From positions 45,632,001-45,696,000 of the forward strand of contig OX597825.1 of NCBI GenBank assembly GCA_951406725.2: a stretch of DNA of 64,000 bases, given 5' to 3'. The position numbers and the translations under genes are program-made. The notes under the pieces were generated by a model. That model had not been told where the DNA came from. It made no database searches and saw nothing but the letters and a program-made list of their open reading frames with translations. Shown in pieces: positions 1 through 64,000 of the stretch. The DNA comes from Octopus vulgaris. Its lineage: Eukaryota. How positions within the stretch are numbered: position 1 is the first letter of the stretch; each line of letters opens with the position of its first letter.

Positions 1-320
1 GTCAAGTTAAAGGAAACTATGCATTCTCCCCTTAGTTTTTTTAATTTTTTTATACTCCATGTAAAATTAAATAGATTTGTCAAAATATATATAAATATCT
101 ATATGCTTGTAAATCCAATCAGTAATGATCGTTTCATTAGGAGTATATAGAATATTAAGAAAGAGAGGAGCTATAAGATGAATATATTTATTTCACTTGT
201 TGACATCCATATAATGATGATCATTTCATAGCCTTTATTACAGAGAAACAATTTATTTTAGTATATAATAAATAATAAATTATTTTACATGCTTGTATTA
301 ATGTATATGATATAAATTGT

Positions 321-655
321 GAAGGCACATGGCTCAGTTGGTTGGAGTGTCGAGCTTACAATCATGAGGTTGTGAGCTCGAATCCCAGACCGGGCTGTGT
401 GTTGTGTTCTTGAGCAAGACACTTTATTTCACGTTGCTGCAATTCACTCAGCTGTAGAAATGAGTTGCGACATCACAGGTGCCAAGCTGCATCGGCCTTT
501 GCCTTTCCCTTGGATAACACTGGTGGCAAGGAGAAGGGAGGCCAGTATGCATGGGTGACTGCTCATCTTTCATAAACAAACTTGCTCGGACTTGTGTCTC
601 GGAGGGTAATTTTCTAGGTCCAATCCCATGGTCAGTCATGACCGAAGGGGGTCTC
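321..655 (+). mobile_element. tRNA-derived SINE, full length (V/CORE-like central domain)
   Basis: Head has A box-like tggctcagttgg and B box-like gagctcgaatccc. Core is gtgttcttgagcaagacactt. The same body recurs at 52446-52570 (+) and 58725-58975 (-). Confidence 0.85.
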
Positions 656-1048
656 TCATATAATATAAATTATATAGTACAGATGTATGATTTATAAAAA
701 TAACATAGTAAGCCAACTGGAAAGAAAGTCAAAAGGAGAGCAAGCTAAAACGAGTGCAAGCCAAAAGGAGAGCAGGCCAATTGTGGTAGTAGTGGCTAAT
801 TCAAATTTGTTTTTTAGTACTTATTTGCAATATTTTGACAGATTTTGTATCCTGAAAACTTTTGAGACTTTAATGATCTCTTGGATAAATATAATCTTAT
901 TATCAATCTGTTAACTTATATTTACCCAAGAGATCAATCAAGTCACAAAAGTTTTCAGAAAACAAAATGTCAAAATATTGCAAATAAGCATAAAAAAGTG
1001 AACACAATTACTAATTCAAATTTGTATTTTCGTACTTATTTGCAATAA

Positions 1049-3030
1049 GGAGAGCAAGCAAACTGGAGAGCAAGCCAAAAGGAGTGCAAGGCAAAAGGAG
1101 AGCAAGCCGAAATGAGAGCAAGCAGAAAGGAGAGTAAGCCAACTGGAGAGCAAGCCAAAAGGAGTGCAAAGCAAAAGGAGAGCAAGCAGAAAGGAGAGTA
1201 AGCCAACTGGAAAGAAAGTCAAAAGGAGAGCAAGCTAAAAGGAGTGCAAGCCAAAAGGAGAGCAGGCCAAAAGGAGAAGTCAAAAGTTTTCAGAAAACAA
1301 AATGTCTCAAAATATTGCAAATAAGCATAAAGAATAGAACACAATTGCTAATTCAAATTTGTTATTTTTTAGTACTTAATTGCTATATTTTGACACATTT
1401 TGAATCCTGAAAACATTTGAGACTTTAGTGATCGCTTGGATAAATATAATATTATCAAAGTTAACATCACTAACAAAATGTGTCAAAATATTGCAAATAA
1501 GCATAAAAAAGCGAACAAAATTGCTATGCAGTTTGTATCCTGAAAACTTTTGAGACTTTAGTGATCTCTTGGATAGATATAATCTTATCATAAAGTGAAC
1601 ACAATTGCTAATTCAAATTTGTTGTTTTTCGTACTTATTTACAATATGGAGAGCAAGCCAAAGGGAGTGCAAGGCAAAAGGAGAGCAAGCCAAAAGGATA
1701 GCAAGCAGAAAGGAGAGTAAGCTAACTGGGAAGAAAGCCAAAAGGAGCAAGCTAAATGGAGTGTAAGGCAAAAGGAGAGCAAGCCAACTGGAGAGCAAGC
1801 CAAAAGAAGTGCAAGGCAAAAGGAGAGCAAGCAGAAAGGAGAGCAAGCCAACTGGAGAGCAAGCGAAAAAGAAGAGCAAGCCAAAAGGAGAGCAAGCAGG
1901 AAGGAGAGTAAGCCAACTGGAAAGCAAGTCAAAAGGAGAGCAAGCTTTAGAAAGGAGTGCAAGCCAAAAGACAAAAGTTTTCAGAAATTTGTCAAAATAT
2001 TGCAAATTGCTAATTCAAATTTGTTATTTTTTAGTACTTAATTGCAATATTTTGACACATTTTGTATCCTGAAAACTTTTGAGACTTTAGTGATCGCTTG
2101 GATAAATATAGTATTAGCAAAGTTAGAGACTTTAGTGGGAAGAAGGCCAAAAGGAGAGCAAGCCAAAAGGAGAAGTCAAAAGTTTTCTTGGGTAAATATA
2201 AGTAAACTGATTGATAATAAGATTGTATCTATCCTCTTGGATAGATACAATCTTATTATCAATCAACCCGAAAGGAGAAGTCAAAAGTTTTCTTGGGTAA
2301 ATATAAGTAAACTGATTGATAATAAGATTGTATCTATCCAAGAGGATAGATACAATCTTATTATCAGTTTACTATATACTTACCCAAGAAAACTTTTGAC
2401 TTCTCCTTTCGGCTTGCTCTCCTTTTGGCCTTCTTCCCAGTTCTCCTTTTGGCTTGCTCTCTAGTTGGCTTGATCTCCTTTCTGCTTGCTCTCCTTTGGC
2501 TTGCTCTCCTTTTGGCCTTCTTCCTTTGGCTTACTCTCCTTCCCGCTTGCTCTCCTTTTGTCTTGCACTCCTTTTGGCTTGCTCTCCTTTTACCTTGCAC
2601 TCCTTTTGGCTTGCTCTCCTTTTACCTTACACTCCTTTTGGCTTGCTCTCCAGTTGGCCTGCTCTCATTTCTGCCTGCTCTCCTTTTAGCTTGCTCTACT
2701 TTTGCCTAGCACTCCTTTTGGCTTGCTCTCCTGTTGGCTTGCTCTCCTTTCTGCTTGCTCTCCTTTTGGCTTGCTCTCCTTTTGCCTAGCACTCCTTTTG
2801 GCTTGCTCTCCAGTTGGCTTGCTCTCCTTTTAGCTTGCTCTCCTTTAAGCTTGCTCTCCTTTTAGCTTGCTCTCCTTTTGGCTTGCTCTCCAGTTGGCTT
2901 GCTCTCCTTTCTGCTTGCTCTCCTTTTGGCTTGCACTCCTTTTGCCTAGCACTCCTTTTGGCTTGCTCTCCTTTCTGCTTGCTCTCCTTTTAGCTTGCCC
3001 TCCTTTTGCCTTGCACCCCTTTTGGCTTGC
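1049..3030. repeat. 16-bp minisatellite arrays (ggagagcaagccaaaa and variants)
   Basis: Arrays lie at ~1049-1275 (+), ~1648-1968 (+) and ~2400-3030 (inverted). Shorter arrays are at ~710-780, 8697-8876, 11058-11237, 13423-13602 and 14160-14339. Confidence 0.9.
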
Positions 3031-6000
3031 TTTCCATATTGTAAATAAGTACGAAAAGACAACAAATTTGAATTAGCAGCATAGCAAATTTGTTCACTTT
3101 TTTATGCATAAGCATTGCAATATTTTGACACATTTTGTTTTCTGCGATCACTGAAGTCTCAAAAGTTTGTGTCAAAATATTAAGTACTAAAAAACAACAA
3201 ATTCGAATTAGCAATTGTGTTCACTTTTTAGGATACAAAATGTGTAAAAATATTGAAATTGGGACAAAAAACAACAAATTTGAATTTGCAAAATTGTTCA
3301 CTTTTGATGCATTTGATTTTCATAAAACTTATGTGACTCGAGTGATGTCTTGGATAAATAGAAGTTAACTGATTGATAAAATTGTATTTATCCAAGAAAT
3401 CAATATAGTCTTAAAAGTCTTCAGGACAAGTGTCAAATAATTGCAAATAAATACCAACAAATTTGAATTTGCAATTTTATCCTTTTATGCTCATTCGCAA
3501 TATTTTGAAACATTTTGTTTTCTAAAAAGTTATATTTACCAAAGAGATCACTCAAGTCTTTGTGACTTAAGTGATCTTTTGGGTAAATATAAGTTGTCAG
3601 TAAAGCAAATGTGACATTTTTCTAAAAGTGTTCTTATGCTTATATATACTTTTTATGCTTATTTGCAATATTTTGACACGCTTTTTTTTCTGAAAAGTTT
3701 ATCAGTTAACTGATTAATAAGATTATATTTATATTGATCTCTTTGATCAAAAAAACGTGAAAAGTTTTCAGTATACAAAATGTGTCAAAATATTGCAAAT
3801 AAGTACAAAAAAAACACAACAAATTTGAATTTTTATGTTTATTTGCAATATTTTGACATTTTGTTCTCTAAAAAGTTTTGTGATTTGAGTGATCTTTTGG
3901 GTAACTGATTGATAATAAGATTATATGTATCAAAGAAATCACAAAGACATCAAAACTTTTCAGTATACAAAATGTGTCAAAAAAATGTAATTAGGACTAA
4001 AAAACAATCAAAGACATCACTACAAAATACTAAAAAACGACAAATTTCAATTTCCAATGTTCTTATGCTTGCTTATTTGCTTATTTTGACACGTTTTGTT
4101 TTCTGAAAAGTTTTGCGTATATATAAGTTAATTGATTGATAATAATATCATATATTCATCTAAAAAGTTTTCAATAAAGCAAATATTGCAAATAAGAACA
4201 AAAAAAATTTGAATTACCCATTTTGTACTTTTCAATATTTTAATACATTTTGTATATTTACCCAAGAGATCACTCACACCACAACTTTCTCGAAAACAGA
4301 ATGTCAAAATATTGCAAAGAAGTGAATTAATTGCAATATTTTGACACATTTTGTATACTGAAAAGTTTTGATGTTTTTGTAATCTCTTTCATAAATTAAT
4401 TATTTAAGTTAGTTAACTTATGTCAAAAGTGTTTTCAGAAAACATGTCAAAATATTGTCAACATAATATTGTCAAAATATTGTCACCTTAATAACTGTTT
4501 CAAAATATTGCGAATGAGCATAAAAGGATAAAATTGCAACGATAAATATCCAAGAAATCACTATAGTCTTAAAAGTCTTCAGGATACAAGTGTCAAATAA
4601 TTGCAAATAAATACTGAAACCAACAAATTTGAATTTGCAATTTTATCAATCTGTTAACTTCTATTTACCCAAGAGATCACTCGAGTCACATAAGTTTAAT
4701 AAAAATCAAATGCAATAAAAGTGACCAATTTTGCAAATTCAAATTTATTTTTTGTCCCAATTTTAATATTCTTACACATCTTGTATACTAACTTTTGCTG
4801 TTTTTGTGAACTTTTTGATCAATCAAATAACATATTTACCAAAGAGATCACTCAAATCACATAACTTTTCCGAAAACAGAATGTAAAAAATATTGCAAAG
4901 CAGAAGTGAACTAAATTGCAAATACTTATTTGCAATATTTTGACACATTTTGTATACTGAAAACCTTTCACGTTTTTGTGATCTCATTGATGATTATAAT
5001 TTTATTAATCAGTTAATCAGAAAAATGTCACATTTGCTTTACGGACAACTTTTTAGAGGTCACTCAAAATATTGTAAATAAGCATAAAAAGTGAATAAAA
5101 TTGCAAATTTAAATTTGTTGTTTTCTAGTATTTGCAATATTTTGACACATCTTGTATACTGAATAGTTTTCATGTTTTTGTGCTCTCTTTGATAAATATA
5201 ATCAGCTAACATATCAGGCAATTCACAAATGTCTTTTGAAAGCAAGATGTTTTAAAATATTACAAATAAGCATAAAGAAAAAGCAAAATTGCTTATTGAA
5301 TGTTGGTCCTTTTTCGCAATATTTTAAAACATTTGCATTACTGAAAACTATTTACATTTTAGTGATCTCTTGGATAATAATATAATAATATAATAATAAT
5401 AATAATAAGTTAACTTACTCAAGAGCTTACTCAAGTCACAAGTTTTCTGGAAGCAAAATGTGTTTAAATTTTGCATATAAGGAAACAAAAGAAAACAATA
5501 TTGATAATTCAAAATTAGTTTATGTGTGTATTTACACGTGCATTCTGAAGACTATCGTGATAACTTGGATATATTATATTTACCTAACAGATCAAGCAAG
5601 TCACAAGTTCTATGAAAATTAAATATGGGAAAATATTGCAAAAAAGCATAAAAAGCAAAATTGCAATTTCAAGTTTGTTGTTTTTTTATCGTATTTTTAA
5701 TATTTTCACACATTTCACATACTGAACTTTTGGATCAATGAAATAACTGATAGTTACCTAAGAAATCACAAAAAAAGTAACAAAATATTTTAGAAAACAA
5801 AATGTGTCAATATATTATAAATAAGTAAAGGAGTGAACAACATTGCAAATTCAAATTTGTGTTTTTGTACTTATTTGCAACATTTTGTATGCTGAAAACT
5901 TTTCACGTTTTTGTGATAAGTATAACCTCATTAATCATTTAACATATTAACAAAGAGATCACTCAAGTAGCAAAACTTTTCAGAAGACACAAAATTTTGT

Positions 6001-8621
6001 AAAGAAGCATAAAAAGTGAACAAAATTGCAAATTTAAATTTATCTTGTTCTTATTTGCAATATTTTGACACATCATGTCTCATTTACTCCATATTTGCAC
6101 TTTATTTTCCAAAGTGGATCTGGTACATGCCGTAACCACTGCCGTAACCACTATGTTTGGTTTATTCGAATTCCTGTCCATTCCTGAGAAATACTGCCAG
6201 TACATTCCAGCGTTATGATTTGAGTGATCTCTTGGGTAAATATGTTAACTGATCATAAAGACTTCGAAACTCAAAGTATTGCAAAGTACTAAAAAACTTT
6301 TCAGAAAACAAAACGTTTCAAAATATTGTAAATAAGCATAAAAAGTAAACTAAATTGCAAAATTAAATTTGTTTTCTAGTACTTATTTGCAATATTTTGG
6401 CACATCTTGTATATTGAATAGTTTTGTGATCTCTTTGATAAATATAATCGTATCAGCAGTCAGTTGACATATATGTCTTTTAAATGTCTTTTAAAAGCAA
6501 AATGTTTTAAAATATTGCAAATAAGCATAAAGAAGGAAACAAAATTGCTTATTGAATGTTGTTATTTAATAATTATTTGCAATATTTTGAAACATTTACT
6601 TTACTGAAAACTGCTTAGATTTTAGTGATTTCTTGGATATTAAACTTACATTTACTCCAGTCACAAGATTTCTGGAAACAAACTGTTTAAATTTATTGTT
6701 TTCAGTATTTTTTGCAATATTATAAAATATTGCGAATGAACATAAAAGGAGAAAATTGCAAATTCAAATTTGTTGGATTCAGTATTTAATTGCAATTACT
6801 TGATACTTGTCCTCAAGACTTTTAAGACTATAGTGATTTCTTGGATATTATTTGACACTTTTAAGACTATAGTGATTTCTTGGATAAATATCCAAGAAAT
6901 CACTATAATCTGAAAAGTCTTCAGCATACAACAATTGTCAAATAATTGCATATAAATACTGAAACAAACAAATTTGAATTTGCAATTTTGTCAATCTGTT
7001 AACTTCTATTTACCCAAGAGATCACTCGAAATTTTTTATAAAAATCAAAAGCACCAAAAGTAAACAATTTAGCAACTTCAAATTTCTTGTTTTTTGTCCC
7101 AATTTTAATATTCTTACACATTTTGTATACTGATAACTTTTGCTGTTTTTGTGAACTTTTTGATCAATCAAAACATATTTCGCACGAATTTACTCAAGTC
7201 ACAAAACTTTTTAGAAAGCAAAATTAGTTAATATATTGCATACAAATATAAGAAGTGAACAACATTGCAATTTCAAATTTGTCGTTTTTTAGTACTTTGC
7301 AATACTTTGAGTTTTGGTATGTTTATGATCTTTAGTTAGCTTATATTTTCCCAAGAGATCAATCAAATCACAAACTTTTCAAAAACAATGTCAAAACATT
7401 GCAAAGAAGCATAAGAAGTGAACTAAATTGCAAATTGAAACAACTGAGATAGATGTTGAAGATGAGTATGTTCAATTTTATTGCTGGAAGTCATCTACAT
7501 ACGTTGATGGAAGGTATATGGTGATACGCATGTACCAGATCCACTTCGGCAAATATAGTGCAAACGTGGAGTAAATGAGAGGTCCTTTAAGTTAGGTAGG
7601 GGACAATGATTGGGCGTGGTGATAGCATTAAATCTCCTGTAATTACCAATGCATCTAAAATCTGCTTCACCCATCTGAGCTAAGTGTAGCGGAGGTGCCC
7701 AAGGGCTAGTATGACGTATAATACCGAATTCAGCCTGTTAGGTAAATATCAGTTATTTCATTGATGCAAAAGTTCACTATAAGTTTTCAGTATGTGAAAT
7801 GTGTGAAAATATTAAACATAGGACAAAAAACATCAAACTTGAAATTGGAATTTTGCTGTTTATGTTTTTTTGAAATATTTTCCTATACTTTAACAAAAAA
7901 AGAACAAAATTTTCTGCGATCACTGAAGTCTAAAAAGTTTTAGGATACAAAATGTGTCAAAATATTAAGTACTAAAAAACAACAAATTCTGTTAGGTAAA
8001 TATAATATATCCAAGTGATCACGATAGTCTTCAGAATGCACGTGTTAAAATATTGTAAATACACACAAAAACTAAATTTTAATTATCAATAATGTTTTAC
8101 TTTTTTCCTTATTTGCAAAATTTAATCACATTTTGCTTCCAGAAAACTTGTGACTTGAGTTAAACTCTCAAGTAAATGTAAGTTAGATCACTAAAATCTA
8201 AATAGTTTTCAGTAATGCAAATGTTTTAAAATATTGCGAAAAAGGCCCAACATTCAATAAGCAATTTTGTTTTTTCTTTATGCTTATTTGCAATATTTTA
8301 AAACATCTTGCTTTCAAAAGATATTTGTGACTTGCGTTAGCTGACCGTAAGGCAAATGTGACATTTTTTCTGATTATTAAATTATAATCATCAAAGAGAT
8401 CACAAAAACGTGAAAAGTTTTCAGTATACAAAATGTGTCAAAATATTGCAAATAAATATTTGCAATTTATTTCACTTCAGCTTCTTTGCAATATGTTGAC
8501 ATTCTGTTTTCGAAAAAGTTATGTGATTTGCGTGATCTCTTGGGTAAATATGTTATTTTATTGATCAAAAAGTTCACAAAAACAGCAAAAGTTAGTATAC
8601 AAAGTGTGTAAGAATATTGAA

Positions 8622-11600
8622 ATTGCAAATAAGCATAAAAAAGTGAACAAATTTGCTATGCTGCTAATTCAAATTTGTTGTCTTTTCGTACTTATGCCAA
8701 CTGGAGAGCAAGCCAAAAGGGGTGCAAGGCAAAAGGAGAGAAAGCCAAAAGGAGAGCAAGTAGAAAGGAGAGTAAGCCAACTGGGAAGAAGGCCAATAGG
8801 AGAGCAAGCTTAAAGGACTGAAAGGAAAAAGGAGAGCAAGCCAAAAGTAGAGCAAGCAGAAAGGAGAGCAAGCCAATAAGCAATTATGTTTTTTCTTTAT
8901 GCTTTTTGGCAATATTTTAAAACATCTTGCTTTCAAAAGATATTTGTGACTTGCGTTAGCTGATTATATTTATCAAAGAGAGCACAAATACTAGAAAACA
9001 ACAAATTTAGATTTGCAATTTTATTCACTTTTTATGCTTATTTACAATATTTTGTGTGATCTCTAAAAAGTTGACCGTAAAGCAAATGTGACATTTTTCT
9101 GATTAACTGATTATTAAATTATAATCATCAAAGAGATCACAAAAACGTGAAAAGTTTTCAGTAAACAAAATGTGTCAAAATATTGCAAATAAATATTTGC
9201 AATATGTTGATATTCTGTTTTCGAAAAAGTTATGTGATTTGCGTCATCTCTTGGGTAAATATGTTATTTGATTGATCAAAAAGTTCACAAAAACAGCAAA
9301 AGTTAGTATACAAAATGTGTAAGAATATTGAAATTGGGACAAATAACAACAAATTTGAATTTTCAAAATTGTTCACTTTTATTGCATTTGATTTTTATTA
9401 ATCTTGTGACTCGAGTTAATAGAAGTTAACAGATTGATAAAATTGCAAATTCAAATTTGTTGGTTTCAGTATTTATTTGCAATTATTTGACACTTGTTGT
9501 ATCCTGAAGACTTTTAAGACTATAGTGATTTCTTGGATATTTATCCTTGCAATTTTATCCTTTTATGCTCATTCGCAATATTTGGAAACAGTTATATTTA
9601 CAGTTATATTCTAAAAAGTTACAAAGACTTGAGCGATCTCTTTGGTAAATATAAATTTTTTGATTGATCAAGTTCACAAAAACATTTTGACGTTTTCTCA
9701 GTTAACTAAATCAGTTAACTTATATTTTCAGACAACAAAACGTATCAAAATATTGTAAATAAGCATAAAAAGTAAACAAAATTGCAAAATTAAATTTGTT
9801 TTACTGAAGTCGCAAAACTTTTCAGAAAACAAAGCGTGTCAAAATATTGCAAATAAGCATAAATAGTATATATAAGCATAAGAACACTTTCAGAAAAATG
9901 TTACATTTGCTTTACTGACAACTTTTTAGATAGGATAAATATATTATTATCAATCAATTAACTTATATATACCCATTCAGAAAACAAAATGTATCAAAAT
10001 ATTGTAAATAAGCATAAAAAAGTGAACAAAATTGCAAATTTAAATTCGTTTTCTAGTACTTATTTACAATATTTTGTCACATCTTGTATACTGAATAGTT
10101 TTGTGATAAATATAATCGTATTAGCAATTGTCTTTTGAAAGCAAAATGATTTAAAATATTGCAAATAAGCATAAAGAAGAAAACAAAATTGCTTATTGAA
10201 TGTTGTTACTTAATATTTTAAAACATTTGCTTTACTGAAAACTAGTCAGATTTAAGTGCAAGTCACGTTGTTTTTAGTATTTATTTGCAATATTTTGACA
10301 CTCGTTTCATCCTGAAGATCTCTTGGACTGTTGTTTTCTAGTCCTAATTACATTATTTTGACACATTTTGTATACTGAAAAGTTTTGATATGTTTCATAA
10401 ATATAATCTTATCAATTAAAGTTAGTTAACTTATATTTATTTAAGTCAAAAGTGTTTTGAGAAAAAATGTCAAAATATTTTCAACTTATAATGTTTTTGT
10501 GAAGTTTTTGATCAATCAAATAACTTATATTTACCCAAAAGATCACTTAAGTCACAAAGACTTTTAGAAAACAAAATGTTTCGAAATATTGCGAATGAGC
10601 ATGAAAGGATAAAATTGCAAATTTAAATTTGTTGGTATTTATTTGCAACTCTTTGACACTTGTCCTGAAGACTTTTAAGACTATATTGATTTCTTGGATA
10701 AATACAATTTTATCAATCAGTTAACTTTAAAGTATTATGAAAATCAAATGCATCAAAAGTGAACAATTTTGCAAATTCAAATTGTCCCAATTTCAATATT
10801 TTTACACATTTTCTATCCTAAAAAGTGAACACAATTGCTAATTCGAATTTGTTGACTTCTAGTACTTAATATTTTGATACATTTTGTATCCTGAAACTTT
10901 TGAGACTTCAGTGATCGCTTGGATAAATAGTCAATCAGTTAACTCAAGTCACAATAGGTTTTAGAAAACCAAATGTCAAAATATTGCAAATAAGCATAAA
11001 AAAGTGAACAAATTTGCTATGCTGCTAATTCAAATTTGTTGTCTTTTCGTACTTATGCCAACTGGAGAGCAAGCCAAAAGGGGTGCAAGGCAAAAGGAGA
11101 GAAAGCCAAAAGGAGAGCAAGTAGAAAGGAGAGTAAGCCAACTGGGAAGAAGGCCAATAGGAGAGCAAGCTTAAAGGACTGAAAGGAAAAAGGAGAGCAA
11201 GCCAAAAGTAGAGCAAGCAGAAAGGAGAGCAAGCCAATAAGCAATTATGTTTTTTCTTTATGCTTTTTGGCAATATTTTAAAACATCTTGCTTTCAAAAG
11301 ATATTTGTGACTTGCGTTAGCTGATTATATTTATCAAAGAGAGCACAAATACTAGAAAACAACAAATTTAGATTTGCAATTTTATTCACTTTTTATGCTT
11401 ATTTACAATATTTTGTGTGATCTCTAAAAAGTTGACCGTAAAGCAAATGTGACATTTTTCTGATTAACTGATTATTAAATTATAATCATCAAAGAGATCA
11501 CAAAAACGTGAAAAGTTTTCAGTAAACAAAATGTGTCAAAATATTGCAAATAAATATTTGCAATATGTTGATATTCTGTTTTCGAAAAAGTTATGTGATT

Positions 11601-14600
11601 TGCGTCATCTCTTGGGTAAATATGTTATTTGATTGATCAAAAAGTTCACAAAAACAGCAAAAGTTAGTATACAAAATGTGTAAGAATATTGAAATTGGGA
11701 CAAATAACAACAAATTTGAATTTTCAAAATTGTTCACTTTTATTGCATTTGATTTTTATTAATCTTGTGACTCGAGTTAATAGAAGTTAACAGATTGATA
11801 AAATTGCAAATTCAAATTTGTTGGTTTCAGTATTTATTTGCAATTATTTGACACTTGTTGTATCCTGAAGACTTTTAAGACTATAGTGATTTCTTGGATA
11901 TTTATCCTTGCAATTTTATCCTTTTATGCTCATTCGCAATATTTGGAAACAGTTATATTTACAGTTATATTCTAAAAAGTTACAAAGACTTGAGCGATCT
12001 CTTTGGTAAATATAAATTTTTTGATTGATCAAGTTCACAAAAACATTTTGACGTTTTCTCAGTTAACTAAATCAGTTAACTTATATTTTCAGACAACAAA
12101 ACGTATCAAAATATTGTAAATAAGCATAAAAAGTAAACAAAATTGCAAAATTAAATTTGTTTTACTGAAGTCGCAAAACTTTTCAGAAAACAAAGCGTGT
12201 CAAAATATTGCAAATAAGCATAAATAGTATATATAAGCATAAGAACACTTTCAGAAAAATGTTACATTTGCTTTACTGACAACTTTTTAGATAGGATAAA
12301 TATATTATTATCAATCAATTAACTTATATATACCCATTCAGAAAACAAAATGTATCAAAATATTGTAAATAAGCATAAAAAAGTGAACAAAATTGCAAAT
12401 TTAAATTCGTTTTCTAGTACTTATTTACAATATTTTGTCACATCTTGTATACTGAATAGTTTTGTGATAAATATAATCGTATTAGCAATTGTCTTTTGAA
12501 AGCAAAATGATTTAAAATATTGCAAATAAGCATAAAGAAGAAAACAAAATTGCTTATTGAATGTTGTTACTTAATATTTTAAAACATTTGCTTTACTGAA
12601 AACTAGTCAGATTTAAGTGCAAGTCACGTTGTTTTTAGTATTTATTTGCAATATTTTGACACTCGTTTCATCCTGAAGATCTCTTGGACTGTTGTTTTCT
12701 AGTCCTAATTACATTATTTTGACACATTTTGTATACTGAAAAGTTTTGATATGTTTCATAAATATAATCTTATCAATTAAAGTTAGTTAACTTATATTTA
12801 TTTAAGTCAAAAGTGTTTTGAGAAAAAATGTCAAAATATTTTCAACTTATAATGTTTTTGTGAAGTTTTTGATCAATCAAATAACTTATATTTACCCAAA
12901 AGATCACTTAAGTCACAAAGACTTTTAGAAAACAAAATGTTTCGAAATATTGCGAATGAGCATGAAAGGATAAAATTGCAAATTTAAATTTGTTGGTATT
13001 TATTTGCAACTCTTTGACACTTGTCCTGAAGACTTTTAAGACTATATTGATTTCTTGGATAAATACAATTTTATCAATCAGTTAACTTTAAAGTATTATG
13101 AAAATCAAATGCATCAAAAGTGAACAATTTTGCAAATTCAAATTGTCCCAATTTCAATATTTTTACACATTTTCTATCCTAAAAAGTGAACACAATTGCT
13201 AATTCGAATTTGTTGACTTCTAGTACTTAATATTTTGATACATTTTGTATCCTGAAACTTTTGAGACTTCAGTGATCGCTTGGATAAATAGTCAATCAGT
13301 TAACTCAAGTCACAATAGGTTTTAGAAAACCAAATGTCAAAATATTGCAAATAAGCATAAAAAAGTGAACAAATTTGCTATGCTGCTAATTCAAATTTGT
13401 TGTCTTTTCGTTCGTACTTATGCCAACTGGAGAGCAAGCCAAAAGGGGTGCAAGGCAAAAGGAGAGAAAGCCAAAAGGAGAGCAAGCAGAAAGGAGAGCA
13501 AGCCAACTGGGAAGAAGGCCAATAGGAAAGCAAGCTAAAAGGAGTGCAAGGCAAAAGGAGAGCAAGCCAAAAGTAGAGCAAGCAGAAAGGAGAGCAAGCC
13601 AATAAGCAATTTTGTTTTTTCTTTATGCTTATTGGCAATATTTTAAAACATCTTACTTTCAAAAGATATTTGTGACTTGCGTTAGCTGATTATATTTATC
13701 AAAGAGAGCACAAATACTAGAAAACAACAAATTTAAATTTGCAATTTTATTCACTTTTTATGCTTATTTACAATATTTTGAGTGATCTCTAAAAAGTTGA
13801 CCGTAAAGCAAATGTGACATTTTTCTGATTAACTGATTATTAAATTATAATCATCAAAGAGATCACAAAAACGTGAAAAGTTTTCAGTATACAAAATGTG
13901 TCAAAATATTGCAAATAAATATTTGCAATTTATTTCACTTCAGCTTCTTTGCAATATGTTGACATTCTGTTTTCGAAAAAGTTATGTGATTTGCGTGATC
14001 TCTTGGGTAAATATGTTATTTTATTGATCAAAAAGTTCACAAAAACAGCAAAAGTTAGTATACAAAGTGTGTAAGAATATTGAAATTGCAAATAAGCATA
14101 AAAAAGTGAACAAATTTGCTATGCTGCTAATTTAAATTTGTTGTCTTTTCGTACTTATGCCAACTGGAGAGCAAGCCAAAAGGGGTGCAAGGCAAAAGGA
14201 GAGAAAGCCAAAAGGAGAGCAAGTAGAAAGGAGAGTAAGCCAACTGGGAAGAAGGCCAATAGGAGAGCAAGCTTAAAGGACTGAAAGGAAAAAGGAGAGC
14301 AAGCCAAAAGTAGAGCAAGCAGAAAGGAGAGCAAGCCAATAAGCAATTATGTTTTTTCTTTATGCTTTTTGGCAATATTTTAAAACATCTTGCTTTCAAA
14401 AGATATTTGTGACTTGCGTTAGCTGATTATATTTATCAAAGAGAGCACAAATACTAGAAAACAACAAATTTAGATTTGCAATTTTATTCACTTTTTATGC
14501 TTATTTACAATATTTTGTGTGATCTCTAAAAAGTTGACCGTAAAGCAAATGTGACATTTTTCTGATTAACTGATTATTAAATTATAATCATCAAAGAGAT

Positions 14601-16194
14601 CACAAAAACGTGAAAAGTTTTCAGTAAACAAAATGTGTCAAAATATTGCAAATAAATATTTGCAATATGTTGATATTCTGTTTTCGAAAAAGTTATGTGA
14701 TTTGCGTCATCTCTTGGGTAAATATGTTATTTGATTGATCAAAAAGTTCACAAAAACAGCAAAAGTTAGTATACAAAATGTGTAAGAATATTGAAATTGG
14801 GACAAATAACAACAAATGTGTAAGAATATTGAAATTGGGACAAATAACAACAAATTTGAATTTTCAAAATTGTTCACTTTTATTGCATTTGATTTTTATT
14901 AATCTTGTGACTCGAGTTAATAGAAGTTAACAGATTGATAAAATTGCAAATTCAAATTTGTTGGTTTCAGTATTTATTTGCAATTATTTGACACTTGTTG
15001 TATCCTGAAGACTTTTAAGACTATAGTGATTTCTTGGATATTTATCCTTGCAATTTTATCCTTTTATGCTCATTCGCAATATTTGGAAACAGTTATATTT
15101 ACAGTTATATTCTAAAAAGTTACAAAGACTTGAGCGATCTCTTTGGTAAATATAAATTTTTTGATTGATCAAGTTCACAAAAACATTGTTGACAATATTT
15201 TGACGTTTTCTCAGTTAACTAAATCAGTTAATTTATATTTTCAGACAACAAAATATTGTAAATAAGCATAAAAAGTAAACAAAATTGCAAAATTAAATTT
15301 GTTTTACTGAAGTCGCAAAACTTTTCAGAAAACAAAGCGTGTCAAAATATTGCAAATAAGCATAAATAGTATATATAAGCATAAGAACACTTTCAGAAAA
15401 ATGTTACATTTGCTTTACTGACAACTTTTTAGATAGGATAAATATATTATTATCAATCAATTAACTTATATATACCCATTCAGAAAACAAAATGTATCAA
15501 AATATTGTAAATAAGCATAAAAAAGTGAACAAAATTGCAAATTTAAATTCGTTTTCTAGTACTTATTTACAATATTTTGTCACATCTTGTATACTGAATA
15601 GTTTTGTGATAAATATAATCGTATTAGCAATTGTCTTTTGAAAGCAAAATGATTTAAAATATTGCAAATAAGCATAAAGAAGAAAACAAAATTGCTTATT
15701 GAATGTTGTTACTTAATATTTTAAAACATTTGCTTTACTGAAAACTAGTCAGATTTAAGTGCAAGTCACGTTGTTTTTAGTATTTATTTGCAATATTTTG
15801 ACACTCGTTTCATCCTGAAGATCTCTTGGACTGTTGTTTTCTAGTCCTAATTACATTATTTTGACACATTTTGTATACTGAAAAGTTTTGATATGTTTCA
15901 TAAATATAACCTTATCAATTAAAGTTAGTTAACTTATATTTATTCAAGTCAAAAGTGTTTTGAGAAAAAATGTCAAAATATTTTCAACTTATAATGTTTT
16001 TGTGAAGTTTTTGATCAATCAAATAATTTATATTTACCCAAAAGATCACAAGTCACAAAGACTTTTAGAAAACAAAATGTTTCGAAATATTGCGAATGAG
16101 CATGAAAGGATAAAATTGCAAATTCAAATTTGTTGGTATTTATTTGCAACTATTTGACACTTGTCCTGAAGACTTTTAAGACTATATTGATTTC
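8622..16194 (+). repeat. Higher-order tandem duplication, 2361-bp unit
   Basis: The anchor attgcaaataagcataaaaaagtgaacaaatttgctatgc occurs at 8622, 10983, 13344 and 14085. Identical spurious ORFs occur at 8664, 11025 and 14127. Confidence 0.9.
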
Positions 16195-17531
16195 ATACCA
16201 GCTGATGCATTATCCAAATTTCCTGTGTTCACTTTCGTCTCCTGCAATTTGATTGCTGTCGCCACACACCAACCTTTTTTGGACTCTTTGGAGACTTCTT
16301 CCAACGAATAATTGCAGATTTGAATTCCTACCAATCTTCCATCTGCTAAAAGATCTGCTGAAATACTTACGTCTTCCATCCTTTGTGGACCGCTTGTTCC
16401 ACATCATCATCAGTGTACTATTTCCAATGCTCTTCATTCCAATCACATTCCTGCATAGCCTTCACGATAAGGCTCAATACAACCCATTTCTTCTGACCGT
16501 CACTAGTTGGACACGTTTGTATTGTCAACGTCCCAAGGTCCTTAGACATATTCGTGCTCCTCTCGAAAAATTCAGCCCACCGGATGCTCGTTTCCGTCAT
16601 GTCAACATCGACATTGTTGGACCATCGCCCATTAGTCGCGGTTTCACGAGCCTCTTGACTTGCATCGATTGCTTCTCTCGATGGCCTGAAAACATACCTC
16701 TGATTGACACCACAGCCCAAGCGTTCATTTCCAATTGCTTTGGTGTCCCATCTAAAATAACCACTGATAGGGGACGCCAGTTTGAAGCTTCTTTATTTTG
16801 TAAAATACTCTTGGGTGCTCATCGAATTCATACCATGGAATTATAGAACAATTCCACAGACAGTTAAAAGCTGCACTACGCGCTACTCCTGATCTGCAAC
16901 GTTGGAGCGAATTCCTACCCTGGTTGCCGTTCTGTTGTTAAGACACAGTTGATTCATCAGATTCTGATACATCATACATCAACAGACTTCGTTCTTACTT
17001 CTCCAATCTTCCACCAATGTCTCTGCGCGATTAATCCATTTCTTCTACTGTCCCATCAGATATCTCACGAAAAAACTTCATAGTCGACGTTAATGGTCAA
17101 AAAGAAACAATATCCATCACCTCTAAACTTTATATCACAAGAAGTGGCAGAACAGTACATTGGCTACAAAAATTATCCAGAACTATTTATATTTAACGTT
17201 GTATTACAAAACAAACTGCTTGCTATTTCTTTTACAAAAGAACATTTGTTCAAAACCATTTTTCTCATGCACATTTCACATTGTATTTTTCATATTGCCA
17301 TGTTTTGCATTTAGTTTGATGTGCATAGCTGTGTATAAAGGTTTGCTGCACCAAACTCTGCAATTATATTCAGTACCTATCACAATGCATGTATTGATTT
17401 TCTCCTATTTTACTACTTGTTTTGCAAGCACATATTTCTGCACATATTTCTGCTACGTCGTTTTGCTTCATATCTACCCTGGATCACTACAATGATTTTG
17501 CTTATCGACTTCTCGCCTGGGGAGGGAGTTA
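16195..17531 (+). mobile_element. Gypsy LTR retrotransposon 3' internal fragment (RNase H end and integrase), degenerate
   Basis: IPADALS at 16195 (RNase H end). Integrase core motifs FRHVNIDIVGP, LLTCIDCFSRWPE and FGVPSKITTDRGRQF. Polypurine tract ggggagggag at 17519-17528. Confidence 0.85.
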
Positions 17532-17953
17532 TGTAGTGACCCCTGACAGTCAAGCAGGAAAGCAAAATGAAAAAGGGATCTAACGAGAGTAATCTCTTCT
17601 GACCTTCTCGAAAATTCTAGAATTTTCCAACTAACTTCTGGATGACGTGGAAGTCAGGGACTTCAAGTTAATCCCTTATATAAAGGAACACATTTCTAAT
17701 TTCGCCCCACTCTTGCCTGTCGGTTCCTAGACATGCACTGAGACACGCCACGCATATATGTTCGCCTCATTTGCTTTGAGACGTGGTTGCAAAATATGTT
17801 CATGTGATGTTACAAACCTTTCCTTCAATTAACGCATTACATCCAGTAATAAATATGTTATGTCTTACAAATTCTTATTTTCTTGTCGTTGACGTACAAG
17901 ATAGTGACCCCTCTTTCTCGCATGCAAATGTAAAAAATATAGGATGTCACTCA
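17532..17953 (+). mobile_element. Gypsy 3' LTR
   Basis: Starts tgtagtgac just after the PPT and ends gtcactca (imperfect inverted terminus). Contains tatataaa (~17677) and aataaa (~17848). Confidence 0.7.
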
Positions 17954-18073
17954 CCGATGTCCTCTTAGGGTTAAAAAACATCGCATGTTAATCTCTTAAG
18001 GAGATTTCAGAACTAGAATTTTTGCTTGTTGCAAAATCAGCAACTGTATGTTCCTTTGAAATATATATATATA

Positions 18074-18148
18074 TCTATAATATAAAACTCAACTTGTGTG
18101 TATCTGTGTGTATCTGTGTGTTTAACTTCCCGGTACATCTCCTCCTAG
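18074..18148 (+). mobile_element. Possible Helitron 5' end
   Basis: tctataatataaaa follows a (TA)n run and precedes tgtgtgtatctg repeats. It resembles the 5' end of the Helitron at ~62820 (-). No matching 3' end was found. Confidence 0.35.
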
Positions 18149-18990
18149 CCAACAAATCGTAGAACCACCAAAAGTGGGTCACGATGATACGCTAGGGGAA
18201 ACCCTAGGTTTCGACGATAATCAGCTGGCCAGTCTGTTCCAACGTACATTCGGGCCGAAGGCACTGGATAATTTCCAGAAGTCTTTGGCTTGGCAGTGTT
18301 ACCGAGGAGCCTTACCTGTTCGAGATAAACTCGCAAGGCATGGTGCCCCAGTCAGCCCGACCTGCGCGAGATGTGGGCGAGACAGGGAAACCGTCTCGCA
18401 CGCGATCGTGCAGTGCCCGGAGGTGACAGACATGTGGGTTTATGCCGAACAACTGATGTCAAGTGGAGGAAGAGTACAGCTATCAGCCGAATCCATTGTG
18501 AAAATCAGCCCACCTGATTTCTTAACGAAAGAAGGTAAGAATTGTTTTCTCTCTGTGGTTTCAATTGCGAAACAGGCAGTATGGAAGACGCGGGTGAAAG
18601 GGATGCTAACAGGCGACTTCATCTCCGGTTCTAGTCTGGTGGAATACTTCAAATTCCACCTGAAAAGACAAATAGAACTGGAGAGGAGGAGCCTGAGTAA
18701 GAAAGTATTCGATGAAAGGTGGAAGAATGTGGCGAATAAAAGGTCCCTCACAAATGCGAGATAGACCTGGAAAAAAAGTAAACACAAGTCTAAGTGTCGT
18801 GGCGGGGAGCGTGGGGTCCGCGGACCCGCCCCACTGCATTCTGTCAATTTGTAAATGTGTCTTTGTAATTGTAATTGTAATTTCATTCGATTTTATTGTT
18901 CAGTCATAATTTTTAAATTGATCCCACAAAGCATCTTATTGTATCATGTCATGTTCTTGTCTATGTCGCCCCTAGTGGGTAATAAAGAAT
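18149..18990 (+). mobile_element. Tx1/L1-clade LINE 3' fragment (zf-RVT domain and 3'UTR)
   Basis: ORF 18174-18764 has KSLAWQCYRGALPV and CARCGRDRETVSHAIVQC (CCHC zinc knuckle of L1/Tx1 ORF2). The 3' end is gtgggtaataaagaat. Confidence 0.8.
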
Positions 18991-19167
18991 TTGAAATTCG
19001 GCAAAGAAATGAATTTTCGGGATGTAGCCTGGAGGTTTTTTTCGCATTAATCGTTTGGACTTTGTGAACACATACCAATTGTTTTCATAACATTTTTAAC
19101 GCTTTGAATTAAATGTAACCATTTTGCGTTGAGTCTGCAGTTTGAATCACCTTAACCCAAAAAAAAA

Positions 19168-21623
<2,456 letters not shown>

Positions 21624-21670
21624 ATGTTGCGAGCAGAAGCGAGTTTCTACTATCTGTAGCAGATAAGGTG

Positions 21671-21888
21671 TCCAGTACTGGTAGAAATAGCCTGAAACGA
21701 GAACTAGTCTATTGATCCAGTCGCTGGAAAGTGGAAGGAGTTCGCTCCCTTGCTCGCAATTCCTTGGATGCAGCAAGAGGTGATGCTGCATCCAATGAAT
21801 TGCGAGCAAGGGAGCGAACTCCTTCCACTTCCCAGCGACTGGATCAATAGACTAGTTCTCGTTTCAGGCTATTTCTACCAGTACTGGA
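21671..21888. repeat. Foldback inverted repeat, ~105-bp arms (MITE-like)
   Basis: tccagtactggtagaaatagcc...ggatgcagca pairs with tgctgcatcc...ggctatttctaccagtactgga across an 8-nt spacer, with few mismatches. Confidence 0.85.
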
Positions 21889-22169
21889 GGTGATGTTAAA
21901 ATATTCTGTTCAAACGGACAGCTATGTTAAGGTAGGTACAAATATTACTTATACATATATAAACACACACACACACGCACATACACACACATATATTTAT
22001 ATATATATATTTTTAATACTTAAGGAATATTAGGAGTGTATCTAGAAGTATTTATTAGCACAACAATCATTCCAGTGTCCCTAGCGCGCGTGCATATACA
22101 TGCACGCATTCATACGAAAAGGGACAGAAACACACGACCATATTGCACACGCGCATACACACAGACACA

Positions 22170-22703
22170 GCCATACGTACATACCTACATACATATATAC
22201 ATACATTTATACATACAAACATACATACATGCATGCATACGTACATACATACACATATACATGCCTGCATACATACATACATACATACATGCATGCATGC
22301 GTCCATGCATGCATTCATACATACATGCATGCGTGAGTGCATGCATACATACATACATAGATACATATATACATACATGCATAAATAAATACACTTACAT
22401 TCATACATATATACATGCATGCATACATACATACATGCATGCAGGAATGCATGTATGCATACATACATATATAATTACATACATACAAGCATGCATGCAT
22501 ACATAATACATAAATACATACATGCATGCATACATTCATACATACACACATACATACATGCATACATACATGCATGCCTGCATAAATGCATACATACATG
22601 CATGCATACATACATACATGCATGCATAAACACATACATGCAAACATACGTACTTACATACATACATACATGCATATATCCATGCATGCATGCATGCATT
22701 CAT
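22170..22703. repeat. Degenerate (CATA/CATG)n microsatellite
   Basis: Seen directly. Confidence 0.9.
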
Positions 22704-25700
22704 ACTGCTGAATTACACTCTCTTCCACATGCCGGACAGATATGATTAGCATTGTGTGTAACACTACCACCAGTGGCCAGGTTGTCACTCATCTGTCTAA
22801 CTTTATGACTACGAAGATGACTCTTGAGTCCAGCTTTACTGAGGCAGGGTCTTGCACAGACTCTGCATGTCAGCATCATAAGAAGACCCTTCCCATCTGG
22901 AACTGTAACAGCGATGCCCTTCCTGACATCCCTCTTTACTTTCTCATGTGCAGCTCGAGATTTCTCAAAAGTAGCTGTCCCCTCGTGCACAATCCTTCTC
23001 CACCTGCTACGATCAATAGCTATGCCCCCCCCCTCCATGTGTAAGGAGAGATGCACGCATCTCTTAAGGAAGCCTTCAGCAAGTCCTTATACGTCTTTTT
23101 TGGTTTATGTGGAGGTCTTTCTCCTTTAGCTAACTCTCCATAAAAGAGTTGTTTTGGCATCCTTGAATCCTTCATCCTGACCAGATGACCACTCCATCTG
23201 AGCCTTTGCTTTAACACAAGAGCTTCTATACTTTTGCACTGAGAGCCTTCCAATATTTCAAGATCACTGATGCAGTCCTCCCACTTAATGCCATAGATCT
23301 GTTTGAGATACATCTGATGGAAACGTTCCAGATGTTTAAGGTGGTATCGATATATGACCCACGTCTCACAGGCATAGAGAAGAGAAGGGAGCACACATGC
23401 CTTGTACCCCTTTATCTTTGTTTTTCTGCATATGTCTCACTGACTCCAGAGGCGCCTTTCTAGCCTTCCGAAAGCAACACTTGCTTTCCTAATCCTATAT
23501 GGAATTTCATCATCCAAATTGCTATATCTATTAATAGTGCTTCCCACGTAGACAAACTGATCAACTACATCAAGTCGTTTACCATACACATAGATATTTG
23601 GTACACTATACTGCTTACCAGGGGCAGGTTGGTACATGACAACAGTTTTCTTGAGATTGACTGTCAATCCTAAGGCAGTGAAAGTATCAGAGAATGCATT
23701 CAAAATGTGTTGTATATCAGTCTCTGTGTGCGCTACTAGCTCACAATCATCTGCATACAAAAGGTCTCTTATGATAGAGGTAAATACATTTGTTTTTGCA
23801 GCAAAGTGCCTAATATTAAATATGCTGCCAGAGGCTTGATAATGGATGTAAACATCATATCTGCAGTTTCTGAATGCAATACAGAAAACCATTGCAAAAT
23901 ATATGGAAAATATGGTCGGTGCCAGAATATCCCCTTGTTTCACTCTATTTTGTATTGAAATGGGCTCCGACATCTTCCCTCTAACATTAACCCTACCCTT
24001 CATGCCTTCATGAAAAGACCTAACCAAAGCAAGGAACTCTTCAGGATACCCAAGTTTCTGGAGGACTTTCCACAATGCTTTTCTATTAACGGTATTAAAG
24101 ACTTTTGTCAGATCGACAAAAACCTGATACAAATCCAGACCTCGTTCCACACACTTCTCCTGAAGCTGTCTAGCTGAAAAGATCATATCAGCACTGCCAC
24201 ATCCCACACGAAAGCCAGATTGCCTTTCTTGAAGAACACAATCTGCAATGTGTTTCAGCAGACGATCCAGAAGTACCCTGCATAAAACCTTTCTTACGAC
24301 AGACAGCAATGATACTCCTCTATAATTACCACAATCATTCCTGTTGCCCTTTACCTTATACAGGACAACCATTACTGTATCTCTCCAGTCCTCAGGTACA
24401 GATTCACTAGTCCATATCTTACCAAACAAAGAGTGAAGTTTCTCACCACCATGCTGTAACAACTCCGCATGTATGCCATCCATACTCGGAGACTTCCCAT
24501 TATTCAACCTTGAGACAGCCATTGCAGCTTCTTCCAACTTTGGTGGTTCTGCAAGTGCTGCCTTTACAGGTAATCCAGGGATGAGATTGAGAACATCCTC
24601 ACTAACTACAGACTGCTGATTCAAAAGTTCATCAAAGTGTTCTTGCCACCTTCGCAGAATTCCTTGTGAATCACGAAGAAGTTCTTTACCATCCCTGCTT
24701 CGAAGTGGTGTCATCAGGGAAGACGTCGGTCCATAAACTTCTCACAAGAGACCATACAACAGCATTGTGTTATTGGAATTTGATGCTGCCTGTATCTCAT
24801 CAGCCCTATTACTCCACCATGTATCCCTCATCTGAGAGAACCTTTGCTTCACACGTGATTTTACATCCTTGAGTTCCCTATGCAATACTTCCCTTTTCTG
24901 TGGCTTTGCTGACAAATAGCATAACAAAGTATGTCTTTTATGCAAATTAATCATCTATATGTTCATCATTTTCTTGATGCCTTCTTTGTATCAATCCCAG
25001 AACTTTCTTGACTATATCATAAACTGATATCTGCAGCATTCATTTCCTCTCGTAAAGTTCTCTTCACACTATTACACCTAAGACGATCAGCATTCAGTCT
25101 TTTAGGCAGAGTAATCCCTGCAGCTTGGATTTTATGTTTTGTGACTAATTTCACTTTTGTACATACTAGGCGGTGGTCAGTCCAATACACAGCTCCACAA
25201 AGAACACGAACACACTGCACATCCTGTCTGTCATGCACCCTAACAAGGATGTAATCCAGAATATGCCATTCTTTAGATGCCGGGTGCATCCATGTCGTCT
25301 TAAACTTATTCTTTTGTTGAAACATGGTATTGGTAACACACAGACGCAGCTCCGCACGCATCTGCAGCAAAAGCATGTCATTACTATTACACTTTCCCAC
25401 CCCATACTTTCCAATTACAGTCCATGTGTTAAAATCCCTACCCACTCTAGCATTAAAGTCACCCACTACGATGACTTTGTCTGCCTGAGGGATATTTCTT
25501 ATAATGCCCTTCAAAGCATGGTAGAAAGAAATTGTTTTGTCATCAGTACAGCACATAGTTGGAACATACACACTCACCAAGGTCACATAATTTCCTTTAA
25601 CCAAAAGAATTCTCGTGGACATAAGACGCTCGTTAATTCCGACTGGGAATTTTTCCAACTTGTCCACAAGAGTAGTCTTAACAGCAAGTGCCGCTCCAGC

Positions 25701-26470
25701 CTCTCCTCTTCATTCCTCCCTTTCCAAAAGAATGAATATTTCCACAAGATTCTGTAAGATGACCATCTCCAGGTAATCTCGTCTCAGATAAAGCAACAAT
25801 GTCAAGATCATAGCGTTGAAGCTCTTTTGCAACAAGCTCAATCCTTCTTTCAGGACATTCTGAGGACTTGCAGTCAAGAAGCGTCTGTACATTCCAACAG
25901 CCAATATTCAATATTTTATTTGATTCTATTATAGTAGCATGATGACGGCTGGGTTCAGACTGTGATGCTCTGGAGACCTTGCCGGGCCAGACTCTTTCAT
26001 CTGATGTGGTTCCAGAGTCCTTACTGCCATTTATTTTTATACTGTTTTGGTACATCATTGATTTTTTGCTTTTTAAGGCTACAGCCAGCCATTCAGTTGA
26101 GACTCACAGCACTATCAACAATCATGAATTAGTTAATCAATTTAATCAATCAATCAATGTTGTTATCGTGCAATGCCTGTGCAAAAAAATTTTTTTTAAA
26201 GTGAGGAAAGGCTGTGCACTGGGTCAATCCCACTCACTAAGCAACAGCAGCCATAATCTGAAAAGAAGAACAAGTCAACATCATCGGTAACCACTGAGCC
26301 GCAGGTTTTATGTCGGAGTTATCCCAGTTACCTGAGTTGCCTTCTCCTAGAAGGATGCCCTAACAAAGGCTAGGAGTCCTTCACTCCCAATGGTTTAACC
26401 GCACGATTGGGTATTCAGTCCGATTATTTCTATGTCCCTGTGCATGATACAGCCTTAAGCTGGATAAGAT
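22704..26470 (-). mobile_element. RTE (BovB-like) LINE, near full length, frameshifted
   Basis: APE motifs NIGCWNVQTL, IVALSETR, VGDFNARVG, HILDYILV and TDHRLV. RT motifs NYRGVSLL, FVDLTKVF, KQGDILAP and LLYADD. C-terminal RLRWSGH and a C2H2-like CRVC..H..H. Split over ORFs 25678-26058, 25017-25667, 23437-24714, 23020-23394 and 22700-23056. Confidence 0.92.
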
Positions 26471-26861
26471 TGATATAAGGAGAAAAAAAAACAAAAAAAA
26501 CATACGATATATATATATGTATGGAAAAAACATTGATATACAAAATATACATAAAATATATGATGTGAAGTATATAAAAATTTATATAATGAGCAAGCTA
26601 TAAAATATACAATATATAAAAATTAGTGAGAATAAGGCAGATATACAGTAAATATATAATTACACATTTATTGGATTGCCGTTGACCCTCAAGAGTTCCT
26701 CCGCCCTTTGACGGGATGAAAAACATACGTACATACATACATACATAAATTTACTCTTTAGTATTTCAAGATACTTTTATGTAATTTTGGTAAATATATC
26801 TGTTAAAATAAGATGTCAGTGTTATTTTCATTTTTGCATAATTTGCACCCTGTATATATAT

Positions 26862-28477
26862 ATCTGGTGGTCAATGCAGAAACTGGGGATAGACGAGTGG
26901 TTGGTAAGAGCTGTACAAGCCCTGTACAGGGATACTGTCTGTAAGGTGAGGGTTAGCAACGAGTATAGTGAAGAATTCCGAGTAAAAGTAGGGGTTCACC
27001 AAGGATCAGTCCTCAGTCCTCTCTTATTCATTATAGTCTTCCAGGCAGTAACAGAGGAATTCAAGACAAGTTGCCCCTGGGAGCTCCTCTGTGCTGATGA
27101 CCTTGCCTTAATAGTCAAGTCACTGCCAGAACTGGAGACAAGTTTAGGGTGTGGAAGTAAGGTCTAGAATCGAAAGGCCTAGGGGCAACCTAGAAAAAAC
27201 TGAAGTCTTAGTAAGTAGGAAAGCTGTCAAACCACAATCCCCTTCAGGTAGATATCCCTGCACAATCTATAGAAAAGGCGTGGGTAGAAACTCCATACGA
27301 TGTACTTGGTGTACGCTATGGACACATAAAAGGTGCAACAATATCAAAGGAGAAATAAACACTGAAGATGCACAGAAAACAGATTCCATCACATACCAGT
27401 GAGAGAAACTAGAAGTAGTTAATAGCTTCCGCTACCTAGGCAACCAAGGCTTTAGTTGGGGTGGTTGCTCTGAGAGTGTAGCAGCTAGAATAAGAACAGC
27501 CTGGGCAAAGTTCAGGGAGCTCCTACTTCTGCTGGCAACTAAGGGCCTCTTGCTCAGGATGAAAGGTAGACTGTATGATGCATGTGTGCAAATTGCCATG
27601 CTACACAGCAGTGAAACATGAGCCATGACTACTGAGGACATGCGCAGGCTTGAAAGAAATGAAGCTAGTATGATCCACTGGATGTGTAATGTCAGTGTGC
27701 ATACACGACAGCGTGTAAGTGCCCTGAGTTGGTCATAAGAAGCATCAAATGTGAGAGAGACAACTGCGCTGGTATGGTCATGTACTATGAATGGATGAGG
27801 ACAGCTGCATGAGGAAGTTCCACTCCATAACTGTGGAAGAGGTAGATCCAGGAAAACATTGGATGAGGTGGTGAAGCATGACCTTTAAACATTGGGCTTC
27901 ACAGAAGCAATGATAGGAGACTGAGACCTTTGGAGATATGTTGTGATTGAGAAGACCCAGCAACTAAAGTGATATTGCAGCCATGCATGTCCAGCCCAGT
28001 TAAGAGTACCCCTGATGCATTGTGCGATATGATATGCTTGAGAAGACCTGTTGAATTAAGTAAAACCAATATCATAGCTGTTGCCAGTGCCCTCAGTGGC
28101 ACCTAATAAGTACCATCTGAATGTGGTCAATGCCAGGTCTGTCTGATGGGCTCCCATGCACATAAAAAGAACCAATCTGAATGTGGTCAATGCCAGTACC
28201 CGCTGACTGGCTCCTGTGTCGGTGGCATGTAAAAAGCACCATCTGAATGTGGTCGATGCCAAGTCCGTCTGATTGGCCCCTGTGCTGGTAGCATGTAAAA
28301 GGCACCCACTACACTCTTGAAGTGGTTGGCATTAGGAAGGGCATCCAGCTGTAGAAACATTGCCAGATCAGATTGGAGCCTGGTGCAGTTGCTGGCACTC
28401 CAGACCTCAATCAAACTGTCCAACCCATGCCTGCATGGAAAATAGTCGTTAAACAATGATTATGATGATGATGATGA
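26862..28477 (+). mobile_element. RTE-X-like LINE, 5'-truncated, (GAT)n tail
   Basis: GVHQGSVLSPLLF, LLCADDL and a PHD-like insertion (SIRCTWCTLWTHKRC). The 3'UTR ends in gatgatgatg. Confidence 0.85.
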
Positions 28478-28829
28478 CATACAAATATATATATCAAATT
28501 AAATACAAAACTAAAAGAGCTACTAATTGTTTCATGTTAATATGATGCTTCAACAGGCATATCTATAAAATATGCCATGTATATTAAAGCAATCTTTCAG
28601 GCTCTGTTTATGCATTATACATATTTTTTTTAAACCAATGATGCTGGACAGTAAGAAAATAAGAAAAGACATGGAAAAAACATGAAGTAGGTTGGTGCAA
28701 GAAATGGAATAAGAAAAAAGAAGCAAAATTAAGAACTAAGATCCTTGTCCTCACTTATTGCAGAAAGCTCATTAAATAGAACTAGTTTAGAAAAAAAAAA
28801 ATAACACAAAATATGAAAGTCCAGAAATC

Positions 28830-29270
28830 TAAGTGTGATCTTAAATAATCATTGCATTCCACTACTGCTTCACATATAGCCAGAAAATTACCCTTATTGT
28901 TTGATTCTTCTGTTTCACCATGTCCTCCAAGTGGTAATTCTTGATAGGCCCAAATTTCAATACAATGAATTAACCTTTTCGTTATATCATGATTAGTCTC
29001 AACTGATCTATTATGGAACTGAATTGAAACTTCTTTTCAGTAATCAATTACTTTATCAATTTGTTGTCAGTCAAAGTTTTCAGAACAATTAGGGAACTCT
29101 ATGTAAGTTCCATAGAGAAGATTTATTCATTGATAGCATGAGGAAACATGTTTAGTTAGTTCACATTGGAAGTTTTGATGGCAAACCTAACTCTATTTAG
29201 CCTTTGATATTCATTTTGCCTTCCCTTGTAAAATAATATGTAGCAGGTTTCAATTTCTGTTCATTGTTTT
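28830..29270 (-). mobile_element. Degenerate hAT transposase fragment (ZMYM1/Tip100-like, DUF4371 region)
   Basis: The minus strand at ~28850-28950 reads AYQELPLGGHGETEESNNKGNFLAICEAVV. This resembles the Q.LPLRGH.E...NxGNFL motif of this hAT group. Confidence 0.55.
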
Positions 29271-29330
29271 TCATTAGGTAGTCATGTTTTACAATGCAAT
29301 GTCAAAATTATATCTCTTCAGTTCTTTCTT

Positions 29331-30860
29331 TTGATGTTTCGAAGTTACCAGGTAAATATAAAATTTGGTGCTTGCAGTTCGGCTTGTACCCGCGACTTGC
29401 GTGGCCACTTTTAATATACGAAGTAGCATTGTCACGAGTTGAAAAGATTGAACAAAAATGTAATGTGTTCATTAGAAAGTGGCTAGGTCTACCTTGTATG
29501 TTGAACAGCTCAGCTCTTTATCGTAAAAGAGGTTCGTTGCAGTTACCAATAGCATCAATAGTTGAAATATATATAAGTTGGGGAAGATACGGACGGTCAT
29601 GATCCTGAGAGAATCGAAGGATATGGAAATCAGGCGTAACCCACCAGAGGTGAAAACAGCCAGGAAGTGGAAAGCAGAAGCAGAAACTGACAACATCTTG
29701 TCTTCTCTTATACACAGAGGTATGGTGGAAGCAACGCAGAACCATCGGAAAGGATTTGGTTTTGGCGCAGATCAGTTCAGACCGTTTGCAAGCATGATGT
29801 TGCGTGAACGCAGATCTGTTGTTAGCAACAGTGTCAAAACAAGAGAAGCAGAGAGAAGAGAGCTTCATTTGATCCGATGTGTTCATCAAGGTCAGATGAC
29901 GAGATGGGAAGAACATGTTGTTGAGAGGAAGATAAGTTGGGATGCGATGTGGAAGTGGACGACATCTCGGCTGAGTTTCCTGATTCGTTCATCTTATGAT
30001 GTTTTGCCATCACCTACGAATCTAGTAAGATGGAACGTCTTAGAGAATGACATCTGCAAATGTGGAAAAGTCGGTACACTAAAACATATTCTTTCCAACT
30101 GTTCATTAGCATTGAACAGGTACACATGGAGGCACAACTTGGTCCTTAAGGTTATCTTCAATGCTATAAAGAACCAAATTCATCTCAACAACACTGAGGA
30201 AAAATCGTTAAAAGTACCATCAAGAGAGTTCATTACCTTCGTGCGACCAGGTCAGCAAATCCGTTTCAAGAAGAAGACCAAGAAACTTCCTGAGAAAAAT
30301 GAAAAGTGGAACGGCTATTGGGAGGTAACTGCAGATTTACCTGGGTGCCAGGTTTTCTTTCCCATCTCAGTTTCGAAACAACCAGATATTTTGATGTGGT
30401 GTGAAAGAAAGTTGTATATATAGTCGAGCTAACGGTTCCTCACGAAGATAATATGGACGCCGCTCGAGCTCGAAAATTAAACCGTTATGAAAACCTCCTC
30501 GAGGAATGTGAAGACGCAGGCTGGAAAGCGGAACATTTTCCTATCGAAGTCGGATGTAGAGGGTTTGTAGGACACAGCGTGAGACGACTGTTGATATCGT
30601 TAGGCCTAACTCATCGTAAAGTCAATACCACCATGACTGATATCCAATCTACAGTGGAGAAGGCTAGCCACTGGATTTGGTTAAAAAGAGACGATGAGCG
30701 ATGGCTAGAAGTATATTGAGTTCTTCATAACCAGCTGATCTAGCAAGCGGGGCCTCATATCAGTAAGGGGGGCCAGTGCGCATTGATGCCGTCGAGAGGC
30801 AGGCCCCGAAACGGCGTGCATTCTCTCCTGATGACCCCATACACTTGCTAGCTTCTGATA
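29331..30860 (+). mobile_element. Hero-clade (R2 superfamily, RLE) non-LTR retrotransposon, 3' portion
   Basis: Thumb region LPGKYKIWCLQFGLYPRLAWPLLIYEV and RKWLGLP. CCHC motif CKCGKVGTLKHILSNC and YTWRHN. RLE motifs PDIL, ELTVP, ARKLNRY and PIEVGCRGF. Two frameshifts. Confidence 0.85.
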
Positions 30861-31760
30861 TACAGAGCTTTTAACTGGTAGCACTTGCATGTGCAAGTTG
30901 TTTGCAAGACATCATTTCAAGTCCCCAAAAACAATGCAGTCTGAGAAAATTTTCTTTGGCTATCGTCACAGTCAGGATGAACTTGTCAGATATGATCATC
31001 TAACCAAATTGGTATTGAGACGAGATTTTTAGGTTATATTTTTTAAGCTCCCCCTGATTGATGCAGAACCAAAATAGGTTCATTAAAGTTGAGCCAAAAT
31101 TTCAATGATGTCTTAGTTCATTGAAATGACAACCATTTCATTGCACCTTTCCCTGTTAGACTCTTCCTACTGATCCTGACCAATGTTTCAGAAACTGAAG
31201 TTGGTGGGTGCCATCTGCATGATTGAGGGATTTGACTTACAGCCTCCTATCAGGAAAATAAAACTTTAAAATGTTGGAGGGTGATTTAGTTGTTATTTCT
31301 AGCAAGTCCTATGACACATGAAAAAAATCCACTTGGACATGAGTTCAAACTGTGAACATTGTTTGAGTTGTGTCCTATGTCTCAGGGCTTCTTGAGGAGT
31401 GTATCTTTTGAAAAAGGACTCAATAATCTGGATCTCTGCTAAGAAGTACTTTCCCATTGAGGTAAAGTATGGTATATTTAATATATTTTTCAGAATAATA
31501 ATAGCTTTACCAAAACAATAAATATAGTGCAGTAAATTTAGGCATCATTAAATATATTATCAAAAGCTGGTATGAAATGAATATCAACAAGAAAAATGGT
31601 GGTGGTGGTGGTGGCAACAGTGATATACTATTGGATGAAATTCACAACTGCTGTCAACTGGATTTAAAAGAAAAATGAAGGAAATAATTGATGGGATAAC
31701 TTGTGTTGGTTAGGAAATCAAAAGATTGACAGACCAGAAAAGTTTGTCTTAGTATATCCC

Positions 31761-33146
31761 CATCATCATCATACATCTGTTGTCCATGCTGACATGGATT
31801 GCATGGTTTGACCAGGACTCGTAAGCTGAGGGGCTGCACCAGACTCCAATCTGATTTGGCATGGTTTCTATGGCTGGATGCCCTCCCTAACACCAATCAT
31901 TTTTAGAGTGTCATGGGTGCTTAAACATGCCAGTTGCGTAACACCAGTATCTACGATGATTTCACTTGGCTTGATGGGTTTTCTACTAAGCATGGCATAT
32001 TGCCAAAAGTGAGGCCCAACACTTGAAAGGTGCTTTTTATGTGCCAGTTATGTAACACTAGCATTGGCCATAACTATGACTTCACTTGGCTTGATGGGTC
32101 TTGTCAAACACAGCATATCGCCAATGGTCTTGGTCACTAGTCATTGCCTCTGTGAGGGCCAACATTTCAAGATCATGCTTCACCACCTTGTCCCATGTCC
32201 TCCTGGGTATACCTCTTCCACAGGTTCACTCCACAGTTAGAGATCATCACTTCTTTACTCAGTTGTCCTTGTCCATATGCATTACATGAACCAGCACAGT
32301 CATCTCTTTTGCCCACCACATCTGATGCTTTTTATGCCCAACTTTTTTCTCAGGATGCTTACACTGTTAAACATGCACACTGACATTTCTTTCAAGCTTA
32401 CACATCCTCAATGGTCACTGCCCATGTTTCATTGCCATGTAGCATAGTTGTTTGCACACAAGCATCATAAGTCTGCTTTTTACTCTGAGAGAGAGGTCCT
32501 TTGTTGCCAACAGAGGTAGCAGCTCTCTGAACTTTGTCCAACCTATTCGTATTCTTGCAGCTATGCTCTCAGAGCATTCACCTCCACTACTGACTTGGAT
32601 ACCTAGATAATGGAAGCTATCAACTACCTCTAGCTCCCCACTCCTAGCATTTGATGGAGTTTATTTTACATACATTTTTAGTGTTATTGTACCTGTGCAC
32701 CTTCCACACTCAAAAGCTATTTTCCTAGTTAACCATCCTCTGGTATTGCTGCACCTCTTATGTGTCCATAGCTTACCCTGGGTACATTTTATTGAATTTC
32801 TACCTATGCTTTTTTTACTGATTGAGCAGGGCCACCTGTTTGAAGGCATCTGTGATTTGTCTGCCTTCCTACTTACTAAGACTTTGGTTTTTGCAAGGTT
32901 AATTCCAGACCTTGCTTCCACACCTGAAATTTCTTTGCTAGTTCTGGTATTGATTCAGCTATAAGAACAAGGTCATCAGCATAGAGGAGCTCCCAGGGGC
33001 AGTCTGTCTTAAATTCCTCTGTTATTGCCTGGAGGACTATGATAAACAGGGAAGGGGCTGAGGATTGATCCTTGGTGAACCCCTACTTGTACTCTGAATA
33101 CATTACTGTACTCATTGCCAACCCTCACCTTACTGACTGTATCTCA
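31761..33146 (-). mobile_element. RTE-X-like LINE, 5'-truncated, degenerate
   Basis: Same family as 26862-28477 (INLAKTKVL, LWTHKRCS). (CAT)n tail at 31761. Confidence 0.8.
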
Positions 33147-33479
33147 GTATGAATATGCAAGCATTATAATCATAATTTCTTTTTAAAATTCCACAAAGAA
33201 TAAAAAACGTAAATGTAGGAATGAAGTGCTTATTACAATTTAAAAAAAAAAAAGAAAAGTGTTTATTTTTTATTCTAATTTTCCCTTTTTATTTTGAATG
33301 TCCCAAACACATGACATGGCACTGCATGTGATACTCTGGATGACTGCTCAGGTTGCTGATGCTGTTAGCAACATATCTAGTCTACCCTGTAGAATAGATA
33401 TATTACATTATTGACTTCAGTTGTTTATTCTCAGAGTTTACACTCTATAGACAGATAAAACAAATATTCATGGCTGTGG

Positions 33480-34930
33480 TTGACAAAAGACTACAGGTGG
33501 AACCCTTCCACAGGTGAAGACTCATTCAATCCTTGCTGTTCTCACTCAGGCAAAGTGTATGAGCTAAGGGGTGAAATACTTGTGAGCTTGAGATACCTGC
33601 TGATGATATAGAAAAGCTTCTGACCATGTGAAGAGAAGTTTGCAATATTCCTGAGTAGCTCCTGTAGTTTCCATGTGGATCTAAGCATCACCAAAGTTTA
33701 TTTCACATGTAATGTTATGACTATGGAGAAAGGCCCATTGGCAATGAGGAAAGACCCATTGACATCTGTGAACAAAATGGACAACAGCTTAGAAAGATGG
33801 CAGCAAGCTAGAAGCATGAAACTGAGGGAAGACTACCAAGCAGACTAAGGAGTGGGAAGATAATCTGCTAAAAAGGACAGAGCACAGAGTTAATGACTCA
33901 CATAAGAGTTGTCAGACTACAAGATAGGACAATGGTAAGACAGTGAGGTAAAACCAGAAGGAAATGCAATGTCTGTGGTGGAGTATTGAAGAGCAAACAA
34001 GGCATGATGATTTGTCAAGGCAAATCAAAGTACCACAGTAACACAAATACTACTCAGAGGCCTAGTTCTGCAAGTAATAGCACTGCTTGTCTGTCAGAAA
34101 AGGCCCAAGGCCAGGAGGCAAATAACAGTGCCCAAGGTAGTGAAACAAGAAAAGTGGATAAATCTGGAATTCCTGAGGGCTCCAAGAAGAAACTATGGTT
34201 GAATTTACCACCAGCAGCAGATCTGAGATAAGCTTAGTTGGACAGAGACTTGAACAAGAGAGTAAAAAGCATAGTTCAAGTGGTATAGCTGACATGCTAA
34301 GATGCCTTTGGTATAAAGGAATGAAAAACCAACAAGCAACATGATACCAGTGAGAGGCAGTGTCAGATAGCAGAAATGAGGCAAGAAGTATGACTACTGA
34401 AAAAAAGGTGTAAAGAAGATAAAGGAAAAGTGGGCTTAAATTAGCTTAGCTCAGAGTCATGAAGAAACCTATTCCATTTTGCAGGGCAGAGTCACTCTGG
34501 AAAAAGCATAGATAGATAGATAGATGGAGAGAGAGAGAGAGAGTCTTTTTTTAATAACCCCTTCAAGTTTGTAACTGACCTTCTCAGCAAACCAAAAAGC
34601 GGAAGGCTGATATGTTCCAGAGAAGAGATGAAAAGCAAGGTAGTGGCAGTACATGGGAACCCCAGAAGAAATATTCCATTGACAAATTGTTCCTTTGCAC
34701 TGCCAAAACTCAAACTCCACACACCTTTCAACATAGCAGACTTCAGGGTTTGATTAATTTTGAAAGATCTCCCTGTTAGATGTTGGGGGGGAAAGATTTT
34801 TTGGTCCATTATTACCAAAAGATTAATATCATATCTACAGACCAAAAAGTGGGGGTCCCTAAGTACTCTGGATGCATACATCAGCAATCAGCCATGTAAT
34901 TAAGGAGGCAAAGAGAAACAACTTTGGAGA
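33480..34930 (+). mobile_element. Hero-clade LINE 5'/N-terminal fragment, degenerate
   Basis: ~34550-34635 reads FNNPFKFVTDLLSKPKSGRLICSREEMK. ~34840-34920 reads QK..VP.YSGC...VIKEAKR (start of RT). The 5' boundary is uncertain. Confidence 0.55.
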
Positions 34931-36110
34931 AACTCATTCCTTTTTGTTATTCACCTATTCAGTGATAAGCGGCTGGTCAACTGATGCTGCTGTGATTCTG
35001 ACATATTTTTCACTTGAGAGTTTCATAAGAGACAATGCCAAACAGAAATATCAAATTTTAGATCTATGGCAGGATGTCTGGCAGAAGGAGGCTGTTCACA
35101 AATGAAATGCAGGTGTTATCTGACGTGATATGTCAAAGTGTGCATCGAAGTATATCAACCACATAGCTGGATCACATATCCAGCATGTTGAGACTCTCAG
35201 GGACATGCTTTGGGTTGGTGTTGGTGATATTGCAGGTAGCATTTCAAGTGATATGTTGATATCAAAGTTGTTATTTGAAGTTGCTTGATATATTGATGAA
35301 AAACTGCATAGTATTTGTGAGACAGGGTCACCAGTGTCACAACAAAATATTTGGTTGACGAAAATTTTTAGCTGAGAAATATATACATGTTGCTTCCAAT
35401 ATTAAAAATCTGATGTGGAGATTTACTGCAAGAATGAAGTGATTTTTCTCAGGCCTTTAATGCTATACATGCAGGTTGGGCATCATACAATCTAATTTAT
35501 TTTCTCTAAACGTTTTACTGTACCTAAAAACATTAATGTCTGGAATATCTTGTAAGTGTGAAAATGACCAAACAAACTGTAAATAAATAAGGAATAAATT
35601 ACTTTTCAGAACTATTTTCATTTGGTATCTTAGCAAAAAAGGAATTCTATACCAGTGACGTAGCCAGTGATACCCAAGGTAGCTCTTTCGTTTACGCCCC
35701 CAACGCCCAATATAGGCTTATATAGCAAAACCGAAAGTGTTGCCGCTCGGGACGGGCTGTCCCCATATTTATTTTTACATCAAATTGATTCAATTTCCTC
35801 AACTCATTATGAAGTCTATAGTTACTTTATCATTGAAATCAATAATACTTGTGAAATCATTATTTATTTCTGAAGAATTATTTTATCATTAATTTCAACA
35901 GTAAGTTTTTTTTTTCTTTTACTCTGTTGTTTCAATTTGTTTTGTTTGGTTTTCTGTAATAAGATTAAAAATAAAAATAGAAATCATCAAAAAACTGGTT
36001 TTAAAAAATTACTACAATTTTTTTAAAGTTGCGTTCTTTAGAGAGAAATATTTAAAATAAATAAAAACGCTCACCGAATTTTCTAATTTTGGAATTACTT
36101 AGAGAAAATA

Positions 36111-36200
36111 TTAACCAATCAAAAGAATTCTTTTAATTTTTTCTTTAAAATTATCCAATGAAACTGCTCGTAGCAACCGGCGTCACACATATAAATTCTC
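36111..36200 (+). promoter_or_regulatory. Putative YBX core promoter (two CCAAT boxes, CRE half-site, TATA-like box)
   Basis: ttaaccaatcaa at 36111-36122, ccaat at ~36155, cgtca at 36181 and tataaat at ~36190. These lie about 120-210 bp upstream of the ATG. Confidence 0.5.
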
Positions 36201-36317
36201 GTAGTCGTCATCATGAGTAGAGGTGAACAAAGAACGAAAGAGGGAGAGAGAGAGATTGTGAGTGTCCAGTGACCGTAGGGTCGTGTGTTTAACATCTGAA
36301 GTGTACCATCAACAGCC

Positions 36318-36396
36318 ATGTCCGACTCTGAGAAACAACCAGAGGGGGAAGTGGAAGCTACAGAAAGACCTGCTGCAAGTGGAAAAAAGATAATAG
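36318..36396 (+). CDS. YBX1: YBX exon 1 ([26 protein letters not shown])
   Basis: ATG at 36318. Donor ag|gtagac, phase 1. Confidence 0.85.
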
Positions 36397-39300
36397 GTAG
36401 ACATTTTACTTATTTGGATGTCATTTGTTATCACTTCGCCATGGTTCCAGTGCGTGGCTATAAAGAGGGTATTTTATTCAGTCAGTAGCTATTGTGTAAA
36501 ATTATACATTATATTTCGTGACTGTTTTATAAAATATTCCTCTTATTAAAAAAAAAAAAGAAAGAAAAAATTCACCTCGTGGTTTTAAACTTATTAATAT
36601 ATTGTGCCTATTTTGCTGCCATTATTTCTGATACGATTTACCTTATCGTATCATAAGAAATGTCTTAATGTAGACGCTCTGTTTCGAACTTTTAGTGCTT
36701 GAATAATTTTTAAAGTGAACTCTAAAGGTACCACTCTTTCGTTATCTTTCCCCCCTTTTCGGATATAAACAGAACGAACGAAAAGGAATGTTCGTGCCTT
36801 CCCCACTTCACTAATGTGATTACACGATTATATATATCTTTTAGATGCATACATATAATATACACGCATATTTATACGCACATGGAAACCTTTCGAACCC
36901 CGTTTTAAACTAAAACAAATGCCCACTTAAAAAAAAAAAAAAAAAAATGAAGTGTGTTTTGTGCATATTCTGAACAATCTCTTCAGTTTTCGTTTTGTTT
37001 CTTTTTCAGCTTCCAAAGTATCCGGCACGGTTAAATGGTTTAACGTAAAAAGTGGATATGGCTTTATTAACCGGTTAGTAAATAAAATACTATCGCTTCT
37101 GTGTGAAAGGAAAAAATGTCTGTAAGGCTCGGTTCCAGCAATAATCTTGCTGTGTAGAATGTGTGGTATTTTGTACCCCTCCCCTACATCATGCAGGTTC
37201 ACGCCATTCCACTGTGGAATGTCTGCTTTTAGTTTGCGATTAGGTAAAATAACTGGAATCTTGGCTGACGTAAAAGTCGAAGCGTCGGTGTGTAGGAGTG
37301 CTTTTGGATCGTATATTGAGCTGATTGTTTTGTTGGGAAATATAGATGTTAATAGAAATCGATTTATACCTGTAGCAGACATATTTTTCAACGAAGTCCT
37401 TTATTTTTAGTTGTGGCTTGTGGGCTTCAGCAATGTGGCTGCCTTTTATATTCACTTGCTGTGAATTTATTTGACTGTAATTTTTTTTTGCTCTACACCT
37501 TCATGTGGAATCGACATATTTTTGTTACATTAGTTTTCTACCTAGATAGATTGTTTTATTGACACGTGGCAGATTAATAAAAAAGAATCTCTTAAATTTT
37601 TTTAGAAGCATTTTCGTTTTCTATTGGTTTCACCTGGTTTGCCTTGACTCTTTCAACCCTTTAAGTAGGTGGAGGACTACCTGTGCTTTTTCGGGTTTGT
37701 CCATACTTCTTATCCCACTACTATCAACTAGAATCATCGATGTAGTTCGCTCATAGTATTTTAGTTACAAACACGTGGTCTCTTCAATATATCAGGCTAC
37801 TACTACCTTTTTTGGTGTTCTCTTAATTCGTACTCCTTACAAAGTCTACTGATTCCCTATCGTTCTTGATTTCCTTTTTCTCTTTGTAACTCTGGTTAAT
37901 ATAAAAATTTGAATATTTTGTAACACATGATTTAAGGAATTTGTTTTAAATTTTGTAATTTAAATCTTTTGGTATGGCGTCTCTGCAATCGTTCAAACAA
38001 CCGTACCGTTACCCTTTTAACTGCATATTTAGGAAAATTTTTGTAATTTTTCAAATTAAATGGGAGTCACTCTGCTTGAAATGTAGCATTAAAATCAAAC
38101 TTTGAAATATTTAGCTTTTCATAATTTCTACTGCGTTGTAATTTTGATAAATATTCGTTTTTAACTTACTTCAGTCTGATGACGCACAAATCAGTTTTAT
38201 GTAGTTCAGATTGAATGTGGAGTACTCCCATCTATCGTTAGCCTCCTTATTTGGAGGTATTTTCCTGAAGCCCCCCCTCCCCTCTTATATATTTTGCACA
38301 TTTTTTAATATATATTACATTAGGAAGTCTATTTTGAAATGTGTTAACTGCCCGTATTTAATGTCTGCCACTAACGGAACTCTGGCTCACTCTGACGGCC
38401 ATTGTACTTCTCGTGGCTTTCGACGTCATCTTACTTTTTTTCAAAAGATATCGATAATAGTGATGCAGTTAACACTTGCTTTATACTAGTTTTTATTTAT
38501 TTTTTTTTTGTAGTTACACTTCTTAATTGTAGTGGCTGTGAATTAACCTACATTACTACTGATGTCTCACATTGTCCTCAATATCACCTATAAATAGTCT
38601 AAATTTAAAGCACATCTAATTTATTTCTAAATTTATCCTTAGATTTATCACTCCGTGTTACTCTATCTTTGAGATCCTAAGTTTGCAGAATTTTCGTCAA
38701 GGTTAGCTCTTACTGGAAGAAAACTGGTATCTAGGTCAACAAGTGAGATTTAGTTAGATGTCTGTTCCCGAGTTGTACTGGCAGTGTATGTCGCTAAATG
38801 GTTGACGACTAGTTAGTGGTAGTCTTTTTTTCAGCTCTAAATGAATCCCTTCACTATTTGCAATATAGGTATGATATTAAATTGTCGTTGTTAAGCACTT
38901 GATAAATTGTATGTGATCATAATACCATCGCAAGAATTAAAATTGGCTTTTTATGTTTGCAGGGAAGATACGAAGGAGGATGTTTTTGTACATCAGGTGA
39001 GTTTGAACTATTTGTGGGGTCGCGGTGTTCTGAAACGTTTTAATTTTGAAATATTTCGTAAATTTTTTAATTTTCATGAATGTTTATGCAAACTATGGAA
39101 AATTTATTGCAAACAAAAACAAATTGATAGTGCTTAATTTTTTATTAAAAAAAAAATTTCCTTTTAAAATGCTTTGTTGGTATAAATTCAACAGTTTGAC
39201 ACCTCAAAACATGTCAACTGAAATATAGTTAATAACTTGTGTACAAGTTTTTTCCGTAACGCTGGGATTTGTATTTTGAAACAGATTTATGGGTAATCAG

Positions 39301-41198
39301 GAGCTATCATTCCCGTCATTTTTTTTTCAGCCGGCATATTTATCCCATGTCTTCTTTTAAAGACCGTGTGATTATGGAGATTTGGTTATTTGTAGTAAGT
39401 CGTACAGCTATGTAGAATGTTAATACTCATCGAAAATTGAAGTTTTTCTAATGTTTTTAATAATGAGATTATGAAATAAATGAAGTATAGAATAGAAGTA
39501 CTTTTGGTTTCGTAAATTTTGAAATTGAGGACATTCATTTTTAGACAGTTTTAGATATCATTTGCCTATAATTTTCTTAGCCGACTTTTTCATATTAATT
39601 TATAGCATGAAAATGACAATATAGTTGGTCAAGATATTTTAGAATGCTGTACTCTAATGTAAATTATATTGGAACCCATCTGGAAGGACCCCCTTTACAC
39701 ACACTCACCTTTCTTCCAACAGTAATTAATAGGTCCGGCAGATCGCTTCTGCTTTTCTCTCACTTAAGTGACAATGCATTTTGTCAGTTTGAAAATACTA
39801 TAATTTGCTTCCGTAGTGTAACTTGTGAAAGTTCATTTAAACAATTGTGGTTGCATCTTCAGGTCAGCTTATTCTTTTAGATGTTTTTTTTTTGCACAAC
39901 GCATTACAATAATTTTGATTTAAAGTTTTTACTATACACTGTGTAATATGCTTATGTTGAACGATTTCAAAATGTCTTAGATTTTTAATTTCCTGCCGCT
40001 TTTGAAAGCTAATTGTCATGTATTAAGTCACGATAGAAAAGTACAGATTAGAAGCTGACTTTAGTCTGACTAACTTTAAAGCTTGCTACGATTATTTCCA
40101 AGTAGCCTGTAACTAGCAAATATACTCGAATTTAACAAGGTAACTTTTTGTCCTTTTACAGACAGCAATAATAAAGAACAATCCTCGTAAATATCTGAGG
40201 AGCGTTGGGGATGGTGAGAAAGTCGAGTTTGATGTCGTCGAAGGAGAAAAAGTAAGCTGTATAATTTGAATATTTTTATTAACCAATAACTTCATACTTC
40301 CGCGGCTGTTCAAAGATCTAAATCAAGTTGCTTTATTGTAGGGAAATGAAGCTGCCAATGTCACTGGACCTGGTGGAAATCATGTGCAAGGCAGCAAATA
40401 TGCTGCTGATCGACGCAGATTTCGACGGGGATGGTGGAACAGGAGAAGGCGAGGTGCTGCCAGGGAAGTGAAGGCAAGTGTTTTTTTTTTTTTTTGTTAA
40501 ATGTTTAAAATTAATGGTGTAGCATTTAAGAGGCTTTGAATTCTTGTGAATTTTTAATGACAATGCAGTAATTTGCAGTAAAATGTTTAACTTATGTAAT
40601 TATAGTTGAATTCTTTTTCTTGTAGGAGGGTGAGGAAGCTAAAGAAGAAGTTGAAGGTGAAAGTGGTGATGGTGGTGGTAGTGAAGAAAGGAACAGGCCT
40701 CCAACCAGGCGCAGGCCATACTGGAGAAGAAAGCGTTTCTTCCGTGGGCCAAGACGAGGTATGCCGTCTAGAAGTGTTCCTCAGGATGAGCATGGATCAG
40801 CTGGTGAAGGAGATTCAAGGATGCATGGCCCTCCCCCTTTCCGTCGGCGACGTCCCTTCTTCCGTAGATACTATCGTCCTCCCATGCATCGCTATCCCCA
40901 TGGTGGCCCTCCAAGGGATAATGAACATGAAGATGATAGTGGCCAATCTGTTCCCCAAGCTTTCCGGAGACGACCCAGACGTACCAGAGGTGGTGGCAGC
41001 TTTAGGCGAGGTAGATGGAGTTCCCGGGGAGGACGTTCAGGTCAGAGGGAGCTGTCTGAAGGTGAACCAGGAATTAATGAAAGTGGTAACCAGAAGGCCG
41101 AAGACAGTGTTCCTCCTAACAAATCTGAAGACAGCATGTCTGGGCCTCCTTCTTCAAGTGCAGAGGTAACTCCAGCTGCCTCTCAGGCTGCTGCCTAG
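36318..41198 (+). CDS. YBX1: Y-box binding protein (cold-shock domain), 6 coding exons, 323 aa
   Basis: join(36318..36396,37010..37073,38963..38996,40162..40251,40342..40473,40626..41198) = 972 nt, in frame. CSD reads [71 protein letters not shown]. The C-terminus has alternating Arg/aromatic and acidic blocks. The ATG context is gccATG. Confidence 0.95.
37010..37073 (+). CDS. YBX1: YBX exon 2 (RNP1, KSGYGFI)
   Basis: Acceptor tttttcag|, donor cg|gttagt, 64 nt. Confidence 0.95.
38963..38996 (+). CDS. YBX1: YBX exon 3 (RNP2, DVFVHQ)
   Basis: Acceptor tttgcag|, donor cag|gtgagt, 34 nt. Confidence 0.95.
40162..40251 (+). CDS. YBX1: YBX exon 4
   Basis: Acceptor ttttacag|, donor aaa|gtaagc, 90 nt. 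Confidence 0.95.
40342..40473 (+). CDS. YBX1: YBX exon 5 (probable GC donor)
   Basis: Acceptor ttgtag|. Reads [27 protein letters not shown]. Donor aag|gcaagt. Confidence 0.85.
40626..41198 (+). CDS. YBX1: YBX exon 6 (Arg-rich/acidic C-terminus and stop)
   Basis: Acceptor tttttcttgtag|. In frame with ORF 40761-41198, which ends in TAG. Confidence 0.9.
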   Translation, partial: EGEEAKEEVEGESGDGGGSEERNRPPTRRRPYWRRKRFFRGPRRGMPSRSVPQDEHGSAGEGDSRMHGPPPFRRRRPFFRRYYRPPMHRYPHGGPPRDNEHEDDSGQSVPQAFRRRPRRTRGGGSFRRGRWSSRGGRSGQRELSEGEPGINESGNQKAEDSVPPNKSEDSMSGPPSSSAEVTPAASQAAA

Positions 41199-42613
41199 AC
41201 ATGTGACTTTTTTAGTACAGCTTGCGTAGCTACAGTAAAATGGAAGAAAGATTCCAGTGTTAGTAAGATCACTTTAATTTAGTAAAATGCTCCATTTCCC
41301 TTTTATAAAGTTGAATGAATGTCATGTCAACCAGCTTTTTTTTTCTTGTAGGAAAGACCATCCAGATAACTCCCATTGTTCAACATCAAGTTGACTGGGT
41401 TGGCGGACATTTTTGTCTGAGGGCTGCCTGCTTTATTCTCCAACACCTGTCTTTTAATAGCCCCTGCCCTTAAAGTCTGTTCAACTTTATCAGGGAGATG
41501 TAAGGCTACGTTATGAAATAAAGATCCATCTTGAGCAACATAGCTTGTGTTTGTTTCTGAAATACAACCAAGTTTCTGGTTTCTCTAATTGTCTTTTCTA
41601 GATATCTAAATTAACCATTGTCTCGAATCAAATTTAATGTTCAAGTAAATAGGAATTAATTTTAGTCTGCTCATTTGTAAAATTTAGATATAATTTGTTA
41701 AATTAGTGTTTATTTTAACTGCAAAATTTTTTTTTTTTAATGTTTAATTTTTTGGTTAGGCATAAACATTTCTTTCAACAAGCTTTTAAATCAGCATTGC
41801 TGCTCTGTGCCAAATGCTTGTTGTTTCAAATGTGAGACATAGAAACCAAATGTTGCTCATAGCAGGCTTGATGTCTATAGCTATAGGACTCTTGCTCATT
41901 GACAGATAAGAACTTGTAGAGTTTTTCCTTTTTGAAAGAAAATCTCACCACCATTATTTTTACTCCCCTTTCCCATCTAAAGTAAACCAAATTTTTTAAA
42001 ATCTATTTTTCTCACTAAATGTAAATTTTAACTTAATCTTTCTCAAATTATATTTTTCAATTTTCCAATTTCAACTTTCATCAATCATCTTTAAAACACC
42101 TATTTAAGTGTTGAAATATTAAGGTTTTAAAGCATTGTCTGAAAATTAATCCTTAGCAAATTTTGTTTTACATGAAACTTTTGAGGAAAATTATCAAGAA
42201 TTAAGGAGTGCAGTTTTATACCTTGCTTTTTAAGTCTATAAGATTTAGTTTGTTGAATCAATTTATTTTGAACTTAGCTCTATTTTTTCTCCTTTGTGAT
42301 CTGTTGTCTTAGGATTCTAATGGATCTGATCTTTGACAGTTGACCAATGGAACTGGTTTGACTGCAGAGCTAAATTATTCTGGAAATGTCTTCAAGACTG
42401 TTTTACAGTTTGCATGATTGCTATATTTGTTGGACTTGTTTTGTCATGATTGCCTTGTTATCCTCTATGGCCCAGTCAGGTTATGAGAATACTTGAAGTT
42501 GTGAACTGCTTTCTCAGACGGGAACTTGATCAGTCTTTTAAGAAAAATCTACATTTCTTTTAAGCTGAACTGGTGAACCAGCAGCTTCATATGAGAGGCT
42601 TTGATATTTTGTA

Positions 42614-42619
42614 AATAAA
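42614..42619 (+). terminator. Probable YBX polyadenylation signal
   Basis: AATAAA preceded by tgta and followed by a GT/T-rich stretch (ggtctgttttt), ~1.4 kb after the stop. Confidence 0.5.
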
Positions 42620-42977
42620 AGAATTATAATGGTCTGTTTTTAGTTGATATTTACTAAATGTGAAATTTAGTTAAGAATTGTAAATTGCCTAATTATGAAA
42701 TACTAAAATGTTTAGTAATATTGAATTATACAAGTTTTATTCTACTGTTGACAAATTTGTAAATTTTGTGGTTCCCACTTGTTAAAATTTCTAATAGCAT
42801 TTTCAAGTTAGTATAATGAAATAAGCGTAATGAGATAGCTGAACATGCAAAATACCTATATCTTAAATAGTTACTTAATATTCAGGGGCTGGTTTGAAAG
42901 TAATAGTAAATCCAAAGCTGATGTTGCTTATTCACCATGTTCTTGTGACCAAAATAACCTTAGTTTTTGGGAGAATA

Positions 42978-43125
42978 CTAAAATAAGGCTGGTACAAATG
43001 TGGCTGTGATTAAATTAACTTTGTAGCTGTAATTTAGGGTCAGTTCTGTCATGCAGCTTTGACAAATTCTTCTATAGCCTCAGAATACCTAATACTTTCA
43101 GTGAAATTTGGAAGACAGATTTCCA
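42978..43125 (+). mobile_element. Highly degenerate SINE head
   Basis: Weak similarity to the SINE at 46227 (gtggctgtg, tcttctatagcctc, atttggaagacag). Confidence 0.35.
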
Positions 43126-43522
43126 TGTCTGTTTTGTGTATATTGAAAATTGCTAACAAACCTGTGTAGTCAACCAAATACTTTGTATTATTTGGACCAA
43201 GTTGTGAAACTTGTCACTATTGGAGAGTCAGTTGACAAATGATAGGCTTGTTGGAAACCTGTAATGGATGTTAAATAAATTGAAGGATTGGTACAGTACA
43301 ATGTGCTAGTGGAAACATTCCTTTAGATTTGCTTTGACCAGGTGTTGGTATCAATGCTCCTGAAGTAGGGTTTTCATTTTTTCGCTAAAATTCTATCTCT
43401 GGATAGGGTGGTAGCAGTACTACAATAGATTTTAATAAACACTGGTAGTTTTAAATAAAACTCGAGAAATTATATAAAGCTTTGATCACACAGTTCCCTT
43501 ATCCCACATGTCACATTTTATT

Positions 43523-43793
43523 TACGATGAAAAGTGAGTTTTAAAAAAATCTTAAAAGCTTGTGTTAATATTTTAATCACATTTTGTATTTAATTGGAAA
43601 GGAGTTGGACTGTTTATATGATGTGTATGTCTGTGTCTAGCATATGTTCGTGTGTGTGTGTATATATATATATATACACACACACACATACACATCATAT
43701 AAACAGTCCAACTCCTTTCCAATTAAATACAAAATGTGATTAAAATATTAACACAAGCTTTTAAGATTTTTTTAAAACTCACTTTTCATCGTA
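43523..43793. repeat. Perfect inverted duplication (~108-bp arms) around a TG/TA/CA microsatellite
   Basis: tacgatgaaaagtgag...atatgatgtgtatgt pairs with acatacacatcatat...ctcacttttcatcgta. Confidence 0.9.
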
Positions 43794-45116
43794 TATATAT
43801 GTATGTATATGTGTATATATGTATGTATATATTATATAAAAAATTAGTCAATGAGGATATTTAAACTTCTTATAGGGATATTCATCCATGATACACTGGT
43901 TTAATATATTATAAATTGAGATAATTATTCAATGAATATATTATATAGAATATTGTAAAATTTCAAGGACAGAAATTTCTTTAACCTTTACTTGGCCGAA
44001 AAAGTTTTTGGTTCATAAGACCAACCCGGCTGAGGGGCCCCATTATTATTTAAATGTGAATTTAAGCACAAATCTCATGAGTACATTTGTGAAAATACGT
44101 GATTTCACTTTGTAAATAGTTGAGTTTAAAGTATCTGATATTTCTTGACGTGATATCTGAACTCAGTGAATTTTGGGAGATTTTTTTCGTCAACTTTGAA
44201 AATGGATAGGAGTTTCATGTTAACCATTGATTCCGAATTTAAAGCTTCTTCAACGGAAAATATGGAGATATCGAGAAAAAGAATGAGGTACAAAAGCATG
44301 TGGTGTACAATAATGAATAGGATATTTCTGTATCCAAAAATGAAAGCGGCGATTCTGAAGAAACAAAGCGGCGATAGTGACAGCAAAAACAATTTTACAT
44401 TGGAATGAAGTAAAAACTTTAAAAAATGTTTTTATTAGCAATTTTTCTGAGATTATCTATAGTCTTTCTTAGGAAGCAAACCCATTAGACTTTTTTTTTC
44501 AGTATGCTTGTTTGAAATGATCACTGCGGAAACAAACTTATGCAGAATGTAAACAAACACAAAATGGGGGATTGAAGTTAGGAAAATTTGTGAAGCTGGG
44601 TACTGCTGTGGATTTACTTTTTATACAGCATGGCCTAGGGTACGATTTGGTCTGGAATTTATCACTTCCATACCATAACCAGGGCCGTATATTATTTTTT
44701 GACCGATTTATTTAGTTCGGTCAAACTTGTGGATTCCAGTATTTCATTTTATTTAACTTTATGGTACACCTGTTCTGTTGTGCATTAAATTCAACTGATG
44801 ATCTAGTGATGTGCACAATTCTTCTATATCAAAATTTTGTTGCATACCCAATTGATGATTAATTTTCTATGGTGATGTTTAAACAAAATTTTAATGTTTA
44901 CCTGTAATTAAAGTCACTTCGAGACAAAAGTTATGCATTAGAATTAAAAACCCTTTCTTTAATTATGTTCCCAATATCACATGTTAAGTAAAAAGGTTAC
45001 AGTTTAATGAAACTAGTCTAAATTCATGATTATTTTAGAATTTAATTGAAACTCCTGAGGGGTGTATTTTGGTCGGAAATATAGTAACGAAAGGGTTAAT
45101 CAACTGTATGTATATA

Positions 45117-45332
45117 CCAGGTTGGCCAAAAGTCACCTGACAGTAAATCAAACCAGTTTAATTCCAATTTCAAAATTATTTAAGGCAATTTCGCTTATAG
45201 ACATGTTGAAAAAGAAAAAAAGGCTGATTTTAACTGGTATTCAATTATTAAACATTCATAATTAGAATGAATACAATTGAATATTATTTATGGAATTTTG
45301 ATTTGTTGTTGGGTGACTTCTGTCCAACCCTG
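45117..45332. mobile_element. Tc1/mariner-type MITE
   Basis: TIRs caggttggccaaaagtcacc and ggtgacttctgtccaaccctg, in a TA/TG microsatellite context. Confidence 0.6.
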
Positions 45333-45379
45333 TGTGTGTGCGTATATGTACATACACGTATCCATATATATTTATACAC

Positions 45380-46200
45380 ATACCCAGGCTTATTCCCCAT
45401 TTGCTTTTTCAGGAGGGGGTAGCCACCAGGCATTCTATTCATTTCTCAGATCAGAGGTGAGCCCCATTATCAGCAGCAGGGCCCGATAGCATATGCTGGT
45501 TCTGTACCCATTTGAGCAACATCAAATTCACTTATTTGGCTGCAAACACTCTCCAAGCTTTTCCATCATTTATAATCTCACAACCACATCTCCAACCACC
45601 AAAGCTTTCCTCACTCCATCCATCCACACAAACTGAGATCTGGTTCTGCTTCCTACCACTTCTGCCTTCATCATCCATCCTCTCCATGTGGCCAAACCAC
45701 CTCAACATTCATCTATCCATTTTGGTTGTTAGATCTCTCATTCTCACCTTTGCAGCTTCTCATTCTGTCCATTTGTGTAACACCAACCATAGCCCTCAAA
45801 AATCTCATCTCAACCACTAGTCATCTTCCCACCTCTCAGCCCCCAGTCTGCACTATATAACATGGTCAGCACAACCATGCCCTCATACACCTTTTCGTTT
45901 TCATACTCAACCTTTTATCTCTTGGCACACTTTACACAACTGCGAATATCTTATTCCCCTCTCTCACTCTGTATCCCATTTCCTCAGTTGACCCCCCCCC
46001 CCCATCAGCTGTCATGTGATCCTCACATCCATCTTAACCAGCTATTCCATCTCTAGCATCACCTTATTCTTAGCTACATTCAAGTTCAGTTTCCTCCTCG
46101 CGCACTCATATCCAAAATCTGCCACCAGTGCTGTATCATTAGCAAGAAAAAAACGCACTCTCCATTTTCTCCCACCATTCCCCTTTTCACAACACTGTCC
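45380..46200 (-). mobile_element. Degenerate RTE-type LINE 3' fragment
   Basis: The minus strand at ~45675-45705 reads RWFGHMERM. Confidence 0.55.
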
Positions 46201-46226
46201 ATGTATAAATTAAACATAAATTATAT

Positions 46227-46491
46227 AGGTGCAGGAGTAGCTGTGTGGTAAGATGGCTACTCAACCACATGGTTCTGTTCAGTCCTGCTGTGTGGCACCT
46301 TGGGCAGGTGTCTTCTGTCCCCTCGGGCTGACGAAAACCTTGAGTGGATTTGGTAGATGAAAACAGAAAGAAGCCCATTGCTTGGCAAGAGACTAGAATA
46401 AGTACAGGCTTACAAAGAATAAGTCCTGGGGTAGATTTGTTCAGCTAAGTGCTCCGGCATGGCTGCAGTCAGACTGAAATGAGTAAGAGAA
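46227..46491 (+). mobile_element. tRNA-derived SINE (possibly composite)
   Basis: Head ggtgcaggagtagctgtgtggtaag, core ggcaccttgggcaggtgtcttc and gtggatttggtaga. Confidence 0.65.
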
Positions 46492-46535
46492 TGTGTGTGT
46501 GTGTGTTTATTTATATATATATATATATATATATA

Positions 46536-47366
46536 ATAAAATATTAGGGAATAAATCCAAACTTAGGGAAAAATCAGATTTAGGATTGAATCCAATTTTA
46601 TAGTAAAATATATTATATTAAATTAGAGATAAAACCACTATTAGGCAAATCATACAATGAAAAACTCTAAAATAAAATTAAGAATCGCACAACATGAATT
46701 CATTTAAAAAATTAACTCCATTGTCTTTAGCAAGTACATTTGCGGACTTAAATCCCAAAATATTAATTATAATTTATCTTGGGAAATAATTAGTAAAACT
46801 AAATCATATAGTATAGGAGCGAATTTTTGTTATGTTCTAATGAGTTAAAGGAAATTTTATTTTATAAGCATGATAATTTACTGAATACCTGTGATGAGCG
46901 CAAAATAAAATGCAGACACAAGTTACTTTACTTATATAATTTTCTTGATAAATAATGATTATTTCTTAGCCTTAATTAGCTCCCTATTTGTTGTTTTATG
47001 TAATAGTATTATAAATATACCAGGTGATTTGTAGTACTTATTATATTAGTTTATTTTAGTTATTTAGGTTCTGTTTTTAATTATAGTTAGATGGTTGTTC
47101 ATTTTATTACTAAATATATTTTTAATAAATATTTAATGATTATTGAATATAGAGTCTGATATTTAAATCACCTGATGAATGACTAACCCGAAATTTTAAG
47201 AATTGGACAGCCATGAAACGATCGTAGTGTTATACTAATTATCTTTTTTTAATAATTTTGATATATATTTTTAAAATAATATTAATTAATTAATCTTATG
47301 TGGCTTGAGTTTTTCATTGTATGATTTGCCTAATAGTGGTTTTATCTCTAATTTAATGTAATATAT
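46536..47366 (+). mobile_element. Penelope-like element 3' end (GIY-YIG C-terminus, pLTR, inverted pLTR copy)
   Basis: Reads KLRIAQH, SKYI, INYNLSWEIISKTKSY, ILFY and KCRHK (Naiad/Neptune-like endonuclease end). ~46608-46667 is the reverse complement of ~47307-47366. A hammerhead core is present. Confidence 0.75.
47169..47229 (+). ncRNA. Type I hammerhead ribozyme (Penelope-associated)
   Basis: cac-CTGATGA-atgact...agccat-GAAA-cgatcg-TA-gtg. The core is complete, stem I is 3 bp and stem III is palindromic. Confidence 0.7.
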
Positions 47367-47389
47367 ATATATATAGGATTCAATTTGAT

Positions 47390-49500
47390 CTAGTTTCAAC
47401 TCATGAGCTGTGGCCATGCTGGATCACTGCCATTTGGTGTTGCTACAATTTTACTTTCTTTTTAGAAATTGACATTTGGTGCATGAGTTTGACGCTGCTA
47501 CCCTCATCTACACTTCTTGCAGTGAAGTTGGTTCGTCTGGGACACTTGGCAGTAAGAGGTCTAGTTTCGTTTTGAAGACATCTCTACCCCATGTTGATCT
47601 CTCAAGCCTTTTGGGATGATTTTAAAGAACTGGGCTTTTAAAAACCAAGCTGTTGCAATATCTTATGTCATGTTGGCACTATGCAGTAGAGCCTTTTATA
47701 GTATTAGTGTTACTCTCAATGCCAAAGTTTAGGACAAGTCCATCTAGGATCTTCCAGATATACATTATGGCATATCTTTCATGCCTACACTCTGGAGAAT
47801 AGTCTAAATCTCTTCAGTCTTGCCCAGTACCATATATGCTGTGTAGAGGCTGTCTTCTCTGAGTAGCTTTGTTGGACTGTAATTAATTTTACACTGGTTG
47901 GTGACCATAGCTGGGAGCAATACTCAAAGCCGATTAGGACAAGTGTCCTTCAGAGGAACACTGGTTTCCTGATCTCTCTGTCCAAAATTTTTAAGGATAC
48001 ATCCATGTGTATGTATATATGCATATGTATGTTGTGGCATTCCATCGGTTAAGATGACAAGGGTTCCAGTTGATCTGATCAATGGAACAGCCTGCTCGTG
48101 AAATTAACTTGCAACTTACTGAGCACTCTACAGACACGTGTACCCTTAACATAGTTCTTGGGTACAAAGACAAGAGTTGTGTTGAAAGAGTACAGCAGGG
48201 TTCACCCACCCCCCCTGCTGGAGCCCCGTGGAGTTTTGGTTGTTTTTGTTCAATAAACACCCAGTCTGGGAATCGAAACTGATCCTACAGCTGCATGTCT
48301 GCTGCCCTAACCACTGGGACATTGTTCCTCCATGTGTGTGTGTATATGTGTATGTATAAATAACTGGTCAGATTGGCTGACAGTACTGCAGAGGGCCACC
48401 ACAATTAGTGGTGGCCCCAGTTAGGTTCCCTTGAGAATTGGTGTCTCTTCAAAGAGCACCATTTCCTATAACTGTCTGACTCCTTCCCTTCAGGAAAACA
48501 TGCAGCCACTCTCCTACTTTCCCAGTAATACAAAGGTTTCGCAGCTTGTGACATATGCCTTGATCAACCTTGTCGAAAGCATTGGCAAAGTTGAGGTATA
48601 TCATGTCTATAGCTGACTGGTTTAGCTGTTGCTTCAATACCCAGCTAAAGTGCTGCAGCAACTGTGAGGCAGCTTCTCCCTGGACGAGTGCCATGTTTCT
48701 AGTAGAAACATGATCAGCCTTTTTCTGACAGTGTTTTATGTGAGGTTAGGGAGATGGGCCTGTAGGTTTTAGCATCTTGTTTGCTCCTTCCTTTATGGTC
48801 AGGGCATATACCTTTTTTAGGAGGTTGGGAAGTTTACCACGTGCTTGGCTTGTCTATTTTCATATTTTCCAGTGGAGAAGTAAAAACTTCAGAATTGTTT
48901 TAGTGCTTCACCAGGTCTGCAGTTAGCAGCTTTTCTTTACCAAATAGTGGCCCTATCTTACAGCATACTAAGGCAGACTCCTTTGCCAACATGTAGGAGG
49001 CTTTAGGATTTAAAAAAATTTTTTAACTGCCCAGGTTTCTCTTCTCTACAGGTGATTTTGAGTTTATTTTTCCATCTCGAAGAGTTCCTCTGTCATGTAG
49101 GATTTTACACTGTCATTAAGGTGTTTGTTTAAATGATAGATTTTTATTCTCATGTCTCTGGAAATGTTTTTGTGAGTATTGGCATATTGCTTGCATTATT
49201 ATTGAGTTTCATATCTATGTCTGGCATAAAGAGATTTTTAGGCCAGTCTTGCTGGAGTATGTTTTTCAAGTGACTTCCATTCGGCATTACAGAAGTTAAG
49301 GCTAGATAGGGTTTGAGAGCCATCTATGTGGAGTCTTTAGTTAATTCTGGGCCATACATTGTCACTTCCATCATGATATGGTCTGAGAATGCTGTTGGTG
49401 ATATATTTGCATTCTGGATAATTTCTGAATAGTTTGTAAAACAGAGGTCAAGGATATTTATGTTCCTGGTTGGAGACTACGATCTATTCCATGAATAGAA
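47390..49500 (-). mobile_element. CR1-group LINE, degenerate, interrupted by a SINE
   Basis: MIYLNFANAFDKVDQG and GKVGEWL. The 3' tail (gctgtggccatgctgg) is shared with 59945-61855. Confidence 0.7.
48031..48333 (-). mobile_element. tRNA-derived SINE
   Basis: Minus-strand head tggaggaacaatgtcccagtggttagggcagc...gtttcgattccc, with a caacata tail running into microsatellite. Confidence 0.7.
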
Positions 49501-49544
49501 TTTTTGTATATGTTTTCCTTTTTTTTTTTTTTTTTTTTTTTTGG

Positions 49545-49960
49545 TAGTTTCAGCTCAGAGCTGCTTCTATGCTGGAGCACTGCCGTTTTGCTACACAGTT
49601 ATTGAGAGCGTCCTCCAATATATGGCATTTGGTGAATAAGAGTTTGATGTCGCTACTGGGATTTGCACCTCTTCTTGGGAGGTAGATTCATCTGGGACTC
49701 TCGACAGGAAGAGGTGCAGTTTTGATTTGAAAACCCCTACATCCACTGCCTTGGGAGAATATTTGTGTGTGCGGGGGCCTCGAGCCATTTTAAGATCCAC
49801 AAAGAGCAAAACTTATCTGCTGCTCTTGGTGGTCCAAATAATAGGTGCAATCTATGTGCGTGTCTTTCCAGAGCATTGTCTGGTTTCAAAAGCCATATCA
49901 CATGCCTTGATGGTGCAGGGACAGGAGGTGGTCAAACTCAGCAACAGGAGCAGACAAGCA
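49545..49960 (-). mobile_element. CR1-group LINE 3' fragment
   Basis: VDVGVFKSKLHLFLSRVPDE matches the C-terminus of the 59945-61855 copy. Confidence 0.65.
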
Positions 49961-50024
49961 CCATATGTGTATGTGTGTGTGTATATATATATGAGTATAT
50001 GCAGGTATATATGTACGTATATAT

Positions 50025-51210
50025 CCGGTCATCCCCTAGCTTCTCTCTGAATTTTGAATAAAGAAAATCAGTGATCAAATGTTATATTTAATTGAAATTT
50101 AATCATCAATGGTTATCATCAATTGGTTATCTATGACTTCCTTCCATCTATTTACAAACTTTTTAATCCCATCAATGTAAAACTCTTGGTTCCAAAGCGA
50201 AGAACTCTAAAATGTTAGTTACGGCCTCCTCCTGGCTTGCAAATGGTAGTCTGAAGGAGCAAGGTCGGGAGAATTAGGTAGATGAGGAATTTTTTCCCAA
50301 CCAGGCTCTTTGATCTTTTGTGATGTGATCTTTGCTGTGTGGGGTCACGCATTGTCCTGATGAAATGTCTCTCCTTTTTGATTCACTAAAGCAGGGCTTT
50401 TTTTCTTCAAAACTTGGTTCAAACGCTCTAATTGCTCACAGTAGACTTGAGCATTGATTGTTGCATTAGGTTGTAACAGTTCAAAGTGAATTACCCCTTT
50501 GCAATCTCACCGGATAGAGGACCTTTTCTCCATGAAGTTCCCTTCTTGGTTATGGTTGAGCTTTTTCCCTTTTCCCAAGCCACTGTTTACATTTAACATT
50601 TTGATAGAAGATCCATTTATCGTCACAAGTCTATCCAAAAGGGTGAAATGAGTTTACGAGAATGGAGAGAAGAGCAGATGTCAACTTGGGATTTGCAGTT
50701 GCTTTCGGACAATTCATGAGGCCCCCATTTTCCAAGTTTAGGAACGTTTCCAAGTTGGTGAAGATGATGATGAATAGTTGTATGGTTTGGACTAAGCTTT
50801 ATTGCCAATTCTTCAACTGATAATGCAGGATTTTCTTCAGGTAATGTCTCAAGGAGCTTATCATCAAACTCAACTGGTCATCCCGTGTGATCTTCATCTT
50901 CAAGGCTGGAATCTCCACTTCAGAATTTTGCAAACCATCTTCTGCAAGTTCTTTCATTCAAGCATTCTTTCCCATAAACTGAGTGTATGTTTCAAGTTGC
51001 ATTGGCTGCTGAGTTTCCTTTTTTGTACTCAAATGCTGTTTTGATACTTCCATGTTTGAAAGGGTTTTAATCGAATTTTAATTCTATCATTCTGTAAAAT
51101 AATATTTCATTAGTTTAAATGTACACATGTATAGAAATAATTTCTAATTCAATTAGATGTTCTAACATACTATAAAATTCTGATTTTAAAAAAGGTAGAA
51201 TCGGACCTGA
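50025..51210 (-). mobile_element. Mariner transposon, degenerate
   Basis: KLGKWGPHELSE (WVPHEL motif), HQDNA (~50350) and SPDLAPSD (~50250-50275). The termini resemble ta-tcaggtc. Confidence 0.75.
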
Positions 51211-51546
51211 TATATATATATATATACACACACACGCATATATGTACATACCTACATATATATATATATATATATATACATGTATATATGGGTACAGGGT
51301 GTCAAAATAAACGTTGAACACAGTGAGGAACAGAAACGTAAAAACAAAAACAGATATGAACTCTTTTGAACAGCGATAAAAACAGACGAGACATACAACA
51401 TAAAGAATATTCCTCTTCAGTCGTCCCTGTTTCATCTACTCTGTTTCGAAGGCAAGGATATTATATATATTGTGTATTTATATATGTACCTGTATAAGCC
51501 AACGAAAGAATGAATGAGACCTCGATATTATGTAGATAGAGGAGTT

Positions 51547-51724
51547 TATCTGTAAATGTAATATGTGACAATTATTTGGTAGCCATGATAAAACTCCGAG
51601 TTTCGAACGCCAGGGTGGAAATCCACACCGCCATCGATGGCCGCGTGGATTGCCACCCTGGCATCTGAAACTTGGAGTTTTATCATGGCTACCGAATAAT
51701 TGCCACATATTACATTTACAGATA
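51547..51724. repeat. Foldback inverted repeat, ~89-bp diverged arms, essentially no spacer
   Basis: tatctgtaaatgtaatatgtg...ccgccatc pairs with gatggccg...cacatattacatttacagata. Confidence 0.85.
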
Positions 51725-51745
51725 TGTGAATATATATGAATATTA

Positions 51746-52445
51746 GGAGAGAAATCTGTTTGCATGGATGATGGTTCACTTGGACTAAATGAGGTTGCAA
51801 AGAGAGAGATTTGGAGATGCCACTATGAAACATTGCTGAATAAAGAAAATTAATGGGAGAAAGGGAGTCTGCCGAATGTCAACCCAACAAAGTGACCAGC
51901 TATCTGAGTTGACAGTACCTATTTCTTTATTACCCACAAGGGGCTGAACATAGAGGGGACAAACATGGACAGACATAGGTATTAAGTCGATTATATCGAC
52001 CCCAGTGCTTAACTGGTACTTAATTTATCGACCCTGAAAGGATGAAAGGCAAAGTCGACCTCGGCGGAATTTGAACTCACAACGTAACGGCAGACGAAAT
52101 ACCGCTAAGCATTTCGCCCGACGTGCTAACGATTCTGCTAGCTCGCTGCCTGAGTTGACAGTACCTTGGTAGATAAAGCAATTAAAAGTATGAAGACAGG
52201 GAAAGCCCCCAGCTCATCAGGAATTACTGCAGAAATGCTCAAAATATCTGGCAGTGTCGGCTGTAGCCTAGTCTCCCGTATAGTTAACCAGGTGATACAC
52301 GAAGGAGTCATACCCAATGACTGGTGTAGCAGCACTATAGTCAACTGCTACAAAGGTAAAGGTGACGCTTTAGATACAAATAATTACAGAGATATCAAGT
52401 TGTTGGATCAGGTAATGAATGTCACGGAGAGGGTCATAGCCCAAC
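51746..52445 (+). mobile_element. RTE-X-like LINE internal fragment, split by a SINE insertion
   Basis: MKTGKAPSSSGITAEMLK and YKGKGDALDTNNYRDIKLL. Paralogous to 55792-56640. Confidence 0.8.
51921..52150 (-). mobile_element. Young tRNA-derived SINE (Meta-domain-like core) with a 16-bp TSD
   Basis: TSD tgagttgacagtacct at 51905-51920 and 52151-52166. B box gagttcaaattcc. Core gcctttcatcctttcagggtcgataaattaagtaccag. Confidence 0.9.
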
Positions 52446-52589
52446 TTGAGCAAAACACTTTATTTCACATTGCTCCAGTTCACTCAGATGTTTGAAGTGA
52501 TTTGCAACATTACAGGGGTCGAGCTGTATCAGCCTTTGCCTTTCCCTTGCATAACATAGGTGGCGTGGAGGTAACGAGGGTCAGCTTAG

Positions 52590-53488
52590 ATGATCCCAAA
52601 TCCTAAAGGATCTAACCAAATACATGAAAAAAATGGCAATTGAACTTGATGTAGACAACAAGACCATTAGAAATGCAGCAAAATATGATTTGAGGTTAAA
52701 ATCTTACACAAGAACACCGAAACACTTGTTGAAGACAGCTATGAAGGAAAAGAGATTGGAAAGGTGCAAGAAAATTATTACATGGTTCAGAAAAAGTCCT
52801 CCATTGTAACAATCTTTTCAGGTGAAAAGCTCCTTCACTGTTGATGCTGTTCTGAACCGCAGAAATGACAGATTTATCGCAAAATTGACAGGTGAGGTTA
52901 AGGGGACATTCAAAACAAAACATCCTGCTCAAGTTATGGCTTTTGGTGTTGTGGCTTCCAATAGAAAGAAAATGCCTATAAATTTCTACAAAGCTGATGT
53001 AAAGATCAATGTTAATACTTACTACAAGACTTTGAGAAACCAGGTATTACCATGGCTTAAAGCAAACTGCCCAGATGGTAATTATGTATGGACACAGGAT
53101 GGTGCTCCAGCCCACACAGCTAGAAAAATACAAGATTTCTGCAAATCCAACTTTAGCAATTATTTTGAATGATGTTTATGGCTGCCTTCTAGCCCAGATC
53201 TAAACCCTCTGGATTATGCTATTTGGGGCGTTTTAGAACATCACACAGCAATGTCGACTCTTAAAGAATGGGAGAAATTGTTTCCCGAATATTTGAGGAA
53301 CACTTATGCAAGTTTCAGGAAGCGTGTGAATGCAGTTATTGAGAAAGAAGGGGGACACATAGAATAAAAACATTTTCTATTATGTAAATTTTCTTGTGGC
53401 AAATAAATTCTCATGACTTTCAATAAACTAATACACTGTCTTTCAATCCCTGCTTCAAAATATAGTAAATTTTGCTTCCCCACCCTGT
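52590..53488 (+). mobile_element. Tc1/mariner transposase (DD37D/maT-like), 5'-truncated, with right TIR
   Basis: KHPAQVMAFGVVAS, WTQDGAPAHTA and SPDLNPLDYAIWG. Ends ccccaccctg followed by TA. Confidence 0.8.
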
Positions 53489-53855
53489 ATATATGTGTAT
53501 ATATCTGTGTGTATGTCTGTATATACATGTATATGTGTGCATATACATGTATATATGTATCTATATACATGTATATATATGTGTGTATATGTATATATGT
53601 GTATATATATGTATATGTGTGTATATACATGTCTATATATGTGTATATATGTGTGTATATACATGTATATATGTGTGTATATACATGTATGTATATGCAT
53701 GGATACAAATGTCTATATATATATGTGTATTTGTATATGTGTGTGTATATATATATATGGATATGTATATATACATATATATGTAGCATAATGGATGTCC
53801 ACTGAGTGGTCATCACTCTTATATGTATGTAATATATATATCTATATATATGTGT
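53489..53855. repeat. (TA/TG)n compound microsatellite
   Basis: Seen directly. Confidence 0.9.
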
Positions 53856-53857
53856 AA

Positions 53858-54500
53858 CTTTGCGAACCTGTTTGTTGGTTACATCGAGGCCCAAATATTT
53901 TCAGGTTTCACTGGTCCCGCTCCCGAACTATATGGCTGTTATATTGACGACTGTATTGGTGCGACCTGACTCTCTCCTGAACAACTAGACTCCTTCCTCT
54001 CTTTTGTGAAATATTTCCATCCTGCCCTCCAATTCTACTGCACTATCTCTGACACCTCTGTCTCCTTTCTTGACATTTCGGTCAGCATTCATCACTGTAC
54101 TCTCACCACCTCCATCTACTACAAACACACTCACACTCATTCCTCAACTTCTCTTCCTCCCACCCTAATCACACCAAGCTTTCCATCCCCTATTCCCAAT
54201 TCCTCCATCTACGCAGGCGCTGTAGTGATGACTATGACTTTGAGAGTCAGTCTCCACTCATAGCTCGCCACTTCATATCCTACATGGATATTCCCTCACC
54301 TCCATCGACACCGCTCTTGCCAGGATACGTTCCGTGCATCTGCTCTCACCCCTTGAACACACCCTGCCATCTCCTGCCTCCCTCACCTACCACCCCACCA
54401 CCCTACCTCCAATGCACCATTCTCCCAGCCTCCTGGCGACTCCAGTCCGACCCCCTCCACTTCGCACATCTTCCCTAACTGACCCCTCCCAACTTGGCTT
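53858..54500 (+). mobile_element. Penelope RT fragment
   Basis: FANLFVGYIE, YIDDCIG, VSFLDISV, TSIYYK and IPYSQFLHLRRRCS (PLE RT palm and thumb). Confidence 0.8.
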
Positions 54501-54543
54501 GAAAATATATATATATATATATATGTATGTATATATATATGTA

Positions 54544-54757
54544 GTTAATCCAAACATGAAAACACAAAGAGAAAACACAACAACGCGAGGGCGTGGAACA
54601 AATATAGTATTATTGGACACTCAGGAAGGAAGGGAAGAAGGAGGGTTTTATGTATTGAGTGGAGCTCTTCGTCAGAAACATAGGAAAAGGAAAGATCCAG
54701 AGAAGGGAAGACGGAGGAAAAAAATCGCCAACGGTACACACGCGGTCACATTTTGAA
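54544..54757 (-). mobile_element. Penelope pLTR-like segment with a decayed hammerhead
   Basis: Minus strand reads gttt-CTGACGA-agagctccactc-aata-cataaaac, with GAAA apparently mutated. The flanks are T/C-rich. Confidence 0.5.
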
Positions 54758-54865
54758 TGTATATATATATATGTATATATATCATCATCATCATCATCGT
54801 TAAACGTCCGTTTTCTGCGCTAGCACGGGTTATATATATATGTGTATATATATATATATATGTAT

Positions 54866-54906
54866 ACTAGCATTATGACCAGGCGGTGCCGGGTCATAGT
54901 GCTAGT
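54866..54906 (-). mobile_element. Helitron-like 3' terminus
   Basis: The minus strand ends in a hairpin (ctagcactatgacccggcaccgcctggtcataatgCTAG) followed by T, within (TA)n. Confidence 0.5.
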
Positions 54907-55304
54907 GCATGTATATATGTGTACATATTACATGTACATCTATATATATACATCTACACATAAAATACAAAATACAAAGTTATATCTTGATATCGCTAGT
55001 GATAACAATACTCAAAATATATAACAGACTGGAATTGAAGGCCCATCTCTTACAATTTCGATCAATTGTATCTTGTCCTCCCTCTTGTATAGAAGTGTGG
55101 CTACAATCCAGCCTACATCTACTTCTGGGGGGACATTTTAAATTTTTATCCGGGACGTCATACGTCCAGATATAGAGGTAAAAATAAAATATTTCCACTT
55201 TGCAAGGTTCGAGTCGAGTACTCCCTTGCATGCTCCGTTGACTCGAACCTTGCTTTTATTGTGGCGAATTTACTGCCTCTGGTTAGATACTTGATATTTA
55301 GTCT

Positions 55305-58300
55305 ACCTTTTACTTTGAGCAAGAGATCCTTTGTCACCAGTAGAGGTAAGAACTCCCTATTCTTATTCTAACAGCTACACTTTCAGCGCACCCTCCCCCA
55401 CTGCTGACTTGGTCACCTAGGTAATGGAAGCTATCAACTACTTCTAGTTTTTCTCCCTGGAATGTGGTGGAAGTTGTTCTCTGCACATTTTCAGTGTTAT
55501 TTATAGCATCTGAGCATTTGCCACATATAAAAGCTATCCTCTCAGTTAGCCTTCCTTTGTTATTGCTGCACCTCTTATGTGTCCATAGCTTACACTGGGT
55601 ACATCTTATAGAGTTTCTACCTACACCTTTTCTACAGATCGAGCAGGGCCATCTATCTGAAGGGATTTGTGGTTTGCCTGCCTTCCTACTTATTAGGACT
55701 TTGGTTTTAGCTAGGTTGATTCTAAGTCCATTCGATTCTAGTCCTTGTTTCCGCACCTGAAACTTCTCTAGTTCTGATAGTGACTCAGCAATTAGAGCAA
55801 GGTCGTTAACATAGAGGAGCTCCCAGGGGCATCCTGTCTTATTGCCTGGAGGACTATGATAAATAGGAGGGGCTGAGGACAACTGTGGTGGACCCCAACC
55901 TCTACCCGGAATTCTTCACTGTACTCGTTGCCAACCCTCACCTTACTGACAGCGTCCCTGTAAATGGCTTGCACAGCTCTCACTAACCATTCATCTATCC
56001 CTAGTTTCCTCATTGACCACCAGATAAGGGATTGGAGGACTCTGTGAAAGGCTTTCCCCATGTCAATGAAAGCCAGGTACAGGGCCTTATCTTTGGCTAG
56101 GTATTTCTCCTGCAGCTGTCTAACCAGAAATATAGCATCAGTGGTGCTTTTCCCTGGCACGAAACCAAACTGCATCTCATCCAAACTGACTCTCTCCTTA
56201 ATTACTTGGGCTATGACCCTCTCCGTGATCTTCATTACCTGATCCAAGAGCTTGATACCTCTGTAATTATTTGTATCTAAAGCGTCTCCTTTACCTTTGT
56301 AGCAGTTGACTATTATGCTGCTACACCAGCCATTGGATATGACTCCTTTATGTATCACCTGGTTAACTATACGGGTGAACAGGCTATAGCCGACACTGCC
56401 AGATATTTTGAGCATCTCTGCAGTAATTCCTGATGGGCTGGGGGCTTTCCCTGTCATCATACTTTTAATTGCTTTATCTACCAAGGTACTGTCAACACGG
56501 ATAGCTGGTCGACATTATGCAGACTCTCTCCCATTCATTTTCTTTATTCAGCAATGTTTCATAGTGGTGTCTCCAAACCTCTCTCTTTGCAGCCCCATTT
56601 AGTGCAAGAGAACCATCATCCATGTGGACACATTTCTCTCCTACATCACAATTCTCTCTCACACACTGTCTTGCAACATGAAATACCTCAAGTCTTTGGT
56701 CCTCACGGCGCAGAACATTGGCAAATTTTTTCTTATCTGCTTCCCCTCTAGCTAAATAAACCTGTCTCCTAGTTTCTCTTCTGGCAGTCTGATATGATTC
56801 CCTGCTACCACTGTTCTTCCAGTCCTTCCAAGCCTGTCTGTTTGCACCATCCACATATCTGGCCAGTGGCTCTCAGCAGGTTGTCCCTTAGAAACCGTCA
56901 GTTGTCTTCTACACCATGTGAAGCTATATCCCCTTCTATTTCGTCAAAGGCTTCGAGTAATATGTCACTAAATCTCTGTCCATTTGCAGGATCCAGACCC
57001 TTCTTCTCCATGTTGGTCGTCTTCTGGTTGTCCACTTAGTCTTGATCCTAAAGTCACTAACTACCAGTCTATGTTGTGAGGTACATTCTTCGCCTGGGAA
57101 GGTTTTGGCACTTGTAAGCAGCCATCTTTCCCTTTTTCTGGCAAGGATGTAGTCAATTTGGCTAGTATGTCAGCCTGAGCGGTAGGTGATTAGGTGGCTG
57201 GTAGGTTTCCTGGAAGTTAGTATTGCAAACCATAAGATCATTTGCATCGCAGAACTCCAGCAACCTGGTTCCCTCCTCGTTGTGGGAACCATAACTGTAG
57301 CCTCCATGTACTCCATGGAAGCCCACTGTATGTTGTCTAACATGTCCATTGAAGTCACCAGCCACAAAGAGAAGGTGCTTGTCATTTGTCAACGAGTTAG
57401 TCTGCAGTAGGGTGTCATAGAATCGGTCTTTCTGTCCATCGGTTAGCCCCAGCCGAGGGGCATAGGCTGATATAGTGGTTGTTAACCTATGGTGATGCAC
57501 TAATCTAATCTTAAGTATTCTGTTGCATACTCTGACTACCTCAATTACCTTATTTACTCATTTTTCAGCATGAAGTATACCCATGCCTCTGACCCCATCA
57601 GTGTTCCCAGCCCAGAAAATCTTGTACCTGTGTTCTTTGCATGTGAGGAACCTAGCAGAACCTCCTCTCCACTTTACTTCTTGGATGCAGCACATATTGA
57701 CACATCTCCGTTCAAGCATCTCAACAATCTCACCAGACCTACCTTTCAGTGTGCTAACGTTGAGAGTGCCAACCCTGAGGGTGTGGGAGGTATGGGCCCG
57801 TGAGAACCTGGGACGGCGGACAGTAGCTTCATGTGCCTGAAAAGAAAACTTGCATTTGGCAGAATTCATGAGCAAGCAATACAGTAGCCTTCAGTTCAAC
57901 CTGCATATCACTACCCATTCATATTTTGCACTATATGATCATTACCTTACATAGGAGATAGCCCTAGACTAGGGGTGGGGATGGCGAATGCTTTTAGCAG
58001 TGTTCATATGAGGTAACCCAGGGATGACAAAGGATAGGAACTTCTGGTACAGGTGTAGGGAATGGGAGGGGCGAGCGCACCTCGAACTAGGAAGAGGGCC
58101 TGCTAATTTAACGAGAGAGCAAATGTTGATAATAGTAAAAATAGACTTGAAAAATCTGAGAGTTCTCCATCAGACAATCTAAGACAAAATTTAGAGAATA
58201 AATAAGTGGCTGTGTGATAAGACTTTAATAGCTGAATGAATCAAGGAATATAAGGTTATCTTAAGGGAACAACAATGAAGATGAGACTATTGAAAACTAT

Positions 58301-58570
58301 ATTTACATGATGGCATGTTACTGAACTAAACAGAATAATGAAAAGAATAGCTGAAAGGATAATGATCTGCACAGAAATAGTGAGTAGATGAAACGAGGAT
58401 GAAAGAAGAAAATTCTTATCTGTACATCAGCGATCCATTATTCTTCGGCAGGGGATTAAAAGCAAGTGGGAGTCCGTGTGCGTGCGCTAGTTTATATAGG
58501 GCGATGGTGGTGGAGGAAGTCTTGGCGAAGCGAGTGGTAATCGAAAGAGGGAGACATTGTGGAACATAGA
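55305..58570 (-). mobile_element. RTE-X-like LINE with 5' region, APE and RT, 3'-truncated
   Basis: APE motifs LRVGTLNVSTL, CCIQEVKW, ISAYAP and VAGDFNGHV. RT motifs QFGFVPGKSTTDAIF, AFIDMGKAF and LLYVNDL. PHD-like CSICRKGVGRNSIRCTQCKLWTHKRC. The 5' boundary is approximate. Confidence 0.88.
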
Positions 58571-58661
58571 GAGAGAGAGACAGAGTAAAATAGAGAGGGG
58601 GGAAAGTGGTCAAGAACACGATATATATATGTATATATATATATATGTGTGTGTGTATGTT

Positions 58662-58706
<45 letters not shown>

Positions 58707-58724
58707 ATGTATATATATATAAAA

Positions 58725-58975
58725 GGGTAAAGACCCCCTTCGGTCAGGCACTGACCATGGGTTTGCACCTAGAGAGATACCTTCTGAGGCACAAGTCTGG
58801 GCAAGGTTGTTTTTTTATGGAAGACCAGCAGTCGCCCATGCATACCGGCCTCCCTCTCCACGTCACCGATGTTGTCCAAGGGAAAGGCAAGGGCCGATAC
58901 AGTTTGGCACCTGTGACGTCGCAACTCATTTCTACAGCTGAGTGAACTGGAGCAACGTGAAATAAAGTGCCTTGC
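58725..58975 (-). mobile_element. SINE, 5'-truncated copy of the 321-655 family
   Basis: Reverse complement of cactttatttcacgttgct...tgaccgaagggggtct. Confidence 0.85.
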
Positions 58976-59244
58976 ATGTGTATGTATATATATATATATG
59001 TATGTATATATATATGTATATATATATATGTATATGTATATATATATATGTATATATATATGTATATATATATATATGTATATGTATATATATATGTATA
59101 TATATATGTATATGTATATATATATGTATATATATGTATATGTATATATATGTATATATATATATGTATATATATATGTATATATATATATATGTGTATG
59201 TATATATATGTGTATATATATGTATATGTATATATATATATGTG

Positions 59245-59275
<31 letters not shown>

Positions 59276-59300
59276 GTATGTATATATATATATATATGTA

Positions 59301-59360
<60 letters not shown>

Positions 59361-59409
59361 GTATATATATATGTATATATATATATATGTATATATATAT
59401 ATGTATATA

Positions 59410-59486
<77 letters not shown>
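58976..59486. repeat. (TA)n/(TATG)n microsatellite
   Basis: Seen directly. Confidence 0.95.
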
Positions 59487-59490
<4 letters not shown>

Positions 59491-59738
59491 AAACAAGTCA
59501 AAAATAGAAAATGCTAAAATAATTTTATAGTGAACATTTCAGTACCGGTTTCGGTCATTTTGAGACCTTTTCAACTGTAACGATTAAATAATTAAATTTA
59601 GAAAAATTAGAAGAAAAGTTTTTTTAAATTTAATTATTTAATCGTTACAGTTGAAAAGGTCTCAAAATGACCGAAACCGGTACTGAAATGTTCACTATAA
59701 AATTATTTTAGCATTTTCTATTTTTGACTTGTTTTTTC
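59487..59738. mobile_element. Palindromic Penelope-pLTR-like insertion with mirrored hammerheads
   Basis: Arms of ~113 bp are exact reverse complements around a ~25-nt spacer, flanked by (TA)n. Confidence 0.75.
59648..59685 (+). ncRNA. Minimal type I hammerhead ribozyme, U3-A8 variant (mirror copy at 59540-59577 on -)
   Basis: cag-TTGAAAA-ggtc(tcaaaat)gacc-GAAA-ccgg-TA-ctg. Confidence 0.7.
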
Positions 59739-59767
59739 ATATATATCAACTCGTGTGTTCCTTTTCA

Positions 59768-59800
<33 letters not shown>

Positions 59801-59883
59801 GTATATATATATATGTATATATATGTATATATATACATATGTATATATATGTATATATATACATATGTATATATATACACATG

Positions 59884-59923
<40 letters not shown>

Positions 59924-59944
59924 AATCCTTAATCCTTAAAAATA

Positions 59945-61855
59945 TTTCAGCCCAAAGGCTGTGGCCATGCTGGGGCACCACCGTTGAATGAGCTATGTGA
60001 AACCACCTCTGATACGTGGCACTTAATCAAGAAGGGAGTTCGATGCCGCTGCCTGCATCTGTGTTTCCTGCTGAGAGGTAGGTTCATCTGGGACCCCTGA
60101 CAAAAAGAGATCCAGTTTAGTTTTAAAGAAACCCACATCCACACCATGCAGGTCTCTCAGGCATTTAGGGAGGATGTTAAAGAACTGTGGTCCTCTGATA
60201 TCCAAGCTGTTGCAGTATCAGGTCCTGTATTTTGATGGTGATGTTGGAATCTTTGGCACCATGCAGTGGCGCCCCGTTCTACGGTTGGGGTAACTTTGAA
60301 TGCCAAAGTTTGGGACAAGACCCTCCAGGATTTTCCAGATGTATATCACTGCACATCTCTCCCGCCTTCGCTCCAGGGAGAAGAGTTTTAATACTTTCAG
60401 TCTTTCCCAGTAGCTGATATGTTGCATTGAGACGATTTTCTTGGTGTAGCTTCATTGAATTGCTTCGAGTTCTGCTGTTAGCTTTATATTGCGTGGTGAC
60501 CATAGTTGGGAGCAGTAGTCCAAGTGGCTGAGGATGAATGTCTTCCAAAGGACCATCAGCGTCTCCTTCTCTCTTGTTCTGAAAGTTCGGAGAATCCATC
60601 CAGCTAGCCGTCTGCATTTTATCACCAAATTAGTAATATGCACTTGGAAAGATGCATCATTGCTTATGTCAATGCCCAGGTCATGCACTGATTTTGACTC
60701 AGGAATTACAATTCTTCCTGGGCCAGTGTATCCGGTCTGCATGTCGTTTACCTTTGTGTGCCGGTAGCGCAGAGCCCGGAACTTCCCTGCATTAAACTGC
60801 ATGTTGTTGTCCTCAGCCCACATGTATATTGTATCCAACTCCCATTGCAGATGTGCAATATTTCCAGGGTTTTGTATTGTGTGGGAAACTTTTGTGTCAT
60901 CCGCATAGCTAGCAAGGGTGGCGATCTTAGCAACTGAAAGGGCCACTATGAACAGCAGTGGCCCCAAGACAGTGCTCTGTGGAACACTGCTTGTTATTTG
61001 TGTTTCCTTGGAAGTGGTTCCATTGGCCACAACTACCTGCCTTCTATCTTTTAGGAAGTTGTGCAACCACTCTCCAAGTTTTCCGCCTATGCTGAGACCA
61101 TGCAGTTTGTGACAGATCATACCATGGTCGACTTTATCAAAGGCTTTTGCAAAGTCGAGATATATCACATTTACATTTGAGCCATTTAGTAGCTGTTTAA
61201 CACCCAGTCATAGTGTTGCAGGAGCTGCGTTGGGCAGCTTCTACCTGGTCGAAATCCATGCTGGGTTTCAGTCAGCAAGTCATTTTCTTCAAAGAACATG
61301 ATTAGTTTCTTGTAAACTATTCGTTCCATGACTTTGCTGATGTGTGAGGTCAGAGAGATAGGCCTATAATTTTTAGCATCTGCTCTGCTTCCTCCCTTAT
61401 GGATAGGGCATATTACCCCATCTTTCCATTTGACTGGGTGCTTACCACTTGCAAGAAAGCTCTGAAAAAGAAGCTGTAGCGGTTTTGCAAGGACTTATTT
61501 GCACGATTTGAGAAGGATCGCTGGAAATCCATCAAGCCCAGCAGCTGAGTTTGTGTCAATCTCATCTATGGCCAGTGTGATATCATCATCTTCAATGTTG
61601 ATGTACTTAATTTTTGCCTCTTTGGCAAAGAATTCTTCTGGTTTGTTTACTTGCCTGTGTCCTAGAGGTGTAGTGAATGCACAATGGACCTGTTCGTTCA
61701 GTATTTCACTTATCCTTGTGGGATTTCCTGTGAGTGAGCCATCTTTTTGGAAGAGAGGTCCTATTCTCTGGCGCACTGTGGCTGTCTCTTTGGCAAACTT
61801 AAAGAAAGCTTTAGGGTGTGACTTGATATTTTCTATTACCCAAGCTTCTTTATCT
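59945..61855 (-). mobile_element. CR1-group LINE, 5'-truncated, frameshifted
   Basis: SAAGLDGFPAILLK, IYLDFAKAFDKVDH, VPQSTVLGPLLF, SYADDTK, LDYCSQLWSP and SLERRRER. Confidence 0.88.
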
Positions 61856-61974
61856 GTATATATATATATAATATGTATATATATCTATATATATATACAT
61901 ATATATATACACATATATATATACATATATATATATACATATACTCATATATATACATATACATATATATATGT

Positions 61975-62820
61975 ACTAGCAGAATTGCCCGGCGTTGCTC
62001 GGGGCTGAATTGCTTGAAAGTACTGTTAATGATTGCACTGAATTATGATGATTATTCAGGCAAATATTGATATAAGCTTACGGTGGGAGATAAGGACTTA
62101 ACGATCAAACGTGTGCCATTGCATTGTTTTGGGGGAACCAAATTTCTGATGAACATTATAGGGGCACCAACTTTAAGTTTGAGAAAGTGTGGTGGTAGTC
62201 CAGGGTGCTCAAAGGAATTGAGTACCTCTATTGGATAATTGATGACGTCCTCTGGGTCAGGAGTTGTATCGATAGACTGATATACATAGACTTCCCCAGG
62301 AATGAGTTTCAGCATTTCATCATTAATATGGTGAACAGTTTTATTCCTCGGGGCCAGTATAGCCTTTTTGCCAATCCAATCCATATTCTGATAATTAGCT
62401 TGTAGATCTGGGAACACTGCATCTCTGAGATCAGAAGGCGTCTTAACAATGGTACAAATGGAATCGATGGCAATATTACCATTTTCATCCCCTGGTATTT
62501 TGCCTTCGCCAAGTGCAAGGAGGGTGTGAGGAAATGCTGCTGATGTGATATTACGTCGCATATGAGCACGCATATTGGTGTGAAGTTTGAGAGTTACTTC
62601 CGTTTATTTTAAAAAATATGCATTAAAATGGAAAAAAATGATGGTAAATTATTTGTAAAATCATAGACTCATTGTAGATGCGCGCTAATACCCAGAAGGG
62701 CTCGATATGAATCACGACTATAAGATACCCGGTTTTGGTTAAACTGCATCGCAAAATGTGGGAGTAGTTAGGAATCTAAATCGGAGTAGACAGACACACA
62801 ACCTTCTTTTATATATAAAT
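61975..62820 (-). mobile_element. Non-autonomous Helitron retaining a Pif1-helicase fragment
   Basis: The 3' end has a hairpin and CTAG (cccgagcaacgccgggcaattctgCTAG followed by T). ORF 62052-62573 has AILAPRN, GLPPHFLKLKVGAPIMFIRNL and CNGTRL. The 5' end is tttatatataaaag. Confidence 0.88.
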
Positions 62821-63308
62821 ATTTTCGTCCTAAAAAACTTTGTATGGATTGAATGGTTACCTCTATGGAAATATATACACGCACATTATACATACATGTG
62901 TGTACAGATGAACATATAAATACATTTAAATATCTATATACACTTTTGGGCGATCTTTCTGTTTCTTAGAGATAACTTTAGATCTTATTTTCGTGCTAAA
63001 AAACTTTGTATGGAGTGAATGGTTACCTCTATGGAAATATATACACACACGTTATACATACATGTGTGCATAGATGAATATATAAATACATTTATATATC
63101 TATATACACTTTTGGGCGATCTCTGTGCTACTTAGAGATAACTTTAGATCTTATTTTCGTCCTAAAAAACTTTGTGCGGAGTGAATGGTTATGTGTATGG
63201 AAATATATACACACACATTATACATACATCTGTGTATAGATGAATATATAAATACATTTAAATATCTATATACACTTTTGGGCGATCTTTCTGCTACTTG
63301 GATATAGG
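62821..63308 (+). repeat. 166-bp tandem repeat (~3 copies, resuming after the MITE)
   Basis: attttcgt(c/g)ctaaaaaactttgt occurs at 62821, 62987 and 63153, and resumes at ~63774. Confidence 0.9.
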
Positions 63309-63398
63309 GGCGATGTTTCGCTTGTCGTAGCACACGTTTCCGTCGATTTCCGTAAAAAATGTAAACACTGAATCGGCCATACATACATACATACACAC

Positions 63399-63433
<35 letters not shown>

Positions 63434-63761
63434 TACATGCATACATACATATACACATAAACCGAGTAAAAAATTTCAGTTATCTCTCTCTTTCACACAT
63501 TACTCTCTCTGTCTCTTCACACACACTAACAGAAGCACTTCACTTACACAACATACTGTCTGTCTCCCACACTCCATCAAACACACACACACACACACAC
63601 ATGTACATCAATGCGTCCCATGCACGGTAACTTCAAAAGAACTTCCCTCGTCATACAATCGCTTTCTCTTAGTCTCTTTCGCTCTCATTACTTATGTAAA
63701 AAAATAAAAGTTTTTTACGGAAATCGATGGAAACCTGTGCTACGACAAGCGAAACATCGCC
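63309..63761. mobile_element. Merlin-like MITE (~51-bp TIRs, 8-bp TSD)
   Basis: TIR ggcgatgtttcgcttgtcgtagcac...ccgtaaaaaa and its inverse. TSD gatatagg at 63301-63308 and 63762-63769. Confidence 0.75.
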
Positions 63762-64000
63762 GATATAGGTCTTATATTCGTCCTAAAATACTTTCCTGTC
63801 ACACACTCACGCACACACACACACACACACGCGCACACACACACACGCACACACACACTCACACACACGCACGTTAGCTTACAATTTTATTTATATATTT
63901 GCGTGTCTATGTGTGTAAAGAGGAAGTGGCAGACTGAAAGAGTCACTCACTACAAAAGGTGAATTACTTTCATTTTATTCTCGCATTCTATTGTCTACCT

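Follow-up and report, generated by a model that had tools for sequence, protein, structure and literature searches.

A scrambled array of a palindromic satellite in Octopus vulgaris and its likely one-armed derivative

The dumbbell monomer and its cluster

The window (the whole 64,000-nucleotide stretch of Octopus vulgaris DNA analyzed here) contains a 15.4-kb cluster of dumbbell-shaped satellite fragments, with one near-complete monomer noted at its left end (Table 1). A sequence-only reading of this DNA had described a ~215-bp satellite unit at positions 795-1047 and spoke of a tandem array of it. The unit is real, but the array in the window is not a regular one: positions 795-1047 are one 215-bp monomer and a further 38 bases, and the remainder of the cluster is a mosaic. 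The first 8 kb of the cluster contain 57 jumps in 6,049 family bases, of which 16 are strand switches, as called with a purpose-made parser for which arm-to-arm switches are ambiguous (the arms are 89% alike).

Table 1. Features of the satellite cluster, in window positions
Feature	Position	Strand	Remark
Whole cluster: scrambled array of dumbbell fragments, both orientations, interleaved with 16-bp minisatellite	795-16194		
Near-complete dumbbell monomer, 215 bp	795-1009	+	208/220 columns identical to the family consensus
Arm A, inner 75 bp	818-892	+	Retained in the 141-bp form
Loop 1	893-916	+	Least changed part among 220-bp copies; retained in the 141-bp form
Arm B, inner 74 bp	917-990	+	First ~23 bp alone retained in the 141-bp form
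Outer stem plus loop 2, followed by a truncated second monomer (its first 38 bases)	991-1047	+	
16-bp purine-rich minisatellite block	1048-1276	+	
Further 16-bp minisatellite blocks	710-780, 1648-1970, 2425-3035, 8703-8876, 11064-11237, 13429-13602, 14166-14339		2425-3035 on the minus strand
Local fold-back palindrome of loop-1 fragments on alternating strands	2186-2424		
Scrambled monomer fragments	3036-8620		Part is an old inverted duplicate (77-85% identity) of sequence to the right
Non-family insert	7441-7734		Inverted partial copy at 6082-6215
Recent higher-order tandem duplications of the scrambled array	8339-16194		Offset 2,361 bp, 96.7-98.4% identity

All four parts of the monomer described in that reading (arm', loop 1, arm and loop 2) are present. 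Its imperfect reverse-complement arms are borne out as well: positions 818-892 agree with the reverse complement of 917-990 at 66 of 76 aligned columns. The anatomy of two arms and two loops stands, but what was called loop 2 is mostly stem, and the arms extend to ~95-100 bp with a terminal loop of ~8 nt. The pairing far exceeds that of shuffled sequence. Folded as DNA, positions 795-1047 reach -61.6 kcal/mol (z = -13.8), and folded as RNA they reach -85 kcal/mol (z = -12.8); in neither case was any of 200 dinucleotide shuffles as good. The family consensus, built from the better copies, is 220 bp long with ~25% GC, and is an inverted dimer of a ~100-bp unit with terminal loops of ~8 and ~20 nt. 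Loop 1 resembles overlapping candidate sites of PBX, MYB and GATA type; this loop is changed in the C29 and C30 subfamilies.

The 142 kb examined for the window cluster contain neither a gap nor a telomere repeat. Abutting the right end of the array, positions 16253-16846 hold an integrase-like fragment of a Gypsy-type retrotransposon (identified by eye), and positions 19178-21627 hold a 2.4-kb near-perfect 4-bp microsatellite (613 copies, 99%). An open stretch at 40626-41198, rich in Arg, Pro and acidic residues, resembles a C-terminal exon of a Y-box protein. We also considered the 16-bp minisatellite as an obligate partner of the family and rejected this idea: the two are neighbors at C12 and C29, but at C6 and C8 the minisatellite occurs by itself across 20 kb.

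Distribution, ends and flanks of the family

We searched the genome (2.8 billion bases in 227 pieces, ~30 of them chromosome-scale) with DNA and pattern searches, whose counts are lower bounds. The family comprises at least 18 clusters, none shorter than 0.9 kb, spread over 15 chromosome scaffolds and a small one, together with at least six solo pieces of 70-190 bp each. The fetched regions hold 151,580 family bases, counting together the 220-bp dumbbell and the 141-bp form described below, which as a rough check is compatible with a few hundred dumbbells. Head-to-tail arrays of the 220-bp dumbbell occur at C26, C11 and C19, and non-coding monomers of the family are repeated head to tail, as in a satellite, over 17.5 kb (C27, 141-bp form), 16 kb (C30, 141-bp form) and 15 kb (C26, 220-bp form). 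Loop orientation is constant at C26 (no strand switch in 36 jumps) and mostly so at C11, C10 and C20. Other arrays have flipped loops, and at C12:45.596-45.600 Mb the flipped isomer is itself tandem. The arrays begin and stop at unrelated positions of the monomer. The papers searched yielded no description of this family and no octopus satellite or centromere repeat; the satellite family is real and apparently undescribed, although repeat libraries may contain an entry for it.

The arm-loop-arm anatomy and the size would also fit an origin as a MITE or foldback element, its terminal inverted repeats ~100 bp long, later tandemised to give the satellite. The consensus arms are 89% reverse-complementary, thus supplying the inverted termini of such an element, and MITE-derived satellites have been documented (PMC12628747, in excerpt). 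The solo pieces argue otherwise: none of the six is a full-length arm-to-arm element, and their ends differ and lie at unrelated monomer positions. At the C18 solo copy, whose left junction is spanned by exact contigs in runs X3, X6 and X8, paralogous contigs without the insert show an empty site with no target-site duplication in four of four runs. There is likewise no target-site duplication at C20 34.98 Mb, and the flanks of 19 edge pairs share only short AT-rich matches, except inside simple repeats, with no fixed-length duplication. A ~44-bp duplication seen by eye around the C17 array was considered as a target-site duplication but, sitting within a 15-bp minisatellite, was discounted. 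Moreover, the spacer between the would-be elements is constant, at just ~8 or ~20 nt. For the present copies the MITE reading is largely refuted, and as an account of the monomer we consider it improbable.

No element end of the conserved kind that defines Helitrons or Helentrons is common to all loci, and no Rep or reverse-transcriptase partner is common to loci among the matches listed. A TG-rich low-complexity tract adjoins 5 of the 18 clusters, and a Helitron-like helicase fragment adjoins one of them. This tract is strand-biased, ~0.1-2 kb long, and was seen at the edges of the C10, C14 (30.227 Mb), C26, C7 and C17 clusters. This helicase fragment, a broken Helitron/PIF1-like one recognized by eye from its translation, directly follows a scrambled 141-type array at C11:54,695,947-54,696,381, and a 360-bp tandem dimer occupies C11:56,405,949-56,406,652, 8 kb from a dumbbell cluster.

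One solo piece lies at C20:34.98 Mb (L108:5130-5280), where ~60 bases of the 141-bp form link two LINE parts that are not adjacent in the element, with microhomology of 7 nt and 2 nt at the junctions. Microhomology at the junctions of captured DNA is expected from established end-joining biology, and this piece fits capture during break repair rather than transposition. The two LINE parts appear oppositely oriented (C20:34.981 Mb). At C30:13,484,151, a 124-bp family piece lies between two inverted LINE ends.

The 141-bp form: origin, abundance and chromosomal setting

The 141-bp unit consists of arm A, loop 1 and ~23 bp of arm B, and its consensus aligns end to end with these parts, so that ~79 bp of the dumbbell are missing. 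Arrays of this type lie on seven scaffolds: C11 (54.68 Mb), C17, C23, C27, C28, C29 and C30. Having lost most of the palindrome, this high-copy form keeps a 24-bp dyad, and its circular fold has a z of -4.6. We compared arm A, arm B and the 141-bp form in six locus consensuses and found 9-12 columns private to B and 0-2 private to A. Counted as events, the private changes stand at ~7:1 (B:A), with one-sided p = 0.035 and two-sided p = 0.07 in a small test with no outgroup. In addition, the 220-bp consensus carries a 4-nt repeat at both ends of the missing piece. The excess of B-private changes and the junction repeat together favor, with no outgroup, a deletion from the dumbbell, and the alignments thus make it likely that the 141-bp form arose from the dumbbell in this way.

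The opposite polarity, with the 141-bp satellite ancestral and its 24-bp hairpin extended by fold-back to give the dumbbell, draws on the fold-back switches found inside the 141-type arrays at C23, C29 and C11 (54.68 Mb), and on a two-sided polarity p of just 0.07. It predicts equal numbers of A-private and B-private sites, whereas ~1 versus 7 were observed. Furthermore, dumbbell copies are more diverged (80-95% identity to consensus) than the large 141-bp arrays (96-97%), and lie outside them on C27. We therefore regard this polarity as unlikely.

The abundance of the two forms differs sharply. Using the solo copy at C18, we placed contigs from four public runs along it and took exact single-copy contigs as the reference for depth. 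The hairpin common to both forms stands at ~5,700 (X2), 80,000 (X3), 25,000 (X6) and 58,000 (X8) times the single-copy depth, while the part found only in the 220-bp form stands at ~130-630 times that depth in the same four runs; a separate depth analysis of X3 and X8 agrees that the hairpin far exceeds the 220-only part. Loose contig ends at the common hairpin spell the 141-bp junction. Depth summed over contigs does not equal copy number and, with a 14-fold spread among runs, gives the order of magnitude only; on this scale the 141-bp form is high-copy (~6,000-80,000 times in four of four runs) and the 220-bp form is low-copy. A 141-specific motif has 296 matches in the assembly (control, 7). 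This number, set against a depth of thousands of times single copy, implies that most 141-bp copies are likely unassembled, and the 141-bp form likely became a major heterochromatic satellite. No run with family sequence is recorded as RNA. Of two further runs, X1, whose RNA status is a guess, gave one 267-nt contig (depth 2.7) that lies on the C19 array with no differences, and X11 behaved like DNA.

On C27, a gap is followed by 141-bp units over 17.5 kb; beyond these come 9 kb of scrambled dumbbells and, last, other DNA. The 118 141-bp monomers here are 96.8% identical to their own consensus, the scrambled dumbbells form a 704-bp higher-order repeat, and identity declines with distance from the gap (rho = -0.31, 130 units). 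The 141-bp array of C30 shows the opposite: its identity decays toward the gap (rho = +0.38, 103 units), which does not fit the layer model of C27. Seven of the 18 clusters lie at most 0.9 kb from a gap and three lie at most 2.2 kb from telomere repeats; taken together, a gap or telomere repeat lies at most 2.2 kb from 10 of 18 clusters, but in none of 20 control stretches of 10 kb (p = 0.0001). Telomere adjacency alone gives 3/18 versus 0/20 (p = 0.10), and gap adjacency is not specific, because any long repeat breaks contigs, whatever its function. In sequence context alone, the neighbors of the clusters include telomere repeats, rDNA and other satellites. Three of the 18 clusters lie 2.4-5.2 kb from small-subunit rRNA sequence; we rejected the idea that the arrays are fixed parts of the rDNA spacer, since the junctions differ among the three loci.

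Several of these regions are composite. On C28, telomere repeats lie 12 kb away from the cluster, at a contig end. At C28:20,938,467-20,946,491, a 5-bp satellite passes into telomere repeats, and these stop at a mid-scaffold gap, which indicates that a true chromosome end has probably been scaffolded internally; the assembly misplaces at least one telomere. The terminal patchwork of C17:1-70,000 comprises a decayed dumbbell, an AC-rich tract, a 15-bp minisatellite, telomere repeats, 16 kb of a 5-bp satellite and an inverted duplication with two 141-bp arrays, followed by a long telomere-repeat tract from 55.3 kb. The inverted pair was considered as the terminal repeats of a large Polinton-type element, but the flanks are duplicated too, which makes it a segmental inverted duplication. 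At C7:109,398,270-109,400,337, amplification of a 1,057-bp unit has multiplied dumbbell fragments together with degenerate telomere repeats.

These settings raise a further question: is the 141-bp form a functional centromeric repeat, with the dumbbell arrays as dead outer layers of older centromeres? This candidate role is an extension of the best explanation and not an alternative origin, and we consider it possible but rather unlikely. It would accord with the nucleosome-sized AT-rich unit, its phased A/T tracts and its 24-bp dyad, with the high read depth of a form nearly absent from the assembly, and with the layered order on C27. Karyotype and C-band data are from PMC5646656 and PMC6160780 (both in excerpt); a karyotype table in the former gives 36 of 60 chromosomes as telocentric in O. 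vulgaris from Japan, which would place centromeres beside telomere repeats. Dyads are also enriched at many centromeres, according to the part of PMC5889037 used here. On the other side, where one array per chromosome might be expected, the family is found on at least 18 of the ~30 chromosome scaffolds and 141-type arrays on at least seven, in an assembly that misses most copies. The arrays lie on one side of each gap only, and the C30 array has the reversed gradient noted above.

Pairing, spread and related systems

Does the octopus dumbbell owe its spread to its structure? The sequence-only reading proposed that a circularised monomer would fold into a closed rod, and took a tandem array of it as the expected product of rolling-circle or rolling-hairpin copying. 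The first proposal is upheld by prediction: folded as a circle, the 220-bp consensus gives an unbranched closed rod with 78% of its bases paired (z = -15.2). The second has less force: any tandem amplification leaves head-to-tail order, which therefore does not single out rolling-circle copying, and the tests for a structured replicating template were negative. The further proposal that transcripts would be largely dsRNA, and candidate ADAR or small-RNA substrates, likewise lacks support.

These tests bear on a specific alternative, namely that the spread of the dumbbell took place through a free, closed, single-stranded circle of DNA or RNA, copied by rolling-circle or rolling-hairpin replication, and that the arrays are integrated concatemers. 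The near-perfect rod predicted for the circular consensus, the unrelated positions at which arrays start and end, the existence of both loop isomers (the flipped one tandem on C12) and a size and low GC content like those of metazoan retrozyme repeats (PMC7229834, in excerpt) are all in its favor. Covariation was evaluated in 22 representatives of 30 rows, drawn from 207 distinct matches (13 of the 22 from C26). Excluded were rows with identity below 80%, the 141-type loci, C10, the outer layer of C27 and one row from C7. Across 66 stem pairs in the 22 monomers, 1,075 cells are unchanged, 236 are changed on one side and 25 on both sides. Only 11 of these 25 double changes restore the pair, compared with 8.3 expected (one third; p = 0.18), which is no excess of compensatory change. 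The double changes themselves number 25 versus 15 expected under independence, partly as variants common to related copies. Stems are altered as often as loops, at 10.8% of positions versus 7.3% in loop 1 (p = 0.03) and 10.7% in the loop-2 region. Arms resemble their own partners (0.742) no more than they resemble those at other loci (0.733; p = 0.32).

Other signs of a replicating circle gave the same answer. There is no A-to-G bias (26 A-to-G versus 31 T-to-C changes, p = 0.43). Window positions 1-17000 gave no Rfam ribozyme match at E ≤ 1, and neither consensus contains a hammerhead core on either strand. The 26 weak Rfam matches in the same 17 kb are all below the gathering score and belong to hairpin-type miRNA models and one thermometer. 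The lack of a Rep or reverse-transcriptase partner common to loci among the matches listed also counts against a free circle, which we hold to be very improbable. A replicating RNA or DNA circle is thus unsupported, and the decaying pairing without compensation indicates that the structure is a by-product of one inverted duplication and not a conserved fold. Still more daring is the notion of the 220-bp unit as a mobile, covalently closed dumbbell, a ~100-bp duplex with two hairpin caps that host polymerases copy into concatemers; these would be pasted at chromosome ends or breaks without transposase, fixed ends or ribozyme, and one deletion product would have taken over as the main, possibly centromeric, satellite. 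We rate this scenario as decidedly improbable.

We instead think it probable that the array in the window, now decayed and scrambled, belongs to a 220-bp satellite whose monomer is a near-complete palindrome, and that a 141-bp one-armed form in the same genome, likely derived from it by deletion, likely became a major heterochromatic satellite. A single fold-back or template-switch event would have generated the inverted copy of a ~100-bp unit. Ordinary DNA-level satellite processes may then have amplified the dimer into the head-to-tail structure that is observed, and exchange among repeat-rich chromosome regions would have moved it between them. The long arms would allow arm-to-arm strand switches, giving flipped loops and scrambled arrays in which pairing is not preserved. 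In agreement with this step, 15 of 77 distinct strand switches lie within 8 nt of the pairing partner, compared with 6 expected (p = 0.0007), which fits what arm-to-arm recombination or template switching would give. Next, as the diagnostic sites and the 4-nt junction repeat suggest, ~79 bp of arm B would have been deleted, and the shorter unit with its 24-bp dyad would have expanded; read depth shows, as an order of magnitude, thousands or tens of thousands of copies, mostly missing from the assembly. Finally, short pieces may have been captured at DNA breaks by microhomology-guided repair.

Hairpin-tip excision was considered as a cause of the deletions and rejected: 12 of 198 distinct same-strand jumps fall at hairpin bases versus 10.0 expected, and with no enrichment there the palindrome does not explain the deletions. 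Junction microhomology is just slightly higher than its null (1.25 versus 1.00, sd 0.09).

It is instructive to compare this family with known systems. The satellite of Tribolium brevicornis (Mravinac et al. 2005) reportedly has long inversely oriented subunits in a monomer of ~1 kb. By description, the octopus monomer is alike in its two inverted subunits and potential large dyad, but its unit is 220 bp with almost no spacer, and its one-armed derivative outgrew it. In Tribolium madens, TmSat1 and TmSat2 are two satellites from one ~110-bp element with array-scale dyads; both species have two related satellites, intermingled arrays, orientation switches and a putative (peri)centromeric location, but the T. 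madens dyads span kilobases of arrays with conserved inversion sites, whereas the octopus dyad lies within the monomer and its switch points vary (PMC13081366, as far as the excerpt goes). Short dyads are common at centromeres, and the octopus repeats resemble dyad-rich centromeric satellites as AT-rich tandem repeats with predicted non-B structure; the dyads surveyed in the excerpt of PMC5889037 are shorter than 10 bp, compared with 24 bp in the 141-bp form and ~100 bp in the 220-bp form.

Metazoan non-LTR retrozymes have low-GC monomers of 150-450 bp with hammerheads, and share with the octopus family their size, low GC, short tandem arrays at many loci and predicted stable circular fold; unlike them, the octopus family, known here from DNA alone, has no hammerhead found and its pairing is not conserved (PMC7229834, partial text). 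ODIRA involves hairpin-capped intermediates that arise by template switching in yeast, on large origin-bearing segments; the octopus family, in contrast, is known from arrays alone, with no hairpin-capped intermediate seen (PMC10766183, partial text).

The 141-bp unit provides a concrete probe for FISH or CENP-A ChIP and a candidate repeat of octopus heterochromatin or centromeres, and its depth indicates that a chromosome-scale assembly likely lacks most copies of this satellite. The two forms also appear to record a satellite succession within one genome: a monomer with a long palindrome became scrambled and stayed at a few hundred copies, and a derivative, rid of most of the palindrome, went on to reach numbers one to two orders of magnitude higher. 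Such a succession bears on the amount of dyad symmetry that a satellite can carry.

Follow-up and report, generated by a model that had tools for sequence, protein, structure and literature searches.

The window, a 64,000-nucleotide stretch of an Octopus vulgaris contig (OX597825.1), contains a 15.5-kb satellite array that is built from a 220-bp AT-rich monomer and interspersed with blocks of a 16-bp minisatellite. The monomer is itself an inverted repeat, consisting of a long stem of ~75 bp and two loops, and its predicted circular DNA fold is a rod (-59 kcal/mol; z -14 relative to 100 shuffles) with 78% of bases paired. Compared with the family consensus, the array resolves into 385 segments with a mean length of 34 nt and ~85% identity. 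Within it lies a palindrome of about 8 kb, whose arms and neighboring features are as follows.

700-16194, no strand assigned: satellite array of the 220-bp inverted-repeat monomer
700-2174, + strand: monomers close to the consensus, interleaved with blocks of the 16-bp minisatellite (710-780, 1042-1277, 1648-1970, 2117-2174)
2175-2412, no strand assigned: young local hairpin cluster, with 1 substitution in 87 aligned positions between its arms
2401-3035, - strand: 16-bp minisatellite, ~37 copies, with an inverted counterpart at 11057-11237
3036-5298, + strand: outer left arm, paired with the outer right arm
3228-3515/4493-4791 and 3745-3992/4748-5000: older internal fold-back within the outer left arm, 7-10% diverged
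5300-5761, + strand: inner left arm, partner of 7738-8253, 5.6-8% diverged
6078-6214, + strand: captured Ty3/Gypsy-like reverse transcriptase (RT) relic fragment, left-arm copy
6868-6907, no strand assigned: perfect hairpin, 19-bp arms (6868-6886/6889-6907) and an AA loop
7435-7728, - strand: Ty3/Gypsy-like RT relic, right-arm copy
7738-8253, - strand: inner right arm, partner of 5300-5761
7909-7988, + strand: templated patch matching left-arm 3138-3204
8622-13343, + strand: 2361-bp higher-order unit, two head-to-tail copies with 0 differences
8874-11056, - strand: outer right arm; its well-aligned blocks diverge by 2.9-4.7% from the left arm
13344-16194, + strand: shorter unit of ~740 bp, plus the long unit a third time in truncated form (7 substitutions in 2060)
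16195-16945, + strand: integrase-region relic from the LTR-retrotransposon family of the RT relic, directly adjoining the array

The sequence-only reading had proposed four ordered reverse-complement pairs, and the alignment recovers all of them: 3045-3595/10522-11056 (14 substitutions across 478 aligned positions), 4491-5298/8874-9595 (34 in 716), 5300-5591/7988-8253 (14 in 252) and 6078-6130/7528-7580 (5 in 53). A fifth pair, 5624-5761/7738-7887, differs at 11 of 137 positions. These matches are collinear rather than random hits between monomers, as judged from 38 anchors, each a 25-mer absent from 10 other loci of the satellite family and thus private to this one. The anchors run in opposite order in the two arms (Spearman -0.83), and the longest collinear chain takes in 26 of the 38, whereas none of 2000 shuffles gave a chain of more than 14. 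When the right arm is reversed, its exact 25-mers cover 38.6% of the left arm, as compared with 0-7% at 10 control loci. Between 3600-4490 and 9600-10520 the alignment is only piecewise, with one piece out of order. The limits of 3040 and 11055 given earlier are not the ends of the structure, since the array runs on to 700 and 16194. The proposed nesting of symmetry, from monomer through local hairpins to kilobase-scale arms, is borne out.

A non-satellite marker of the inversion is provided by the RT relic, which occurs in both arms in opposed orientations, the right-arm copy retaining other parts than the left-arm copy. Its RVT_1 match comes from a paralog (L030). The integrase-region relic beyond the right end of the array matches rve at E 1.6e-5, which is under the curated cut-off.

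The single center that had been placed near 6.9 kb gives way to two axes, one at ~7025-7085 for the outer arms and another at ~6690-6830 for the inner arms. Divergence between the arms climbs toward the center across seven blocks, from 2.9% to 9.8% (trend p 8e-4); the inner blocks have small counts (5/53 and 8/82). The hairpin predicted at ~6867-6910 does exist. Because its junction string recurs at 4541 and, reversed, at 9545, and because 6883-7281 is a direct copy of 4541-4932, this hairpin is a relic of an older fold-back and not the axis of the kilobase-scale arms. The array also holds fold-backs that differ in age, near 2300, 4000-4370 and 6888; the monomers and minisatellite blocks at 700-2174 form the left half of a separate fold-back centered near 2300-2400. 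The templated patch at 7909-7988 carries the 44-nt deletion junction of the left arm without its 13-nt deletion; it preserves a transitional stage of that arm. Collinear arms around a hairpin-bearing center are what one breakage-fusion-bridge cycle or a single fold-back event would leave behind. Such an origin is nevertheless very unlikely, because arm divergence is graded, which contradicts it unless conversion between the arms is the sole cause of the gradient; moreover, there are two axes, the center is composed of direct copies of older segments, and the repeats to the right are direct rather than alternating. Tandem repetition of the right arm came after palindrome formation.

The complete identity of the two 2361-bp copies, together with the fact that no sequence record spans the structure, raises the question of whether the long-range order (inverted arms and identical copies) was created by the assembly. 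This is highly improbable, given that 3-10% divergence and private deletions set the arms apart. In addition, short-read contigs from two studies (runs X1 and X2, of which one may derive from the source sample) extend across the 6078 and 7435 junctions, showing 0-1 differences, and an X2 contig (6844-7029) crosses the hairpin at 6868-6907. The contigs of these two runs bridge inner junctions, and none covers the whole structure or the arms. Those on the repeated unit are several times deeper than those on the unique inner pieces, although depth does not equate to copy number. In runs from two other organisms (B and C), pieces of the decayed unit are present and the center is uncovered, a coverage hole that proves nothing.

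Both outer arms terminate in the 16-bp minisatellite, and arm identity peaks at the outer ends. The junction between minisatellite and satellite (window 1039-1058) recurs at G000:C29:5138555, its sole other match in the genome. These features would suit a decayed Foldback element of the Tetris type, in which the terminal inverted repeats combine a 16-bp outer domain with satellite modules and transposase is supplied from elsewhere. We regard this as quite unlikely, since neither a target-site duplication (TSD) of 8-10 bp nor shared outer termini were found: the best direct repeats within 25 nt on either side of five candidate end pairs are 5-7 bp, and the 800-bp flanks of 14 arrays have no common terminal box and share only unrelated repeats. 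The satellite also continues past both arm ends, the array ends show no significant phasing relative to the monomer, and open frames within the array reach 140 aa at most, none attaining 150 aa. Nor does the 16-bp repeat qualify as an obligatory terminal domain; the minisatellite family is also dispersed independently of the satellite, and at nine other minisatellite loci, seven have no satellite match, one has 27 nt only, and one joins the repeat to a satellite array. Transport of the satellite by a Helitron or Helentron was likewise rejected, the conserved terminal boxes being absent at the flanks of the same 14 arrays.

The 220-bp satellite family is found on at least 14 contigs. Its assembled arrays span 0.1-27 kb, are heavily deleted and have apparently private inversion points; several adjoin telomeric repeats or scaffold gaps. 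Kilobase-scale inversions that include the satellite also exist at C14, C17 and C29, while the arrays at C16, C26 and C30 contain no inversion of this scale. The inverted pair at C17, a 36-kb inversion, was considered as a possible full element and dismissed, as it encloses LINE relics and microsatellites and no transposase.

Short copies with 90-97% identity to the consensus are scattered at C7, C14, C18 and C19, and one of them corresponds to almost exactly two monomers in phase. Such copies, along with the predicted pairing of the circular fold, could be taken to mean that rolling-circle synthesis copies the rod-shaped monomer in closed circular form (as RNA or as a DNA dumbbell) and that this is how it spreads, with the arrays as decayed insertions. 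Of the 38 array ends counted, which exclude those at gaps, at source edges or at internal breaks, 9 lie within a single 15-nt stretch of the stem base (uncorrected p 0.05); with other widths or folded coordinates, this clustering loses significance (p 0.09-0.48). The stem, moreover, is conserved no better than the loops (mismatch 0.128 versus 0.131), there are few loci in the assembly, and no ribozyme was detected: all 26 Rfam matches up to E 1 are hairpin matches below the gathering score, and the consensus lacks a hammerhead core. Closed-circle spread is therefore unlikely. The latter two results also led us to reject a retrozyme, that is, a hammerhead-bearing element mobilized by Penelope. 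There is likewise no sign of selection on the stem or on transcription-factor-like motifs, neither being better conserved (rank p 0.46).

The claim that the arms differ mainly by indels is correct by bases (296 gap bases versus 73 substitutions) and incorrect by events (24 indels versus 73 substitutions). Indels of at least 5 nt number 12 per 73 substitutions between the arms as compared with 18 per 391 across the 8 pairs used as controls (p 0.002), a ~3.5-fold enrichment per substitution. Indels are abundant, too, in the integrase relic next to the array, which contributes 14 of the 18 control indels, and the deletion excess may therefore be regional.

A 141-bp subfamily that lacks most of one stem arm, with a predicted fold of only -13 to -16 kcal/mol, offers an internal comparison. 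Large indels number 4 per 182 substitutions in its arrays (3 stretches) and 112 per 925 in the 220-bp arrays (5 stretches; p 4e-5), a contrast confounded by age and by the differing reference consensus; the count omits a short near-consensus 220-bp copy at C19 that has no large indels and 17 substitutions. The clean arrays of the short-stem subfamily and the scarred 220-bp arrays suggest that the long stem drives scarring. This provides a handle on whether hairpin strength decides between a stable satellite and a local mutator.

Most deletions are private to a locus, and 5 are common to more than one. Tabulation of microhomology at indel junctions, which the sequence-only reading had recommended, revealed no significant excess such as the 2-6 nt tracts of microhomology-mediated end joining would give (mean 1.0 versus 0.97 expected across 129 distinct deletions, p 0.41; p 0.055 for the 12 arm indels; a detection simulation gave a mean of 0.81 as compared with the observed 1.0). 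Deletions do not cluster significantly at the hairpin tip (25/93 versus 128/613 simulated, p 0.22); in a post hoc count, 48 of 93 lie within monomer positions 100-180.

Overall, the locus is probably a multi-kilobase inverted duplication within a satellite array, built in several rounds of fold-back or template switching at the inverted repeats of the monomer, with short deletions then wearing it down and tandem repetition coming last. This reading draws on direct observations of monomer structure, collinear arms, a marker in both arms, layers of differing divergence, a deletion excess and tandem repeats. Template switching at interrupted inverted repeats yields inverted amplicons, and secondary arm deletion occurs (PMC10766183); inverted repeats are more recombinogenic when longer, closer and more similar, and hairpin-capped ends give rise to palindromic duplications (PMC7999016). 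At a fork or break, each monomer could form a ~75-bp hairpin on single-stranded DNA, where a 3′ end would snap back or switch strand and copy backwards. Where one arm later broke, repair might have proceeded by conversion or by copying outward from its partner, and either route would explain why the outer parts are more alike than the inner ones. End-joining after breakage would trim 5-50 nt per event and weaken the stems, and unequal exchange would then multiply the decayed right arm. Of the two origins that had been offered, a Foldback-type element or a breakage-fusion/template-switch amplicon, the template-switch or fold-back origin fits, with no support for either a Foldback element or a single event. 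The graded arms and the captured marker constitute a datable record of palindrome growth in a germ line.

No function is evident for the palindrome, and no encoded enzyme is needed. A bolder, doubtful proposal casts the 220-bp rod as a repeat that primes itself and requires no protein. It would seed new loci as a closed dumbbell by rolling-circle synthesis and drive its own fold-back amplification and deletion, and stable, homogenized satellites would arise only from derivatives that have shed the long stem, whether the 141-bp form or a decayed higher-order unit. If so, the whole structure-driven life cycle of a satellite would be visible within one genome. The earlier description of the locus as an undescribed self-amplifying DNA system is too strong, as the sole driver seen is structure in cis and three-tiered dyad symmetry is already on record for Tribolium satellites (PMC13081366).

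Similarities to several known systems can be drawn. Inverted satellite blocks exist in other genomes too. A literature search at the level of listings returned no paper on the 220-bp repeat or on a palindromic satellite in cephalopods. Long inverted arms of modular build that contain tandem repeats, a non-coding middle and a link to satellite arrays recall Foldback elements such as Tetris of Drosophila virilis, which differs by a conserved flanking domain and 8-10 bp TSDs (PMC4079207), neither of which is found here. As in ODIRA, inversion junctions lie at pre-existing interrupted inverted repeats and arms undergo secondary deletion; ODIRA uses 2-14 bp repeats and yields an inverted triplication of unique DNA (PMC10766183), whereas here ~75-bp repeats occur in every monomer and no third marker copy is kept. 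Human PATRRs share AT-rich inverted repeats with a short spacer, deletions and palindromic duplication, but are single palindromes (PMC7999016), while those of the octopus are tandem and lack a significant tip-centered deletion bias.

The closest parallel is in layered dyad symmetry, which is as in the satellites of Tribolium madens and is thus of a kind already described in flour beetles. TmSat1 and TmSat2 have three levels of dyad symmetry, and the octopus satellite resembles them in its ~110-bp subunits, inverted segments in the monomer, multi-kilobase macro-dyads in arrays and two intermingled repeats (PMC13081366). The TmSat arrays are megabase-sized and homogenized, have a putative (peri)centromeric location and keep their inversion sites highly conserved (PMC13081366); those of the octopus, of the far smaller sizes given above, have graded arm age as well as deletions and apparently private inversion points, and the likeness is drawn between descriptions. 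The Tribolium paper states that this genus alone had documented satellite macro-dyads (PMC13081366). With a tandem monomer at several loci, inverted segments within the monomer and multi-kilobase inverted subarrays, a satellite macro-dyad is now seen in a cephalopod genome.

The palindrome of this octopus window (G000:C12:45632001-45696000, on contig C12 of the 2.8-Gb source assembly, G000) is real: it combines a satellite that has a palindromic monomer with a macro-inversion that probably arose in stages. Its parts are as follows.

700-16194, array of decaying tandem copies of a 220-bp AT-rich satellite, enclosing the palindrome
about 3036-5298, left arm, outer part
5300-5761, left arm, inner part
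6078-6214, non-satellite marker, first copy
6868-6907, local hairpin
7435-7728, non-satellite marker, second copy, in opposite orientation to the first
7738-8253, right arm, inner part
8874-11056, right arm, outer part

The four reverse-complement pairs claimed by the sequence-only reading all reappear in self-BLAST and in exact-match maps, along with a fifth inverted pair. Random monomer hits are excluded by using as anchors 25-mers that do not occur at ten further loci where the satellite family is present; 38 such anchors link the arms (Spearman -0.83), and the collinearity proposed for a dotplot-type check is present as a chain of 26 of the 38, where shuffling gave chains of 14 at most. 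The anchors place one axis at about 7040 and another at about 6780, the offset being due to a duplication in the right arm. Positions 3600-4490 align in pieces only. The hairpin is also present. Its junction, however, is found again at 4541 and 9545, and the palindrome centre is composed of direct copies of older segments, so the hairpin is not the palindrome axis.

The marker copies match a dispersed Ty3/Gypsy-like family, copies of which also match the flank at 16194-16945; RVT_1 is recognised in a paralog 50 kb away, and the flank has a match to rve that stays under the cut-off. Relative to the RVT_1 paralog, the inverted marker copies lack different parts (3 and 5 indels of at least 5 nt); the marker was therefore truly duplicated in inverted orientation, and its copies then lost sequence independently. 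The locus of that paralog (L030:1501-2775, G000:C12:45582186 onward) has collinear matches to window 7727-7435, 17888-18084 and 21639-22315, and is possibly an old segmental duplicate of the region without the satellite. Two short-read runs, X1 and X2, one of them possibly the source sample, yield contigs that cross the junctions at 6078 and 7435, and one X2 contig crosses the hairpin; none of the X1 or X2 contigs spans the arms. Contig depth is higher over the repeated unit than over the unique inner pieces, which hints weakly that the tandem copies exist. For two other organisms, the sequencing runs contain pieces of the same decayed unit, and so its decay probably predates their split.

Divergence between the arms rises from the outside to the centre (2.9, 3.6, 4.7, 5.6, 8.0, 9.4 and 9.8%; trend p 8e-4). 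Fold-backs within the array differ in divergence as well: near 2300, inner blocks have diverged by 1-1.5% and 807-1023/3783-4007 by 11%, while the values are 7-10% at 4000-4370 and 12% at 6888. The patch at 7909-7988 carries a 44-nt deletion of the left arm without that arm's 13-nt deletion, and was therefore likely copied between the two events. The right arm is repeated head to tail as a 2361-bp unit with 0 differences between copies, and a third copy has 7 substitutions in 2060. Probably, repeated fold-back or template switching built the arms, outward copying or conversion between arms accompanied these rounds, and unequal exchange afterwards multiplied the right arm.

The monomer consensus, built from 17 full-length copies on five contigs, is an inverted repeat with a stem of about 75 bp and two loops; its predicted circular fold pairs 78% of bases (-59 kcal/mol, z -14). 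Decoded against it, the window yields 385 segments (mean 34 nt, 85% identity) in orientation blocks that switch strand several times. Satellite matches occur on at least 14 contigs of the octopus's own genome, a lower bound, as each satellite search scored no more than 40 candidates. Interwoven with the array is a 16-bp minisatellite, a dispersed family in its own right, one of whose junctions with the satellite is common to the window and contig C29; composite blocks have therefore changed chromosome on at least one occasion. Upstream of the window, at a distance of about 31 kb, the satellite family has a second array that is more decayed and has many strand switches (G000:C12:45592800-45600900). 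Inside 700-16194 there are no frames longer than 140 aa, and the long Pfam-matching frames outside the array are the decayed remains of LINEs, of an LTR element and of a Pif1 helicase. The helicase fragment (62055-63306) adjoins a 166-bp tandem repeat and is possibly a Helitron relic. Also in the window are a SINE-like repeat immediately left of the array (260-655), with further copies nearby, and a nearly pure 2.4-kb (TGTA)n tract (19168-21627, 99% matches).

Over 1583 aligned positions, the four well-aligned arm blocks differ by 73 substitutions and by 24 indels that total 296 bases, half of the indels (12) being 7-46 nt long. These large indels number 12 per 73 substitutions between the arms versus 18 per 391 in eight control pairs (p 0.002), 14 of the 18 stemming from the integrase relic adjoining the array; in long alignments of same-family retroelement pairs elsewhere the rate is about 0.03-0.06 per substitution. 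At all 12 arm indels the longer allele is the better match to the consensus, in a test biased by length. Among 129 distinct deletions in the decoded arrays there is no microhomology excess, and their clustering at the hairpin tip is not significant, pointing to no particular repair route.

A 141-bp subfamily, present on C17, C23, C27, C29 and C30, lacks about 79 nt, including most of one arm of the monomer, and is predicted to fold at -13 to -16 kcal/mol. It has 4 large indels per 182 substitutions (three stretches) versus 112 per 925 in 220-bp arrays (five stretches; p 4e-5), in sets that differ in age and reference and omit one 220-bp copy, two monomers long, that is free of large indels. 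Conservation is no higher in the stem than in the loops, so nothing points to selection on the fold.

No terminal box is common to the flanks of 14 arrays, five candidate end pairs show no TSD, and phasing of 38 natural array ends on the monomer is not significant. The feature fails the tests, drawn from the Tetris paper (PMC4079207), for a Foldback element, the transposon class with long modular TIRs. A single insertion of about 190 bp (L024, G000:C18:68003023-68003210; 97% to consensus) has ends forming an 11-bp inverted repeat, apparently via a terminal strand switch, with no TSD seen.

Kilobase-scale inversions including the satellite occur on C14, C17 and C29, and none was found inside the arrays of C16, C26 and C30. 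That on C14 (L047, G000:C14:30232200-30239850) is a 7.6-kb palindrome with arms 99.2% identical around a 1.4-kb (TA)n centre; it ends at a scaffold gap, and is either a young fold-back or possibly a read artefact. On C17, a 36-kb inverted duplication (L038-L042, G000:C17:19845-55583; 92-99% identity between arms) lies 20 kb in from where the contig starts; it contains the 141-bp subfamily and adjoins a 16-kb tandem array that includes telomeric hexamers. Beside a 141-bp array on C30, another satellite, of about 121 bp (L077, G000:C30:13484700-13491200), is likewise arranged as a 6.4-kb macro-dyad (84-85%). On C7 (L021, G000:C7:109398000-109402750), decayed satellite units alternate with CCCTAA runs at an interstitial site, which suggests a former chromosome end.

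The proposal of an "undescribed self-amplifying DNA system" is not borne out as regards mobility or self-amplification beyond ordinary cis instability. No description of the repeat turned up in the literature searched; a repeat database or a supplement may already name it. In its working, the feature is like palindrome-driven inverted amplification (PMC10766183; PMC7999016). In layout, the array is like the three-level dyad satellites of Tribolium madens, but it lacks their homogeneity (PMC13081366).
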